Assembly (NCBI RefSeq): GCF_022045235.1
Contig: NW_027266275.1
Span: 73,966,001 to 74,030,000, forward strand
Direction of reading: 5' to 3'
Origin: Haliotis cracherodii
Lineage: Eukaryota
Length of the DNA stretch: 64,000 bases
Shown here: positions 1 to 64,000 of the stretch, one piece after another
Position numbering within the stretch: position 1 is the first letter of the stretch
Layout: each line of letters opens with the position of its first letter
The notes under the pieces: model-generated
Databases searched by the model: none
Seen by the model: only the letters and a program-made list of their open reading frames with translations
Told to the model about the DNA's origin: nothing
Program-made: the position numbers and the translations under genes

Positions 1-424
1 CGGACTAATGCATGCATTTGGGGGCGCTTTACATATTGTTTTGCATAACTATATAGATATGCTACGACAACTGCGACAGTGAGTTGCATGACAATATATA
101 TTTATGCATCAAAGTGACCGTGTCGCTAGCTCTCCGTTGGGCTTCGATGACAGCACGTGGAGCCGTACAACCAATGTAAACATAGGATAACTACGCAAAA
201 ACAAGTAGATTTTTGCGTATTTGCATACTTTCTCAATGAAAGTTAACCATTCTTTGACATTTGTTTATGAAAATGTGTAGAATTGTCAAACATGAAACGG
301 ATGAAAAGCATATGCAATATCTTGAATGGACTGTGAAAGATGTGACGAATTGTCACATGGCGCTGGCCTGTGGCAGATGTACTATGCTAGCTGGCTGTCG
401 GCCGCATGGAACTCTGGGTAGGAG

Positions 425-770
425 ACTGCCTTTTTACGTTAGTTCCACATTGACAAGACAAAATAACACCCGCGTGTATTTTTTCGCTTCCAACGGCGGT
501 CTCCTAGTTTTCAAGACTATTTTTAGTTGATTCCGTATATAATCATATCGAAATGTTTGATAAAGAATTTTCGTGTCCCTAAATATTTTTTGATACTTTT
601 GTTTATATTTTCTAAGATTTTTAAACGCGAAACTACTTTCGCAGATACAAGGGGTGGTGAACCTCCCCTGTGTGTTAGGTAGGGATAATTTACGTTTCAA
701 GCTTTTACATTTGTAATGAAATAATTTAATTTTCCGGTATACAACTACACAAAAAGTATATAATAAATAG
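425..770 (+). repeat. Dispersed AT-rich repeat, probably a non-autonomous DNA transposon fragment
   Basis: Blocks such as ttttacgttagttccacattgacaag and aaagaattttcgtgtc..taaatattttttgatacttttgtttatattt recur in reverse complement at ~38970-39440. Confidence 0.7.
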
Positions 771-1030
771 GATATTTCATATACCATGTTTCTCTCACCT
801 CTTGACCGGGGAAAAGGATACATTTAGTGCAATCAACACAAATTTCACTGACCCACTTTTACGAATATGGAAACGCCATAGAACAAAACATATGACGTAA
901 CTATTGAACGTGACGTCACTTTTCCCTATCCCTATGACGCCACCTAACAACGTGCGTGATAATGGCCCATCATCAAGCAATATGAGGGCATTATCAAGTT
1001 ACAGTGGCCCGCTCATTTCTGATAACATGC

Positions 1031-1295
1031 GACCCGTGAAGATCCGGGGTAGAATAGGTCTTCAGCAACCCATACTTGCCGTAAAAGGCGACTATGCTTG
1101 TCGTAAAAGGCGACTAACGGGATCGGGTGGTCAGTCTCGCTGACTTGGTTGATGCATGTCATCGATCCAAATTGCGTGGATCGATGCTCATGATGTCAAT
1201 CACTGCATTGTCTGGTCAAGACTCGATTATTTACAGACCGCTGTCATATAGCTGGAATATTGATGAGTGCGGCGTTAAAAAACAAGCAAAGCAAA
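1031..1295 (+). mobile_element. SINE-like family A, full-length copy without a tRNA head
   Basis: 13-bp target-site duplication (TSD) tctgataacatgc at 1018-1030 and 1296-1308; 3' tail gctggaatattg..gcggcgttaaa plus A-rich repeats; several homologous copies in the window. Confidence 0.9.
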
Positions 1296-1479
1296 TCTGA
1301 TAACATGCTGATAACATTAATGATAATTCTATTCATTTTAGCTATAATGTGTGACGACAACGATAGTGTGTCGTTATCATCTAACTAAATCCAGTGTATC
1401 ATCGTAATATCCACTCTGTATCATTATATCGTATCATGCCTGTATCACTGTGACTGACATACACACCGTATCATCCATG

Positions 1480-1972
1480 GTGTATCGGGATAACGTATCA
1501 GTCATTATCCTCACTATATCCTCGTATCATTTCTGTATCGCTGCGACATATACACCGTGCCATCCATGCTGTATCGTGAGTCGATCACCGTTCCATCCTT
1601 ATTGTATCAACAATGCATCATCGTATCATCCATGTTGGATCAATTATGCATCATCGTATCATCCATGCTGTATCAATTATGCATCAGCGTATCATCCATG
1701 TATACATTATCCATCACCGTATCATCCATGTTGTATCAATTATGCATCAGCGTATCATCCATTATCCATCACCGTATCATCCATGTTGTATCAATTATGC
1801 ATCACCGTATCATCCATGTATCGATCATGTATCGTCGTATCTTCCATGTTGTATCAATTATGCATCACCGTACCATCCATGTTGCATCGTGACTCCATCC
1901 TGACTCCATTTCTGCATCTCCGTATCGTGTACACTGCATTTTGAATGGTATCACCGTACTATCCACACCGTA
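1480..1972. repeat. Degenerate ~33-bp minisatellite abutting the GPCR1 stop codon
   Basis: Unit atcatccatgttgtatcaattatgcatcaccgt, clearest at ~1600-1885. Confidence 0.8.
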
Positions 1973-3028
1973 TCACGTATGTATCAGTCCATTGCCTGAC
2001 GCGGACCTGGCGGCTGTGTCCGAGCGTTCAGAGTAACGGAACCGTTCAGAACACAACATCCGACGATACGCACGGTAGAAGTCTTTGTTTTTCATACCAT
2101 ATATAAAAAAGTTCATTCCAGAATTAAACAAACATAACGCTACTATAAGATTCATGGCGGTCATTGAGATCCCGACTGTATTTCCGAGCACGATCCCAAC
2201 CATTGAGGGAAACCAACAGACAAAGAACACACCAAACACTAGAAAAAACATTTTGATCATTGGCCATTCCCTCTTAAAGGTGGACATCACGACCCGGGTG
2301 TCTGTCTCAATGCTCTGGCGAGTGACATCCAGCATTGCCTTCCGCTGATGGTGTGATATCTTGAAGATGTACCCATAACTAGCCCCCGCCACCAGACAAC
2401 AGACGCAGAATATAGTGACTTGGCCATGTATCTGGTACTCTGTGTGTAAGATATTAAACACATCGCATGGCTTCACACCGTCCCATCTGTTATAGTATAA
2501 GGGGAGAGTACCATAGAAGAGACACACTGCCCAGGTGGTCCCGATGACTATCCTAGCTCGGCGAGCTGTTGCAATGTATTCATACCTTAAGGGGTAGACG
2601 ATGTAGATGAGACGATCCACGGAGATCTGGACCATGGACACCATTGAACACCCTGCAGACACAATTAACACCACCGGGTGGCTGAGGCAGAGGTATTTGT
2701 TGTGATTATATAGGTCCTCCATCCCTGGAAACATTTTCACGGCATACAAAGGCAGGACTATGCCCACGATTAAGTCAGCGAAGGCGAGAGACACGACATA
2801 TATGTTGGGCACTGTGTGGAGCCGTGGTGTCCGCTTCACAGCTAAGATGGTGAGTACGTTACCGCCGATGATGACAACGGACAGCAACAGCTGCACGACA
2901 ATAACGACAGCGTCTACTACATTTAGTCCACGGTCTGACTCGACGACATGGCTAGTGTTGAATTCAATATACGTACTGTTGGGCGTGTACTCGGGGGTTG
3001 CAAGAAAAGCGGTAGTCGTTAACTCCAT
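1973..3028 (-). CDS. Intronless class A (rhodopsin-like) orphan GPCR, 351 aa (GPCR1)
   Basis: Seven hydrophobic segments; GN (TM1), LAFAD (TM2), DRL (DRY-like), CWFP (TM6), NSGMNFFIY (TM7); N-terminal N-glycosylation sequons NST and NTS. Confidence 0.93.
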   Translation of the reverse strand: MELTTTAFLATPEYTPNSTYIEFNTSHVVESDRGLNVVDAVVIVVQLLLSVVIIGGNVLTILAVKRTPRLHTVPNIYVVSLAFADLIVGIVLPLYAVKMFPGMEDLYNHNKYLCLSHPVVLIVSAGCSMVSMVQISVDRLIYIVYPLRYEYIATARRARIVIGTTWAVCLFYGTLPLYYNRWDGVKPCDVFNILHTEYQIHGQVTIFCVCCLVAGASYGYIFKISHHQRKAMLDVTRQSIETDTRVVMSTFKREWPMIKMFFLVFGVFFVCWFPSMVGIVLGNTVGISMTAMNLIVALCLFNSGMNFFIYGMKNKDFYRAYRRMLCSERFRYSERSDTAARSASGNGLIHT

Positions 3029-4346
3029 GGTGAAACGACGTCATGTACTCTACTGCAAAGTCGTTACTCACGCCGGCTTTCAAAACGGTAGTACATACTC
3101 CAGCAGTTGTGGAATTCACGGAAGCTGTCAGAGTTCCTAACATCAACCTCCGACTGAACTCCGCCCTGAGAATCCGCCTGCCCGCAATGATGAAGCGATT
3201 TCAAAATGGAATCATCCCATGTATTATCCGTGCTCTCGATGCCATCCCCGGACGGATGTATCGCTTAATCACCGTTTAATGTAACTGTTTTATTGTCAGT
3301 GACATCTTCTTTGTGTAATCTGGATATCGGCCCGTGTTTAGTTTCAATATGACAAATTCACAAACATGTTGACACAAATAATGACTCAACTCTCTCTAAG
3401 TGGCTATAACTCTATCAATAACACTTACAAGTTAGGCTTGCTATACTTCCTTCCCGGTGGGGCATACACAGACGGGGGCACATATAGGACGGTGACTGTC
3501 ACTCGTATCCTGCACAACGATGTAGTTCTACCCACGTGGAGTGAGTCAGTCCTCGGTCACACCCTCCTGTCTCATCTCCCTCCGTCCCTTTACAACCCTC
3601 GGAGCGCGTGAGGAAGCGAATGCGCGTGTCGAGGGAGTAATGTCATGTGATTGGGTCAGCTGTCTATACCGGCCACTCCAGCTGGAGAAACCGAGGTCAC
3701 AGACCTCCACGGCTAAACAGTAGCACAGCAGTAAATTGATAAAATACCATGTACCAAACTGTACCCAGACGCCAGCAAGCCATAAGTTATCCTCATCATG
3801 TTTTTCACACCAGAACCAAAGCAATGCTGGAAGTTTTCAGTTCATGCGCATATATGATCCAGGGCGATACGCTCGTCAGTGAGCGAGAAACATCGCCAAA
3901 CATCGCCAAATCTGTGAATGACCGAGCGAAAGCATGAGATTTCCTTATCGACAAGCGTGTTCGGTAAATGACGAGTTAATACGACTGTTGGACTTAGTTT
4001 CATTGTGTTGTGAGGTCGGCGAGTGCAGAGGACACGTCCATGGGTATGTGCATTCCACAGCAGATACCCACACCCTCATGTTGTATTTGTTAGAGATCAG
4101 TTAAATAGGTCAGACATACTTCGGTGTATATTAACGTGAATCCGAGACGCCCCAGTAAGCGCGGATCATCAGGCGGAAATATGAATTCTCTGGATTATTA
4201 ATATCCAGATACAATTCAACGCGTTAGTAGAGCCTGAGAGAATGGCACATGCATGAGTGGATATATACACAGGCACATTATTATACGTGCAGGTTGGATA
4301 TAGAGTTGAAAAAGCCATGTGATGCCTGCGTGTCGATCGTATGTGT

Positions 4347-6472
4347 CCAGTAACTGTCTGTGTATCCATAATGTATTCAGTAACACCCAGTAATGCCCGT
4401 GTATCAATAATGTATTCAGTAACACCCAATAATGCCCGTGTATCAATAATGTATTCAGTAACACCCAGTAATGCCCGTGTATCAATAATGTATTCAGTAA
4501 CACCCAATAATGCCCGTGTATCAATAATGTATTCAGTAACACCCAGTAATGCCCGTGTATCAATAATGGGCCCAGTAACCCCCAGTAATGCCTGTGTATC
4601 CATAATGTATTCAGTAACACCCAGTAATGCCTGTGTATCCATAATGTATTCAGTAACACCCAGTAATGCCCGTGTATCCATAATGTATTCAGTAACACCC
4701 AGTAATGCCCGTGTATCAATAATGGACCCAGTAACACCCAGTAATGCCTGTGTATCCATAATGTATTCAGTAACACCCAGTAATGCCCGTGTATCAATAA
4801 TGTATTCAGTAACACCCAGTAATGCCCGTGTATCCATAATATATTCAGTAACACCCAGTAATGCCCGTGTATCAATAATGGACCCAGTAACACCCAATAA
4901 TGCCCGTGTATCCATAATGTATTCAGTAACACCCAGTAATACCCGTGTATCCATAATGTATTCACTAACACCCAGTAATGCCCGTGTATCAATAATGGGC
5001 CCAGTAACACCCAGTAATGCCCGTGGAACCATAATGTATTCAGTAACACCCAGTAATGCCCGTGTATCAATAATGGACCCAGTAACACCCAGTAATGCCC
5101 ATGTATCCATAATGTATTCAGTAACACCCAGTAATGCCCGTGTATCAATAATGGACCCAGTAACACCCAGTAATGCCCATGTATCCATAATGTATTCAGT
5201 AACACCCAGTAATGCCCGTGTATCAATAATGGGCCCAGTAACACCCAGTAATGCCTGTGTATCCATAATGTATTCAGTAACACCCAGTTATGCCCGTGTA
5301 TCAATAATGGACCCAGTAACACCCAGTAATGCCCATGTATCCATAATGTATTCAGTAACACCCAGTAATGCCCGTGTATCAATAATGGACCCAGTAACAC
5401 CCAGTAATGCCCATGTATCCATAATGTATTCAGTAACACCCAGTAATGCCCGTGTATCAATAATGGGCCCAGTAACACACAGTAATGCCTGTGTATCCAT
5501 AATGTATTCAGTAACACCTAGTAATGCCCGTGTATCCATAATGTATTCAGTAACACCCAGTAATGCCCGTGTATCAAAAACGGGCCCAGTAACACCCAGT
5601 AATGCCTGTGTATCCATAATGTATTCAGTAACACCCAGTAATGCCCGTGTATCCATAATGTATTCAGTAACACCCAGTAATGCCTGTGTATCCATAATGT
5701 ATTCAGTAACACCCAGTAATGCCCGTTTATCAATAATGGGCCCAGTAACACCCAGTAATGCCTGTGTATCGATAATGTATTCAGTAACACCCAGTAATGC
5801 CCGTGTATCCATAATGTATTCAGTAACACCCAGTAATGCCCGTGTATCCATAATGTATTCAGTAACACCCAGTAATGCCTGTGTAACCATAATGTATTCA
5901 GTAACACCCGGTAATGCCTGTGTAACCATAATGTATTCAGTAACACCCAGTAATGCCTGTGTATCCCTAATGTATTCAGTAACACCCAGTAATGGCTGTG
6001 TATTGATTATGGGCCCAGTAACACCCAGTAATGCCTGTGTATCCATATATACAGTAACACCCAGTAATGCCTGTGTATCGATAATGTATTCAGTAACATC
6101 CACTAATGCTAGGGTATCGATACTGGTCCCAGTAACACCTAGCAATGGCCGTGCATCAATAATGGGCCCAGTAACACCCAGCAATGCCTGTGTATCAATA
6201 ATAGTCCCAGTAATACCAGTAATGTCTGTGTATCTATAATTGGCCCAGTAACACCCAGTAATGCCCGTGCATCAATAATGGGCCCAGTAACATCCAGTAA
6301 TGCCTGTGTATCAATAATGGGCCCAGTAACACCCAGTAATGCCTGTGCATCAATAATTGGCCCAGTAACACCCAGTAATGCCTGTGCATCAATAATTGGC
6401 CCAGTAACACCCAGTAATGCCTGTGTATCCATAATGTATTCAGTAACACCCAGTAATGCCTGTGCATCAGTA
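4347..6472. repeat. 39-bp minisatellite
   Basis: Unit cagtaacacccagtaatgcccgtgtatcaataatgtatt; produces periodic 13-aa ORFs. Confidence 0.95.
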
Positions 6473-6495
6473 ATTTCCAAAAGCACCCCCCTTTC

Positions 6496-6600
6496 CCCGT
6501 GAAGAACTGGTCTTCAGCAACCCATTCTTATTGCAAGAGGCGCCTTACGGGATCAGGTGACCAGGCTCGTTGACTTGGGTGATGCACGTTATGTATCCCA
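6496..6600 (+). mobile_element. Family A SINE-like fragment
   Basis: cccgtgaag..ggtcttcagcaaccca..gggatcaggtg..gacttgg matches the copy at 1031. Confidence 0.7.
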
Positions 6601-6619
6601 TATGAGTAATACCTGTGCA

Positions 6620-6775
6620 GGGGCGGTCGGGTAGCCTAGTGATTAAAGCGTTCGCTCGTCACGCTGAAACCCGGGTTCGATTCCCGATATGGGTACAATG
6701 TGTTAAGTCCATTTCTGATGTACCCCGCCGTGATATTGCTGGAATATTGCTAAAAGCGGAATAAAATCAAACTTT
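6620..6775 (+). mobile_element. tRNA-derived SINE, family B
   Basis: ggggcggtcgggtagcctagtg (A box), ggttcgattcc (B box), tail gctggaatattgctaaaagcgg. Confidence 0.85.
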
Positions 6776-7204
6776 CAGTCTTGAAAGAACACTTTGTATT
6801 TTTTGTTATTACTGTAAGTAATGAAATGGTTATCAGTTTTCACTGTATATGTATCAATACATATGCCGCTATCCTCGTTATTTAATCATCGCGATATTTC
6901 GTGAATCTATTTCATGTTACGAGGACAAAAGCAGCGTTCAATAATGTACTCGCGACTTGACTAGTAGCAGCGATAGCTCAACTCCATTCAGCACAAGCAA
7001 TTTGAGGCGGCTCTGAAAGTCATGGTTGTTTGAAGCGGCAGTAAAATATATTTAATACTGATAGAACGAAATGTGCCGGTGGTTATTGGCAAATAGTTGT
7101 CACCCAGAGAGAAAACTCTCCACAAAATTTGGATCCATCACATCATGACTTGCCAATTAACAAAAGCTTATGGTAGGTTACAAGGTGACAAAGTTAGTGG
7201 TGCG

Positions 7205-7401
7205 GGTTGGTTGACCAGACAATTCAATGATTCACATCATGAGCATCGATCCACGCAATTAGGATACGATGACATGCATCAACCGAGTCAGCGAGCCTGA
7301 CCACCCGATCCCGTTAGTCGCCTCTTACGACAAGCATAGTCGCCTTTTACGGCAAGGATGGGTTTTCTGAAGACCTATTCTCTACCCCGAATCTTCACGG
7401 T
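7205..7401 (-). mobile_element. Family A SINE-like copy
   Basis: Reverse complement of the 5' part of the 1031 copy. Confidence 0.85.
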
Positions 7402-7470
7402 TACATTACTCGTCTGACCATACATCACCTTTTCATGTTTTTGTGAGTTTATGTGTTTGATTTAATCTAT

Positions 7471-8885
7471 ACAGACAGACAGACAGACAGACAGACAGAA
7501 GTTTATTCAATATTTTAGGCCATATGACCTATAGTACAGTAGTGTTTTTTTTGTGTATCAACATTGTACAGTCACGTGTAGGTAATAATAAGTTTACATA
7601 AAATATAAACGTCTAATTTCAAAAATCTTCTTCAGGAATATTGACAGAGATGATATTGTATTTGCATTGCAGGAGTTCAACAAATTTCTCATCAGTTGTT
7701 CATCTTTGTACATAGTTGAAATCATAGGGAGTTATCTATTTCTAAGAAACTGATAATATTTACAAATGAGAAGTACATGAAACTCATCCTCACCATAGCC
7801 CTCATTACAATAACGGCATAAACTACTTTCTTTATCTTGTACATTTTTCTTTCTGAGATTGTTAAAATTAAAATTATGTAATATTATACGTAATTTACAC
7901 AAAGATCTTCTTGTACATTTTTCTTTCTGAGATTGTTAAAATTAAAATTATGTAATAATATACGTAATTTACACAAAGATCTTCTCAAAGTTCTATCCTG
8001 AAGTACAGATACATATTTTTCAGGAACATGTAAAGATTTTATATTGATTTTATATATATAATGGCATAAAAACCTTGAGGATGATATTTGACAGTGCCAA
8101 TCTTGTGAAAATATATCAACTAATCTTTCCTTAAGCATGAAGATAAATAGTTTATCATTTCCAGCATCTTGAGATATCCATGCAAGAGAAAAACCAGACA
8201 TACAAAGAATATTTCTGATATCAGACACCAATAAACAATATTTACCCTTTTCATCCAAGGCTTTTAACATATTATAACAATGAAGAGGAAATCTATTTGA
8301 ATTCATACGAAGTAGCTTTATCCAATATTTAACTGCCCGTAGCTGGGATGAAACAAAAAGACTGGTACGACCAGTTTCTTCTAGAATGGCTTTGTTAGAG
8401 GCATATTTACCGACACCTAAAAAACGTTTAAAGTACATGGCATGAATTTTTTCTATGGAATCATTATAATGACATCCCCATATTTCTGAGCCATACAGCA
8501 GAATTGGTGCTATTTTTCTGTAAAAAATGTCCGAAACAACTCGGAAAGATATAAATTTGTTTTCTTTAAAAACTCTATAGACAGGAATCAAGGCTTTAGA
8601 TGCTTGCAGAGCCAACTGCTTACAAGCTGTTGACCATGCTAATGAAAATACAGTCAATCCTAAATATTTATAATATGAAACAATATTGACTGTCTTATTA
8701 CAATACGTCCATTTTTCAAATGTATTTAGAATACCACCTTTTCTGAAAACAATAACATTTGTCTTTTTCAAATTTACTTCAAGGCCCCATTTCTCACAAT
8801 ATAGCTGGAGTACATTTAACTGTTTCTGGAGGCCACTAACTGAAAATGATAATAAAGCAATATCATCAGCAAATAGTAATCTATA
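7471..8885 (-). mobile_element. 5'-truncated non-LTR retrotransposon (RT plus C-terminal zinc finger; RTEX/CR1-group-like, clade uncertain)
   Basis: LLFADD, YKYLG and LLYGSEIWG in ORF 7884-8948; downstream CRYC..EDEFHVLLIC; 3' AATAAA followed by a (TCTG)n tail; a 74-bp tandem duplication (7836/7910) breaks the frame. Confidence 0.85.
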
Positions 8886-9136
8886 CGTGACTTTTTGACT
8901 CCCTGAAACCCAAAGAAAACACCGTCCGCCCAGCTCTCGATGTCGCATAAATGTTGGTATTACTGTATACTGAAGACGTCATGTTCAGATCACAGAACTG
9001 TTGCCAATTGCCAAAATACAAACATTGGCCCTTTCCATTCTTACACAAATTATAAACGTAATTTTTTTTCTTTTTTTTTGGAATGTTTTTTATGGCAACA
9101 TTTGTATGTCTGCTGTCAGAATGTGTTAAAGTTTAT

Positions 9137-9288
9137 AGAGGTTATCACGCGAGTATGTTTGGGGATGGTAAATATCCTGCATTAGGAATAAACATTGTAT
9201 TTAGCGAGCCTTGGCGAGCTAAATACATAGTGTTTATTCCTAATACAGGATATTTACCATCCCCAAACACACAAGCGTGATAACCTCT
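9137..9288. repeat. Long imperfect inverted repeat (~69-bp arms, 12-nt loop)
   Basis: agaggttatcacgc...tgtatttagc / gagccttggcga / gctaaataca...gcgtgataacctct. Confidence 0.85.
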
Positions 9289-10382
9289 TTATCATATAAT
9301 GTCATTCTTTAATTCTGTGCTTCAAAATCGCTTTCCCTCACTCACAAACAATACCGAAACATTGCGAGTTTTCCTGTAATGCGCGCATTAATATTTATTA
9401 CGTCACAGGGTAAGTGATGTGTCAGTCGGACAGTGACAGTAGCCTATATAGTTCCAACTGAAATCTCTTTCATATACAGTGGCGAAGCAACATATGCGCA
9501 AAACAACAATAATAGTTTTCAATTGCCTTTCGCGGCAATCCATCGGTCCGTCTGCTAGAGTAACTGCCCTTTGTCAAAGGGAAGCTACTCTAATCCTTGT
9601 CTATGAGACGTCACGGCCACGGTCAGACGTTGTTGACAGTCGGTCTGTCCTGTCATAACGTTAAGAAGTATAGTCAGATGTACACACAGCGACAAAACGA
9701 AACAAGGTAACAATTCAAACATATTTTGGCCAAATCCAACTATTTTAATTTGTGGAGAAAGGTTCAAGCCGCAGAGGTCTACAAGCACAGATATGGCTAC
9801 TGATCCCGCTTGGCTAGGCCTCGTGCCCTCGTGCCGAAATTTATATCGCCAAAGTTGCCAAAACTTCACATACGTCACATTTAGATATGATTTTCAGTAT
9901 ATTAGGCTGTTCTTTTGATGATGACAGCATTTATCCCTGTAGTTTATCCAGATTCCCGATGGTTAATTCTGACTCGATCGCCGAATGACGAGGGCGACGC
10001 CATGTTTGTTTATAAACAGTGAAAGTAGTCCCTACTTGACCTTTGATATTTGCATCTCTATCCGCATATGACCCCAACGGATATCGTTTTTATCCGTTGG
10101 CTTTATCCTGCCGAGAAACCTACCCATTATATGATAAAGTAATTTATCGGTGAATAAAAAATGTTTATTAGCATGCATATGGTTATGGTTTTCATTGCTT
10201 TTCTGAAAAAGGACTCCACATGACATTGGCCCTTATGTCTCTAAAGTCTTCACATGTAAACACGTGTACACATTTAAATAAACATTGAAGTACGACATTT
10301 GGACATGATCGTAAACAGACAAATATATGATCTGAACACAACACAACTAGATGTCTTTAGCAGTAATTTGTTACCGCCCTGT

Positions 10383-11303
10383 CTAACGACGACTTTGACA
10401 GAGAATTTGTTTAAACGCCCTCCTGAAATCTGAATTTTTTAAAGCGTAGATGACAAAGTTCATGCCGCAGTTGGCGACTGCGAGTGGAATGAGGAAGTTC
10501 ATGACGTCTATGCTGATTCCGACGGTGTACCCGAGAGCTAACGCCACCATGCACGGCGTCCAACACATCATGAACGTCCCAAACACCAATATAAACATCT
10601 GTATAAGTGGCCATCCCTGACGAAGTCGTGACGTGTGGATGTCCGGTGTCCTGATCTGCTCCTGACGTACGATGTCGCGACGATGTCTGTAGGAGATGGA
10701 GCCGATGTAGCAATAGCAGCAGGCGATGATGGTGCAGCAGACAACGAAGCAGGGGACGAATAAGTACAGTTGGAGGTAAACTGTGAACACTTGGAACATG
10801 GTACAGTGAGACGCGCTCTCCCACGTGTTGTGATACAGAGAGACGGTCCCTCCCAGAATGGCCAAGCCCCACGCGGTACCCAGAGTGACGAGTGCCCGCC
10901 GTGGCGTTATCATCCGGTCATAATGTAGACAGAATTTAACGTAAATCAGCCGGTCAACTGCTAGCACTACCATGGTCAGCACAGAGGCGACAAGGGACGT
11001 CACAAGTAACATGTGTCGCGTCAGACACATAAATTTATAGCAGTCAAATATCTTCTGCATGTTTGGTAGGTATTTGACACACTGGTACAACGACATGACC
11101 CCAGCCAGAAGGTCTGCCACTGCTAGAGACACCACGTACATGTTAGGCACGGTGCGCAGAGAGGCGGTCCTCCACACGGCTACGATGGTCAGCGTGTTGC
11201 CGGCACAAATGACCACACACAGAACCAGGCTGACCGTGACGGTCACCACATCCACGACGGACATCATGTCAGCTGAAGTAGCACTGCAGTTACTATCGTT
11301 CAT
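10383..11303 (-). CDS. Intronless class A orphan GPCR, 306 aa (GPCR2), paralogue of GPCR1
   Basis: GNTLT, LAVAD, DRL, CWTP and NCGMNFVIY; shares TVPNxYVVSLAxADL and WPxIxMFxLVFG with GPCR1. Confidence 0.93.
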   Translation of the reverse strand: MNDSNCSATSADMMSVVDVVTVTVSLVLCVVICAGNTLTIVAVWRTASLRTVPNMYVVSLAVADLLAGVMSLYQCVKYLPNMQKIFDCYKFMCLTRHMLLVTSLVASVLTMVVLAVDRLIYVKFCLHYDRMITPRRALVTLGTAWGLAILGGTVSLYHNTWESASHCTMFQVFTVYLQLYLFVPCFVVCCTIIACCYCYIGSISYRHRRDIVRQEQIRTPDIHTSRLRQGWPLIQMFILVFGTFMMCWTPCMVALALGYTVGISIDVMNFLIPLAVANCGMNFVIYALKNSDFRRAFKQILCQSRR

Positions 11304-11479
11304 GTTGTCGTCGATGTCTGTTGCACTTTTATCCTCAGTAAAAGCTTGTGCTTTATGTCCCTGTGTTTATTTGCTTCACTACTATGTCTCTTGAAATGTT
11401 ATACACCGGAACGTGCTGGCTGACTGACGCTCTGCACCTGGACGTGACATCAGACTAACGCTATGCATCTAGCAACGCT

Positions 11480-13020
11480 TTACACAGAGATTTACAACGT
11501 GCCTAAGGCTCTACACATAGATTTACTACATGACTAAGGCTCTACACCTACATTTGCTACGTGCCTAAGGCTCTACACCTAGATTTACTGTGTGACTAAT
11601 GCACTACACCTAGATTTGCTATGTGACTAAGGCTCTACACCTAGATTTACTATGTGACCAAGGCTCGACACCTAGATTTACAACGTGACTAATGCTCTAC
11701 ATCTAGATTTGCTACGTGACTAATGCTCTACATCTAGATTAACAACGTGACTAAGGCTCGACACCTAGATTTACTATGTGACTAAGGCTCTACACCTAGA
11801 TATACTATGTGACTAAGACTCTACATCTAGATTTACAACGTGACTAAGGCTCTACACCTAGATTTACTATGTGACCAAGGCTCTACATCTAGATTTACAA
11901 CGTGACTAAGGCTCTACACCTAGATTTGCTACGTGACTAATGGTCTACATCTAGATTTACAACGTGACTAAGGCTCTACATCTAGATTTACAACGTGACT
12001 AAGACTCTACACCTAGATTTACTACATGACTAAGACTCTACACCTAGATTTACAACGTGACTAAGACTCTACACCTAGATTTACTACACGACTAAGGCTC
12101 TACACCTAGATTGACTAACTGACTAAGGCTCTACACCTAGATTTACAACATGACTAATGCTCTACACCTAGATTTGCTACGTGCCTAAGACTCTACACCT
12201 AGATTTACTATGTGACCAAGGCTCGACACCTAGATTTACTATGTGACTAAGGCTCTACACCTAGATTTACTACATGACTAAGGCTCTACATCTAGATTTA
12301 CAACGTGACTAAGACTCTACACCTAGATTTGCTACGTGACTAAGGCTCTACACCTAGATTTACTATGTGACTAAGGCTCTACATCTAGATTTACAACGTG
12401 ACTAAGGCTCTACATCTAGATTTACAACGTGACTAAGGCTCTACACCTAGATTTACAACGTGACTAAGACTCTACACCTAGATTTACTACATGACTAAGA
12501 CTCTACACCTAGATTTACAACGTGACTAAGACTCTACACCTAGATTTACTACACGACTAAGGCTCTACACCTAGATTTACTACATGACTAAGGCTCTACA
12601 CCTAGATTTGCTACGTGCCTAAGGCTCTACACCTAGATTTACTATGTGACTAAGGCTCTACACCTAGATTTGCTACGTGACTAAGGTTCTACACCTAGAG
12701 TTACTATGTGACTAATGTTCTACACCTAGATTTGCTACGTGACTAAGACTCTACACCTAGATTTACAACGTGACCAAGACTCTACACCTAGATTTACTAC
12801 ATGACTAAGGCTCTACACCTAGATTTACTATGTGACTAAGGCTCTACACGATTTACAACGTGACTAAGACTCTACACCTAGATTTGCTACGTGTCTAAGA
12901 CTCTACAACTAGATTTACAACGTGACTAAGACTCTACACCTAGATTTACTATGTGACTAAGGCTCTTCACGATTTACAACGTGACTAAGACTCTACACCT
13001 AGATTTACAACGTGACTAAC
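11480..13020. repeat. 31-bp minisatellite upstream of GPCR2
   Basis: Unit gactaaggctctacacctagatttacaacgt. Confidence 0.95.
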
Positions 13021-13861
13021 CTAAATGTAAATGCAGCTGTCCAGCTGACTAACTCATGTCACAGACCAGCTTTACTAACCTGTCACACATGAAGCTGTTC
13101 GCCATGGGTATCACAAACTAATACTGTCATCAAAGTCCATATTGTTCGTTGAAGACAAACGTTATACAGTGCGTGAATATTGATGTATAAGGTACATGTC
13201 GCTCCCTCGGTTACATAATAACAACTTCCGACCACTCATTTCAACACGGGATATCACGTCACCAGCACCTCACAATAACCTTTCACTTATCCAGGCTGCT
13301 GTTCTTAAAGAGGTTCTTTTGGCGACCACGTGTGTCGCTATCCTTGAAGGGATGGCGGTAACCAGCACGCCAATTTGACTGACTGTTTATCTTATTCTAT
13401 CATCCTCAACGTAACACTGCTCCTTCATTGTGGCTGGCACATCCTCAACTTGCATGTCCCTGTCGCGATGTGGTTATTGGTACCACGACCTAATGCATGA
13501 AGAAGCATGTATTGGGAACGTGTCGCTTCAGAACTGACACGATCAATGGTAACCTGGTAATGTATTTTAATCTCTTTCCTGCTCATGTTGTTAGATGACT
13601 TGTTACTTCCTCAACGAAATATCTTCGTCCACATGCAGTCACCGTGCTTGTCAACATGCATTATGCTGCATGCATCACATTGACAAGAATGTCCGGAAAC
13701 CGTGACCTATATATCCTGTCTCCGCCTCGCCTCAAGCAGCACAAGCGGAAACAGGCGTTACATGATTGATCAGACAGGGTCCCATGTTTACAGGGGAAAG
13801 ACGGATGGATGAGCTTGATTTTACATTGTAAGTTGGATTTCTGATCCATCCTACACTGAAC

Positions 13862-16744
13862 TTGGTCTCTGTCCCGTGTGTTACACTTGAGGTCTCTGTC
13901 CCGTCCTACAGCGATGTAACACTTGAGGTCTCAGACCCGTCCTACAGCGATGTTACACTTGAGGTCTCTGTCCTGTCCTACAGCGATGTTACACCTGAGG
14001 TCTCTGTCCCGTCCTACAGCGATGTTACACTTGAGGTCTCTGTCCTGTCCTACAGCGATGTAACACTTGAGGTCTCAGACCCGTCCTACAGCGATGTTAC
14101 ACTTGAGGTCTCTGTCCCGTCCTACAGCGATGTAACACTTGAGGTATCTGTCCTGTCCTACAGCGATGTTACACTTGAGGTCTCTGTCCCGTCCTACAGC
14201 GATGTTACACTTGAGGTCTCTGTCCTGTCCTACAGCGATGTAACACTTGAGGTCTCAGACCCGTCCTACAGCGATGTTACACTTGAGGTCTCTGTCCCGT
14301 CCTACAGCGATGTAACACTTGAGGTATCTGTCCTGTCCTACAGCGATGTAACACTTGAGGTCTCTGTCCCGTCCTACAGCGATGTAACACTTGAGGTATC
14401 TGTCCCGTCCTACAGCGATGTAACACTTGAGGTCTCAGACCCGTCCTACAGCGATGTAACACTTGAGGTCTCTGCCCTGTCCTACAGCGATGTAACACTT
14501 GAGGTCTCTGTCCTGTCCTACAGCTATGTTAAACTTGAGGTCTGTGTCCCGTCCTACAGCGATGTTACACTTGAGGTCTCTGCCCCGCCCTACAGCGATG
14601 TAACACTTGAGGTATCTGTCCTGTCCTACAGCGATGTTACACTTGAGGTCTCTGTCCCGTCCTACAGCGATGTTACACTTGAGGTCTCAGACCCGTCCTA
14701 CAGCGATGTTACACTTGAGGTCTCTGTCCCGTCCTACAGCGATGTTACACTTGAGGTGTCTGTCCCGTCCTACAGCGATATTACACTTGAGGTCTCTGTC
14801 CCGTCCTACAGCAATGTTACACTTGAGGTCTCTGTCCCCTCCTACAGCGATGTTACACTTGAGGTGTCTGTCCCGTCCTACAGCGATGTTACACTTGAGG
14901 TCTCTGTCCCGTCCTACAGCAATGTTACACTTGAGGTCTATGTCCCGTCCTACAGCGATGTTACACTTGAGGTGTCTGTCCCGTCCTACAGCGATGTAAC
15001 ACTTGAGGTCTCTGTCCCGTCCTACAGCGATGTAACACTTGAGGTATCTGTCCCGTCCTACAGCGATCTAACACTTGAGGTATCTGTCCCGTCCTACAGC
15101 GATGTTACACTTGAGGTCTCTGTCCCGTACTACAGCGATGTTACACTTGAGGTGTCTGTCCCGTCCTACAGCGATGTTACACTTTAGGTCTCTGCCCCGT
15201 CCTACAGCGATGATACACTTGAGGTGTCTGTCCCGTCCTACAGAGATGTAACACTTGAGGTCTCTGTCCCGTCCTACAGCGATAATACACTTGAGGTGTC
15301 TGTCCCGTCCTACAGCGATGTTACACTTGAGGTCTCAGACCCGTCATGCAGCGATGTTACACTTGAGGTGTCTGTCCCGTCGTACAGTGATGTTACACTT
15401 TAGGTCCCTGTCCCGTCCTACAGCGAGGTAACACTTGAGGTGTATGTCCCGCCCTACAGCGATGTTACACTTGAGGTGTCTCTCCCGCCCTACAGCGATG
15501 TAACACTTGAGGTGTCTGTCCCGTCCTACAGCGATGTTACACTTGAGGTCTCTGTCCCGTCCTACATCGATGTACCACTTGAGGTGTCTGTCCCATCGTA
15601 CAGCGATGTTACACTTTAGGTCTCTGTCCCGTCCTACAGCGATGTAACACTTGAGGTGTATGTCCCGTCCTACATCGATGTTACACTTGAGGTGTCTCTC
15701 CCGTCCTACATTGGTGTTACACTTGTGGTCTCTGTCCTGTCCTACAGCGATGTTACACTTTAGGTCTCTGTCCCGTCCTACATTGGTGTTACACTTGAGG
15801 TCTCAGACCCGTCCTACAGCGATGTTACACTTGAGGTCTCTGTCCCGCCCTACATCGATGTTACACTTGAGGTCTCTGTCCCGTCGTACAATGGTGTTAC
15901 ACTTGAGGTCTTTGTCCCGTCCTACATCGATGTTACACTTGAGGTATCTGTCCTGTCCTACATCGGTGATACACTTGAGGTCTCTCCTATCCTACAGCAA
16001 TGTTACACTTGAGGTATCTGTCCCGTCCTACATCGGTGTAACACTTGAGGTCTCTGTCCTGTCCTACAGCAATGTTACACTTGAAGTCTCTGCCCCGTCC
16101 TACAGCGATGTTACACTTGAGGTCTCTGTCCCCTCCTACAGCGATGTTACACTTGAGGTCTCTGTCCCGTCCTACAGCGATGTTACACTTGAGGTCTCTC
16201 TCCCGTCCTACAGCGATGTTACACTTGAGGTCTCTGTCCCGTCCTACAGCGATGTTACACTTGAGGTGTCTGTCCCATCCTACAGCGATGTTATACTTGA
16301 GGCATCTGTCCCGTCCTACAGCGATGTTACACTTGAGGTCTCTGTCCCGTCCTACAGCGATGTTACACTTGAGGTCTCTGTCCTGTCCTACAGCGATGTT
16401 ACACTTGAGGTCTCTGTCCCGTCCTACAGCGATGTTACACTTGAGGCATCTGTCCTGTCCTACAGCGATGTTACACTTGCGGCATCTGTTCTGTCCTACA
16501 GTGATGTTACACTTGAGGTCTCTGTCCCGTCCTACAGCGATGTTACACTTGAGGTCTCTGTCCCGTCCTACAGTGATGTTACACTTGAGGTCTCTGTCCC
16601 GTCCTACATTGGTGTTACACTTGAGGTATCTGTCCCGCCCTACAGCGATGTTACACTTGAGGTGTCTGTCCCGTCCTACAGCGATGTTACACTTGAGGTG
16701 TCTCTCCCGTCCTACAGCGATGTTACACTTGAGGTCTCTGTCCC
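13862..16744. repeat. 36-bp minisatellite
   Basis: Unit gaggtctctgtcccgtcctacagcgatgttacactt. Confidence 0.95.
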
Positions 16745-16995
16745 ACTATGCTTGTCGTAAGAGGGGACTAACGGGATCGGGTGGTCAGGCTCGCTAACTT
16801 GGTTGATGCATGTCATCGATCCCAATTGCTTTGAGGGGCGGTCGGGTAGCCTAGTGGTTAAAGCGTTCGCTCGTCACACCGAAGACCCGGGTTCGATTCC
16901 CGACATGGGTACAATGTGTGAAGCCCATTTCTGGTGGCATTGCTGGAATATTGCTAAAAGCGGCGTATAACCATACTCACTCACCAATTGCGTGG
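16745..16995 (+). mobile_element. Family A fragment with a nested family B tRNA-SINE (16835-16983)
   Basis: Family A sequence resumes after the insert; ccaattgc duplicated at 16822-16829 and 16984-16991. Confidence 0.85.
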
Positions 16996-17208
16996 TAAAG
17001 TATTTCAGTTATACGCGTATCACGACGTGAAAACTCAGAAACATAATCAGGGTGTACTGGTATTCAATCCACTATCATAGGATCCTGGGACGCCTGAGGG
17101 ACGCAACTCTGAACAGATAATTACGATACGGAAGACGACAGTTCCAGCTGCGTACATCCACGTCAATCATAATGACTTGCAGCTGATGTCAGTGCAACCA
17201 ACTGGAAC

Positions 17209-17423
17209 TGTTTGTTTGTTGTTTAACGCCCCACTTAGCAATATTCCAGCTATATGACGGCGGCCTGTAAATAATCTGGACCAGAAAATCAAGTGATTGA
17301 CATCATGAGCATCGATCCAAGCAATTGGGATAAGATGACATGCATAAACCAGGTCAGGGAGCCCGACCACAAGATCCCGTTAGTCGCCACGAGAAGCATA
17401 GTCGCCTTTAACGGCAAGCATGG
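17209..17423 (-). mobile_element. Family A SINE-like copy
   Basis: Reverse-complement match to family A including the (aaac)n tail. Confidence 0.85.
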
Positions 17424-18376
17424 GAACTGTTAGTGGAAATGCGGGAACATATTTTCCCACACACAACCCCCACACACAATCACTTGGAATGATTCTAAAA
17501 TCCCAACAAAAGCGTGATGTATGTATACGTCATATCGTGTTTATTATAGCAAAAACATCGTAAGTACAACTACAAGTGACATTATGATGTACCTTTGAAC
17601 ACCATAACAACACCACACAACATGATTTCGTTTAGTGCTTTCTATACCTTCCAATCAAGTGTTTTAGTCATAGAATTTTTCATTAACATTTACAGTCCGT
17701 TTGATTCCATCTGAGACCGATGAATTGCTCACTAACTCAAAATCTAATAATTGCAACAAAACCAAAATGTGCACAGCGACATGAATTGGACAGACCAACT
17801 CTGATGGTTTGTTTCATAATTTTGGACACCCGACCAGTCGCACATGGAACTGCCAGGTAATGAACAAGCATGTGCACCGTATATGGGGGTTCATCTCAAA
17901 AGCCGTTTTGGGTGTTCAATCGGAGTCACTGTTGCAGGTTTCTGAAGCCCATGACAGTGCATTCGGAATCGGTGTCGCTGTTGTCCGAATCGCTATCGCC
18001 GCTGTCCGAGTCCGAGGGTAAACTATTGACGTTGTTTGTCTTGACAACGAATCCAGCTTGATACTACTTGGCGGGTATTCAGGAAACCTGGCTACAGGGA
18101 TGCTTAATTTCACGTTTGTGTCGTTAACACATATCCGTACAGGATGTTCTGAATTTGTTATGAAACACTTTCAGATTCGCTTCACAAATCATAAACACTC
18201 GCGGGTAATAAAAAACTTAATCTGTCAGTATATATGAAGGAAAATATGGACAGGAAATTCAAGGACTCTATTTCTGCTTACAAAATATAAAATGGAGGCT
18301 ACATCTTTTATCAACGTGGTTATTTACATGCTTGAAATAACCAACTCAAACATACAGATACAGACACACAGTGGGA

Positions 18377-18557
18377 AGGCGACCATGCTTGTCGTAAGAG
18401 GCGACGAACGGGAACGGGTGGTCAGGTTCGCTGACTTGGTTGATGCATGTCATCGTATCCCAATTGCGTGGATCGATGCTCATGATATCAATCACTGGAC
18501 CGCCCTTATATAGCTGGAATATTGCAGAGTGCCGCGTTAAACAACAAAGAAACAAAC
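18377..18557 (+). mobile_element. Family A SINE-like copy, 5'-truncated
   Basis: gcttgtcgtaagaggcgac...gctggaatattgc...cgttaaacaacaaa. Confidence 0.8.
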
Positions 18558-18733
18558 AGTGGGAAACATTATTCATGTGGCCAGCTTGGTAGTCCTGTTC
18601 GGATCCTAGGTCGAGATTAGATATTTTTCAGCTTCAGCTGTAAAACCAGATATCTGTATTTAAAACTGTGAGCCTGAATTTCTTTTTAAAGAAAAACACG
18701 GGTCCCTTACAAATGAAAACAGGTGTTTAATGA

Positions 18734-18882
18734 AGTGAGTTGGGTTTAACGTCGCTTTAAACATCATTCCAGTTATACGACGGCGTGTCAGCTTAATGTG
18801 GGAGGAAAGTGATGCATGTCTCAGACGTTTACCACTTTGGTGAAACCCACACGGGTATGGTGTTGACAAACCTAGAAACATG
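18734..18882 (-). mobile_element. Family D SINE 3' fragment
   Basis: Matches 44305-44480 (cagcttaatgtgggaggaa, gtttaccactttggtgaaaccca). Confidence 0.75.
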
Positions 18883-19309
18883 TTTTAATGAAACTTCAGC
18901 TGACTACTTAACCGTATTGTCTGAGATGATATGGGGACATTGCATTGTCAGCATATTGAATGACTGATATTGATGCAATGGCGGACATGTCTAAAATCAA
19001 CATTACATTGTAAGCAGTCCTTAATGGCACTGTCACCGTCGCAGTGTAGGACGGACGCACAATACACCATGACATTTGCACACACGCTTTCCTGTGAGGC
19101 AAACAAGATGTAGCCGATTTAGTCCACAGTGGGAAATAAGTCACAAAGACAAAAACGTCTGAGTGTGCAGTGATGTTAATGTCTGTCCAACGCCCGATCA
19201 TGTCATGTTTTTTCCGTTGACGTTGCACTCAATAATAGTTTAGCCATATGACGACTGCCTCAAAATAATTCATCTCATGAACAATCCTGAACATGAGAAA
19301 GGAACCATT

Positions 19310-20470
19310 TACAGAAACCAAGGCATCTACCAACCAAACAAACAAGCCAGTCATTAACAGGGACCAAGGCATCTACCAACCAAACAAACAAGCCAGTCAT
19401 TAACAGGGACCAAGGCATCTACCAACCAAACAAACAAGCCAGTCATTAACAGGGACCAAGGCATCTACCAACCAAACAAACAAGCCAATCATTAACAGGG
19501 ACCAAGGCATCTGCCGACCAAAAGAAACAAGCCAGCCATTAACAGGGACCAAGGCATCTACCAACCAAAGAAACAAGCCAGTCATTAACAGGGACCAAGG
19601 CATCTGCCGACCAAAAGAAACAAACCAGCCATTAACAGAGACCAAGGCATCTACCAACCAAACAAACAAGCCAGCCATTAACAGCGTCCAAGGCATCTAC
19701 CAACCAAACAAACAAGCCAGTCATTAACAGGGACCAAGGCATCTACCAACCAAACAAACAAGCCAGTCATTAACAGGGACCAAGGCATCTACCAACCAAA
19801 CAAACAAGCCAGCCATTAACAGGGACCAAGGCATCTGCCGACCAAAAGAAACAAGCCAGCCATTAACAGAGACCAAGGCATCTACCAACCAAACAAACAA
19901 GCCAGCCATTAACAGGGACCAAGGCATCTACCAACCAAATAAACAAGCCAGTCACTAACAGGGACCAAGGCATCTACCAACCAAACAAACAAGCCAGTCA
20001 TTAACAGGGACCAAGGCATCTACCAACCAAACAAACAAGCCAGCCATTAACAGGGACCAAGGCATCTGCCGACCAAAAGAAACAAGCCAGCCATTAACAG
20101 AGACCAAGGCATCTACCAACCAAACAAACAAGCCAGCCATTAATAGGGACCAAGGCATCTACCAACCAAATAAACAAGCCAGTCACTAACAGGGACCAAG
20201 GCATCTACCAACCAAACAAACAAGCCAGTCATTAACAGGGACCAATACATCTACCAACCAAACAAACAAGCCAGCCATTAACAGGGACCAAGGCATCTGC
20301 CGACCAAAAGAAACAAGCCAGCCATTAACAGAGACCAAGGCATCTACCAACCAAACAAACAAGCCAGTCATTAACAGGGACCAAGGCATCTACCAACCAA
20401 ATAAACAAGCCAGTCACTAACAGGGACCAAGGCATCTATCAACCAAACAAACAAGCCAGCCATTAACAGG
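19310..20470. repeat. 46/47-bp minisatellite with a 231-bp higher-order repeat
   Basis: Unit ggaccaaggcatctaccaaccaaacaaacaagccagtcattaacag; near-identical ORFs recur at 19724, 19955 and 20186. Confidence 0.95.
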
Positions 20471-20495
20471 GGCCCAGAATATCAACCAAACACGA

Positions 20496-21080
20496 TTGAC
20501 TGAAACAATCTGGTTTAATTCATGTTTCTACTGTGGAGGTTGTGAGGGATGGAGGAGTTCACACAACAACGATGGCAAGAAGAGATATCTTACCTTTGCG
20601 TCAGCTGAAAAATCTAATAATTGGCAAGGAGGCAGCAGTGGTTATGACCAGGATTATTCGGATGTCAGAGTATATGAAAATGAATCTAGAAGTGATCCCG
20701 TGGCATGGTTTCTGTTCTCCCTGTTCAAACTCCATCCCGATTTTGATTTATTGTGGGGACAGGCATTTAGTACAACACTGGGTAAGAACCCTCTTGGTAC
20801 TATCATGCAGAGAATATCCAGAAAAGCAGATCTGTCGAAAGTGTACACTTGCCACTCTGTCCGAGCTTCAACCATCACATACCTGAACCACGCCAGAGTC
20901 GACACCAAGCATATCTGCAATATCACAAAACACAAGTTCGAAGAATCCTTAAAACATTACATTTCAGGATCCAGCAGTGCACAGAAACGAGCCTTGAATG
21001 AGGTTCTGCATGATGTCATTGCACAGAAGAAACCAACTTCAGCTGATGAATGTCATTCCGGTCACCATGTTGCTTCTTGA
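20496..21080 (+). mobile_element. Degenerate Crypton-type tyrosine recombinase fragment (DUF3504-like)
   Basis: IWFNSCFY..EGWR, NWQGG, LGKNPLGTIM..IS, YTCHSVR (HxxR), ITKHK..SLKHY (catalytic H and Y positions). Confidence 0.75.
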
Positions 21081-21677
21081 GTCCAATGAGCTGTTGAACT
21101 TGAGAAACATGTCGCATCACATACAGAATGTTCGATTTTGGTTTCACTCATGTTTTTGAGGTTCCTCAAGTCCTGCAATCCGCACCTTTACCTGTCCTGG
21201 TTTGAGTTTCCTTACAAGTGCCTAGATTAATAACTGTACTCTCAACTACATGTAATCACAAAATCAGCCCCTGAAAACTTACATTCAGAGACAAAATGGC
21301 CGCTTTGCCTAGAGTTACCCAGCCAAGACATTTTTCTGTTGTGAGGTATTTGATACAGCCACTAAACGTAGGCTGCTGTTTGTTGTTCTTTTCTTATTGG
21401 GATTACCTACAAATTCTTTCCATTTTAGCTAAAGTAACGGTAACAATATTTTCCAGGTCATTATCATTTGCAGGAGCCCTAGTTCTGTTCAACTGCTCTC
21501 TTGTCGGCGGTTAATGACCTCAGGCTTTTACAAATGATAATACCCTAAAATATAATCTTACCCTTATAATAAGGCATCTACCTACCCAGCACATGTGCCG
21601 CAGACAATCATTACCCAAAGTGGTCGTTATGCTGCAACATGATCATATTGTTACCCCAGTCAGCTTCTCATTAAAAT

Positions 21678-21812
21678 ATGGTACTTGTTGTTACCCTGTC
21701 TGGCGCTCGGCATTAAGGGGCTAAAAGAAGGACTGGTCGGCTCGGAGTCAGTATACTGTGTCTGAGTGGGGTATTCATGTTAAGCTGTGGAATGGTATCT
21801 GAGTGAGCTAGC
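21678..21812 (+). mobile_element. MetaSINE-like (family C) internal fragment
   Basis: aggactggtcggctcggagtcagtatactgtgtctgagtggg...agtgagctagca; same core as the 27445 and 37529 copies. Confidence 0.75.
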
Positions 21813-21910
21813 AGACAGACAGACACACACACACAGACACACGCGCGCACCCGCACTCGTGAAGAGCAACCTCCACGTGGTAAGTGCTGGGTAATGCTAA
21901 TAGCTCTTCC

Positions 21911-24429
21911 CCCGTGTGGACCCGGGGTGGAATATGTCCACAGCACCCCATTGCTGGTCGTAAAAGGCGACCAAATTGGGCAATCCGTTTGCCGTGGGTT
22001 GCGCCCCTGTGTCAGTCGAGGAAGGGGTTCTGGTGGTTGAGGGCACTGGAGCTAGGAACCGGTGTTCCATTTGCCCAACACACTACTTTGACCCTTATTT
22101 CACCTAGACGGGTGGAAGAATGGGCCCGATTCTATCAATCGGCTGGTCACGCATCGTTCTTGTTGACACTCGATGGCGGGTGGGGAGCAGAGGTATCGAA
22201 TTAAATAATCACACCATGTCTCACTACAAATCTCCTGGTTCTTTCAAAGCAAACAAACGTCGTCATGTCGATTCTGTTTCCTCTGACGATGAGGTATAGC
22301 CTATTGTTGCAGATTCTTGGCCACGATTCATTGTTATCGCATCGGTCGATGAAACTCCTTTAAAACTTAATCCGTTTGCCATATCAAAGGGCATCCAAAG
22401 TACTTGTGGTGAAGTGAAGAACGTTACTCATCTTCGTTCTGGTTCCATACTTGTGGAATGTGCACGGAGATAGCAATCTATCAACTTGCTGGGTCTCCAG
22501 CAGTTTGTGAACACGCAGGTTGCTGTCTCAGTGCACAGGACACTGAATTCTAGTCGAGGTATCGTGAGAGATCGAGCACGATGTCTTTCCGAAATGTCCG
22601 AAGAAGAGATTGCAGCTGAACTTAAACATTAGGATGTCACCGCTGTTCAGCGATTCACGCGAAAAACAGGAGATGGAAATATTATTAAAACCCAAACATA
22701 TCTTTTCACATTTTCAACGTCTACTGTTCCATCATCAATTAAAGCTGGATACTATAACATCGGCGTGGAGGTTTATGTACCAAATCCACATCGATGTTTC
22801 AAGTGTCAACACTTCGGTCATGGGGCCAAATCTTGCACGGCCAAGACGAGGCGCTCCCGTTGCAGTGGTCCCCATGAGGGCACAGAATGCACAAATGAGA
22901 TCAAATGTGCTGACTGCAGCGGTGAGCACTTGTCTTCGTCAAAATCATGCCCGAGTCCAGGTAAACAAATCACCATGACATCCACTCACTGTCAGACTGA
23001 TATGTCGTGGATCAACAATGACCAAGCACCTAAATTATCTCTATACAAGCCATCAACAATGCCGTCTTCATCTCAAACAGAAAACCTGCAACCTTCACAT
23101 GGTCAACTAACTGAACCAGAATTTATACAGGAAACCGAATCAGTTCAGGGCGAAGCCCATCTATCCAAAAAACAAACAAAATAGAATACCAGACAATAGC
23201 TCGATTTTCACTGCTGAGGCCAATGCTATTCTTACAGCATTGATATACATTCAACAACAGTCTGCATGTAAACAATTTATCATCTTTTCTGATTCTCTTT
23301 CTAGCCTTCAGGCACTAAATAATGTATCTTTGACTCATCCACTGATTTCAGATATTTTAGAACTTTACAATGATCTTTCAAATGGCCAAAACGACATCGT
23401 CTTTTGTTGGTTACCCAGTCATATGGGCATAAAAGGTAACACAATGGCTGATGCTGCTGCAAAGGCAGCACTCAACAAATCTGTGACACCACTTCTTGTC
23501 CCATACAGTGATTACAAACCTGTGATTCGATGTTACATCCGAGATCTGATTCAAAAGAAGTGGGACACCCAAGCAGGTATGAATAAGTTACATGAAATTA
23601 AACCAAATATTGGTTACACCTACTTGGGTTGTCAGTCCAGATTTGAAGAGGTCATTCTACGACGATGTCGTATTGGCCATTGTAGATATACGCATGAATA
23701 TGTGTTAAAGGGTGAAGATCCTCCGTTTTGTATCCCTTGTGATGAGAGAATCACAGTCAAGCATGTCCTTTTTTTACTGTATTGATTTTTACATTACAAG
23801 GGATAAATATTTCAGTGTGAAAACCATTAAGGACCTTTTTAGCCATGTCAATTCACGTTTAATCATTAACTTTTTAAAAGATATAGAACTCATTCACACA
23901 TTTTGATGTAAAAAGATATGTATTTTATAATTCGGTAGTGTATAATTAGTAACTGAGGCTGTTCGTGGCTGTACCCTCGACAGGGGTTGAACTAGTGTAA
24001 AATTATTGTCACCCTGAGAGGGTATGTAAGACCACCTCTTTCAAAGTATATTTATATCTACCTCCATTTTAACTGCAGAATATTTGTTAACTTTAAAGCT
24101 CTAGCTAAACTCGCAATAATCGCCAGTAACTTGGGTAAGTGTAAAATCCTGCTGGGGAACCATGCAGGTAGCAGAGGAACCGTAAGTCCCCTTGGTCCCC
24201 AGTAAGGTGATTTTAACTTTGTTGCTGGCGATCTATAGCCCCATTTTCATATTGTGTCGTACCTCAATAATCAGATATTTTAAATGTTCTACAACTAGTC
24301 TTAAGTCAATCTGTGATATATTGCTAGTTATTATACTGTCCTTTGTCAACAGTTTTTATAAATATTGTATAACTTGCTCAAGTCACATTATGGCTGAAAT
24401 ATTGCCGACTTTAAATTGAACTCACTCAC
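21911..24429 (+). mobile_element. Internally deleted I-group (Nimb-like) LINE: 5'UTR, disrupted ORF1, RNase H and C-terminus of ORF2, 3'UTR
   Basis: ORF1 zinc knuckles CFKCQHFGH and CADCSGEH; RNase H motifs SIFTAE, FSDSLS and WLPSHMGIKGN; C-terminal CIPC..TVKH; ends aactcactcac. Confidence 0.88.
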
Positions 24430-25113
24430 ATGTATGCACAGCGTTATCACTTCCAGCTCCATCACTGTTGTCAGTGCCTTCTCTCTGTTAACGCCAGCAT
24501 CTGTATCATTTATTATATCAAATCACATAAAACCAGTATTCCCTCGATGAATGAGTAAGTCTTTCCCAAAGTGGAATGAAAAACACAAGGATCTATTCCA
24601 AACATTTATTTATATAAATAACACTTCTGACAACGCATCATGCACAAAATCTTGGAATGTGCAGATTAACAAAGGGTACAGTTGGACGGATGTCACTGTG
24701 AAAAGACATGACTTAAGCACATATTCAAAACTTCCATTTTATTTGTACAAAGCATTAACAATTTATGTACACTTATGTACACATTTAGAAATGGCATTAT
24801 GCATTAAAATAAATATACAATAGAAACCTTACATCGTTCCTGGTAGGAAATCAGGATACTTCTCTGTCACAAATGAATCAGCATTATGGTCGGCAAAACA
24901 GCCCTATCATGATTAACTTGCAACATCATGACAATGGGCCAAGTCTCTTGCTTCACATCAGACTGCAAATAAGCTGATCACGTCAAATGATAATTTGGCT
25001 CTGTGTTTAATCAAAAACACTATGATAGACATACATCTTTATAATATAATATACTCCTCAAAACAAGTTAAAGAACACCTAGAAAAGCTGTGTGTACCCA
25101 CCAGCCTTGATAG

Positions 25114-25278
25114 TGAGTGAGTGAGTATGGTTTTATGCTGCTTTTAGCAATATTCCAGCAATATCACGGCGGGGGACACCAGAAATGGACTTCACACATT
25201 GTACCCATGTCGGGAATCGAACCCGGGTCTTCGGCGTGACGAGCCAACGCTTTAACCACTAGGCTACCCGACCGCCCC
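25114..25278 (-). mobile_element. tRNA-derived SINE, family B, full length
   Basis: 13-bp TSD ccagccttgatag at 25101-25113 and 25279-25291; A and B boxes; (actc)n tail. Confidence 0.92.
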
Positions 25279-26037
25279 CCAGCCTTGATAGATTAACTAT
25301 AGTAATATGAATGAGAGTTCTTTAACTTCTTTTGAGTAGTATGTATTCATGATGCTGTGTAAGTGGTGCCAAGGTTTAAAGATGTGAAATTTTGTGATGT
25401 GAGCCAGGAAATAGAAAATCAGCTTCATAAGGAAACGTATTTGATTACTTAGGGCTAAGATTAGTTTCAATATTTAAACTCTAACAGTTGTAACAAATGA
25501 GACACAAAAGAACCATGGCATGTTGGATTTGTTTTTCAGGGTTAGACCAATATAACCCTTAAGGGCGCAAACCAGACCAATGCAATAGTAAACAATTATT
25601 TTAGACGATTTCCCTAAGCTTTCAATGAAACTATTCAGCCAGTTTGTCCTTTATTGAAGAGATTAAAACAATACAACAAAATAAGTGACTGATAGGTGTA
25701 GAACGTAACACTAGCCCACTAACCTGGGCCTAGCACAAATTCTCCCACTTCACCAATGTTTTAACATTACAAGGGCATTTTATCTTTAACTGGGCTAGTA
25801 AAGCTTTTGACTTTAGTTCTAAAGCTGACTGAGACTTTATATTTACCACAAGCGATGTAAGCTCTAACCTGATTGTAAATTAGTGATCCTGTGCCTCTTT
25901 TCTCAAAACAAACCTAGAAACTACTGTTAGTCCACACTTAAACATAGACTTATGACAGAAGTATTGTCACCTAGTGGACCAGTGTAAGAACACCGATGGA
26001 GATCTTGATGAACATGTATGTCAATGGTCATGATGAC

Positions 26038-26822
26038 TATACAGGGATGCGAGATGCTCATGGCTGAGAAACCAGGTTCCCCTTGGCCTATACAGGGATG
26101 TGACTCTCAGGGCAGAGGAACCAGGGTCTCCTTGGCCTTTACAGGGTTGTGACACTCAGGGCAGAGGAACCAGGTTCTCCTTGGACTTTACAGGGATGTG
26201 ACACTCAGGGCAGAGGAACCAGGGTCTCCCTGGACTTTACAGGGATGTGGGACTCAGGGCAGAGGAACCAGGTTTTCCTTGGCCTTTACAGGGTTGTGAC
26301 ACTCAGGGCAGAGGAACCAGGTTCTCCTTGGACTTTACAGGGTTGTGACACTCAGGGCAGAGGAACCAGGTTCTCCTTGGCCTTTACAGGGTTGTGACAC
26401 TCAGGGCAGAGGAACCAGGTTCTCCTTGGACTTTACAGGGTTGTGACACTCAGGGCAGAGGAACCAGGTTCTCCTTGGCCTTTACAGGGTTGTGACACTC
26501 AGGGCAGAGGAACCAGGGTCTCCTTGGATTATACAGTGATGTGACACTCAGGGCAGAGGAACCAGGGTCTCCTTGGACTTTAAACGGGTGGTGAGACTCG
26601 GGGCAGAGGAACCTGGTTCTTATATGGGGATGTGAGATGCCTAAGGCAGAGGAACCAGGTTCTCCTTGGCCTATACAGGGATGTGAGACTCAGGGCAGAG
26701 GAACCAGGTTCTCCTTGGCTTATACAGGGATGTGAAATGCTGAAGGCAAAGGAACCAGGTTCTCCTTGGATTATACAGGGATGTGACACTCTCAGGGCAG
26801 TGGAACCAGGTTCTCCTTGGCC
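26038..26822. repeat. 49-bp minisatellite containing the IFT56 exon-17b terminal codons and stop
   Basis: Minus-strand unit CCAAGGAGAACCTGGTTCCTCTGCCCTGAGTGTCACA(A/T)CCCTGTAAAG.; the first unit overlaps the CDS end. Confidence 0.92.
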
Positions 26823-26906
26823 CACTTCTTCATGGTCCTGATGATGTACTCCACCTGTGGGTTGCTGGTATTACGCAGCATGTTGATGACATCACGCAGC
26901 ATCTCC
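26792..26906 (-). CDS. IFT56: IFT56/TTC26 terminal exon 17b (distal alternative)
   Basis: tttTAG acceptor, phase matches exon 16; EMLRDVINMLRNTSNPQVEYIIRTMKKWAKENLVPLP*. Confidence 0.85.
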
Positions 26907-27287
26907 CTAAAACAGATCCCACATGACACAACATGACACAACACACAGTCAGCATGCAAACAGGACATGGACAAAGACTTGAAACAAATCAGAGGTTTGG
27001 TGGACAATCAGTTTCGATAGACAAAATAAGATGCATTGATTGAGACTTGTGTTGCTCCAATACAGCAGGAACCGGTACTACTCATGCTACACTCTACAAG
27101 TGTCCTGGAACTACTGCATCTAGCTGCTGAAGAAGCAGGTGATATTGTGATGGTGCCAAGGACGAAGCAAACAGTGCATGATGGGACATGTAATCAATGG
27201 TGAGTGAGGATGATAGAAATGTATTTACTAAGTGTGCCAGGGTACACACAGGGATGTTTAGTGTGCCCTTTGGAATAAAAACATGCC

Positions 27288-28272
27288 AAAAGAAATAATA
27301 CATAGTTTATCTTCAGACTCTGTGCACACTGTGACCCAAAAGAAGTGTACATTGTTCATCTTCAGATTTTGTGAATGCTGTGACCCAAAAGAAGTGTACA
27401 TTGTTTATCTTCAGGCTTTGTGAACACTGCGACCCAAAAGAAGTTGAGGTGAGGTGAAATGGAGCTTAACGCCGCGTCCAAGATTATTGCACTTATGTAG
27501 CGACGTGCATGCAAGTGTATCTGTGTGTGTGGCTGCTTGTACTAGTCTGGATTGATGCCGATTTATAGTGCTAGCTCACTGAGATACCATGCCACAGTTT
27601 AGCATTAATATCCCACTCAAACACAGTATACTGACTCCGAGCTAACCAGTCCTTGTTTTCTCCCCTTAATGCAGAGCGCCAGACAGGGTAACAACAAGTA
27701 CCATCTTTAAACGTCTCTTGGTATAACGCGGCCAGGGATCGAACCCCGGACCTTCCGCTCTCCGGACGCTCTACCACTAGACCATGGAGGCGCTCCACGC
27801 AAAAGAAGTAATACATAGTTTATCTTCAGACTCTGTTGTCACTGTGACCCAAAAGAAGTGTACATTGTTCATCTTGAGACTCTGTGGTCACTGTGACCTA
27901 AAAGAAGTGTACATAGTTTATCTTCAGACTTTGTGGACACTGTGACCCAAAAGAAGTGCACATTGTTTATCTTCAGACTTTGTGAACACTGTGACCCAAA
28001 AGAAGTGCACATTGTTTATCTTCAGACTTTGTGAACACTGTGACCCAAAAGAAGTGCACATTGTTTATCTTCAGACTTTGTGGTCACTGTGACCCAAAAG
28101 AAGTTTACATAGTTTATCTTCAGACTTTGTGAACACTGTGACCCAAAAGAAGTGCACATTGTTTATCTTCAGACTTTGTGAACACTGTGACCCAAAAGAA
28201 GTATACATAGTTTATCTTAAGACTTTGTGAACACAGTAATCCAAAACAAGAAATTCACAGTTTATCTTCAGA
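27288..28272. repeat. 49-bp minisatellite interrupted by a SINE
   Basis: Unit cattgtttatcttcagactttgtgaacactgtgacccaaaagaagtgca. Confidence 0.9.
27445..27799 (-). mobile_element. tRNA-headed MetaSINE-like element, family C
   Basis: Head gcctccatggtctagtgg...ggttcgatccc; core gactggttagctcggagtcag...agtgagctagcactataaa; flanking duplication caaaagaagt. Confidence 0.85.
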
Positions 28273-28442
28273 CATTGTGCCATTCATGGTTGTAATTGTG
28301 ACTTTAGCAGTAAAGTACAAGTAATTTTGAAGCCTGCCAGGTTGTTCAATGTTAGAAACAGTGATGAGGATGTTAGTTGGAGGCCAATGAACAGAAGGAA
28401 GTGAGTGAAGGGGTAGACAGTAGCCAACAAAGGCAGAGTCTG

Positions 28443-28554
28443 CTAGACATGAACTTTGTTGTCTCGGGCCCATTTTTTCATGGTCCTTGTGATGTATTCC
28501 ACTTGTGGATTGCTGGTGTTTCTCAGGAGGTGCAGAACTTCACGCAAGTTTTCC
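28443..28554 (-). CDS. IFT56: IFT56/TTC26 terminal exon 17a (proximal alternative)
   Basis: Polypyrimidine tract plus CAG acceptor, phase matches exon 16; ENLREVLHLLRNTSNPQVEYITRTMKKWARDNKVHV*; absent from the ORF track. Confidence 0.88.
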
Positions 28555-30590
28555 CTGGAGAGGCAAACAGGACAGCCAAGTTACTAGCAAGCCTGCGACC
28601 GTCATGCTGCGCGACCAACGCTGGAGGTGCAAGGATCCCTGCAGACTGACCTCAGCAAGTTACATCACTATTCCACCAATTTGAAGAGTTGAAGGATAAT
28701 TGTACACCAAGTCATCAGTAACTATCCTTGCACCTCCAGTGTAGGAGATCTATTGGGGGAGGTGTGGGAGGGGAGATTGTGCCTTACATTTAGGCAGAGG
28801 AAGAAAGTTAGAAGAGCATGATCAGTCATGTTTGTAATCATGGTTTTATAGGGTAGTCCAGAGGTCCTTGAGGTGATGAGCTCCATTGCTGAGTTCCATT
28901 TATTTCTAATTTTTACAGTGGCATTAGGACAAAGGCCCCATTGTGCCATTATTTTGAAAACTGCAAGGAATTAACAGAGATAGGCATTTGTGATGAAATA
29001 CCATCATAAGAATTTCATGAACATAATTCTAAATATGATGTATTAGCTGTATTGGAGCCATGGGAGACCAATAGTGGGGTATATAGCATCATGTTGTTTA
29101 ACTACACATTACTGGGCAGGGGAGGGGGAGGGAGAGTGGGGAGGGCGAGGGGAGAGAGAGGCTCTAGGGGAGTAGCTGTTAGTGAAAAGCAGGTATCAAG
29201 GGGAGGAGGCGAAGCAGTGGTTGTTAGTAGGGGTCAGTTGTCAATAAGGAGCTTATATAATTTATGATCCAAAACCAAAATAGACTGAACTACATACCTA
29301 CATGTACATGCATTTACTAAACCGGTAACGGTAGTGTTGGACTCAGACACACATGGTACAATATTTGGGAAAAGGGCTCAAAATGTCAAATCTCTCAGCA
29401 TTCTCTGCGTACAGTATCTGTCCACTGTGAGTGTCACCTTCCATGTCCCAACACTCCAGCTAGGTCCTACACAGGCTGAGAGTTATGGCCCTTATTACAC
29501 AAGGGTCAGCAGACACAGATGCTTGTGGCCAGTGATGGATCAACGTGTTAGTTAAATAACAAAACATGAATAAGAAGTACAACAGGTCAAATCTTTTTGT
29601 TTCTCTTTTTGGCTTCACTTGAAATACAATGTCCTCCATTATCCACCCATCATTACCCAATGTATTAAATCTCAGTTCTATTAAGATATATGCCCTGGAC
29701 ACATTTGCTACCATAACTTCGTTTCAGAAGCAAAACACAATCTTCATCTCTCATCATTAACTTGACACAGAATTTCTATTGCTCATGAGTGTAATCAGAT
29801 GTTAGTTCTGTTGTGTCATGCAAAGCGTAACATGAGCTGTCTTTACAAATCATCTTCCCGAAGCAAGGCTGAACTAGGCTGAACTGGGCTGGAATTATGG
29901 CGTTATACTCTGGCTGGACTAATGAGTCTATGCATAGTCCAATCAAAATTTTCTATTGCAGGATTTGAAAAACATGTGTACTGTCAACATGCTGTCAGCA
30001 GAAACTTTTGAAATCTTTTCATGTTTTTAATCAAGGTGGGTCACGTGATTTGATGCACTTCGAAAAGTAAGACCCGTTTCACTACAATATAGATCTTGAT
30101 TATCAATCAGATCGCCTTGACTAGGCGCTGCCATTTTGTTTGAAGCAAATGTAATTGATATGAGAGGTGGAATCTGATTGGTCAATAGGGACACAGAAAA
30201 GACATTCTTGTAATAGCCATTGGTGGCGCTACGATTAAGCCCAGAAATTCCAGCCTAGTTTGGTAAGGGTGGAAACTGGACCTTTTACAGTCAGTTAACT
30301 CCCTTGCCTTTTGAAGATGTTACAAATGGGCCCAGGGCATTTCCCAATAGAAAGGTGACATAATACACTGTAATCGAGGATGCCAGGCTACCTAACATGA
30401 CACTTTCTTGAGGGATGCCATTACACAATATCTGCATACCTGACATACCTTGCCCAATACTAAACGAGGTTATCTTGTGGCATCACAAGGGTCCTACTTC
30501 AATCCCTGGTTTCCTAGGTCCATGTGGTTCTATACAGGTTAGTCAGAGAGTACTGAGGTATTGACATGTGGTCATCATCTGTGAACTCAC

Positions 30591-30724
30591 CTCTGCTCAT
30601 GTCCGGCAATGATCATCTGGAACACGCCGACACAGGCGCCTCGCTTGCCCTCCCAGTACTCAGGGTTGGGGTCCAGGCGTTCCAGAACATCAAACGCTTT
30701 AGCTGCATAGTAGAACTGTCCCAT
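30591..30724 (-). CDS. IFT56: IFT56 exon 16
   Basis: [44 protein letters not shown](R); CAG acceptor, GTGAGT donor. Confidence 0.95.
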
Positions 30725-31350
30725 CTGGTGCAACACACAAGGACACATAGTAGTTAGCAGTTCTATATACTGGTAGTAGAACTGTCCCATCTGGTACAAC
30801 ACACAAGGACACATAGTAGTCAGCAGTTCTATATACTGGTAGTAGAACTGACCCATCTGGTGCAACACACAAGGACACATAGTACTTAGTAGTCAGCAGT
30901 TCTATATACTGGTAGTAGAACTGACCCATCTGGTGCAACACACAAGGACACATTGTAGTCAGCAGTTCTATATACTGGTAGTAGAACTGTCCCATCTGGT
31001 ACAACACACAAGGACACATAGTAGTCAGCAGTTCTATATACTGGTAGTAGAAATGACCCATCTGGTACAACACACAAGGACACATTGTAGTCAGCAGTTC
31101 TATATACTGGTAGTAGAACTGTCCCATCTGGTGCAACACACAAGGACACATAGTAGTCAGCAGTTCTATATACTGGTAGTAGAACTGACCAATCTGGTAC
31201 AACACACAAGGACACATAGTAGTCAGCAGTTCTATATACTGGTAGTAGAACTGACCAATCTGGTACAACACACAAGGACACATAGTAGTCAGCAGTTCTA
31301 TATACTGGTAGTAGAACTTTCCCATCTGGTGCAACACACAAGGACACATA
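30708..31350. repeat. 66-bp tandem array of the exon-16 acceptor plus its first ~6 codons
   Basis: CAG|AT junctions at 30724, 30790, 30856, 30929, 30995, 31061, 31127, 31193, 31259 and 31325. Confidence 0.95.
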
Positions 31351-31898
31351 GCACACAAGTGACATAGCAGTGAATGAGTGAGTGAGGTTTAATGCCGCTT
31401 TGAACAGTATTGTAGTTTAATTATCATAATTATGGCATGTCACCTTGATGTGGGAGGAAAGTCCGAACTGATGCAGGTCTTATCTATTACCACTTTGATA
31501 ACTAACAAGCAGGGGTATGGTACTGACAAACCAAGAATCAAAATCAGAGTCAATATGTATCTTAACCTATGATCCTAAGTTCCTGGCATGCCTTGGGGAC
31601 ACGACTCTGCACAAGAGAGGTGCCCGTGGAGACAGGCGAGAAAGAGGCATTGAGACAGAAGTGTACGATCCTCAGTCAGTGGTTCAACAAACTCCAAATC
31701 ACATCTACCAAAGTTGAGGCAAACATAATCATCAACATGATGAAGGGCACTGATGAAGAAGTCTCCTCAAGGCTGCCATACACACAATACACAAACTGTT
31801 AACCAATAACACATTGTAGTCAAACCAAATAAATTGGTGTCCTCTATCTTGATATTAGATACCCGACATCAAGCGTGAGTATGTCAGGTGCAACTTAC

Positions 31899-32005
31899 CT
31901 TGTAGCAGTCATTAGCAATGAGCTGCAGCAGGCTGAACGACTCCCCCGACGTCTCCATCTTCAAGTACAGCTCCCAGGCCAGCCTGGCCTTGTGGTTCAT
32001 AATAT
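31899..32005 (-). CDS. IFT56: IFT56 exon 15
   Basis: (Y)[35 protein letters not shown]; CAG / GTAAGT. Confidence 0.95.
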
Positions 32006-32084
32006 CTGGCAAATACATTGAGTGAGTGAGTTGGGTATGAACTGTTCTTTAGTCAAGGTCTGTGAGCTTAATGTGGGAGAAGGG

Positions 32085-32215
32085 GGCGAAGGGGTAGCGT
32101 AGTGGTAAAAGCAATCGCTTTCGGGTCCCCACACGAGTGCAATGTGTCTGGTGTTCCCACCATGATATTGCTTGAATATAATTGCTAAAAGTGTCGCAAA
32201 ACCATACTCACTCAC
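32085..32215 (+). mobile_element. Degenerate family B SINE
   Basis: ggggtagcgtagtggtaaaagc...gatattgcttgaat...aaaaccatactcactcac. Confidence 0.6.
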
Positions 32216-32569
32216 TGACGTGGGAAAGGTCATATGGATTCGGGATGTGGATGCTTAACACTGCGGTGAAATTGAGCATGGTCAGGTGCTGACAAACCTA
32301 GAATCCTTATCAGGGCAAATCTTGGTAGCTAGCCCATGGGAACAGGATTCTGGCATGCCAAAGGGAGGCAAATCTGCACAATGACTATTTCCTCCCATGG
32401 GTAACTGCCCCACCTGTGCTATCAAACATAGGATGGCAGAAACAGTAAAGAAGCCTGGGAAACATTTCAACATTTCTTCAGCTATCCAACATGAGCAGTG
32501 TAACCAAATTCACTGGTCATAAGACAATTGTCCAGATGAGTGATGGGGGTAGTGACAGTGATGACTTAC

Positions 32570-32639
32570 AACATCGGGCCAGCCAGCTGAGGTAGGTGTA
32601 GTCATTCTTCACCTTGTCGCTCTGTATCAGCATGAAGAT
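32570..32639 (-). CDS. IFT56: IFT56 exon 14
   Basis: IFMLIQSDKVKNDYTYLSWLARC; TTTCAG / GTAAGT. Confidence 0.93.
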
Positions 32640-33029
32640 CTGAAACACACAAGTATACTGAACAGCATTCACCTCCTACAGGAATCCTATCTCAAGTAGA
32701 GGTTGGTGCTCTACTGGATACCTTGCCATTTGACAACACAAGTCCCTCTGTGGGTCTACGATGTTTATTCTATGATATCACGCGGCTACACAATAACTAT
32801 GATCCAGTCTCCAGTAAGCATCTCCCTGTAGGTCGGCCAACCCCTCTCTCTGCTTTCCCAGGGTCAAGTCTGAGCAAATACAAAGCTTTGTCCATTTATC
32901 CCTAAGGGGTGAATCATGGTCAGACATGTCTTTCAGCCTGCTGTATCCAGCACCTCGTCCAGAATGTCACGCTTCAATGACTACACTGTGAATACCTAAA
33001 TCCCACCAACAATACTGGTCTCATACATA

Positions 33030-34192
33030 TAATCTGAAACACAGACATACATGACAGAATTCACCTGTCTCACACAGACACCATCTGAAACACAAACAGC
33101 ATTCACCTGTCTTACACATGCACCATCGGAGACACAAACAGCCTTCACCTGTCTCACACATACACCATCTGAAACACAAACAGCATTCACCTGTCTCACA
33201 CATGCACCATCTGAAACACAAACAGCATTCACCTGTCTCACACATGCACCATCTGAAACACAAACAGCATTCACCTGTCCCACACATGCACCATCTGAGA
33301 CACAGACAGCCTTCACCTGTCTCACACATGCACCATCTGAAACACAAACAGCATTCACCTGTCTCACACATGCACCATCTGAAACACAAACAGCATTCAC
33401 CTGTCTTACACATACACCATCTGAGACACAGACAGCATTCACCTGTCTCACACATGCACCATCTGAGACACAAACAGCATTCACCTGTCTCACACATGCA
33501 CCATCTGAGACACAAACAGCATTCACCTGTCTCACACTTGCACATCTGAGACACAGACAGCCTTCACCTGTCTCACACATGCACCATCTGAGACACAAAC
33601 AGCATTCACCTGTCTCACACTTGCACATCTGAGACACAGACAGCCTTCACCTGTCTCACACATGCACCATCTGAGACACAAACAGCATTCACCTGTCTCA
33701 CACTTGCACATCTGAGACACAGACAGCCTTCACCTGTCTCACACATGCACCATCTGAGACACAAACAGCATTCACCTGTCTCACACTTGCACATCTGAGA
33801 CACAGACAGCCTTCACCTGTCTCACACATGCACCATCTGAGACACAAACAGCATTCACCTGTCTCACACATGCACCATCTGCAACACAAACAGACACGTA
33901 GGCTTTCACCTGTCTCACACATACACCATCTGCAACACAAACAGACACGTAGGCATTCACCTGTATCACACATACACCATCTGCAACACAAACAGACACA
34001 TAGGCTTTCACCTGTCTCACACATACACCATCTGCAACTCAAACAGACACGTAGGCATTCACCTGTCTCACACATACACCATCTGCAACACAAACAGACA
34101 CGTAGCTTTCACCTGTCTCACACATACACCATCTGCAACACAAACAGACACGTAGGCATTCACCTGTCTCACACATGCACCATCTGAGACAC
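33030..34192. repeat. 41-48-bp minisatellite in IFT56 intron 13
   Basis: Unit acagcattcacctgtctcacacatgcaccatctgaaacacaa (42 bp); 83-bp dimer at 33532/33615/33698; longer variant units after ~33870. Confidence 0.93.
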
Positions 34193-34246
34193 ACATGGTA
34201 TTGGTATTGTCAATGTCAAGATGACCTGATACAAGACTCCACCCAC

Positions 34247-34330
34247 CTCCTCTGCCTCCTTGAAGTTCCCCACGGCTGCCTTGGCTTGAGCGTAGTTGAA
34301 GTTAAACATGTCGTCATTGTAGAAGTAGCT
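34247..34330 (-). CDS. IFT56: IFT56 exon 13
   Basis: SYFYNDDMFNFNYAQAKAAVGNFKEAEE; CAG / GTGGGT. Confidence 0.95.
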
Positions 34331-34532
34331 CTGTAACACAGAATGCTGTGTCAGCATATCTGATGCCGCCATGGAAAATGCTAGTCTACACAACCATTTA
34401 ACATTTTTTCTGGGTTTATATACATGGGAAATTTGAGATAAATTTAACCTGGTGATACACCTATTGAAGGACACTATGTGCCCATAGCATAGAATTCTCA
34501 ACACTTTACTGAAATACAGGTCGCCCACCCAC

Positions 34533-34621
34533 CTTAATGGAGTTGAGATAGATCAACACATCTTCAAACTGCTTGAGAAGGAAGAAGCACTCCGACATGC
34601 ATTGACGCCCGGGGATGGTAT
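34533..34621 (-). CDS. IFT56: IFT56 exon 12
   Basis: (D)[29 protein letters not shown]; CAG / GTGGGT. Confidence 0.95.
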
Positions 34622-35051
34622 CTGTGGCAGAGATATGTCCAACATTACATCTCCACACACATATAGTGTCACAAGACTTACGGTAAGGTATGACGTGATG
34701 TCTGATATCTTTGCATACTGTAAAAATTCACGTTAAACCATTCAAAGTTACAACAGTAATTGATTTGATAAGTAATGTGCTGTCAAACCGAGCAAAAACC
34801 ACCAGGCCACACTCTGAGATTCAAATCCAGGATTCTGGCATGTCTAAGGGACGCAACTCTGCACAGCAAATAATGGTGCCTCATAAGCCTTAGCTATCTG
34901 TACCCAATGTAAACAACATATATTCCAGACCTACTGGCAAAGTGTATTCAACATGCTTAGTTAAAAATAATAATAGCCATGCTGTAATAAGAGTTAAATG
35001 AAAATCAGTTTTAGGTGAGAATACATGACTACCTATGACCTATGTACATAC

Positions 35052-35115
35052 CACATTCACTGGCTGAGCCTCCCACCAGCTGAAAATACTGCTGTGCTAT
35101 TTTCAAGTGCTCTCT
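35052..35115 (-). CDS. IFT56: IFT56 exon 11
   Basis: REHLKIAQQYFQLVGGSASEC; CAG / GTATGT. Confidence 0.95.
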
Positions 35116-35652
35116 CTGTAAACAGAATACAGGGCTTACATGAGCATTCCAGCCACATGTCGCACAAGTTACATAATCATATTGAAAAAGAAATCAATAA
35201 ACATGATAAATGACATCAGTTGTACTTGGCTAGCCCACCAATTCTGTGTAATATCAACAAGAAACTAATGAATATTATCATCATGAACAAGGTTTAATGT
35301 CATTTGACACACAATCATCCAAGTCAATGAATCTGACGAGCCGTCACTGAATGTCCCATAAATCTTGCGTAGGTTCCTGGGGACCTTTCCTAACATTTAA
35401 ACCATAATGATGACGTCTCGTAATTATTTGTGCAGTTGATTCTGAGCCAGGAATTCACTGGCCATTCTGAACTTGCATCTTAAACAAGTAAAACTGATGC
35501 ATCTATAATGCAAACTTTTAGATGAATTATACATCAACCATAATATGGTTTAAGTCAGAGAAACCACTTGAATCTGTTGATTCCAAAGAAGAATCAACTC
35601 ATCAATCTGGGACTCGTTGATTCAAGGATGACAATAGACACGGAGTACATAC

Positions 35653-35762
35653 TGAGCCCTGCTCCTGTCCGAGAGCAGCATTCACGACTCCCTTGAGAAT
35701 GTACTCCTGGGGTGTGGTGGGTTCCAGGTCTCGGATCAGGTTGTACGCTTCAGCCACATCAT
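35653..35762 (-). CDS. IFT56: IFT56 exon 10
   Basis: (D)[36 protein letters not shown]; CAG / GTATGT. Confidence 0.95.
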
Positions 35763-36295
35763 CTGTAACACCAACACTCACTGCTAGATACAACACACCC
35801 AATGTAAGGTCTGGTATTTAACTTTTTCTGAGATCAAAGACCTGACTACCCCATCCATAAGTTACTAACTACTGCACCAAATTCATACCACACGACCACT
35901 ATTACTACTACAAATAATGGTAAGCAATGTTTTAAAGTATTGTAGCATTTCACTGTCGGGGTCGTGTGTGTTCAAGATGCAGAATATTTAAAGATTTTCT
36001 TTTTGTTCGAAAATGGATATAAAATTGAAACGTGCAGCGGACTTCATGATGATGCGGCAGTGCCTGAGAACCAAGAATATTTTGCATCCATTCTGTATAT
36101 TTGTGCATAGGATGCACATGTGTGCGTCGCATAAAACCCAGAGTCTATGACTCTTGGCTGCATCACTTCACATTGAGATTGACTGCAAATATGTCAATAA
36201 AGGACTCAAATACACGACAGAGCAAGATGCGCAGTGGATGCAAAATCAGCAGACATCGTAACAAGGAAACCCTGTGAACAGGAAGCAGCACCCAC

Positions 36296-36398
36296 CCTGC
36301 TTGAGGTAGTATATCACCAGATTGAGCCGAGCTTCAGGGATGACATCTATCAGTGGAGGTAACACCTGGAGAGCCCCCTCACCACCACGGAACACCAC
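36296..36398 (-). CDS. IFT56: IFT56 exon 9
   Basis: [34 protein letters not shown]; TAG / GTGGGT. Confidence 0.95.
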
Positions 36399-37329
36399 CT
36401 AGGATGAGAGACAGGAAAGTGTTGCTAAAAACCTAATCCATCCCGGATCTTCGCAGGTCGTGTGTAATGAGGCCCGGACTGACGTACACTGACTACAGAC
36501 TTACTGAACATACATAATGTGGTTTCTGATTCATTGATGAACCCATTAGTGTATAATGAGGTTTTAGCTCAACGTCAAACACTGGCTGAATGAATGTTGA
36601 CATTGCAATTACTGATTACCTATACCTGTATACTACCATGTAGTAACAATGAGGTCTTGGCTGAATGAAGATTGTGAAATACTACACTAAAATTCAGATA
36701 AACAGCCTGACCAGCAAATGTAATACAGTAAATTATGGTTATAATGAAATCTTAGGACCACTAATTTTAGTTTGTAATAACCGTAGTTCGTTATATCGGT
36801 CAGTTCCTTATAAGAGTGTTTGTTATAAATGTAGTTTACTGTATATTGGATGTCCAGGTAAAAAGTTTACACTCGGCTGCACAATAAAGTTAACCTGTTA
36901 ACTACAGATGACAATTATGTATATTCATGTTATTTTAATTCAGAACAAGCTTACATGAATGAAGTGCCATTAAGAACTTCTCCCTGACCTGAGCAAGTAT
37001 TATTTGTTGTTTTATTAACTAAATGAAATAAATAAAGACAATCAGCCAAGTCGTAGGACGTGTATATTTCAGTAGTTGACTATTGGAAACACAAACAGTC
37101 TGACTTAGATGGTCAGGCTGGTTGGTATCTTAAACATTGAATTTGTAACTTAATTATTAAACGAACCAATGTTGTATGATGAGATCTCTGGTGAAATACT
37201 GGATGACTGAACAAAGATACTGCAATAACTATTGAACCAATATGTACAATGGTGTCCTCTGGCACAGGCTAAAAACCCTGGTGATGAATGTAGAATACAT
37301 GTATGGAATAACTTGCTGTACCCACATAC

Positions 37330-37404
37330 CAGATTATGCTTGATGAGGTCCCGGGCGAAGGTGAAGGACGGTGACGACATCTCTTGCAGAGCCTTTAGTT
37401 CCGC
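37330..37404 (-). CDS. IFT56: IFT56 exon 8
   Basis: AELKALQEMSSPSFTFARDLIKHNL; CAG / GTATGT. Confidence 0.95.
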
Positions 37405-37528
37405 CTGAATATGAAGCAATTACTATTACCATGACGACAGCCACTGAAGGAACACTATCTACAGGAGGTACATAAACACTAGATCACATCTGTAGGTGGT
37501 ATTCATGGCTATATATTAGTGACCAGTA

Positions 37529-37872
37529 AGTGAGGTGAAATGGGGTTTAACGTCACGTCCAAGATTATTGCACTTATATAGCGACGTGCATGCACGTGTG
37601 TGTGTAGCTGCTTGTACTAGTCAGGACTGATGCTGATTTATAGTGCTAGCACACTGAGATATCATGCCGCAGTTTAACATGAATACCCCACTCAGACACA
37701 GTAAATTGACTCCGAGCCGACCATTCCATGTTTTAGCCCCTTAATACCGAGCACTAGACAGGGTAACAAGTACCATCTTTTAACGTCTTTTGGTATGACG
37801 CGGCTGGGGATCGAACCCCAAACCTTCCGCTCTCCGGGCAGGCGATCTACCACTAGACCATGGAGGCAGTTA
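37529..37872 (-). mobile_element. MetaSINE-like element, family C
   Basis: 11-bp TSD agtgaccagta at 37518-37528 and 37873-37883; homologous to 27445-27799. Confidence 0.88.
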
Positions 37873-37934
37873 AGTGACCAGTAGATGCCTGACAGCTAAA
37901 GCAGGGCAGTACAAAGCTAGGATATCCATCTGTG

Positions 37935-38080
37935 GTTTGTTTGTTGTTCAAAGCTGCACTAAGCAATACTTCAGGTGTATCATAACGCCTGTTAGTAATC
38001 GAGTCAGGACCAGACAATACAGTGATTGATATTATGAACAACGTCTAACGCAATCAACCAAGTCTAACCACCCGATCCAT
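37935..38080 (-). mobile_element. Degenerate family A fragment
   Basis: gtttgtttgttg..agcaatac..taatcgagtc.ggaccagacaat..agtgattga..ccacccgatcc. Confidence 0.6.
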
Positions 38081-38277
38081 TCTCACTTGTCGGTTGCTGG
38101 GGACCCCATAGGGACACTGCTATAGTGGTTACAGTCAATAAGATTGTGGGAACTTTATCAATAATATCATACAGATACTACAACCAGTATCAAATGTCCC
38201 ACCAGCGTTATACAAACACTGGTCCTACAGTCCATTGCTAGTAATGACTTGTTGATTGCCAGTGATGACCTACTGAC

Positions 38278-38379
38278 CTCTGCAGCCTTGCCATTGTACA
38301 GACGGAAGTGGTTGCAAGCTTTCAGATTGAGAGCAATGGCGCTGTCTGGAAACTGCTGTAGGTAGACTGCCAACACTTC
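38278..38379 (-). CDS. IFT56: IFT56 exon 7
   Basis: [34 protein letters not shown]; TAG / GTCAGT. Confidence 0.95.
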
Positions 38380-38768
38380 CTACAGAAGAAAACAGAAGTC
38401 TGTGATCGCAGAAGGAGACTGAGAACAGAGACAATAATGACTTAACTTTGAGAAACGTATGCATCAAAATAATGCTCAATGTTAATTTGGGATTTGAGTT
38501 CTTCAATTTCAGCAATCATTCATGATTATATAAACATTTCTGTTTACATCTTATATTTTCAACACACATATATTAATGGTATATGAAGTGATCCTAATTT
38601 GTATATAAGAAAAAGGAGACTGAAGGTAACAGCTGCATAGTGCTATGTCCCACTGCTTCAGAATAGCCGACATTAGAGCTATATATGAGTGATATTGTGT
38701 GATCTACTTCTTGGGACTGCATAATGCTGACAGACATGTGGCTGGATCAACATGGAGATGGTTCCTAC

Positions 38769-38838
38769 CTGTGACACATCGTAGTAGTCCAGCTTGTAGT
38801 AACACAGCGCCACGTACACATTCAGTGCCAGGAAGTCT
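38769..38838 (-). CDS. IFT56: IFT56 exon 6
   Basis: (R)DFLALNVYVALCYYKLDYYDVSQ; CAG / GTAGGA. Confidence 0.95.
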
Positions 38839-38969
38839 CTGCAAGAGGAGAGAGCGTTCATGTGATACCTATCTGATATCTGATGTTCATAGATAATGCA
38901 GTGTAAAATGGAGTTTTACACACGTGAACAAAGAGTAGCTCTGTCATTTCACATCCAAAACACATCTGT

Positions 38970-39440
38970 GACATTTATAATATATGTTTTGTGTAGTTGT
39001 CTACCTGAAAATTAAATTATTTCATAACAAATGTAAAACCTTGAAACATAAATTCTCCCTTCTAACACCCCATGTAATTGCGACTTAAAAAATAGTTTCG
39101 TGTTTGCAAAATCTTAAAAAATATAAACAAAAGTATCAAAAAATATTTAGTGACACGAAAATTCTTTATGATATATATCATTATGATAATAATTACAAAA
39201 TCAACTTTAACAAAAAATATTCTTAAAAACTAGCAGACCAATGATGGAAGCGAAAGAAAACACGTTGGCCAAGTACAAAAACGGCGCCTTGCCAAACAGT
39301 CTTGATTGACGAGTTAAATGAGAAATTTACAGTTTATAACAAATTATATTTCGAGAGAATAACAAACTGCAAGAAGTGATATTAACCCCATAAATATGTT
39401 ATTATTTTGCCTTGTCAATGTGGAACTAACGTAAAAAGGA
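38970..39440 (-). repeat. Second copy of the dispersed repeat at 425-770
   Basis: Reverse-complement block matches to 425-770. Confidence 0.7.
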
Positions 39441-39845
39441 TGTCAACAGTTCGTGTACGGACTAGACACCTACGATAAAGGGAGACGATTTAAGGAGAGG
39501 TAACTCTTGTATGACAATAGTTCCATCAAAGTGTTATGTTCACTGCATTGAAATATCAAGTGTTATGTTCACTTCAATGAAAATATCTTTTCTCAACTTC
39601 AGAAAACTCAGTCTTTCCCACTGAAGTAAATAATAAAATACTTTGTTTCACACTTGTGCATGGAAACAATGCTGCAGCACACCTGAATACAAGCAAATAA
39701 GGATTTATTTTTAAATATGCCAGTTTAGGACACAAAATATTTGGAAATGCTATGGACACAGTTTAAAATCCTAGATAAATACCACATCAGTAAATCAGTA
39801 AAGTAAACACAGACAAACTATTGTCAGCCATCTCATATTTCTGAC

Positions 39846-40041
39846 CGATTATCCAGCAGGATGCGCTTGTAGATGTCGATGGCCTCTTGGTAGTGTGAGC
39901 GAAGGTAGTGGATGGAGGCGAGGGACAGCTGGTCCTCGATGATATCCTGCAGGGCCTGGTGGTGGCCCATCAACCGGCGCTCATCATTGAACTTGTGAGA
40001 CAGGTGGAACTGCAGGCGGTTCTGAAGGCGAGTCTTGGGAG
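39846..40041 (-). CDS. IFT56: IFT56 exon 5
   Basis: (S)PKTRLQNRLQFHLSHKFNDE...SHYQEAIDIYKRILLDN(R); CAG / GTCAGA. Confidence 0.95.
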
Positions 40042-40538
40042 CTGAAAGCAGATATAACATCAAAAAGCTGGTACTACCACTGTCTGTTTGATAACTCTCT
40101 GTTTAGAATGGGCTTTGCATATGCTGATGTTCAAGAATACTCCATAAACTCACAATAAATTATGTCAATGTTCAACTAGTATACATGGTAATTATTGGTA
40201 AATCAATCACAGCATTAGAAATTGGCACCAGTCCTATAGCCCTTGCCAAACTGCCGAATAGTTAAGGTATCATAAGGACTAGTGGAAATTTGCCATTTTT
40301 AAGGGTTTTGTTATATGTATTCATTATAAGTACTAGTGGAGTAAAACTGTTAGTTTCTATCGCTGAGTCTTGTTCACTGCATACACAAAGGTAAATTATT
40401 TACTAGCTTTCTGATACATGTTGTATGGTCAGACCTGTTAGAGACAACTAAATATGTATTACGTCCTTTAAAACAGATGCACATGGTCACAAATATCGGT
40501 GTTTCAACTCCGGTGCTCAAGAGACAACAGGTACTCAC

Positions 40539-40653
40539 ATCGTGCTACAGCTGTGTCAGCATCCGAATACATCCCTAGGAAGAAGTAGCAGCAGGCTAGG
40601 AAGGCAAAGATGTCAGGATGACAGCCATCTCTCTTGGACAGCCTCTCGTATTC
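40539..40653 (-). CDS. IFT56: IFT56 exon 4
   Basis: EYERLSKRDGCHPDIFAFLACCYFFLGMYSDADTAVAR; CAG / GTGAGT. Confidence 0.93.
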
Positions 40654-41074
40654 CTGGACACAAACTGTTGGTGTTAGTCAGTGAAGACATACCATCTACT
40701 CATCTGTTGTGTGGTGTCATGTAAGATTGTGTATCATACTCCTGGGTACTGTTGTACAAAACAACCTTAGCACTATCTTAAGGTATGGGAGTTACCTTAG
40801 CAATAAGATCGCATTGTACAACACTTGGCAATTCAGAATGAGGCCCCTAATCGCCAGCACATAAAGTCAGTGATCTAACCCACTCAGCCACCGAGACTTC
40901 CACAAAATGGAAGTCCAACAACTGGTAGCCTATATCCCATACTTTGTGTACTCCTCTGACAAGTGTAAACTAAAAGGTGTATTCAATACTAAGTTGTCCT
41001 CAACCATGCAAGAGTTGTCGCCCCTGTTGTGTTATCTCAGCTTTGCAATAGTAGATGGTGTTTGATCTACATAC

Positions 41075-41167
41075 CTCCATAGATCGTTTGTAGTCTCCCA
41101 GGTGGAAGGCGCAGTAGGCAATCCACATGTCTACTTCTTCATTTCCCTTTCCACTGTTACGACTAAA
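41075..41167 (-). CDS. IFT56: IFT56 exon 3
   Basis: FSRNSGKGNEEVDMWIAYCAFHLGDYKRSME; CAG / GTATGT. Confidence 0.95.
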
Positions 41168-41369
41168 CTGCAAGTAACCATGGTGACACAAATTTAGAAA
41201 CAACAATGCAAATGCAGCTGTGGACTTCAGTCTCACAGGAGTACATAAAATACAGTTCATTAAATGACTTCAACTGTGGAAGAAACATGAATACTTGATG
41301 ATATAAGTTAATCCGCAAGTGTGGACATTAGTTGGAAAAGAGCCAGACAAGGTAGCATAGGCTAGGTAC

Positions 41370-41507
41370 CTCTAGCAGAGTGATAGCTCCGGTGTAATCT
41401 CGCGCTGACAAGAACTCGTCTAACTTTGGAAATTTCTTCTTCTTCTTCTGTTCCTTTCCTCCTGATGCGGCCCCCGGCCCCATGGCCGGCTTCATGCGTG
41501 AGAGCAT
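41370..41507 (-). CDS. IFT56: IFT56 exon 2
   Basis: MLSRMKPAMG...PKLDEFLSARDYTGAITLLE matches the TTC26 N-terminus; CAG / GTACCT. Confidence 0.93.
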
Positions 41508-43646
41508 CTGCAAAATACAGAAACTGTTCAGACTATGTGGACTGTGAATAAAAGTTGATTTGTAACATTGTTCCATCAAGGGTCCATAGGTATTGTAATC
41601 ATAACGTCATCAATATCTAGTCTGTTGTTTCGAGGTGAATATTATAAAGCACATTGCAACTGTATACCTTGGCTCTGGATTAGCTAACCCCCAACTTTAG
41701 AAACATTAATCAGGTACCTATGACACTACAACATGACCATATTTTTGTATATTTTGTTACCATTTATGAAAATTACAGTCAGCATGGTCAGTTTAATAGA
41801 CAAACAGTCATAGAAAAATGGTCTGACATATCTTAATGATCTATTTGAGACTCACTGAAATCCCGGTATTTTTCGCTATCAGTCTACAACTAATGTCACA
41901 CCCTGAATTATCACTTTAAAACCATTGAAGTCTCACACTATGTGCTGAGTTCAAAATTCAATTTAGCACCATTAATCTTCAGGTAATCATGGTAATAGAC
42001 TTACATAGAAAACATAACATGACAATAGTACAGGAAATCAGTAAGTGAATTCTAAACTGACATTGTGTCATTCTTCCTTTCTGCAAGAGTGGTTTCAAGC
42101 ATTTTAAGTAATATAACAAGGGTATTTTGATATATATATTTTTGAACATATATATCTCTGGAATACAAACTTAGGTAGAAGGCTATCACAGGGTCGACAT
42201 CTAATGTAATAGTGACAAACTGACTTTAAAGTTCTAAATATTGACTAAATTTATAGCCTTTCAGTTTACAATTGTTTAGCTTTTGACTGCATTTTGAACA
42301 ATTGTACTAAGTTATAGAAATTAGGGTTAAAGAAATGCTCTTAGAAAAAGTACATTTGTATTAGTGTGCTGTTTGCATTGTCATGAACAGTGGGCACTAG
42401 AAGTGTAACAATACAATGGGACGATACATATCCCGATACTGGACTTGTATATAAAAAGCTGATATTCTTTATTTTTCAGGTAAATCACAACCTAGAATCG
42501 TATGTTTTTAATTTTCAGAGATCAAAGATGGGATTTGTAGGGCAAAAGCATATATAATATAGGCTAGAGGGAACTGTGAATGTTATGCCATTTACAGCCA
42601 AACAGGAAATACTAGAGAATATGTGAAAGCTGGTTGGTGAACAATTTGTAATTATTCATGTGTTTTTACTCAAATGTAACTTGTAATTAAATGTATCATA
42701 TTTATCACGATACAGAGTTTGTAAATCGATGTTTTGTATCATGGGCCTCTTATTGCGATACAATATTCTGTAATGCTGTATAGATACACCACTAGTGGGT
42801 AACACTGAATGTTTGGATCAGTACCTTAAATTAGGGATGATTGGGTAATGGAAACCAAGTCATGTGTTTTTTAGACAATGATCTGTTTGAGCTGTTTGTG
42901 TTTGCTTTATCAGATATCAAAATATTGTCAAATAGCAGTACCACATTAAGACTGAGGGAGACAAACAATGCTTATAGGCATGTAAAGGGACTTAGATAGT
43001 AGAGTGATCAGGTGATGATAGAGAACAGTCAATGACAAATATTGTTACCCACTGATTAGTCTACATTTTTAGACATAGTGCACGACTACGATGGAACCTT
43101 TGGTTAGAAATATTGACACTGGGTTTTACTGAACGCAAAATAATGAGTTCGGTATGCATTCAAATTTTGAGAATACATGCATGTCGCATATGACTGACAA
43201 ACTTCAGATGGACATATGACTGACAAACGTACGTCAGATGGACATGTATATCTCTGACAAACCTCAGAGTGACGATGGTTGATTGTCTTAAATTTAACAT
43301 TGAAATTCCCATGTCTGGTTGGTTAAGGCTTCTGCATGTAATGATATGACATCAGTGAAGTCTGTAACATGTGGGGGGCATGGGACATGCCTTGACGACA
43401 TAATATCACTGAGAATCCCATTGACTCGAAAATAGATACGATAGACGCAGGTGAATCACTGTGATGAGACTTGTTACTTTGTAGATTCTAGGCCTAGTCT
43501 CTACTCTAGCAACGAAAATGCCGATAAAAACGAACAGGCAGGCACATCATCTAAAACTGATCCTAACCCTATATCAATGTGGCATGTCTGTGAATTGTCT
43601 TGATATGTCATGTCGATACATTATATAGAAAATGGAAATAACATAC

Positions 43647-43649
43647 CAT
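43647..43649 (-). CDS. IFT56: IFT56 exon 1 coding part (ATG only)
   Basis: AAG ATG|GTATGT donor beside a promoter-like region; gives MMLSR, as in vertebrate TTC26. Confidence 0.65.
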
Positions 43650-43714
43650 CTTTCCCGGGGTTAGTGTGAGACCAACAACGTCAAGATTTGCATTTGTTTG
43701 GAATGTCACTACAC

Positions 43715-43920
43715 ACCGATTGCGCCTGCGTTACCGGAAGCGGATGTTCGAATACCAGCCAATGATACGGAGGTAGTTTGATTCCGAATCAAGTTTACTG
43801 AAACCGGTTTCCACGATTGGTTTCGATGAAATGCTGTCCACGGGAGGATTTTACGACGATTGAATCACTATATAGCCACTGTTAACTACATATTACAAAC
43901 TGCAGAAAAGGGGCGTGATT
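43715..43920 (-). promoter_or_regulatory. Putative IFT56 promoter
   Basis: CpG-richer patch with NRF1-like TGCGCCTGCG (43721), ETS ACCGGAAG (43733), CCAAT (43759), ATTGG (43816) and GGGGCGTG (~43910). Confidence 0.55.
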
Positions 43921-44073
43921 ATAAATTGAACAAAGCAAATCAGAGATAATCCCACCCTAACAGGAACATTGACATCAATAAATCAAAAATATTTTCAAGT
44001 CTTCGAAAGGCATTTAGAAGTGATATACATAAGGAAGAGAATTTATGGATGTCACCTTCTTTATTATAAGGAA

Positions 44074-44113
44074 CACAACGTTTCGGAGGATATGCTTACT
44101 CCTTCATCGGGTG
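44074..44113 (-). ncRNA. Minimal type I hammerhead ribozyme-like motif (Penelope-associated)
   Basis: CAC-CCGAUGA-A-GGAG(uaagcauauc)CUCC-GAAA-CG-UU-GUG; core reads CCGAUGA rather than CUGAUGA. Confidence 0.6.
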
Positions 44114-44304
44114 AATGAATGCTTTGAGGCAGAGAGCAAATATCTGTACATGTAAGAACAACAAAAGTAATGAAATTAAGATAACAAAAGGTGGAAACTT
44201 AACAAGGGAAGCCGACAGATAATTGGCGTTGATAGCTGATTAGCAAGAGACAATGGAAGCCAACACTTTACAGCAATTAGCGCTGATAGTTTTGGACAAC
44301 TGGA

Positions 44305-44593
44305 GTGAGTGAGTGAGTGAGTGAGTTGGGTTTAACGCCGCTTTTTAACAGTATTCCAGTTATATCGCGGCGTGTCAGCTTAATGTGGGAGGAAGGCCCG
44401 AAGTGATGCAGGTCTCAGACGTTTACCACTTTGGTGAAACCCACGAGCACGGGTATGGTGCTGACAAACCCAAAAACATAATCGGGGCGAACCCGGATTC
44501 GAACCCACGATCATAGGTTTCTGGCGTGCCCAAGGGACGCAACTCTGCACAGCGAATCGCGGCGCCTTAGACGACTGGGCCACCCGTGCCCCC
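44305..44593 (-). mobile_element. tRNA-derived SINE, family D, inserted in the Penelope remnant
   Basis: 12-bp TSD tggacaactgga at 44293-44304 and 44594-44605; head ggtggcccagtcgtctaaggcg...ggttcgaatcc; (actc)n tail. Confidence 0.9.
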
Positions 44594-45439
44594 TGGACAA
44601 CTGGAAGCCAGGACTAAATTATCATTGGTTATTGGCAATGGACATTGGGTAAACGGGAGGCCGGGGGTAATTAACACTGATAGGTAAAAGAATAGAAATA
44701 GCAAAGGGCAAATAGAAGCCAGCCAGATTATAGGCACCTACAAGATCAATGCAATAAGTCCCAAGAACCAGGCAGATAGGTTCCCTAGTCACGGTTCATG
44801 GCTGGCTGGTGTCTCCTGATGTCAATGGCTTCTTGTAGTTTCCTTTGTCGCCAGTTGTTGTTGGTGGTAGACAGGACTTTGGTGGCTTCCCACATGATGT
44901 TATGGTTTTGGTGCTTGCGGATGTGTTCTGGAATAGCGGATTTCAGGCCTAATTTGTTGACAGAGGTATGATGTTTTTTATTCTGATGTTGAGGGGTCTG
45001 GGTCAAAACACATGATTGATACGGTCTGATAGTTACGATTGCCTTACATATTCTTTTAATGTAATGTTTGGTATTCGTTTTGGTGGTTCGCGTTGAAATT
45101 TCAATATTATATCCCAGGTATTGAAATAAACAAACGTCATTATTAATTTATTTTTATATATTTACTGACGCTTACAAAACGTTCCTACAATGATTCTAGT
45201 TTCTTCAAAAGGCACACACGACCCAGTGGTATAAGACGCCAGCTCTCGCCATGTCAGCTTGTATGTGATGGAAAACATTAGACTCACTTCCCTTCCCAGA
45301 GCTTGTTCCTTGCGGTCATACTTGTAATGTGCTGCTAAGTCAGACACGGATCCAGACACGACAAAGGGACAAAACTCTGCTTTTCTTCTTTCTCCTAAGA
45401 AAGTAAATTCGGTGTTCTGAAACACATTCAAGGTTGTGT

Positions 45440-48400
45440 CTACTGCCTTGTAACACAGATCGGGTTTTGTGATCTGTCTTGAAACACTCAGATCGGGTTG
45501 TGTGTTCTGCCTTGTAAACACTCAGATCGGGTTGTGTGTTCTGCCTTGTAACACAGATCGGGTTGTGTGTTCTGCCTTGTAAACACTCAGATCGGGTTGT
45601 GTGTTCTGCCTTGTAACACAGATCGGGTTGTGTGTTCTGCCTTGAAACACTCAGATCGGGTTGCGTGTTCTGCCTTGAAACACTCAGATCGGGTTGTGTG
45701 TTCTGCCTTGAAACACTCAGATCGGGTTGTGTGTTCTGTCTTGTAACACTCAGATCGGGTTGTGTGTTCTGTCTTGTAACACTCAGATCGGGTTGTGTGT
45801 TCTGTCTTGTAACACTCAGATCGGGTTGCGTGTTCTGCCTTGAAACACTCAGATCGGGTTGTGTGTTCTGCCTTATAACACTCAGATCGGGTTGTGTGTT
45901 CTTCCTTATAACACTCAGATCGGGTTGTGTGTTCTGCCTTATAACACAGATCGGGTTGTGTGTTCTGCCTTCTAACATTCACATCGGGTTGTGTGTTCTG
46001 GCTTGAAACACTCAGATCGGGTTGCGTGTTCTGCCTTGAAACACTCAGATCGGGTTGTGTGTTCTGTCTTGTAACACTCAGATCGGGTTGTGTGTTCTGC
46101 CTTATAACACAGATCGGGTTGTGTGTTCTGCCTTCTAACATTCACATCGGGTTGTGTGTTCTGCCTTGAAACACTCAGATCGGGTTGCGTGTTCTGCCTT
46201 GAAACACTCAGATCGGGTTGTGTGTTCTGCCTTATAACACTCAGATCGGGTTGTGTGTTCTGCCTTATAACACAGATCGGGTTGTGTGTTCTGCCTTCTA
46301 ACATTCACATCGGGTTGTGTGTTCTGCCTTGAAACACTCAGATCGGGTTGCGTGTTCTGCCTTGAAACACTCAGATCGGGTTGTGTGTTCTGTCTTGTAA
46401 CACTCAGATCGGGTTGTGTGTTCTGCCTTATAACACAGATCGGGTTGCATGTTCTGCCTTGAAACACTCAGATCGGGTTGTGTGTTCTGCCTTATAACAC
46501 TCAGATCGGGTTGTGTGTTCTGCCTTATAACACAGATCGGGTTGTGTGTTCTGCCTTCTAACATTCACATCGGGTTGTGTGTTCTGCCTTGAAACACTCA
46601 GATCGGGTTGCGTGTTCTGCCTTGAAACACTCAGATCGGGTTGTGTGTTCTGCCTTGAAACACTCAGATCGGGTTGTGTGTTCTGCCTTGTAGTAAGATC
46701 GGGTTGTGTGTTCTGCCTTGTAACACAGAACGGGTTGTGTGTTCTGTCTTGTAACACTCAGATCGGGTTGTGTGTTCTGCCTTGAAACACTCAGATCGGG
46801 TTGTGTGTTCTGCCTTGTAACGCTCAGATCGGGTTGTGTGTTCTGTCTTGTAACACAGATCGGGTTGTGTGTTCTGCCTTGTAACACTCAGATCGGGTTG
46901 TGTGTTCTGTCTTGTAACGCTCAGATCGGGTTGTGTGTTCTGCCTTGAAACGCTCAGATCGGGTTGTGTGTTCTGTCTTGTAACACTCAGATCGGGTTGT
47001 GTGTTCTGTCTTGTAACACTCAGATCGGGTTGTGTGTTCTGTCTTGTAACACAGATCGGGTTGTGTGTTCTGCCTTGTAACACAGAACGGGTTGTGTGTT
47101 CTGTCTTGTAACACTCAGATCGGGTTGTGTGTTCTGCCTTGAAACACTCAGATCGGGTTGTGTGTTCTGCCTTGTAGTAAGATCGGGTTGTGTGTTCTGC
47201 CTTGTAACACAGAACGGGTTGTGTGTTCTGTCTTGTAACACTCAGATCGGGTTGTGTGTTCTGCCTTGAAACACTCAGATCGGGTTGTGTGTTCTGCCTT
47301 GTAACGCTCAGATCGGGTTGTGTGTTCTGTCTTGTAACACAGATCGGGTTGTGTGTTCTGCCTTGTAACACTCAGATCGGGTTGTGTGTTCTGTCTTGTA
47401 ACGCTCAGATCGGGTTGTGTGTTCTGCCTTGAAACACTCAGATCGGGTTGTGTGTTCTGCCTTGTAACGCTCAGATCGGGTTGTGTGTTCTGTCTTGTAA
47501 CACAGATCGGGTTGTGTGTTCTGCCTTGTAACACTCAGATCGGGTTGTGTGTTCTGTCTTGTAACGCTCAGATCGGGTTGTGTGTTCTGTCTTGTAACAT
47601 TCACATCGGGTTGTGTGTTCTGCCTTGTAACACAGATCGGGTTGTGTGTTCTGCCTTGTAACACAGATCGGGTTGTGTGTTCTGTCTTGTAACGCTCAGA
47701 ACGGGTTGTGTGTTCTGTCTTGTAACATTCACATCGGGTTGTGTGTTCTGCCTTGTAACACAGATCGGGTTGTGTGTTCTGCCTTGTAACACAGATCGGG
47801 TTGTGTGTTCTGTCTTGTAACACTCAGATCGGGTTGCGTGTTCTGCCTTGTAACACTCAGATCGGGTTGTGTGTTCTGCCTTGTAACACAGATCGGGTTG
47901 TGTGTTCTGCCTTGTAAACACTCAGATCGGGTTGTGTGTTCTGCCTTGAAACACTCAGATCGGGTTGTGTGTTCTGTCTTGTAACACTCAGATCGGGTTG
48001 TGTGTTCTGCCTTGTAACACAGAACGGGTTGTGTGTTCTGTCTTGTAACACTCAGATCGGGTTGTGTGTTCTGTCTTGTAACACTCAGATCGGGTTGTGT
48101 GTTCTGTCTTGTAACACTCAGATCGGGTTGTGTGTTCTGTCTTGTAACACTCAGATCGGGTTGCGTGTTCTGCCTTGTAACACTCAGATCGGGTTGTGTG
48201 TTCTGCCTTGTAACACAGAACGGGTTGTGTGTTCTGTCTTGTAACACTCAGATCGGGTTGCGTGTTCTGCCTTGAAACACTCAGATCGGGTTGTGTGTTC
48301 TGCCTTATAACACAGAACGGGTTGTGTGTTCTGCCTTGAAACATTCACATCGGGTTGTGTGTTCTGCCTTGTAACACAGATCGGGTTGTGTGTTCTGCCT

Positions 48401-51400
48401 TGTAAACACTCAGATCGGGTTGTGTGTTCTGTCTTGTAACACAGATCGGGTTGTGTGTTCTGCCTTGAAACACTCAGATCGGGTTGTGTGTTCTGCCTTG
48501 TAACACTCAGATCGGGTTGCGTGTTCTGCCTTATAACACAGAACGGGTTGTGTGTTCTGCCTTGAAACACTCAGATCGGGTTGCGTGTTCTGCCTTGAAA
48601 CACTCAGATCGGGTTGTGTGTTCTGCCTTATAACACAGAACGGGTTGTGTGTTCTGCCTTGAAACATTCACATCGGGTTGTGTGTTCTGCCTTGAAACAC
48701 TTAGATCGGGTTGTGTGTTCTGCCTTGTAACACTCAGATCGGGTTGTGTGTTCTGCCTTGTAACACAGATCGGGTTGTGTGTTCTGCCTTGTAACACAGA
48801 TCGGGTTGTGTGTTCTGTCTTGTAACACTCAGATCGGGTTGTGTGTCCTGCCTTGAAACACTCAGATCGGGTTGTGTGTCCTGCCTTGAAACACTCAGAT
48901 CGGGTTGTGTGTCCTGCCTTGAAACACTCAGATCGGGTTGTGTGTTCTGCCTTGTAACACAGATCGGGTTGTGTGTTCTGCCTTGTAACACAGATCGGGT
49001 TGTGTGTTCTGCCTTGTAACACAGATCGGGTTGTGTGTTCTGCCTTGTAACACAGATCGGGTTGTGTGTTCTGCCTTGTAACACTCAGATCGGGTTGTGT
49101 GTTCTGCCTTGTAACACAGATCGGGTTGTGTGTTCTGCCTTGTAACACAGATCGGGTTGTGTGTTCTGCCTTGTAACACAGATCGGGTTGTGTGTTCTGC
49201 CTTGTAACACAGATCGGGTTGTGTGTTCTGCCTTGTAACACAGATCGGGTTGTGTGTTCTGCCTTGTAACACTCAGATCGGGTTGTGTGTTCTGTCTTGT
49301 AACACTCAGATCGGGTTGTGTGTTCTGCCTTGTAACACTCAGATCGGGTTGTGTGTTCTGTCTTGTAACACTCAGATCGGGTTGTGTGTCCTGCCTTGAA
49401 ACACTCAGATCGGGTTGTGTGTCCTGCCTTGAAACACTCAGATCGGGTTGTGTGTTCTGCCTTGTAACACAGATCGGGTTGTGTGTTCTGCCTTGTAACA
49501 CAGATTGGGTTGTGTGTTCTGCCTTGTAACACTCAGATCGGGTTGTGTGTTCTGTCTTGTAACACTCAGATCGGGTTGTGTGTTCTGTCTTGTAACACTC
49601 AGATCGGGTTGTGTGTCCTGCCTTGAAACACTCAGATCGGGTTGTGTGTTCTGCCTTATAACACAGAACGGGTTGTGTGTTCTGCCTTGTAACACTCAGA
49701 TCGGGTTGTGTGTTCTGTCTTGTAACACTCAGATCGGGTTGTGTGTCCTGCCTTGAAACACTCAGATCGGGTTGTGTGTTCTGCCTTGTAACACAGATCG
49801 GGTTGTGTGTTCTGCCTTGTAACACTCAGATCGGGTTGTGTGTTCTGTCTTGTAACACTCAGATCGGGTTGTGTGTTCTGCCTTGTAACACAGATCGGGT
49901 TGTGTGTCCTGCCTTGAAACACTCAGATCGGGTTGTGTGTCCTGCCTTGTAACACAGATCGGGTTGTGTGTTCTGTCTTGTAACACTCAGATCGGGTTGT
50001 GTGTTCTGCCTTGAAACACTCAGATCGGGTTGTGTGTTCTGTCTTGTAACACTCAGATCGGGTTGTGTGTTCTGCCTTGTAACACTCAGATCGGGTTGTG
50101 TGTTCTGTCTTGTAACACTCAGATCGGGTTGTGTGTCCTGCCTTGAAACACTCAGATCGGGTTGTGTGTCCTGCCTTGAAACACACAGATCGGGTTGTGT
50201 GTTCTGCCTTGTAACACTCAGATCGGGTTGTGTGTTCTGTCTTGTAACACTCAGATCGGGTTGTGTGTTCTGTCTTGTAACACTCAGATCGGGTTGTGTG
50301 TCCTGCCTTGAAACACTCAGATCGGGTTGTGTGTTCTGCCTTATAACACAGAACGGGTTGTGTGTTCTGCCTTGTAACACTCAGATCGGGTTGTGTGTTC
50401 TGTCTTGTAACACTCAGATCGGGTTGTGTGTTCTGCCTTGTAACACAGATCGGGTTGTGTGTCCTGCCTTGAAACACTCAGATCGGGTTGTGTGTCCTGC
50501 CTTGAAACACTCAGATCGGGTTGTGTGTTCTGCCTTGTAACACAGATCGGGTTGTGTGTTCTGCCTTGTAACACAGATCGGGTTGTGTGTTCTGCCTTGT
50601 AACACTCAGATCGGGTTGTGTGTTCTGTCTTGTAACACTCAGATCGGGTTGTGTGTTCTGCCTTGTAACACAGATCGGGTTGTGTGTTCTGTCTTGTAAC
50701 ACTCAGATCGGGTTGTGTGTTCTGCCTTGTAACACTCAGATCGGGTTGTGTGTCCTGCCTTGAAACACTCAGATCGGGTTGTGTGTTCTGCCTTGTAACA
50801 CAGATCGGGTTGTGTGTTCTGCCTTGTAACACAGATCGGGTTGTGTGTTCTGTCTTGTAACGCTCAGATCGGGTTGTGTGTTCTGCCTTGTAACACTCAG
50901 ATCGGGTTGTGTGTTCTGCCTTGTAACACAGATCGGGTTGTGTGTTCTGTCTTGTAACGCTCAGATCGGGTTGTGTGTTCTGTCTTGTAACACTCAGATC
51001 GGGTTGTGTGTTCTGCCTTGTAACACTCAGATCGGGTTGTGAGTTCTGCCTTGTAACACAGATCGGGTTGTGTGTTCTGTCTTGTAACACTCAGATCGGG
51101 TTGTGTGTTCTGCCTTGTAACACAGATCGGGTTGTGTGTTCTGTCTTGTAACACAGATCGGGTTGTGTGTTCTGTCTTGTAACACAGATCGGGTTGTGTG
51201 TTCTGTCTTGTAACACAGATCGGGTTGTGTGTCCTGCCTTGTAACACAAAACGGGTTGTGTGTTCTGTCTTGTAACACTCAGATCGGGTTGTGTGTTCTG
51301 CCTTGAAACACTCAGATCGGGTTGTGTGTTCTGCCTTGTAGTAAGATCGGGTTGTGTGTTCTGCCTTGTAACACTCAGATCGGGTTGTGTGTTCTGCCTT

Positions 51401-52355
51401 GTAACACAGATCGGGTTGTGTGTTCTGTCTTGTAACACAGATCGGGTTGTGTGTCCTGCCTTGTAACACAGAACGGGTTGTGTGTTCTGTCTTGTAACAC
51501 TCAGATCGGGTTGTGTGTTCTGCCTTGAAACACTCAGATCGGGTTGTGTGTTCTGCCTTGTAGTAAGATCGGGTTGTGTGTTTTGCCTTGTAGTAAGATC
51601 GGGTTGTGTGTTCTGCCTTGAAACACTCAGATCGGGTTGTGTGTTCTGCCTTGTAGTAAGATCGGGTTGTGTGTTTTGCCTTGTAGTAAGATCGGGTTGT
51701 GTGTTCTGCCTTGAAACACTCAGATCGGGTTGTGTGTTCTGTCTTGTAACACTCAGATCGGGCTGTGTGTCCTGCCTTGTAACACAGATCGGGTTGTGAG
51801 TTCTGTCTTGTAGTAAGATCGGGTTGTGTGTCCTGCCTTGTAGTAAGATCGGGTTGTGTGTTCTGCCTTGAAACACTCAGATCGGGTTGTGTGTTCTGCC
51901 TTGTAGTAAGATCGGGTTGTGTGTTTTGCCTTGTAGTAAGATCGGGTTGTGTGTTCTGCCTTGAAACACTCAGATCGGGTTGTGTGTTCTGTCTTGTAAC
52001 ACTCAGATCGGGTTGTGTGTCCTGCCTTGTAACACAGATCGGGTTGTGAGTTCTGTCTTGTAGTAAGATCGGGTTGTGTGTCCTGCCTTGTAGTAAGATC
52101 GGGTTGTGTGTTCTGCCTTGAAACACTCAGATCGGGTTGTGTGTTCTGCCTTGTAGTAAGATCGGGTTGTGTGTTTTGCCTTGTAGTAAGATCGGGTTGT
52201 GTGTTCTGCCTTGAAACACTCAGATCGGGTTGTGTGTTCTGCCTTGAAACACTCAGATCGGATTGTGTGTTCTGCCTTGTAACACTCAGATCGGGTTGTG
52301 TGTTCTGCCTTGAAACACAGATCGGGTTGTGTGTTCTGCCTTGTAACGCTCAGAT
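45440..52355. repeat. ~6.9-kb 30-34-bp minisatellite with higher-order structure
   Basis: Unit cagatcgggttgtgtgttctgccttgtaaca(ct). Confidence 0.97.
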
Positions 52356-53218
52356 TAGGATGTCTCTTATTCCTCCGTTCTACCCCACTTCCACATATCA
52401 GCTGTTTCATCATCTGGATGCGGTGTATTGCGTTTACCATTAAATCTCTGAAGGTAATTCCACTGGATAATTACACGATATCCCTTGAGGTAGAATAATT
52501 AATAATAACCTTCAGTGATTACAAACTTTCAAACAAATTAACCGAAGTCATTCGCCCGTTAGTTTCAATTCTGTGGACAGATTGCATGCTCAATATCCAT
52601 CTTCCTTTTAATCTAAAGTGAAAACAGATTTAATCACTTTTGACTTTGCTTTATTTTTCACTCTTTTAAACATGATATTGCTTTGGTCCGGACACCGACT
52701 TCAGTCAATAGATGCCCATCAGGTAACCTGTCAAATGGTTAATCAATTTGCAAATTGGCTGAGTGAATCATTCGTTTTGAAAATTGCTTGGCTGAAAACG
52801 TCAGTTTTTTAATAAATTGTCTGGATTTCGCTATTGATTATCACATATAGATGTCAAAACGAAGAAGACAAATATCATAGATTATCTATTCAATATTCTA
52901 TCGCGGAGTCATATGTCGGAATCACCCTTTCCCGACGGTTCCGACTTTAGAATATATATAGCATGATGTGACATCACCGGTAGTATATTGGTACTGTGTG
53001 CTTGTTCACCTAATAGATGCATTCCGAAATAACGATAAATGGAGTACGCTCTCGCACGCACGTACACGCACGTACACGCACGCACGCACGCACTCACGCA
53101 CGCACAAATGCGCCCTACCATAATGTACATGAACAACATATCATTATCAGTGCGGAACATTGGCTGGTCAGTTAAGAGGTTTGGGGCTATAGTTGGAAGG
53201 GTTCCAATAACCAGTGTA

Positions 53219-53478
53219 GACCCGAGAAGATCCGGTTTAGAATAGATCTTCAGCAACCCATGCTTGCTGTAAAAGGCGACTATAGTTGTCTTAAGAGGCG
53301 ACTAACGCTATCGGGTGGTCAGATTCGCTGACTTGGTTGATGCATTTCATCGCATCCCAATTGCGATGCTCATGATGCCAATCACTTGATTGTCTGGCTC
53401 AGACTCGATTATTTACATACCGCCGTCAAATAGCTGGAATATTGCTGAGTGCGGCGTTAAACAACAAACAAACAAACA
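53219..53478 (+). mobile_element. Family A SINE-like element, full length
   Basis: Starts gacccgagaagatccgg like the 1031 copy; ends (aaac)n. Confidence 0.88.
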
Positions 53479-54280
53479 TAGCTTATTTGTCTGTAAAAAG
53501 CGGCGTTAAACACAGCTCACTCACTCACTATTTGTCTGTGATTACCAAATTGCACGTAACTTTCGAATTTTAAAACCAAATCTAACAAATCGCTGTCGAG
53601 TGCAAGTTTAACGAACTTAATTTTTATAATCTGTTGTATGTTGGCGACACGTACAGTGGGAGGTGGAGGATGAATAAGCTCATATACTCAGTACCCTAAC
53701 GAACTGTCGGCGCCCAGACGCCTGAACCATATACATGTATTAATATCACCATGTTTCGCCGCTCAGTAGCCGCTTGATGACAGCCGCTAACATTTCTCCT
53801 CCAGACAGAACGTATACCTCTTTCAGGGTTGTCGTGGCGAGTATCGATCTTGTATTCCTGCGGGGATTGGAGTACGAATCTACGTACAGTCTCTAATATC
53901 TTGCCATGAGAACATGATTGAAACGTCTCTGTTATTATTTTGTGAGTTGCAACTAGACCAACGCCTTATATCCCTGTCGCAGCCACCAACACGTTGTTAG
54001 ATGGTTTTAGGTAAATATACGTGTTTCATAATTGTATGAGATGCACTGTCATAGTTAACAGCACGTCTTTAATATTCCAAATACCTCACATCCATCGACC
54101 CCACATACACGAGAGCCTTTGATCTTTATGTACCAGACTGCGCCGTGCATGGCAGACAAAAGTGGGAGACGTCGTTGACGGCGGACGTTAACTCCAAACT
54201 GGGTTCGGCAAAGTCTCATCATGATAAGACTGTTGGAACGTCACGTACTGAAGAAAGATAATCCTGCTTGGATATAGCTA

Positions 54281-54606
54281 ACGTCATGCACGACTTTCAT
54301 CTGGACGTGTTTGTACGCAGCGTCGTTTACGACATCCTCCTGCTTGAGAATACAACGGACGTCATGCACGACTTTCAACTGGACGTGTTTATACGCAGTA
54401 TCGTTTACGACATCCTCCTGCTGGAGGATACAAGGGGACGTCATGCACGACTTTCATCTGGACGTGTTTGTATGCAGCGTCGTTTACGACATCCTCCTGC
54501 TTGAGAATACAACGGACGTCATGCACGACTTTCAACTGGACGTGTTTGTACGCAGTATCGTTTACGACATCCCCCTGCTGGAGGATACAAGGGGACGTCA
54601 TGCACG
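54281..54606. repeat. 78/79-bp tandem repeat, about 4 copies (157-bp dimer)
   Basis: Unit cgtcatgcacgactttca..tggacgtgttt..cgtttacgacatcctcctgct. Confidence 0.85.
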
Positions 54607-55912
54607 GCAGATTGCTGTTACTACGACGTCGTGGACGGTGGAATGCCACCCTCTGCTTGTATATCAAGGAATAACAAGCCATGTCCGGTTGCCTACTCGC
54701 CACTAGTCTGCCACATTTCCACCACGAGATTCAGCCCCGCCAGTTAACCGAGATTGCTAAATGTAGCGTTTGCTTTTCTAAAGATTACGGCAAATCGTCG
54801 TAGTCGGCTGCAGGCGTCCTCTATGTACCACGGGGAGTAATAAGAGTGTGGGGGGTAAAGAGTAGTAGGGGGGTGAGGGCAGGGGGAGGGCCAAGGGGTC
54901 TAGAGGAAGGCAGTATAAGTATTGATTAACCTGGAGGATTCATTTTGAACTTTTATGAACCTATTTAATAACAGTCTCGATAAGACAAATTGAAATTTTA
55001 TCAGTAGCCCCATCGCTTAGACGCTAGATTTGCCACATAATTAATATGAACAGTGACTCAAGTTTTACAACAAGTGAAGGATTTCTCATGTCTCGCCACA
55101 GCTATGAAAGTCAATTGATTAGAGCTGTAGACCAGCAGTTGTCTCCCTTAGACCAGTTTCTGTAATCCCCGGAGTGGAATTATTTTCCGTGAGATGGTGC
55201 GCTGGTTGAGATACGGCGTCTGGCCGGCTGCCTACTGTTGCAACACTGGAGGTTGCTAGCGAGATTATCTACTGGGTTCAATTTGCCAAATGTGAGTCCG
55301 GCGTGGTTCGACCAGTGGCTTTTAGTAGGGCTCTTGTACTGATAAACGTACGCCGAAATCCAACCGCGAACGGCATTAAAATGGTTCATGATTATTCGTC
55401 TCTGTAAAATTGTGTAGAAGCCACAGAATGAATCTCTTTAAATAACATGATGTCTTAGACCAACAATTGGATATAACCTCCTCGATATGATTAATGTATG
55501 GTGCCCGTTAAACATACCATTTATCACTTAATGCGAGAAAGAACGACAAAAATAAGGAGCTGCGTTGTATCAGAATAAAAAGAACATACAAATCGTTTCA
55601 AACTTCCAAGGCCTATTGCCTAAAATCAATAAGTTGCAAAAAACATCTCGCCAAGATGTGATGGTGGTGTTTTTTGACTGGTTCCGTGCCGATGCGACTC
55701 GCTGTGACCTACGGCCATCAATACGGAACACCGTGATGGGGAAACATGCATGTTTAAAGCAATTGCAGAGTCGGAGCTCGGTCTGGTATACGTCACACGT
55801 CTTTCGGGGAGTTTAAATGACGACACAGATGACAACTTGCGAAATCCCGTTATAGTGATTAACCCTTTACCGTCTATATCTCATAGGGGCCGTTTTTAAA
55901 TCTGATTATTTT

Positions 55913-57135
55913 AACCGTCAGGTCACATCCGTTCTGAGTATCAACCGTCAGGTCACATCCATTCTGAGTACCAACCGTCATGCTACATCCATTCTGAGTA
56001 TCAGCCGTCAGGTCACATCCATTTTGAGTATCAACCGTCATGCTAAATCCATTTTCAGTATCAATCGTCATGTGACATCCATTTTGAGTATCAATCGTCA
56101 TCCTACATCCATTTTGAGTATCAGCCGTCAGGTCACATCCATTTTGAGTATCAACCATCATGCTACATCCATTTTGAGTATCAATCGTCATGTCACATCC
56201 ATTTTGAGTATCAATCGTCATGTCACATCCATTTTGAGTATCAACCATCATGCTACATCCGTTTTGAGTATCAATCGTCAGGTCACATCTATTTTGAGTA
56301 TCAACCGTCATGCGACATCTGTCCTGAGTATCAATCGTCATCCTACAACTATTCTGAGTATCAACCTTCAGGTGACATCCATTCTGAGCATCAACCGTCA
56401 TGTCACATCCATTCTGTGTATCAACCGTCATGTCACATCCATTCTGAGTATCAACCGTCATGTCACATCCATTCTGTGTATCAACCGTCATGTCACATCC
56501 ATTCTGAGTATCAACCGTCAGGTCACATCCATTCTGAGCATCAACCGTCATGTCACATCCATTCTGAGCATCAACAGTCATGTCACATCCATTCTGAGTA
56601 TCAACCGTCATGTCACATTCATTCTGAGTATCAACCGTCATGTCACATCCATTCTGAGCATCAATCGTCATGTCACATCCATTCTGAGCATCAACCGTCA
56701 TGTCACATTCATTCTGAGTATCAACCGTCATGTCACATCCATTTTGAGTATCAACCGTCATTTCACATCCATTTTGAGTATCAACAGTCAGGCGTCATCC
56801 ATTAGTGATTAACCCTTTACCGTCTCTATATCATGGGGGCCGTTTTTAAATCTGTCACATCCGTTCTTAATATTAGCCGTCAGGTCACATCCGTTCTGAG
56901 TATCAACCGTCAGGTCACATCCGTTTTGAGTATCATGGCAACCGTCAGGTCACATCCATTCCGAGTATCAACCGTCACGCATCCATTCTGAGTATCAACC
57001 GTCATGTGACATCCGTTTTGAGTTTCAACCGTCATGTGACATCCGTTTTGAGTATCAACCGTCATGTCACATCCGTTTTGAGTATCAACCGTCATGTCAC
57101 ATCCGTTTTGAGTATCAACCGTCATGTCACATCCG
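55913..57135. repeat. 30-bp minisatellite in two blocks
   Basis: Unit tcaaccgtcatgtcacatccattctgagta; both blocks are preceded by the same ~50-bp leader. Confidence 0.93.
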
Positions 57136-57272
57136 CCAGTATCACTCACCATCTGCCCCGTAAACTGTGAGTAAATACAAGGATAGAATGATAACCTATG
57201 AGGCTCACATCTCAGGATTTGCGTCATGGTGAGCACTTATGTTGTGGACACTTCATTATGCCACTGAGGTAT

Positions 57273-57354
57273 CATCTTCCCGCGGCAAAGGTGTTAACTG
57301 ACTTTATGAGAAAGTTCTCATAAAGTCAGTTAACACCTTTGCCGCGGGAAGATG
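57273..57354. repeat. Perfect palindrome, 40-bp arms with a 2-nt spacer
   Basis: catcttcccgcggcaaaggtgttaactgactttatgagaa AG ttctcataaagtcagttaacacctttgccgcgggaagatg. Confidence 0.97.
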
Positions 57355-57459
57355 CTGACATATATGTATCCACAAACACCTGAATCAAATGAGCACATTG
57401 TTCCCTGTGACAAGCCAGCAATTATGCAGGGTTTGTTGCCCTTGCAGTGATCAAGTACT

Positions 57460-58382
57460 AGCAGAAAAATGACTTAACACCTGAAGCCACCCAAGTAGAT
57501 ACAAGTACAACAGAATGACCCTTCCTGAGGCATCGTAAAGAGGTGGACAGCAGACATTTAAGTGGAGCGGGGAGAGATTGGAAAAGGAGGCCCGTCCTTA
57601 AAGGTCTGTGACGTCCTCGACACCAGAAATGATCAAGAGAATCCACGCTATGGTGATGACCGATCGGCGAATGACTGAACGTCATATTGCTAGTTCACAT
57701 GGCATTTCCCAGGAGAGTATGTTTCATTATCACTGAAAATTTGGCAAGGAAGAAAGTATCAGCGCGTTGGGTTCCAAAGCTTCTGATATCTGATCTAGGC
57801 ACAACACGTCTCGTAATAATCTATCTCTGTTTGAAGCTGATTCAATGATTTGTGACCATGGATAAAATCTGGTTTCACCACTTCACAACAGTCCAAAGAA
57901 CAATCAAAACAGTGGAAGCCTTTGACATCACCACCATCACCACCAAAGAAAGCAAAGACTGTCCCAGTAGCTGGTAGGCTATCATCCAAAAGGCTAGACA
58001 ATAAACGGAGCATATTATAAACGTAACTGCACTTTTGGAATTAAGACTAGGTAGCGTTGGAAGTTGAGAAAAGTTGTGCTCTTCCACCAGGACATATGCA
58101 CCAGTGTAGTATAAGTAAATTACTATGGTTACAATCCACTAGTGTGGCTTTCATGTATTCCAGGACCTACCTTATTTTCCTGATCTGGCTCCGTCAGACT
58201 ACAAAGAAAGCTCTAGGCGAAACTCATATCGACTCCAACGATAAGGACATGACAGCCGTGGAGAAATTTTCAAGGACTTCTACGAAACTGGGATAAAATA
58301 TCTCCAACATTGTTGGCAAAAGTGTATTAGTAAGGGAAAGTATTTCTTTCTGAGGCTCAGAACTTATCAAGTACTCTCAGTA
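57460..58382 (+). mobile_element. Decayed mariner transposase and right end
   Basis: KVSARWVPKLL (WVP at 57768), FVTMDKIW, KEQSKQW, PYFPDLAPSDY (58170-58202), WQKCI; mariner-like right end ggctcagaacttatcaa...TA. Confidence 0.85.
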
Positions 58383-58423
58383 TAACGTCAGCAGTCTCAA
58401 CCACCATGGGTATCAAAAAGCAA

Positions 58424-61380
58424 GTCACATCCACCCAGGTAACACCCCCCCTCTACGTCCGTCACATCCACCCAGGTAACACCCCCCCTCTACGTCCGTC
58501 ACATCCACCAGGTAAAAACACCCCCTCTAAGTCCGTCACATCCACCCAGGTAAAAAAACCCCCTCTACGTCCGTCACATCCACCCAGGTAACACCGACCC
58601 CCCCTCTACGTCCGTCACATCCACCCAGGTAACAACACCCCCCTCTACGTCCGTCACATTCACCCAGGTAACAACACCCCCCTCTACGTCCGTCACATCC
58701 ACCCAGGTAACACCCCCCCTCTACGTCCGTCACATTCACCCAGGTAACAACACCCCCCCTCTACGTCCGTCACATCCACCCAGGTAACACCCCCCCCCTC
58801 TACGTCCGTCACATCCACCCAGGTAACAACACCCCCCTCTACGTCCGTCACATTCACCCAGGTAACAACATCCCCCTCTACGTCCGTCACATCCACCCAA
58901 GGTAACAACACCCCCCTCTACGTCCGTCACATTCACCCAGGTAACAACATCCCCCTCTACGTCCGTCACATCCACCCAGGTAACAACACCCCCCTCTACG
59001 TCCGTCACATTCACCCAGGTAACAACATCCCCCTCTACGTCCGTCACATCCACCCAAGGTAACAACAACCCCTTTACGTCTGTCACATTCACCCAGGTAA
59101 GAACACCCCCCTCTACGTCCGTCACATCCACCCAGGTAACAACACCCCCTCTACGTCCGTCACATCCACCCAGGTAACACCCCATCCTCCCACCTCTACG
59201 TCCGTCACACCCACCCAGGTAACAACACCCACATCTACGTCCGTCACATCCACCCAGGTAACAACACCCCCCTCTACGTCCGTCACGTTCACCCAGGTAA
59301 CAACACCCCCTCTACGTCCGTCACATCCACCCCAGGTAACAACACCCCCCCCCCCCCTCTACTCTGTCACATCCACCCAGGTAACAACACCCCCCTCTAC
59401 GTCCGTCACATCCACCCCATGTAACAACATTCCTCTCTACGTCCGTCACATCCACCCAGGTAATAACACCCACATCTACGTCCGTCACATCCACCCAGGT
59501 AACAACACACCCCTCTACGTCCGTCACATCCACGCCATGTAACAACACTCCTCTCTTCTTCCGTCACATCCACCCAGATAACAACACTCCTCTCTACGTC
59601 CGTCGCATCCACCCGGGGAAACAACACTCCTTTCTACGTCCGCCATATCTAACAAAGTAACAACGTTCCTCCCTAGGTAACAGTAACGACAGTCCTCTCT
59701 ACGTCCGTCACATCAAAAACACCCTTCTTTATGTCCGTCACATATAGCCGGGGTAACAACATTCCTCCTTATGACCGTCACATCCACCCGGTGAAAACAA
59801 TACTCATCTCTACGTCTGTCACATCCACCCAGGTAACAACACTCCTCCCTACGTCCGTCACACCCAACAAGGTAACAACATACCTTTCTACGTCCGTCAC
59901 ATCAAACCAGGGTAACAACATTCCTCTCGACGTCCATCACATCAAACCGGGGTACAACATTCCTCTCTACGTCCGTCACATCAAACCGGGGTAACAACAT
60001 TCGTCTCGACATCCGTCACATAAAACCGCGGTAACAACATTCCTCTCGACGTCCGTCACATCAAACCAGGGTAACAACACTCGTCTCTACTTCCGTCACA
60101 TCAACTCCTTGTAACAACATTCCTCTCTACTTCCGTCACATCAAACCGGGGAAACACCATTTCTCTCTACTTCCGTCACATCAACCCAGGGTAACAACAC
60201 TCGTCTCTACTTCCGCCACATCCACCCCTTATAACAACATTCCTCTCTACTTCCGTCACATCAACCCTGGGTAACAACATTCCTCTTTACGTCCATCACA
60301 TCAAACCGGGGTAACAACATTCCTCTCTACGTCCGTCACATCAAACCGGGGTAACAACACTCGTCTCGACATCCGCCACATCAAACCGGGGTAACAACAT
60401 TCCTATCGACGTCCGTCACATCAAACCGGGGTAACAACATTCCTCTCTACGTCCGTCACATCAAACCGGGGTAACAACATTCCTCTCTACTTCCATCACA
60501 TCCACCCGGTGTAACAACATTCCTCTCTACTTCCGTCACACCCAACCGGGGTAACTACATTCCTCTCTACTTCCGTCACATCCACCCGGGGTAACAACAT
60601 TCCTCTCTACGTCCGTCACATCCACCCGGGGTAATTACATTTCTCTCTACTTCCGTCACATCTACCCGGGGTAATTACATTCCTCTCTACTTCCGTCACA
60701 TCCACCCAGGTAACAACACTCCTCTCTACGTCCGTCACACCCAACAAGGTAACAACATTCCTTTCTACGTCCGTCACATCAAACCAGGGTAACAACATTC
60801 CTCTCGACGTCCATCACATCAAACCGGGGTACAACATTCCTCTCTACGTCCGTCACATCAAACCGGGGTAACAACATTCGTCTCGACATCCGTCACATAA
60901 AACCGGGGTAACAACATTCCTCTCGACGTCCGACGCATCAAACCGGGGTACAACATTCCTCTCTACGTCCGTCACATTAAACCGGGGTAATAACATTCCT
61001 CTCGACGTCCGTCACATCCACCCGGGGTAACAACATTCCTCTCTACTTCCATCACATCCACCCGGGGTAACAACATTCCTCTCTACTTCCATCACATCCA
61101 CCCGGTGTAACAACATTCCTCTCTACTTCCGTCACACCCACCCGGGGTAACTACATTCCTCTCTACTTCCGTCACATCCACCCGGGGTAACAACATTCCT
61201 CTCTACGTCCGTCACATCCACCCGGGGTAACAACATTCCTCTCTACGTCCGTCACATCCACCCGGGGTAACAACATTCCTCCCTACTTTCGTCATATCTA
61301 CCCGGGGTAATTACATTTCTCTCTACTTCCGTCACATCCACCCGAGGTAACAACATTCCTCTCTACTTCCGTCACATCCA
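58424..61380. repeat. ~40-bp minisatellite with a sequence gradient
   Basis: ctctacgtccgtcacatccacccaggtaacaacacccc grading into ...atcaaaccggggtaacaacattcct. Confidence 0.95.
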
Positions 61381-62174
61381 CGTACGTGATCAAAACTCTT
61401 ACAGTACATTATGGGCTGTACAGATGGACATAACGCAGCACCAGACACCGCATGTTTACAGTAGTCAAGGTGATATATCTTCCTTTGTCATGTACTGTAT
61501 ATTTATAATTATATAATAGCATCAGATGATCTATGTAGGCTTCTCTATGTCGAAAAGTGGATATACCATGACATAAGACAACCTGTCACTGTCTCTATTC
61601 ATCGTGGCCTGTTCTCTGCTGGAGGGGATCCACATGTTATTCACAGAAATGACGCATCACTCACGTTTGACTTGCCAACCCGGATCGGAAACCGGCCATG
61701 ATAATGCTGTCGATAGTCAAGTCTTGTTACGTGATTTATGGTGGTCTATTGTAAATGTGTTGATGTAGAGAGCTTCCGACTGTTGTTTCCTATTATTAAG
61801 CTCACATTTCTGTAAATCTCACAGAGGTGGGCACTGGGGTGAGAACCTATGGCATCTGAGGACAATATCTGTGGTATAATCACCAGGTGGGAGACATGGG
61901 ATGCCAGTGCAGCGTGCAGGCTTGGCTGATACCAATGTTTGAACGTGTGCATATCAATTTGCAATTATCAGAGCTCTCCGGCTGATCGGGTGACCATGAT
62001 TAGGACATACTCAATTTGTCCTATACTTCATCTCAATAAATTTGCAATGGATCATGCTTAAATAGATGTTTGGGTAAGTTGATTACCGCCATCGATAGGC
62101 TGAAATTGATACAGATTATCAGAGACTTGTGGGGGGAATGTCAAGGTCGAGGTGACGAGGTCAAGGGAGGTACT

Positions 62175-62390
62175 GGTGTAGGAGGTTGTGTTATGGGGCA
62201 CACGGAGGTGTAGGTGATTGTGTTATAGACCACGTGGAGGCGTAGGTGATTGTGGTATTGGTCACACAGAGGTGTAGGTGATTGTGTTACAGACCACGTG
62301 GAGGTGTAGGTGGTGGTGGTGGTATTGGGCACACCGAGGTGTAGGTGTTTGTGTTATAGACCACGTGGAGGTGTAGGTGGTTGTGTGGGA
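62175..62390. repeat. Short GT-rich tandem repeat
   Basis: gaggtgtaggtgattgtgttatagaccacgtggagg repeated about 3 times. Confidence 0.7.
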
Positions 62391-62419
62391 GGTTAAAATA
62401 TAGTAATACACGTCGACAG

Positions 62420-64000
62420 GACAGTAACACACGTCCAAAACACAGTAACACACATCCACAACACAGTAACACACATCCACAACACAGTAACACATCCACA
62501 ACACAGTAAGACACATCCACAACACAGTAAGACACATCCACAACACAGTAACACGCATCCACAACAGAGTAACACACATCCACGACACAGTAACACACAT
62601 CCATAACACAGTAACACACATCCACAACACAGCAACACACATCCACAACACAGGAACACACATCCACAACAAAGTAACACACATTCACAACACAGTAACA
62701 CACGTCCACAACACAGTAACACACATCCACAACACAGTAACGCACATCCACAACACAGTAACACACATCCACAACACAGTAACACACATCCACAACATAG
62801 TAACACACATCCACAACACAGAACCACAAGTCCACAATACAGTAACACACATCCACACCACAGTAAGACACATCCGCAACACATTAACGCACATCCATAA
62901 CACAGCTACACACATCCATAACACAGTAACACACATCCACAACACAGTAACACACATCCACAACAAAGTAACACACATCCACAAAACAGTACCACACATC
63001 CACAACACAGTAACACACATCCACAACACAGTAACACCCACCCACAACACAGTAACACACATCCACAGCACAGTAACACACATCCATAACACAGTAACAC
63101 ACATCCACAACACAGTAACACACATCCACAACTCAGGAAGACACATCCACAACACAGTAACACACATCCACAACACAGTAACGCACATCCACAACACAGT
63201 AACACACATCCACAACACAGTAACACACATCCACAACACAGTAACACACATCCACAACACAGTAACACACATCCACAACACAGTAACACACATCCACAAC
63301 TCAGGAAGACACATCCACAACACAGTAACACACATCCACAACTCAGGAAGACACATCCACAACACAGTAACACACATCCACAACACAGTAACGCACATCC
63401 ACAGCACAGTAACACACATCCACAGCACAGTAACACACATCCATAACACAGTAACGCACATCCACAGCACAGTAACGCACATCCACAACACAGTAACACA
63501 CATCCACAACACAGTAACACACATCCATAACACAGTAACACACATCCACAACACAGTAACACACATCCACAACTCAGGAAGACACATCCACAACACAGTT
63601 ACACACACCCACAACACAGTAACACACATCCACAACATAGTAACACACATCCACAACACAGTAACACACATCCATAACACAGTAACGCACATCCACAACA
63701 CAGTAACGCACATCCACAACACAGTAACACACATCCATAACACAGTTACACACATCCACAACACAGTAACACCCACCCACAACACAGTAACACACATCCA
63801 CAACACAGTAACACACATCCACAACACAGTAACACCCACCCACAACACAGTAACACACATCCACAACACAGGAAGACACATCCACAACACAGTAACGCAC
63901 ATCCATAACACAGTTACACACATCCACAACACAGGAAGACACATCCACAACACAGGAAGACACATCCACAACACAGTAACGCACATCCATAACACAGTTA
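62420..64000. repeat. 21-bp minisatellite running off the window end
   Basis: Unit acacatccacaacacagtaac. Confidence 0.95.

Follow-up and report, generated by a model that had tools for sequence, protein, structure and literature searches.

We report that the IFT56/TTC26 gene of the black abalone, Haliotis cracherodii, most probably is a single gene with two tandem homologous last coding exons, here named 17a and 17b, from which two proteins differing in their C-terminal hairpin would be made. The analysis was carried out on a window of 64,000 nucleotides, which is the whole stretch of DNA under study (assembly GCF_022045235.1, contig NW_027266275.1, positions 73,966,001 to 74,030,000 of the forward strand), and on IFT56 sequences retrieved from other animals. 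Sequence comparison places the duplication of the exon before the gastropod-bivalve split, with both copies kept under constraint since. All positions given below are those of the window.

Methods

Related IFT56 sequences were collected by two kinds of search, of which the one with exon 16 as a query returned mostly genomic read-through fragments, and the one with full-length protein returned named IFT56 proteins. A protein search with the a-type end (see below) of Batillaria yielded 10 candidates only, and a search with region 58-107 of P0099 retrieved sequences resembling those of intron-poor protists, with no mollusc-like ends among them. Coding exons were located by tblastn of full-length IFT56 proteins against the window, and the search for further copies of the last exon, with this exon only, covered the whole 1.18-Gb assembly.

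Two trees of exon-17 peptides were compared. The first contained 54 peptides, with a signal of only 37 columns; from the second, five long or compositionally odd rows were left out (Argiope, Trichoplax, the a-types of Biomphalaria and Physella, and Acanthosepion). Groups for the tests of a deep origin were named after the sequences had been seen. For the protein fold, the a-type isoform of Littorina was modelled with AlphaFold2 (mean pLDDT 78.6).

Results

The IFT56 gene and its two last coding exons

Full-length IFT56 proteins gave about 15 collinear exon matches in the window, running from 41423 to 26798, with 76-79% identity to lophotrochozoan IFT56 proteins, and this ordered similarity along the whole TPR solenoid marks the gene as an IFT56/TTC26 orthologue. 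A GHEQR motif of gastropod type agrees with the origin of the sequence. No second copy of any other IFT56 coding exon was found nearby in the same tblastn search. The features of the locus are collected in Table 1.

Table 1. Features of the IFT56/TTC26 locus (window positions)
Feature	Position	Strand	Remarks
IFT56/TTC26 gene, first recognisable coding exon to exon 17b stop	26792..41423	-	tblastn
Exon 16	30591..30724	-	44 codons + 2 bases; acceptor AG 30726-30725, donor GT 30590-30589
Exon 17a, proximal alternative last coding exon (a-type)	28443..28554	-	36 residues + TAG 28445-28443
Exon 17b, distal alternative last coding exon (b-type)	26792..26906	-	37 residues + TGA 26794-26792
17a stop to 17b acceptor	26907..28442	-	3' UTR of 17a form and/or intron of 17b form
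49-nt minisatellite, 16 units	26040..26822	-	predicted 3' UTR of 17b form
First canonical AATAAA downstream of 17b	25650..25655	-	1136 bases past 17b stop; sequence pattern only

Exon 16, the first 43 residues of which are 100% identical to exon-16 fragments from other animals, ends in CAG AG followed by gtgagt, and carries two bases over to the next exon. Both last exons take this carry. Exon 17a starts at 28554, preceded by an AG (28556-28555) and a pyrimidine-rich tract, and is translated from 28553; exon 17b starts at 26906, preceded by an AG (26908-26907), the pyrimidine tract being weaker here than at 17a, and is translated from 26905. Their coding lengths are 111 and 114 bases, respectively. 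A preliminary description of this locus had called both exons intact, each with a good acceptor, the phase required after exon 16 and a stop of its own, and our reading of the minus strand gave exactly the same peptides and agrees on each of these points. Being adjacent, of equal phase and of near-equal length, 17a and 17b form a tandem pair of homologous exons. They are not internal mutually exclusive exons, as both carry stops and no credible donor is located past 17a.

Two further observations were made around the gene. Upstream of exon 16 (30708-31350), the acceptor and first codons of this exon are repeated in 66-nt tandem copies; a fragment from another species (P0001) carries a like repeat with three extra copies of the first residues of exon 16, and such repeats may recur in other animals. 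Downstream of the gene, on the plus strand (20496-21080 and 22765-23785), there are open frames resembling mobile-element remains, by their appearance zinc-knuckle gag-like, RNase H-like and possibly a recombinase.

Divergence and constraint between the two exons

The two exons encode the same residue at 25 of 34 aligned codons, and in 10 of these 25 cases the codons differ, which confirms by count what the preliminary description had noticed. Base identity amounts to 74/102 (73%), with dS of about 1.8, dN of about 0.19 and a dN/dS ratio of about 0.11, a value indicating constraint. When the 28 substitutions were placed at random, nine or fewer residue changes were obtained in about one of 100,000 trials (~1e-5). 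The copies differ in GC3 (0.56 vs 0.81), both values lying inside the range of the gene's other exons. In pairwise alignment the likeness ends at the exon borders and the flanks do not align. In the entire assembly only two copies of the last exon are present, adjacent to each other and both in the IFT56 gene, and a third one was not found. Taken together, the 73% identity, the bias towards synonymous changes, the unaligned flanks and the presence of two copies genome-wide rule out that one copy is a haplotig, a young duplicate or what remains of a second gene.

Each exon has close orthologues of its own. Exon 17a matches the a-type end of Batillaria at 31/36 residues and that of Littorina saxatilis isoform X3 at 30/36, and 17b matches the b-type ends of Patella and of Littorina X2 at 34/37 each, while the direct match between 17a and 17b is only 25/36. 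Purifying selection and conservation in other species are thus seen for both copies separately. The earlier proposal of an old duplication with both copies constrained is well supported by a dN/dS of about 0.1, by this conservation of each copy among its orthologues, and by the position of 17b in the mollusc b-type group of the tree described below.

Two types of IFT56 ends in other animals

Retrieved IFT56 ends fall in two classes, 17a-like (a-type) and 17b-like (b-type). Ends of the a-type often contain an EYITRT motif and in most species have an NKV-type tail; b-type ends read LRDV, two variable residues and MLR (LRDVINMLR in molluscs), and their tail closes with VPVP or VPLP. The consistent a vs b differences among molluscs are E vs D at position 5, H/Q vs N at position 8, K/T vs L/M at position 33, and a length of 36 vs 37 residues, the first two positions and the length holding for a-type ends in general.

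In at least 10 related species one and the same gene is annotated with isoforms of either end. Among gastropods these are Littorina saxatilis (X3 with the a-type, X2 with the b-type end), Biomphalaria glabrata and Physella acuta; among bivalves, the scallops Mizuhopecten, Pecten and Ylistrum, as well as Mytilus trossulus; among nemerteans, Tubulanus and Lineus. The annelid Owenia fusiformis has four transcripts, two per end type, and a comparable pair of ends is present in three species of amphioxus (Branchiostoma). That the isoform pairs come from single genes is indicated by their 'isoform X' names, mostly consecutive accessions and location on the same chromosome. The annotations have more than one source, as they comprise RefSeq isoform models and separately deposited models of Batillaria and Owenia; the sole Batillaria model carries the a-type end. 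For some of the relatives' isoform models, prediction instead of RNA may be part of the basis. There are also contigs barely longer than the coding sequence, with either end type, which look like spliced transcripts. The b-type is the end of most assembled transcripts and models, and the a-type is perhaps the minor one of the two. The preliminary description had postulated mutually exclusive last exons giving two isoforms, which it supposed might be specific to cilium types or sperm; the annotation of both ends in at least 10 relatives speaks for the two isoforms, but the exons have to be regarded as alternative last coding exons and not as a classical internal pair.

In a metagenome scan none of 80 loci contained both exon types. 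Bivalve-like metagenome contigs have a b-type exon about 790 bases past exon 16 with no a-type exon between, in contrast to the window, where the a-type exon is the proximal one, and bryozoan-like contigs have an a-type exon only, followed by 3.6-4.9 kb of empty downstream sequence.

The a-type ends of Biomphalaria and Physella (P0302 and P0263) diverge far more than all others, sharing 13-15 of 36 residues with the b-type end of their own species, and are suggestive of rapid evolution or of a newly acquired role in the freshwater-snail lineage. Littorina X1 (P0320) and Babylonia X1/X2 (P0317, P0321) contain an extra insert of 21 or 13 residues between exon 16 and the b-type exon; a search of the window for sequences corresponding to that of Babylonia X1 (13 residues) and that of Littorina X1 (21 residues) found none.

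Age of the duplication

In the tree of 54 peptides the mollusc b-type exons, including 17b, form one clade (support 100/96), and 17a is joined to the Littorina and Batillaria a-types (93/85). After removal of the five rows 17b remained inside the mollusc b-type clade at 94/85, and the grouping of 17a was supported at 95/84. The arrangement of 17a and 17b as sisters was rejected in the AU test (p = 0.009). Grouping of 17b with mollusc b-types and of 17a with gastropod a-types, together with this rejection, makes the duplication older than the gastropod-bivalve split.

For an even deeper origin the trees are suggestive only, since there are 37 columns and the groups were named after seeing the sequences. 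In the second tree all a-types, i.e. those of molluscs, nemerteans, Owenia, bryozoans and amphioxus, are located on one side of a branch (94/89), while in the first tree the lophotrochozoan a-types obtained 48/73, and 50/72 with the amphioxus a-types added. Separate origins were not rejected for molluscs (p = 0.28), Owenia (p = 0.20) and amphioxus (p = 0.48), and a separate nemertean origin was marginally rejected (p = 0.022). We regard it as possible, without favouring it, that a single duplication preceded the split of molluscs, annelids and nemerteans and is maybe common to amphioxus as well; two proteoforms would then have been kept for more than 500 million years, perhaps for different cilia or cargo, and one of them lost in vertebrates, echinoderms and some others.

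The encoded hairpin

The Littorina a-type model is an all-helical solenoid that closes with the part encoded by exon 17: two final helices, at 520-529 and 535-549, followed by a tail of five residues, at pLDDT values of about 87-91. Among relatives, a solved structure is available only for Chlamydomonas IFT56 (PDB 8bd7). According to the literature, IFT56 is located in the vicinity of IFT46 and IFT70, on the outer 'tail' of IFT-B1, which is flexible, and it has been linked to inner dynein arm cargo (PMC10191852, PMC9753473). As exon 17 corresponds to the last two helices and IFT56 faces cargo, the choice of the exon would exchange the TPR hairpin at the very end of a cargo-facing subunit, and such a swap may alter partner or cargo binding.

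Sequences downstream of the two stops

Neither AATAAA nor ATTAAA occurs in the 1536 bases that separate the stop of 17a from the acceptor of 17b. Variant hexamers are present, namely AGTAAA at 27229, TATAAA at 27567 and GATAAA in each minisatellite unit. The only GTRAG in this interval is a GTGAG at 27579, 860 bases past the 17a stop and inside a SINE-like insert. Transcripts with 17a would either be cleaved at a non-canonical poly(A) site upstream of 17b or extend as far as the distal site, in which case 17b would form part of their 3' UTR. The reading of 17a as a cassette exon looks unlikely.

Unit 1 of the 16-unit array downstream of 17b consists of the last 17b codons, the stop and the first UTR bases, and in most units the coding tail with its stop is still recognisable. 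In Ruditapes and Mytilus the b-type tails match that encoded at the end of 17b, so that the exon end is the source of the array and not its product.

Past 17a there is a second, unrelated 49-nt minisatellite (27286-27444 and 27800-28279, about 13 units in all), which is split by an insert of 350 bases (~27450-27800). This insert belongs to a repeat dispersed through the genome in very high numbers, and looks like a SINE with a tRNA-like head. A first look at the genome gave over 7,700 candidates for it, and the 39 further copies that were scored show 90-92% identity; no tRNA was called in it by ARAGORN.

Discussion

The arrangement described above is best accounted for by a choice between two acceptors, and nothing else would be required for the protein outcome. 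The donor of exon 16 would be joined either to the 17a acceptor, 2.0 kb downstream, or to the 17b acceptor, 3.7 kb downstream, and each exon would supply the last two TPR helices, a short tail and a stop codon. Two IFT56 proteins would result, alike except for the C-terminal helical hairpin. Both exons are inferred to be spliced in black abalone. In different ciliated cells the two hairpins might tune the binding of partners or cargo by IFT56, a peripheral, cargo-facing IFT-B1 subunit.

Three other explanations were weighed. It is improbable that 17b alone is used and that 17a has become a relic, out of use and decaying slowly, in this lineage. Such a relic would agree with the dominance of b-type ends among gastropod proteins and transcript-derived contigs, with the lack of a canonical poly(A) signal downstream of 17a, and with the SINE and minisatellite just downstream of it. 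However, 17a retains an open frame in the right phase and a good pyrimidine tract in front of its acceptor AG, its differences from 17b are mostly synonymous, and its likeness to the expressed-type a ends of Batillaria (31/36) and Littorina X3 (30/36) is hard to reconcile with neutrality, the divergence being too old for a neutral relic.

We give very little credit to the view that 17a is an internal, stop-containing exon spliced on to 17b, which would yield a regulated and possibly NMD-targeted transcript and no second protein. The single donor-like site that could serve it lies far past the stop, within the SINE, and the purifying selection acting on the 36 codons across molluscs, nemerteans and Owenia is not expected of a pure poison exon; the absence of a canonical poly(A) signal between 17a and 17b is what such a transcript would have in its favour. 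An assembly error, or a recent duplication of part of the gene, as the source of the second copy has nothing in its favour beyond the existence of two similar exons, and is already refuted by the base identity of 73%, the unaligned flanks, the unduplicated state of the other IFT56 exons nearby, the absence of a third copy from the genome, the occurrence of an equal pair in other phyla and the AU test, which rejects a recent origin.

IFT56 is the IFT-B subunit associated with the carriage of motility components, inner dynein arms among them, into cilia. It is not yet understood how a single transport machine supplies cilia of very different kinds, and a conserved pair of C-terminal hairpins would be a natural handle on this problem in animals with motile larval, gill, sensory and sperm cilia. 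The pair is conserved across molluscs and seemingly in other phyla, and is a modestly interesting lead for cilium biology. As regards annotation, the abalone IFT56 gene model should keep both ends.

Human TTC26 has only one such exon. Vertebrate IFT56/TTC26 and Chlamydomonas IFT56 (PDB 8bd7) share the TPR solenoid with the abalone protein, and their final hairpin is very similar to that encoded in the window. The preliminary description, which gave the vertebrate end as akin to 17a in its first half and to 17b in its last residues, came close to the real ends: IFT56 of tortoise and sheep has LREVLHLLR in common with the first helix of 17a and WAKEN in common with 17b. No alternative end was found among the retrieved vertebrate, echinoderm and cnidarian IFT56 proteins.

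The same description considered the arrangement undescribed. No report on exon duplication or alternative last exons of IFT56/TTC26 was found in searchable papers, and to this extent the statement stands; the relatives' RefSeq and GenBank models, however, already carry both ends. In the isoform pairs of Littorina saxatilis (X2/X3), Mizuhopecten yessoensis (X1-X6), Mytilus trossulus (X1/X2), Tubulanus polymorphus (X1-X4) and Owenia fusiformis (CAH1795127-130) the last 36/37 residues are swapped likewise, and 17a and 17b fall into the a and b classes of these models, which are automatic annotations. The pair is therefore already present in automatic gene models of relatives, and the abalone locus is a further case of tandem-duplicated alternative exons.

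Substitution of tandem duplicated exons, or mutually exclusive use of homologous exons, is a known kind of arrangement (PMC8373072, PMC9741552, PMC5740500). Like the exons described there, 17a and 17b are homologous, adjacent, of equal phase and near-equal length, ancient and constrained, and they swap one structural element. Unlike the classical cases, in which the exons are internal and both copies have donors, 17a and 17b are terminal and carry their own stops, so that the choice between them also sets the 3' UTR.

What the first reader, a model, noticed from the sequence alone, without database searches (positions are those of the whole stretch)
30708..31350. Ten tandem copies of a splice acceptor, with a frameshift separating productive from poison choices
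Seen: the 66-bp unit holds a branch-like motif, pyrimidine tract, CAG and the first codons of exon 16 (MGQFYY). It is 22 stop-free codons, so acceptors at 30790 or 30856 would add 1-2 in-frame repeats ([22 protein letters not shown]). A 7-nt insertion (~30884-30890) shifts the seven upstream acceptors into a frame ending at 30699-30701, ~108 nt before the next junction, which fits the NMD rule. Only the unit feeding the canonical acceptor (30724) has CTAAC; the other internal units have CTGAC. Each unit also has an inverted repeat CAGTTCTA...TAGAACTG just after the decoy AG. Inference: the spliceosome must skip nine decoys, so copy number, the branch-point variant or the hairpin could tune IFT56 output.
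Basis: partly seen in the sequence, partly recalled or inferred. Interest (0 to 1): 0.8.

Follow-up and report, generated by a model that had tools for sequence, protein, structure and literature searches.

The report
Splice-acceptor "mirage" minisatellite in abalone IFT56
An intron of a sea-snail cilium gene ends in ten head-to-tail copies of its own intron-end/exon-start junction, a repeat type already known from lancelets and mirrored in human F7, and nothing yet shows that the extra splice sites are used.

Summary
A 66-bp minisatellite (30708-31351, 9.7 copies, 93% matches) sits on the minus-strand IFT56 gene. Each unit carries a branch-like motif, a pyrimidine-rich tract, CAG and the first 17 nt of the penultimate coding exon, which gives ten near-identical acceptors. 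Two of them are in frame (+22 or +44 aa). The seven upstream ones are shifted by a 7-nt insertion onto a TAA 108 nt before the next junction. Only the last unit has CTAAC.

The interpretation (tuning of IFT56 output) is untested. My single read-laying run was swamped by flanking high-copy repeats and showed no exon 15 to exon 16 joint.

[quoted passage not shown] Human F7, 6-16 and CBS are the donor-side mirror. In those cases the genuine site, or the copies nearest the exon, are used. The window is 38% minisatellite, and this scan already holds 34 notes with the words "mirage minisatellite" for this same genome, on other DNA.

Most likely this is a neutral slippage product, with splicing at the exon-proximal acceptor. 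It is a new member of a known kind, useful mainly as a natural model for 3' splice-site choice.

The parts
30708..31351 (-). 66-bp minisatellite, 9.7 copies. Each unit is the last 49 nt of the intron (branch motif, pyrimidine/TG-rich tract, CAG) plus the first 17 nt of the exon.
   Evidence: TRF; unit table; unique in the genome
30591..30724 (-). Genuine penultimate coding exon of IFT56 (134 nt, [44 protein letters not shown]), acceptor CAG at 30727-30725, donor gtgagt from 30590
   Evidence: PDB 8bd7_E 'Intraflagellar transport protein 56', E 2e-16. Contig joint 30590 to 26905 in runs X1 and X3.
31899..32015 (-). Upstream coding exon ending ..LIANDCYK, donor gtaagt from 31898, phase 0. The start coordinate is read by eye from ..gccag|ATATT.
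   Evidence: tblastn of P0189/P0225, 32003-31893
30725..30790 (-). Last decoy unit. It supplies the branch motif CTAAC (A 30 nt before base 30724) and the tract of the genuine acceptor. Its own start, 30790, is the first in-frame decoy (+22 aa).
30791..30856 (-). Second in-frame decoy unit (+44 aa if 30856 were used), with CTGAC
30857..30929 (-). 73-nt unit with the 7-nt insertion (about 30884-30890). It puts all acceptors from 30929 upward out of frame.
30930..31325 (-). Six further decoy units (acceptors at 31325, 31259, 31193, 31127, 31061, 30995). Any of them would read into TAA at 30701-30699.
30699..30701 (-). TAA reached in the shifted frame, 108 nt before the exon's last base

Best explanation
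This is an acceptor-side 'mirage' minisatellite. A 66-bp piece spanning the 3' end of the intron and the first 17 nt of the penultimate IFT56 coding exon was copied head to tail into the intron, by replication slippage or unequal exchange, in a genome that makes minisatellites very readily. It later grew by one- and two-unit steps. It has no designed function.

The spliceosome meets ten near-identical branch/tract/AG modules and mostly joins the upstream exon to the exon-proximal (last) one. Only that one is followed by the real exon body and by a donor 134 nt downstream (exon definition). The decoys are silent or give minor products: +22 or +44 aa from the two nearest, and NMD-prone RNAs from the seven upstream.

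Shown: the anatomy, the frames, uniqueness in the genome, gene identity, and that the exon's donor is spliced to a terminal exon in RNA-like runs. Inferred: how the array arose, and which acceptor is used.
For: - Anatomy and frames.
- Gene identity: 8bd7_E, E 2e-16; 13 tblastn pieces of P0189 between 41269 and 30596.
- Background: 17 arrays cover 24,599 of 64,000 bases (38%), five of them inside the IFT56 span. A second array in intron 13 matches the exon-14 acceptor region.
- Unit variants shared between neighbours and between units two apart (T3 and T6 in 31259/31193; A42 in 31127/30995) fit growth by slippage. The edge units carry private variants.
- Published kin: amphioxus mirages, including an acceptor-side one (globin BflGb6), where RT-PCR suggests regular splicing is not disturbed (PMC3087553, passages; PMC3902484, passage). 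In human F7 only the exon-proximal copy is used; in 6-16 and CBS only that one and the two nearest (PMC1557585, abstract and passages).
- No protein among 664 candidates of the 5.8-billion collection holds the unit peptide, and none of the best 120 of 780 hits does.
- Weak hint from depth: in three RNA-like runs the array bins stand at 0-21.6, against 250-512 for the terminal-exon bin. The tool itself warns against reading contig depth.
- In another organism with a small array at the same junction (P0001), a cDNA-like contig with a near-identical exon (98% over 46 residues) shows the plain CYK|MGQFYYSAKAF junction (L006). That the two are the same species is not shown.
Against: - No read or contig shown to me crosses from 31899 to any acceptor. 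One search listed 15 of 703 joints, and none of them was this one.
- Contigs that resemble human DNA are silently dropped. The conserved exon itself has almost no depth (0.15 in X7, while the terminal-exon bin has 271), so the depth argument lacks a sound internal control.
- The protein collection may simply lack this species. No hit among those listed carries its QMIIAGHEQ ending.
- Classic duplicated-site experiments reported use of the 'proximal copy' (cited in PMC1557585). If that means donor-proximal, it would favour the first decoy.
- All ten sites are almost equally strong by sequence, so silence of the decoys is not self-evident.
Confidence: 0.72

Rival explanations
1. One reading: the decoys are really used, and copy number, the CTAAC/CTGAC branch variant or the hairpin sets the ratio of productive to NMD-bound RNA. 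The array would then tune IFT56 dosage.
For: There are ten complete modules of near-equal strength. The premature stop lies 108 nt before the last junction, which fits the EJC-type NMD rule. Only the last unit has CTAAC. Decoys are not excluded by my read data.
Against: No usage was seen. The hairpin is not better than shuffles. CTGAC also fits yUnAy (recalled). Edge units commonly keep private variants (PMC3087553). Published analogues are silent or nearly so. The same genome is full of such arrays according to the scan's notes (untested here), which argues for a mutational by-product rather than a device of this gene.
Confidence: 0.07
2. As in human 6-16 and CBS, the one or two exon-proximal decoys (30790, 30856) are used alongside the genuine site. 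This would give minor IFT56 isoforms with a 22- or 44-residue insert after ..CYK.
For: Exactly these two decoys are in frame and stop-free. They would give exons of 200 and 266 nt, a normal size. [quoted passage not shown]
Against: No protein with the unit peptide was found (0 of 664 candidates; none in the best 120). The insert is hydrophobic and would interrupt a conserved helical-repeat region (inference). The in-frame property is expected by chance, since 3 of 6 frames are open.
Confidence: 0.15
3. Assembly artefact: the array, or its copy number, was produced by mis-assembly of a shorter repeat.
For: Short-read contigs of the DNA-like run X19 stop at both edges (30749 and 31388). None spans the array, so the copy number is unconfirmed. 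A mis-assembled mirage is on record for the amphioxus draft genome (PMC3087553).
Against: The units differ by specific substitutions and one 7-nt insertion in an ordered pattern. Contigs at least 90% alike lie in all three array bins of X19, at depths 22.8-97.9. Sixteen other arrays lie in the same window.
Confidence: 0.04

Closest known systems
'Mirage' minisatellites of amphioxus (Adh3; globin BflGb6 and BflGb9; troponin C; PGBD5)
   Same: Minisatellite-like tandem duplications that span an intron/exon boundary of the host gene. BflGb6 duplicates the 3' end of an intron plus the 5' part of the next exon, the same topology as here. The units carry AG/GT signals, yet RT-PCR suggests regular splicing. 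Edge units are excluded from homogenisation. (PMC3087553 passages; PMC3902484 passage.)
   Different: The host is a mollusc, not a cephalochordate. The unit is 66 bp (Adh3 10-72 bp, BflGb6 150-160 bp), with 9.7 copies against 3-6 in BflGb6. Splicing and length polymorphism were not tested here. My searches found no paper describing mirages in molluscs. The original Adh3 paper (PMC117041) is not held.
Human F7 IVS7 37-bp VNTR and kin (6-16/IFI6, CBS intron 13, LMNB2, PDGF)
   Same: A minisatellite in which one monomer spans an exon/intron boundary, so an identical splice site is reiterated 5-26 times. Only the exon-proximal site (F7, LMNB2, PDGF), or that one plus the two nearest (6-16, CBS), is used. 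It has served as a natural model for splice-site choice. (PMC1557585, abstract and passages.)
   Different: All of these are donor-side. Here it is the acceptor, with a complete branch/tract/AG module per unit, so the selection step (U2AF/SF1/U2 rather than U1) differs.
Unproductive splicing coupled to NMD, and decoy 3' splice sites (recalled, e.g. the caspase-2 In100 decoy acceptor)
   Same: Alternative acceptors that would put a stop more than 50 nt before the last junction. Decoy acceptors could engage U2 without product.
   Different: Known regulated cases are conserved single sites with shown usage. Here neither usage nor conservation is shown.

Membership tests
Mirage minisatellite (tandem duplication of an exon/intron boundary) | Tandem array with a minisatellite-size unit (published units 10-160 bp) | tested here: met
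   Period 66, 9.7 copies, 93% matches
Mirage minisatellite (tandem duplication of an exon/intron boundary) | Each unit contains part of the host gene's own exon plus the adjoining intron end with its splice signal | tested here: met
   17 nt of exon start plus 49 nt of intron end with CAG in all units; exon identified as IFT56
Mirage minisatellite (tandem duplication of an exon/intron boundary) | The array is continuous with the genuine junction (the terminal copy is the real boundary) | tested here: met
   The array ends at 30708, 17 nt inside the exon that starts at 30724
Mirage minisatellite (tandem duplication of an exon/intron boundary) | Regular splicing not disturbed; extra sites silent | tested here: inconclusive
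   One search showed no exon 15/16 joint (15 of 703 joints listed). Array bins are at or below intron-like depth in X1 and X7; in X3 one bin, beside a high-copy repeat, reaches 21.6. The tool warns that depth is unreliable.
Mirage minisatellite (tandem duplication of an exon/intron boundary) | Length instability or polymorphism | not testable with these tools
   Short-read contigs break at the array edges; no long reads were available
F7-type reiterated donor pseudo-sites | The repeated site is the 5' splice site, with the first monomer on the exon/intron boundary | tested here: not met
   The repeated site is the 3' splice site and the last monomer lies on the boundary. It works like a mirror image but is not a member.
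Regulated unproductive splicing (AS-NMD) | The alternative site gives a stop more than 50-55 nt upstream of the last exon junction | tested here: met
   108 nt, for the seven upstream acceptors
Regulated unproductive splicing (AS-NMD) | The alternative site is demonstrably used and its product rises when NMD is blocked | not testable with these tools
   No raw RNA reads were laid; the one read-laying run is spent
NAGNAG / short-distance tandem acceptors | Acceptors a few nucleotides apart that share one branch point and tract | tested here: not met
   Spacing is 66 or 73 nt and each acceptor has its own branch motif

The most novel reading that the evidence does not exclude
The decoys are not silent. 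The exon-proximal ones add 22 or 44 residues, the upstream ones feed NMD, and so copy number and the CTAAC/CTGAC allele set IFT56 dosage between individuals.

In addition, this particular junction may be a recurrent birthplace of such arrays. Independent small arrays sit on the same IFT56 junction in a metagenome animal (L031, 35 bp x 3, exon breakpoint 18 nt against 17 nt here) and in a ctenophore-like sequence (P0001, 42 nt x 4).
Probability: 0.1. Interest if true: 0.6.

Novelty: new member of a known kind. Interest (0 to 1): 0.3.

Why it matters
Its value is as a natural experiment, not as a new principle. Ten near-identical, complete 3' splice-site modules 66 nt apart, upstream of one real exon, are the acceptor-side counterpart of the human F7 array that was used to work out 5' splice-site choice. 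Counting junctions here would show directly whether position relative to the exon (exon definition), order of transcription, or a single branch-point base decides among equal acceptors in a mollusc.

It also warns annotators of abalone genomes that gene models can pick a wrong copy. Together with the scan's other notes on this genome, it adds to a picture of minisatellites that often arise on splice junctions.

Tried and rejected
- Read evidence. I chose a wide stretch to include the flanking exons. High-copy repeats at about 27347-27943, 29735-30331, 31327-31525 and 32123-32321 filled the tables. Only 15 of 703 joints were printed, and the exon 15/16 joint was not among them. This was my main failure; a narrow stretch would have been better.
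- Protein route to transcripts. One search (88-aa in-frame reading, 780 hits, best 120 listed) gave no hit with the unit peptide and none from this species. One search (P0189 region 440-560, 1330 hits, best 120 listed) gave no close relative; the best total identity to the window's exons was about 77-79%. One search (four units, 88 aa) gave 0 of 664 candidates at E <= 1.
- Retrocopy as a fossil of the splice choice: none found. The exon occurs once in the genome.
- Hairpin as a regulator: rejected (not better than shuffles).
- Stop-free unit as a sign of selection: rejected (3 of 6 frames open).
- Hot-spot idea. Among 80 metagenome loci with this exon, 1 has an acceptor-spanning array and 0 a donor-spanning one. 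That is too few to claim more than a lead.
- Ancestral state of the junction: it could not be reconstructed without a relative's DNA.
- Supplements were closed. The alignments of BflGb6 mirage units (Additional files of PMC3087553) might bear on how alike the cases are.
Exons were searched singly and the joined step was left out.

Full report
WHAT IS THERE

The gene lies on the minus strand. TRF reports one array at 30708-31351 with period 66, 9.7 copies, 93% matches and 2% indels.

Read in gene orientation, every unit is the last 49 nt of the intron followed by the first 17 nt of the next exon (ATGGGACAGTTCTACTA). The intron part is ..CCAGTATATAGAACTGCTGACTACTATGTGTCCTTGTGTGTTG(C/T)ACCAG.

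A script found ten CCAG|AT(G/T)GG acceptors. Their first exonic bases are 31325, 31259, 31193, 31127, 31061, 30995, 30929, 30856, 30790 and 30724.

The genuine exon runs 30724-30591 (134 nt) and is followed by gtgagt. The upstream exon ends ..LIANDCYK at 31899 and is followed by gtaagt, so the intron is phase 0.

Gene identity:
- The exon peptide matches chain 8bd7_E, 'Intraflagellar transport protein 56', at E 2e-16.
- Two full-length relatives from the representative library (P0189, P0225) map by tblastn to a series of exons from about 41269 down to 30596.
This exon is therefore the penultimate coding exon. I could not verify the number 16.

All of them check out.
- Frames: from 30790 or 30856 the reading stays in frame and stop-free, adding 22 or 44 residues. 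From the seven upstream acceptors the 73-nt unit (7 extra nt) shifts the frame, and the first stop is TAA at 30701-30699, 108 nt before the exon's last base.
- Branch motif: CTAAC is present only in the unit that feeds 30724. The other eight internal units have CTGAC, and the first acceptor is fed by non-repeat flank. The branch A lies 30 nt before the exon, with no intervening AG.
- Inverted repeat: it exists and forms the predicted hairpin, but the units fold no better than dinucleotide shuffles (z +1.15, +0.77, +1.36).
- Open frame: this is not remarkable, because three of the six frames of the consensus unit are open.

IS IT REAL, AND IS IT MORE THAN CHANCE?

- The unit is found only at this locus in the 1.18-Gb, 80-contig assembly. 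The exon occurs once, with no retrocopy.
- The units are not identical copies. They carry an ordered pattern of substitutions shared by neighbours or by units two apart, plus one 7-nt insertion. That looks like array evolution rather than assembly stutter.
- Contigs of the DNA-like run X19 lie on all three array bins (depth 22.8-97.9, against about 32-35 beside it). They break at 30749 and 31388, as short-read graphs do at repeats. The copy number itself is therefore not independently confirmed.

CONTEXT

The window is extraordinarily rich in minisatellites. Seventeen arrays cover 24,599 of 64,000 bases (38%), and five of them lie inside the IFT56 span.

One of these, in intron 13 (33054-34193), has units that align with the sequence just before exon 14, including its TGTGTTTCAG|AT acceptor. 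Another abuts the end of terminal exon 17b (note s1-836973; array 26040-26822).

The scan's own notebook holds 34 notes with the words 'mirage minisatellite' for this same genome, on other DNA. Those are unchecked AI notes. I took from them the word 'mirage' and the lead to the literature, which I then checked myself.

WHAT IS KNOWN

Amphioxus mirages (PMC3087553, abstract and passages):
[quoted passage not shown] This is the topology seen here.
- It also reports that cluster boundaries are excluded from homogenisation.

PMC3902484 (one passage) adds troponin C and PGBD5, and says these repeats do not generate aberrant mRNAs.

Human donor-side mirror (PMC1557585, abstract, outline and passages):
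- The cases are F7 IVS7 (37 bp, 5-9 copies), 6-16 (25 pseudo-sites), CBS, LMNB2 and PDGF.
- Only the authentic exon-proximal donor is used in F7, LMNB2 and PDGF.
- In 6-16 and CBS the authentic donor and the two nearest pseudo-sites are used.

My searches for an acceptor-side array outside amphioxus, or for mirages in molluscs, found nothing further. One abalone paper reports polymorphic intronic minisatellites, but not on junctions (PMC6905558, passages). The original Adh3 paper is not held.

WHICH ACCEPTOR IS USED?

This is the crux, and I could not settle it.

Run search: it listed 22 runs, none on record as RNA.

The single read-laying run:
- I used a wide stretch, and four high-copy repeats swamped the tables.
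- The one IFT56 joint printed is 30590 to 26905 (ends CT..AC on the plus strand, that is GT..AG on the gene strand), in X1 (depth 152) and X3 (depth 43). It shows that the exon's donor is spliced to terminal exon 17b.
- No joint from 31899 was among the 15 of 703 printed.

Depth, read with the tool's own warning that contig depth is unreliable:

| Run | Three array bins | Terminal-exon bin 26750-26948 | Single-copy intron contigs |
|---|---|---|---|
| X1 | 6.2 / 2.0 / 3.5 | 250 | 4-14 |
| X3 | 3.4 / 0 / 21.6 | 512 | 2.6-4.5 |
| X7 | 0 / 0 / 0 | 271 | 2-5 |

- In X3 the last array bin borders a repeat.
- The pattern fits an array that is spliced out.
- However, the genuine exon's own bin is also nearly empty (0.15 in X7), presumably because contigs resembling human DNA are dropped. 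The control therefore fails, and use of the nearest decoys cannot be excluded.

Protein route:
- None of the best 120 of 780 hits to the in-frame 88-aa reading holds the unit peptide.
- A search with four units alone gave 0 of 664 candidates.
- No listed hit carries this species' own exon ending, so the species may simply be absent from that collection.

MOST LIKELY MECHANISM

I commit (0.72) to a neutral, slippage-born mirage minisatellite, with splicing mainly at the last copy. Only that copy is followed by the real exon body and by a donor 134 nt away. The published analogues support this choice.

The two nearest decoys may be used at a low level, as in 6-16 and CBS (0.15). Artefact: 0.04.

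The CTAAC/CTGAC difference is a single A/G change next to the branch A. Both forms fit the metazoan yUnAy consensus (recalled, not tested), and private variants in edge units are expected.

A SIDE RESULT

The same IFT56 junction carries small independent arrays elsewhere.
- Protein P0001 (JGI, 87 aa, one 1069-nt contig) reads as four copies of a 14-residue unit made of the exon start plus a short intron end. The exon part of P0001 is the same as in a Pleurobrachia bachei entry (P0100).
- A cDNA-like contig with a near-identical exon shows the plain CYK|MGQFYYSAKAF junction (L006). That it is the same species is not shown.
- Locus L031 has a 35-bp unit in three copies: 17 nt of intron end plus 18 nt of exon, almost the same exon breakpoint as the 17 nt here.
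- In the sample of 80 metagenome loci holding this exon, that is 1 acceptor-spanning array and 0 donor-spanning arrays. This is too few to claim a hot spot, but it is a lead.

VERDICT

This is a new member of a known kind, and the scan has found the same kind before on other DNA of this genome.

Noticed in passing
window 1-64000: Seventeen distinct minisatellite arrays (periods 21-78 and higher-order forms) cover 24,599 bases, 38% of the window. The largest is 45432-52355 (33 bp x 215).
   Followed up: partly
window 33054-34193 and 32632-32686: The intron-13 array (42- and 51-bp units) matches the sequence just before exon 14, including its acceptor (AGGTGAATGCTGTT...TGTGTTTCAG|AT), though it now lies about 400 nt away. 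Each unit holds both an acceptor-like (TTGCAG|AT) and a donor-like (CAG|GTGAAT) motif. This is probably a second junction-derived array in the same gene.
   Followed up: partly
P0001 (protein, JGI contig of 1069 nt); L006: Another organism has four tandem copies of a 42-nt unit (exon start plus 15 nt of intron end) at the same IFT56 junction. The exon part of P0001 is identical in a Pleurobrachia bachei entry (P0100). The cDNA-like contig L006, with a near-identical exon, shows the normal junction.
   Followed up: partly
L031:119-222: A metagenome contig (Ga0224511_10029172) carries a 35-bp x 3 array on the same IFT56 acceptor, with an exon breakpoint of 18 nt against 17 nt in the window. It is the only one of 80 loci with an array across either boundary of this exon.
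   Followed up: partly
L080:918-1050: In an organism without this intron (CYK and MGHFFY are contiguous), about 115 nt of coding sequence around the same place is duplicated in tandem, and the first copy is degenerate.
   Followed up: no
window 31369-31480, 27347-27943, 29735-30331, 32123-32321: Very high-copy interspersed repeats (contig depths of 10^4 to 10^6 in all four runs). One of them lies only about 18 nt upstream of the array's first unit.
   Followed up: no
window 27377-28140: One contig of run X3 (record 17, 941 nt) joins 27376 to 28141 and so lacks about 764 nt that the window has there (a high-copy repeat and part of a 49-bp array). This is either an insertion/deletion difference between organisms or a splice within the terminal-exon region.
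   Followed up: no
window 30590 / 26905: Contigs of X1 and X3 join the exon's donor directly to the distal terminal exon (skipping 3684 nt, GT..AG on the gene strand).
   Followed up: partly
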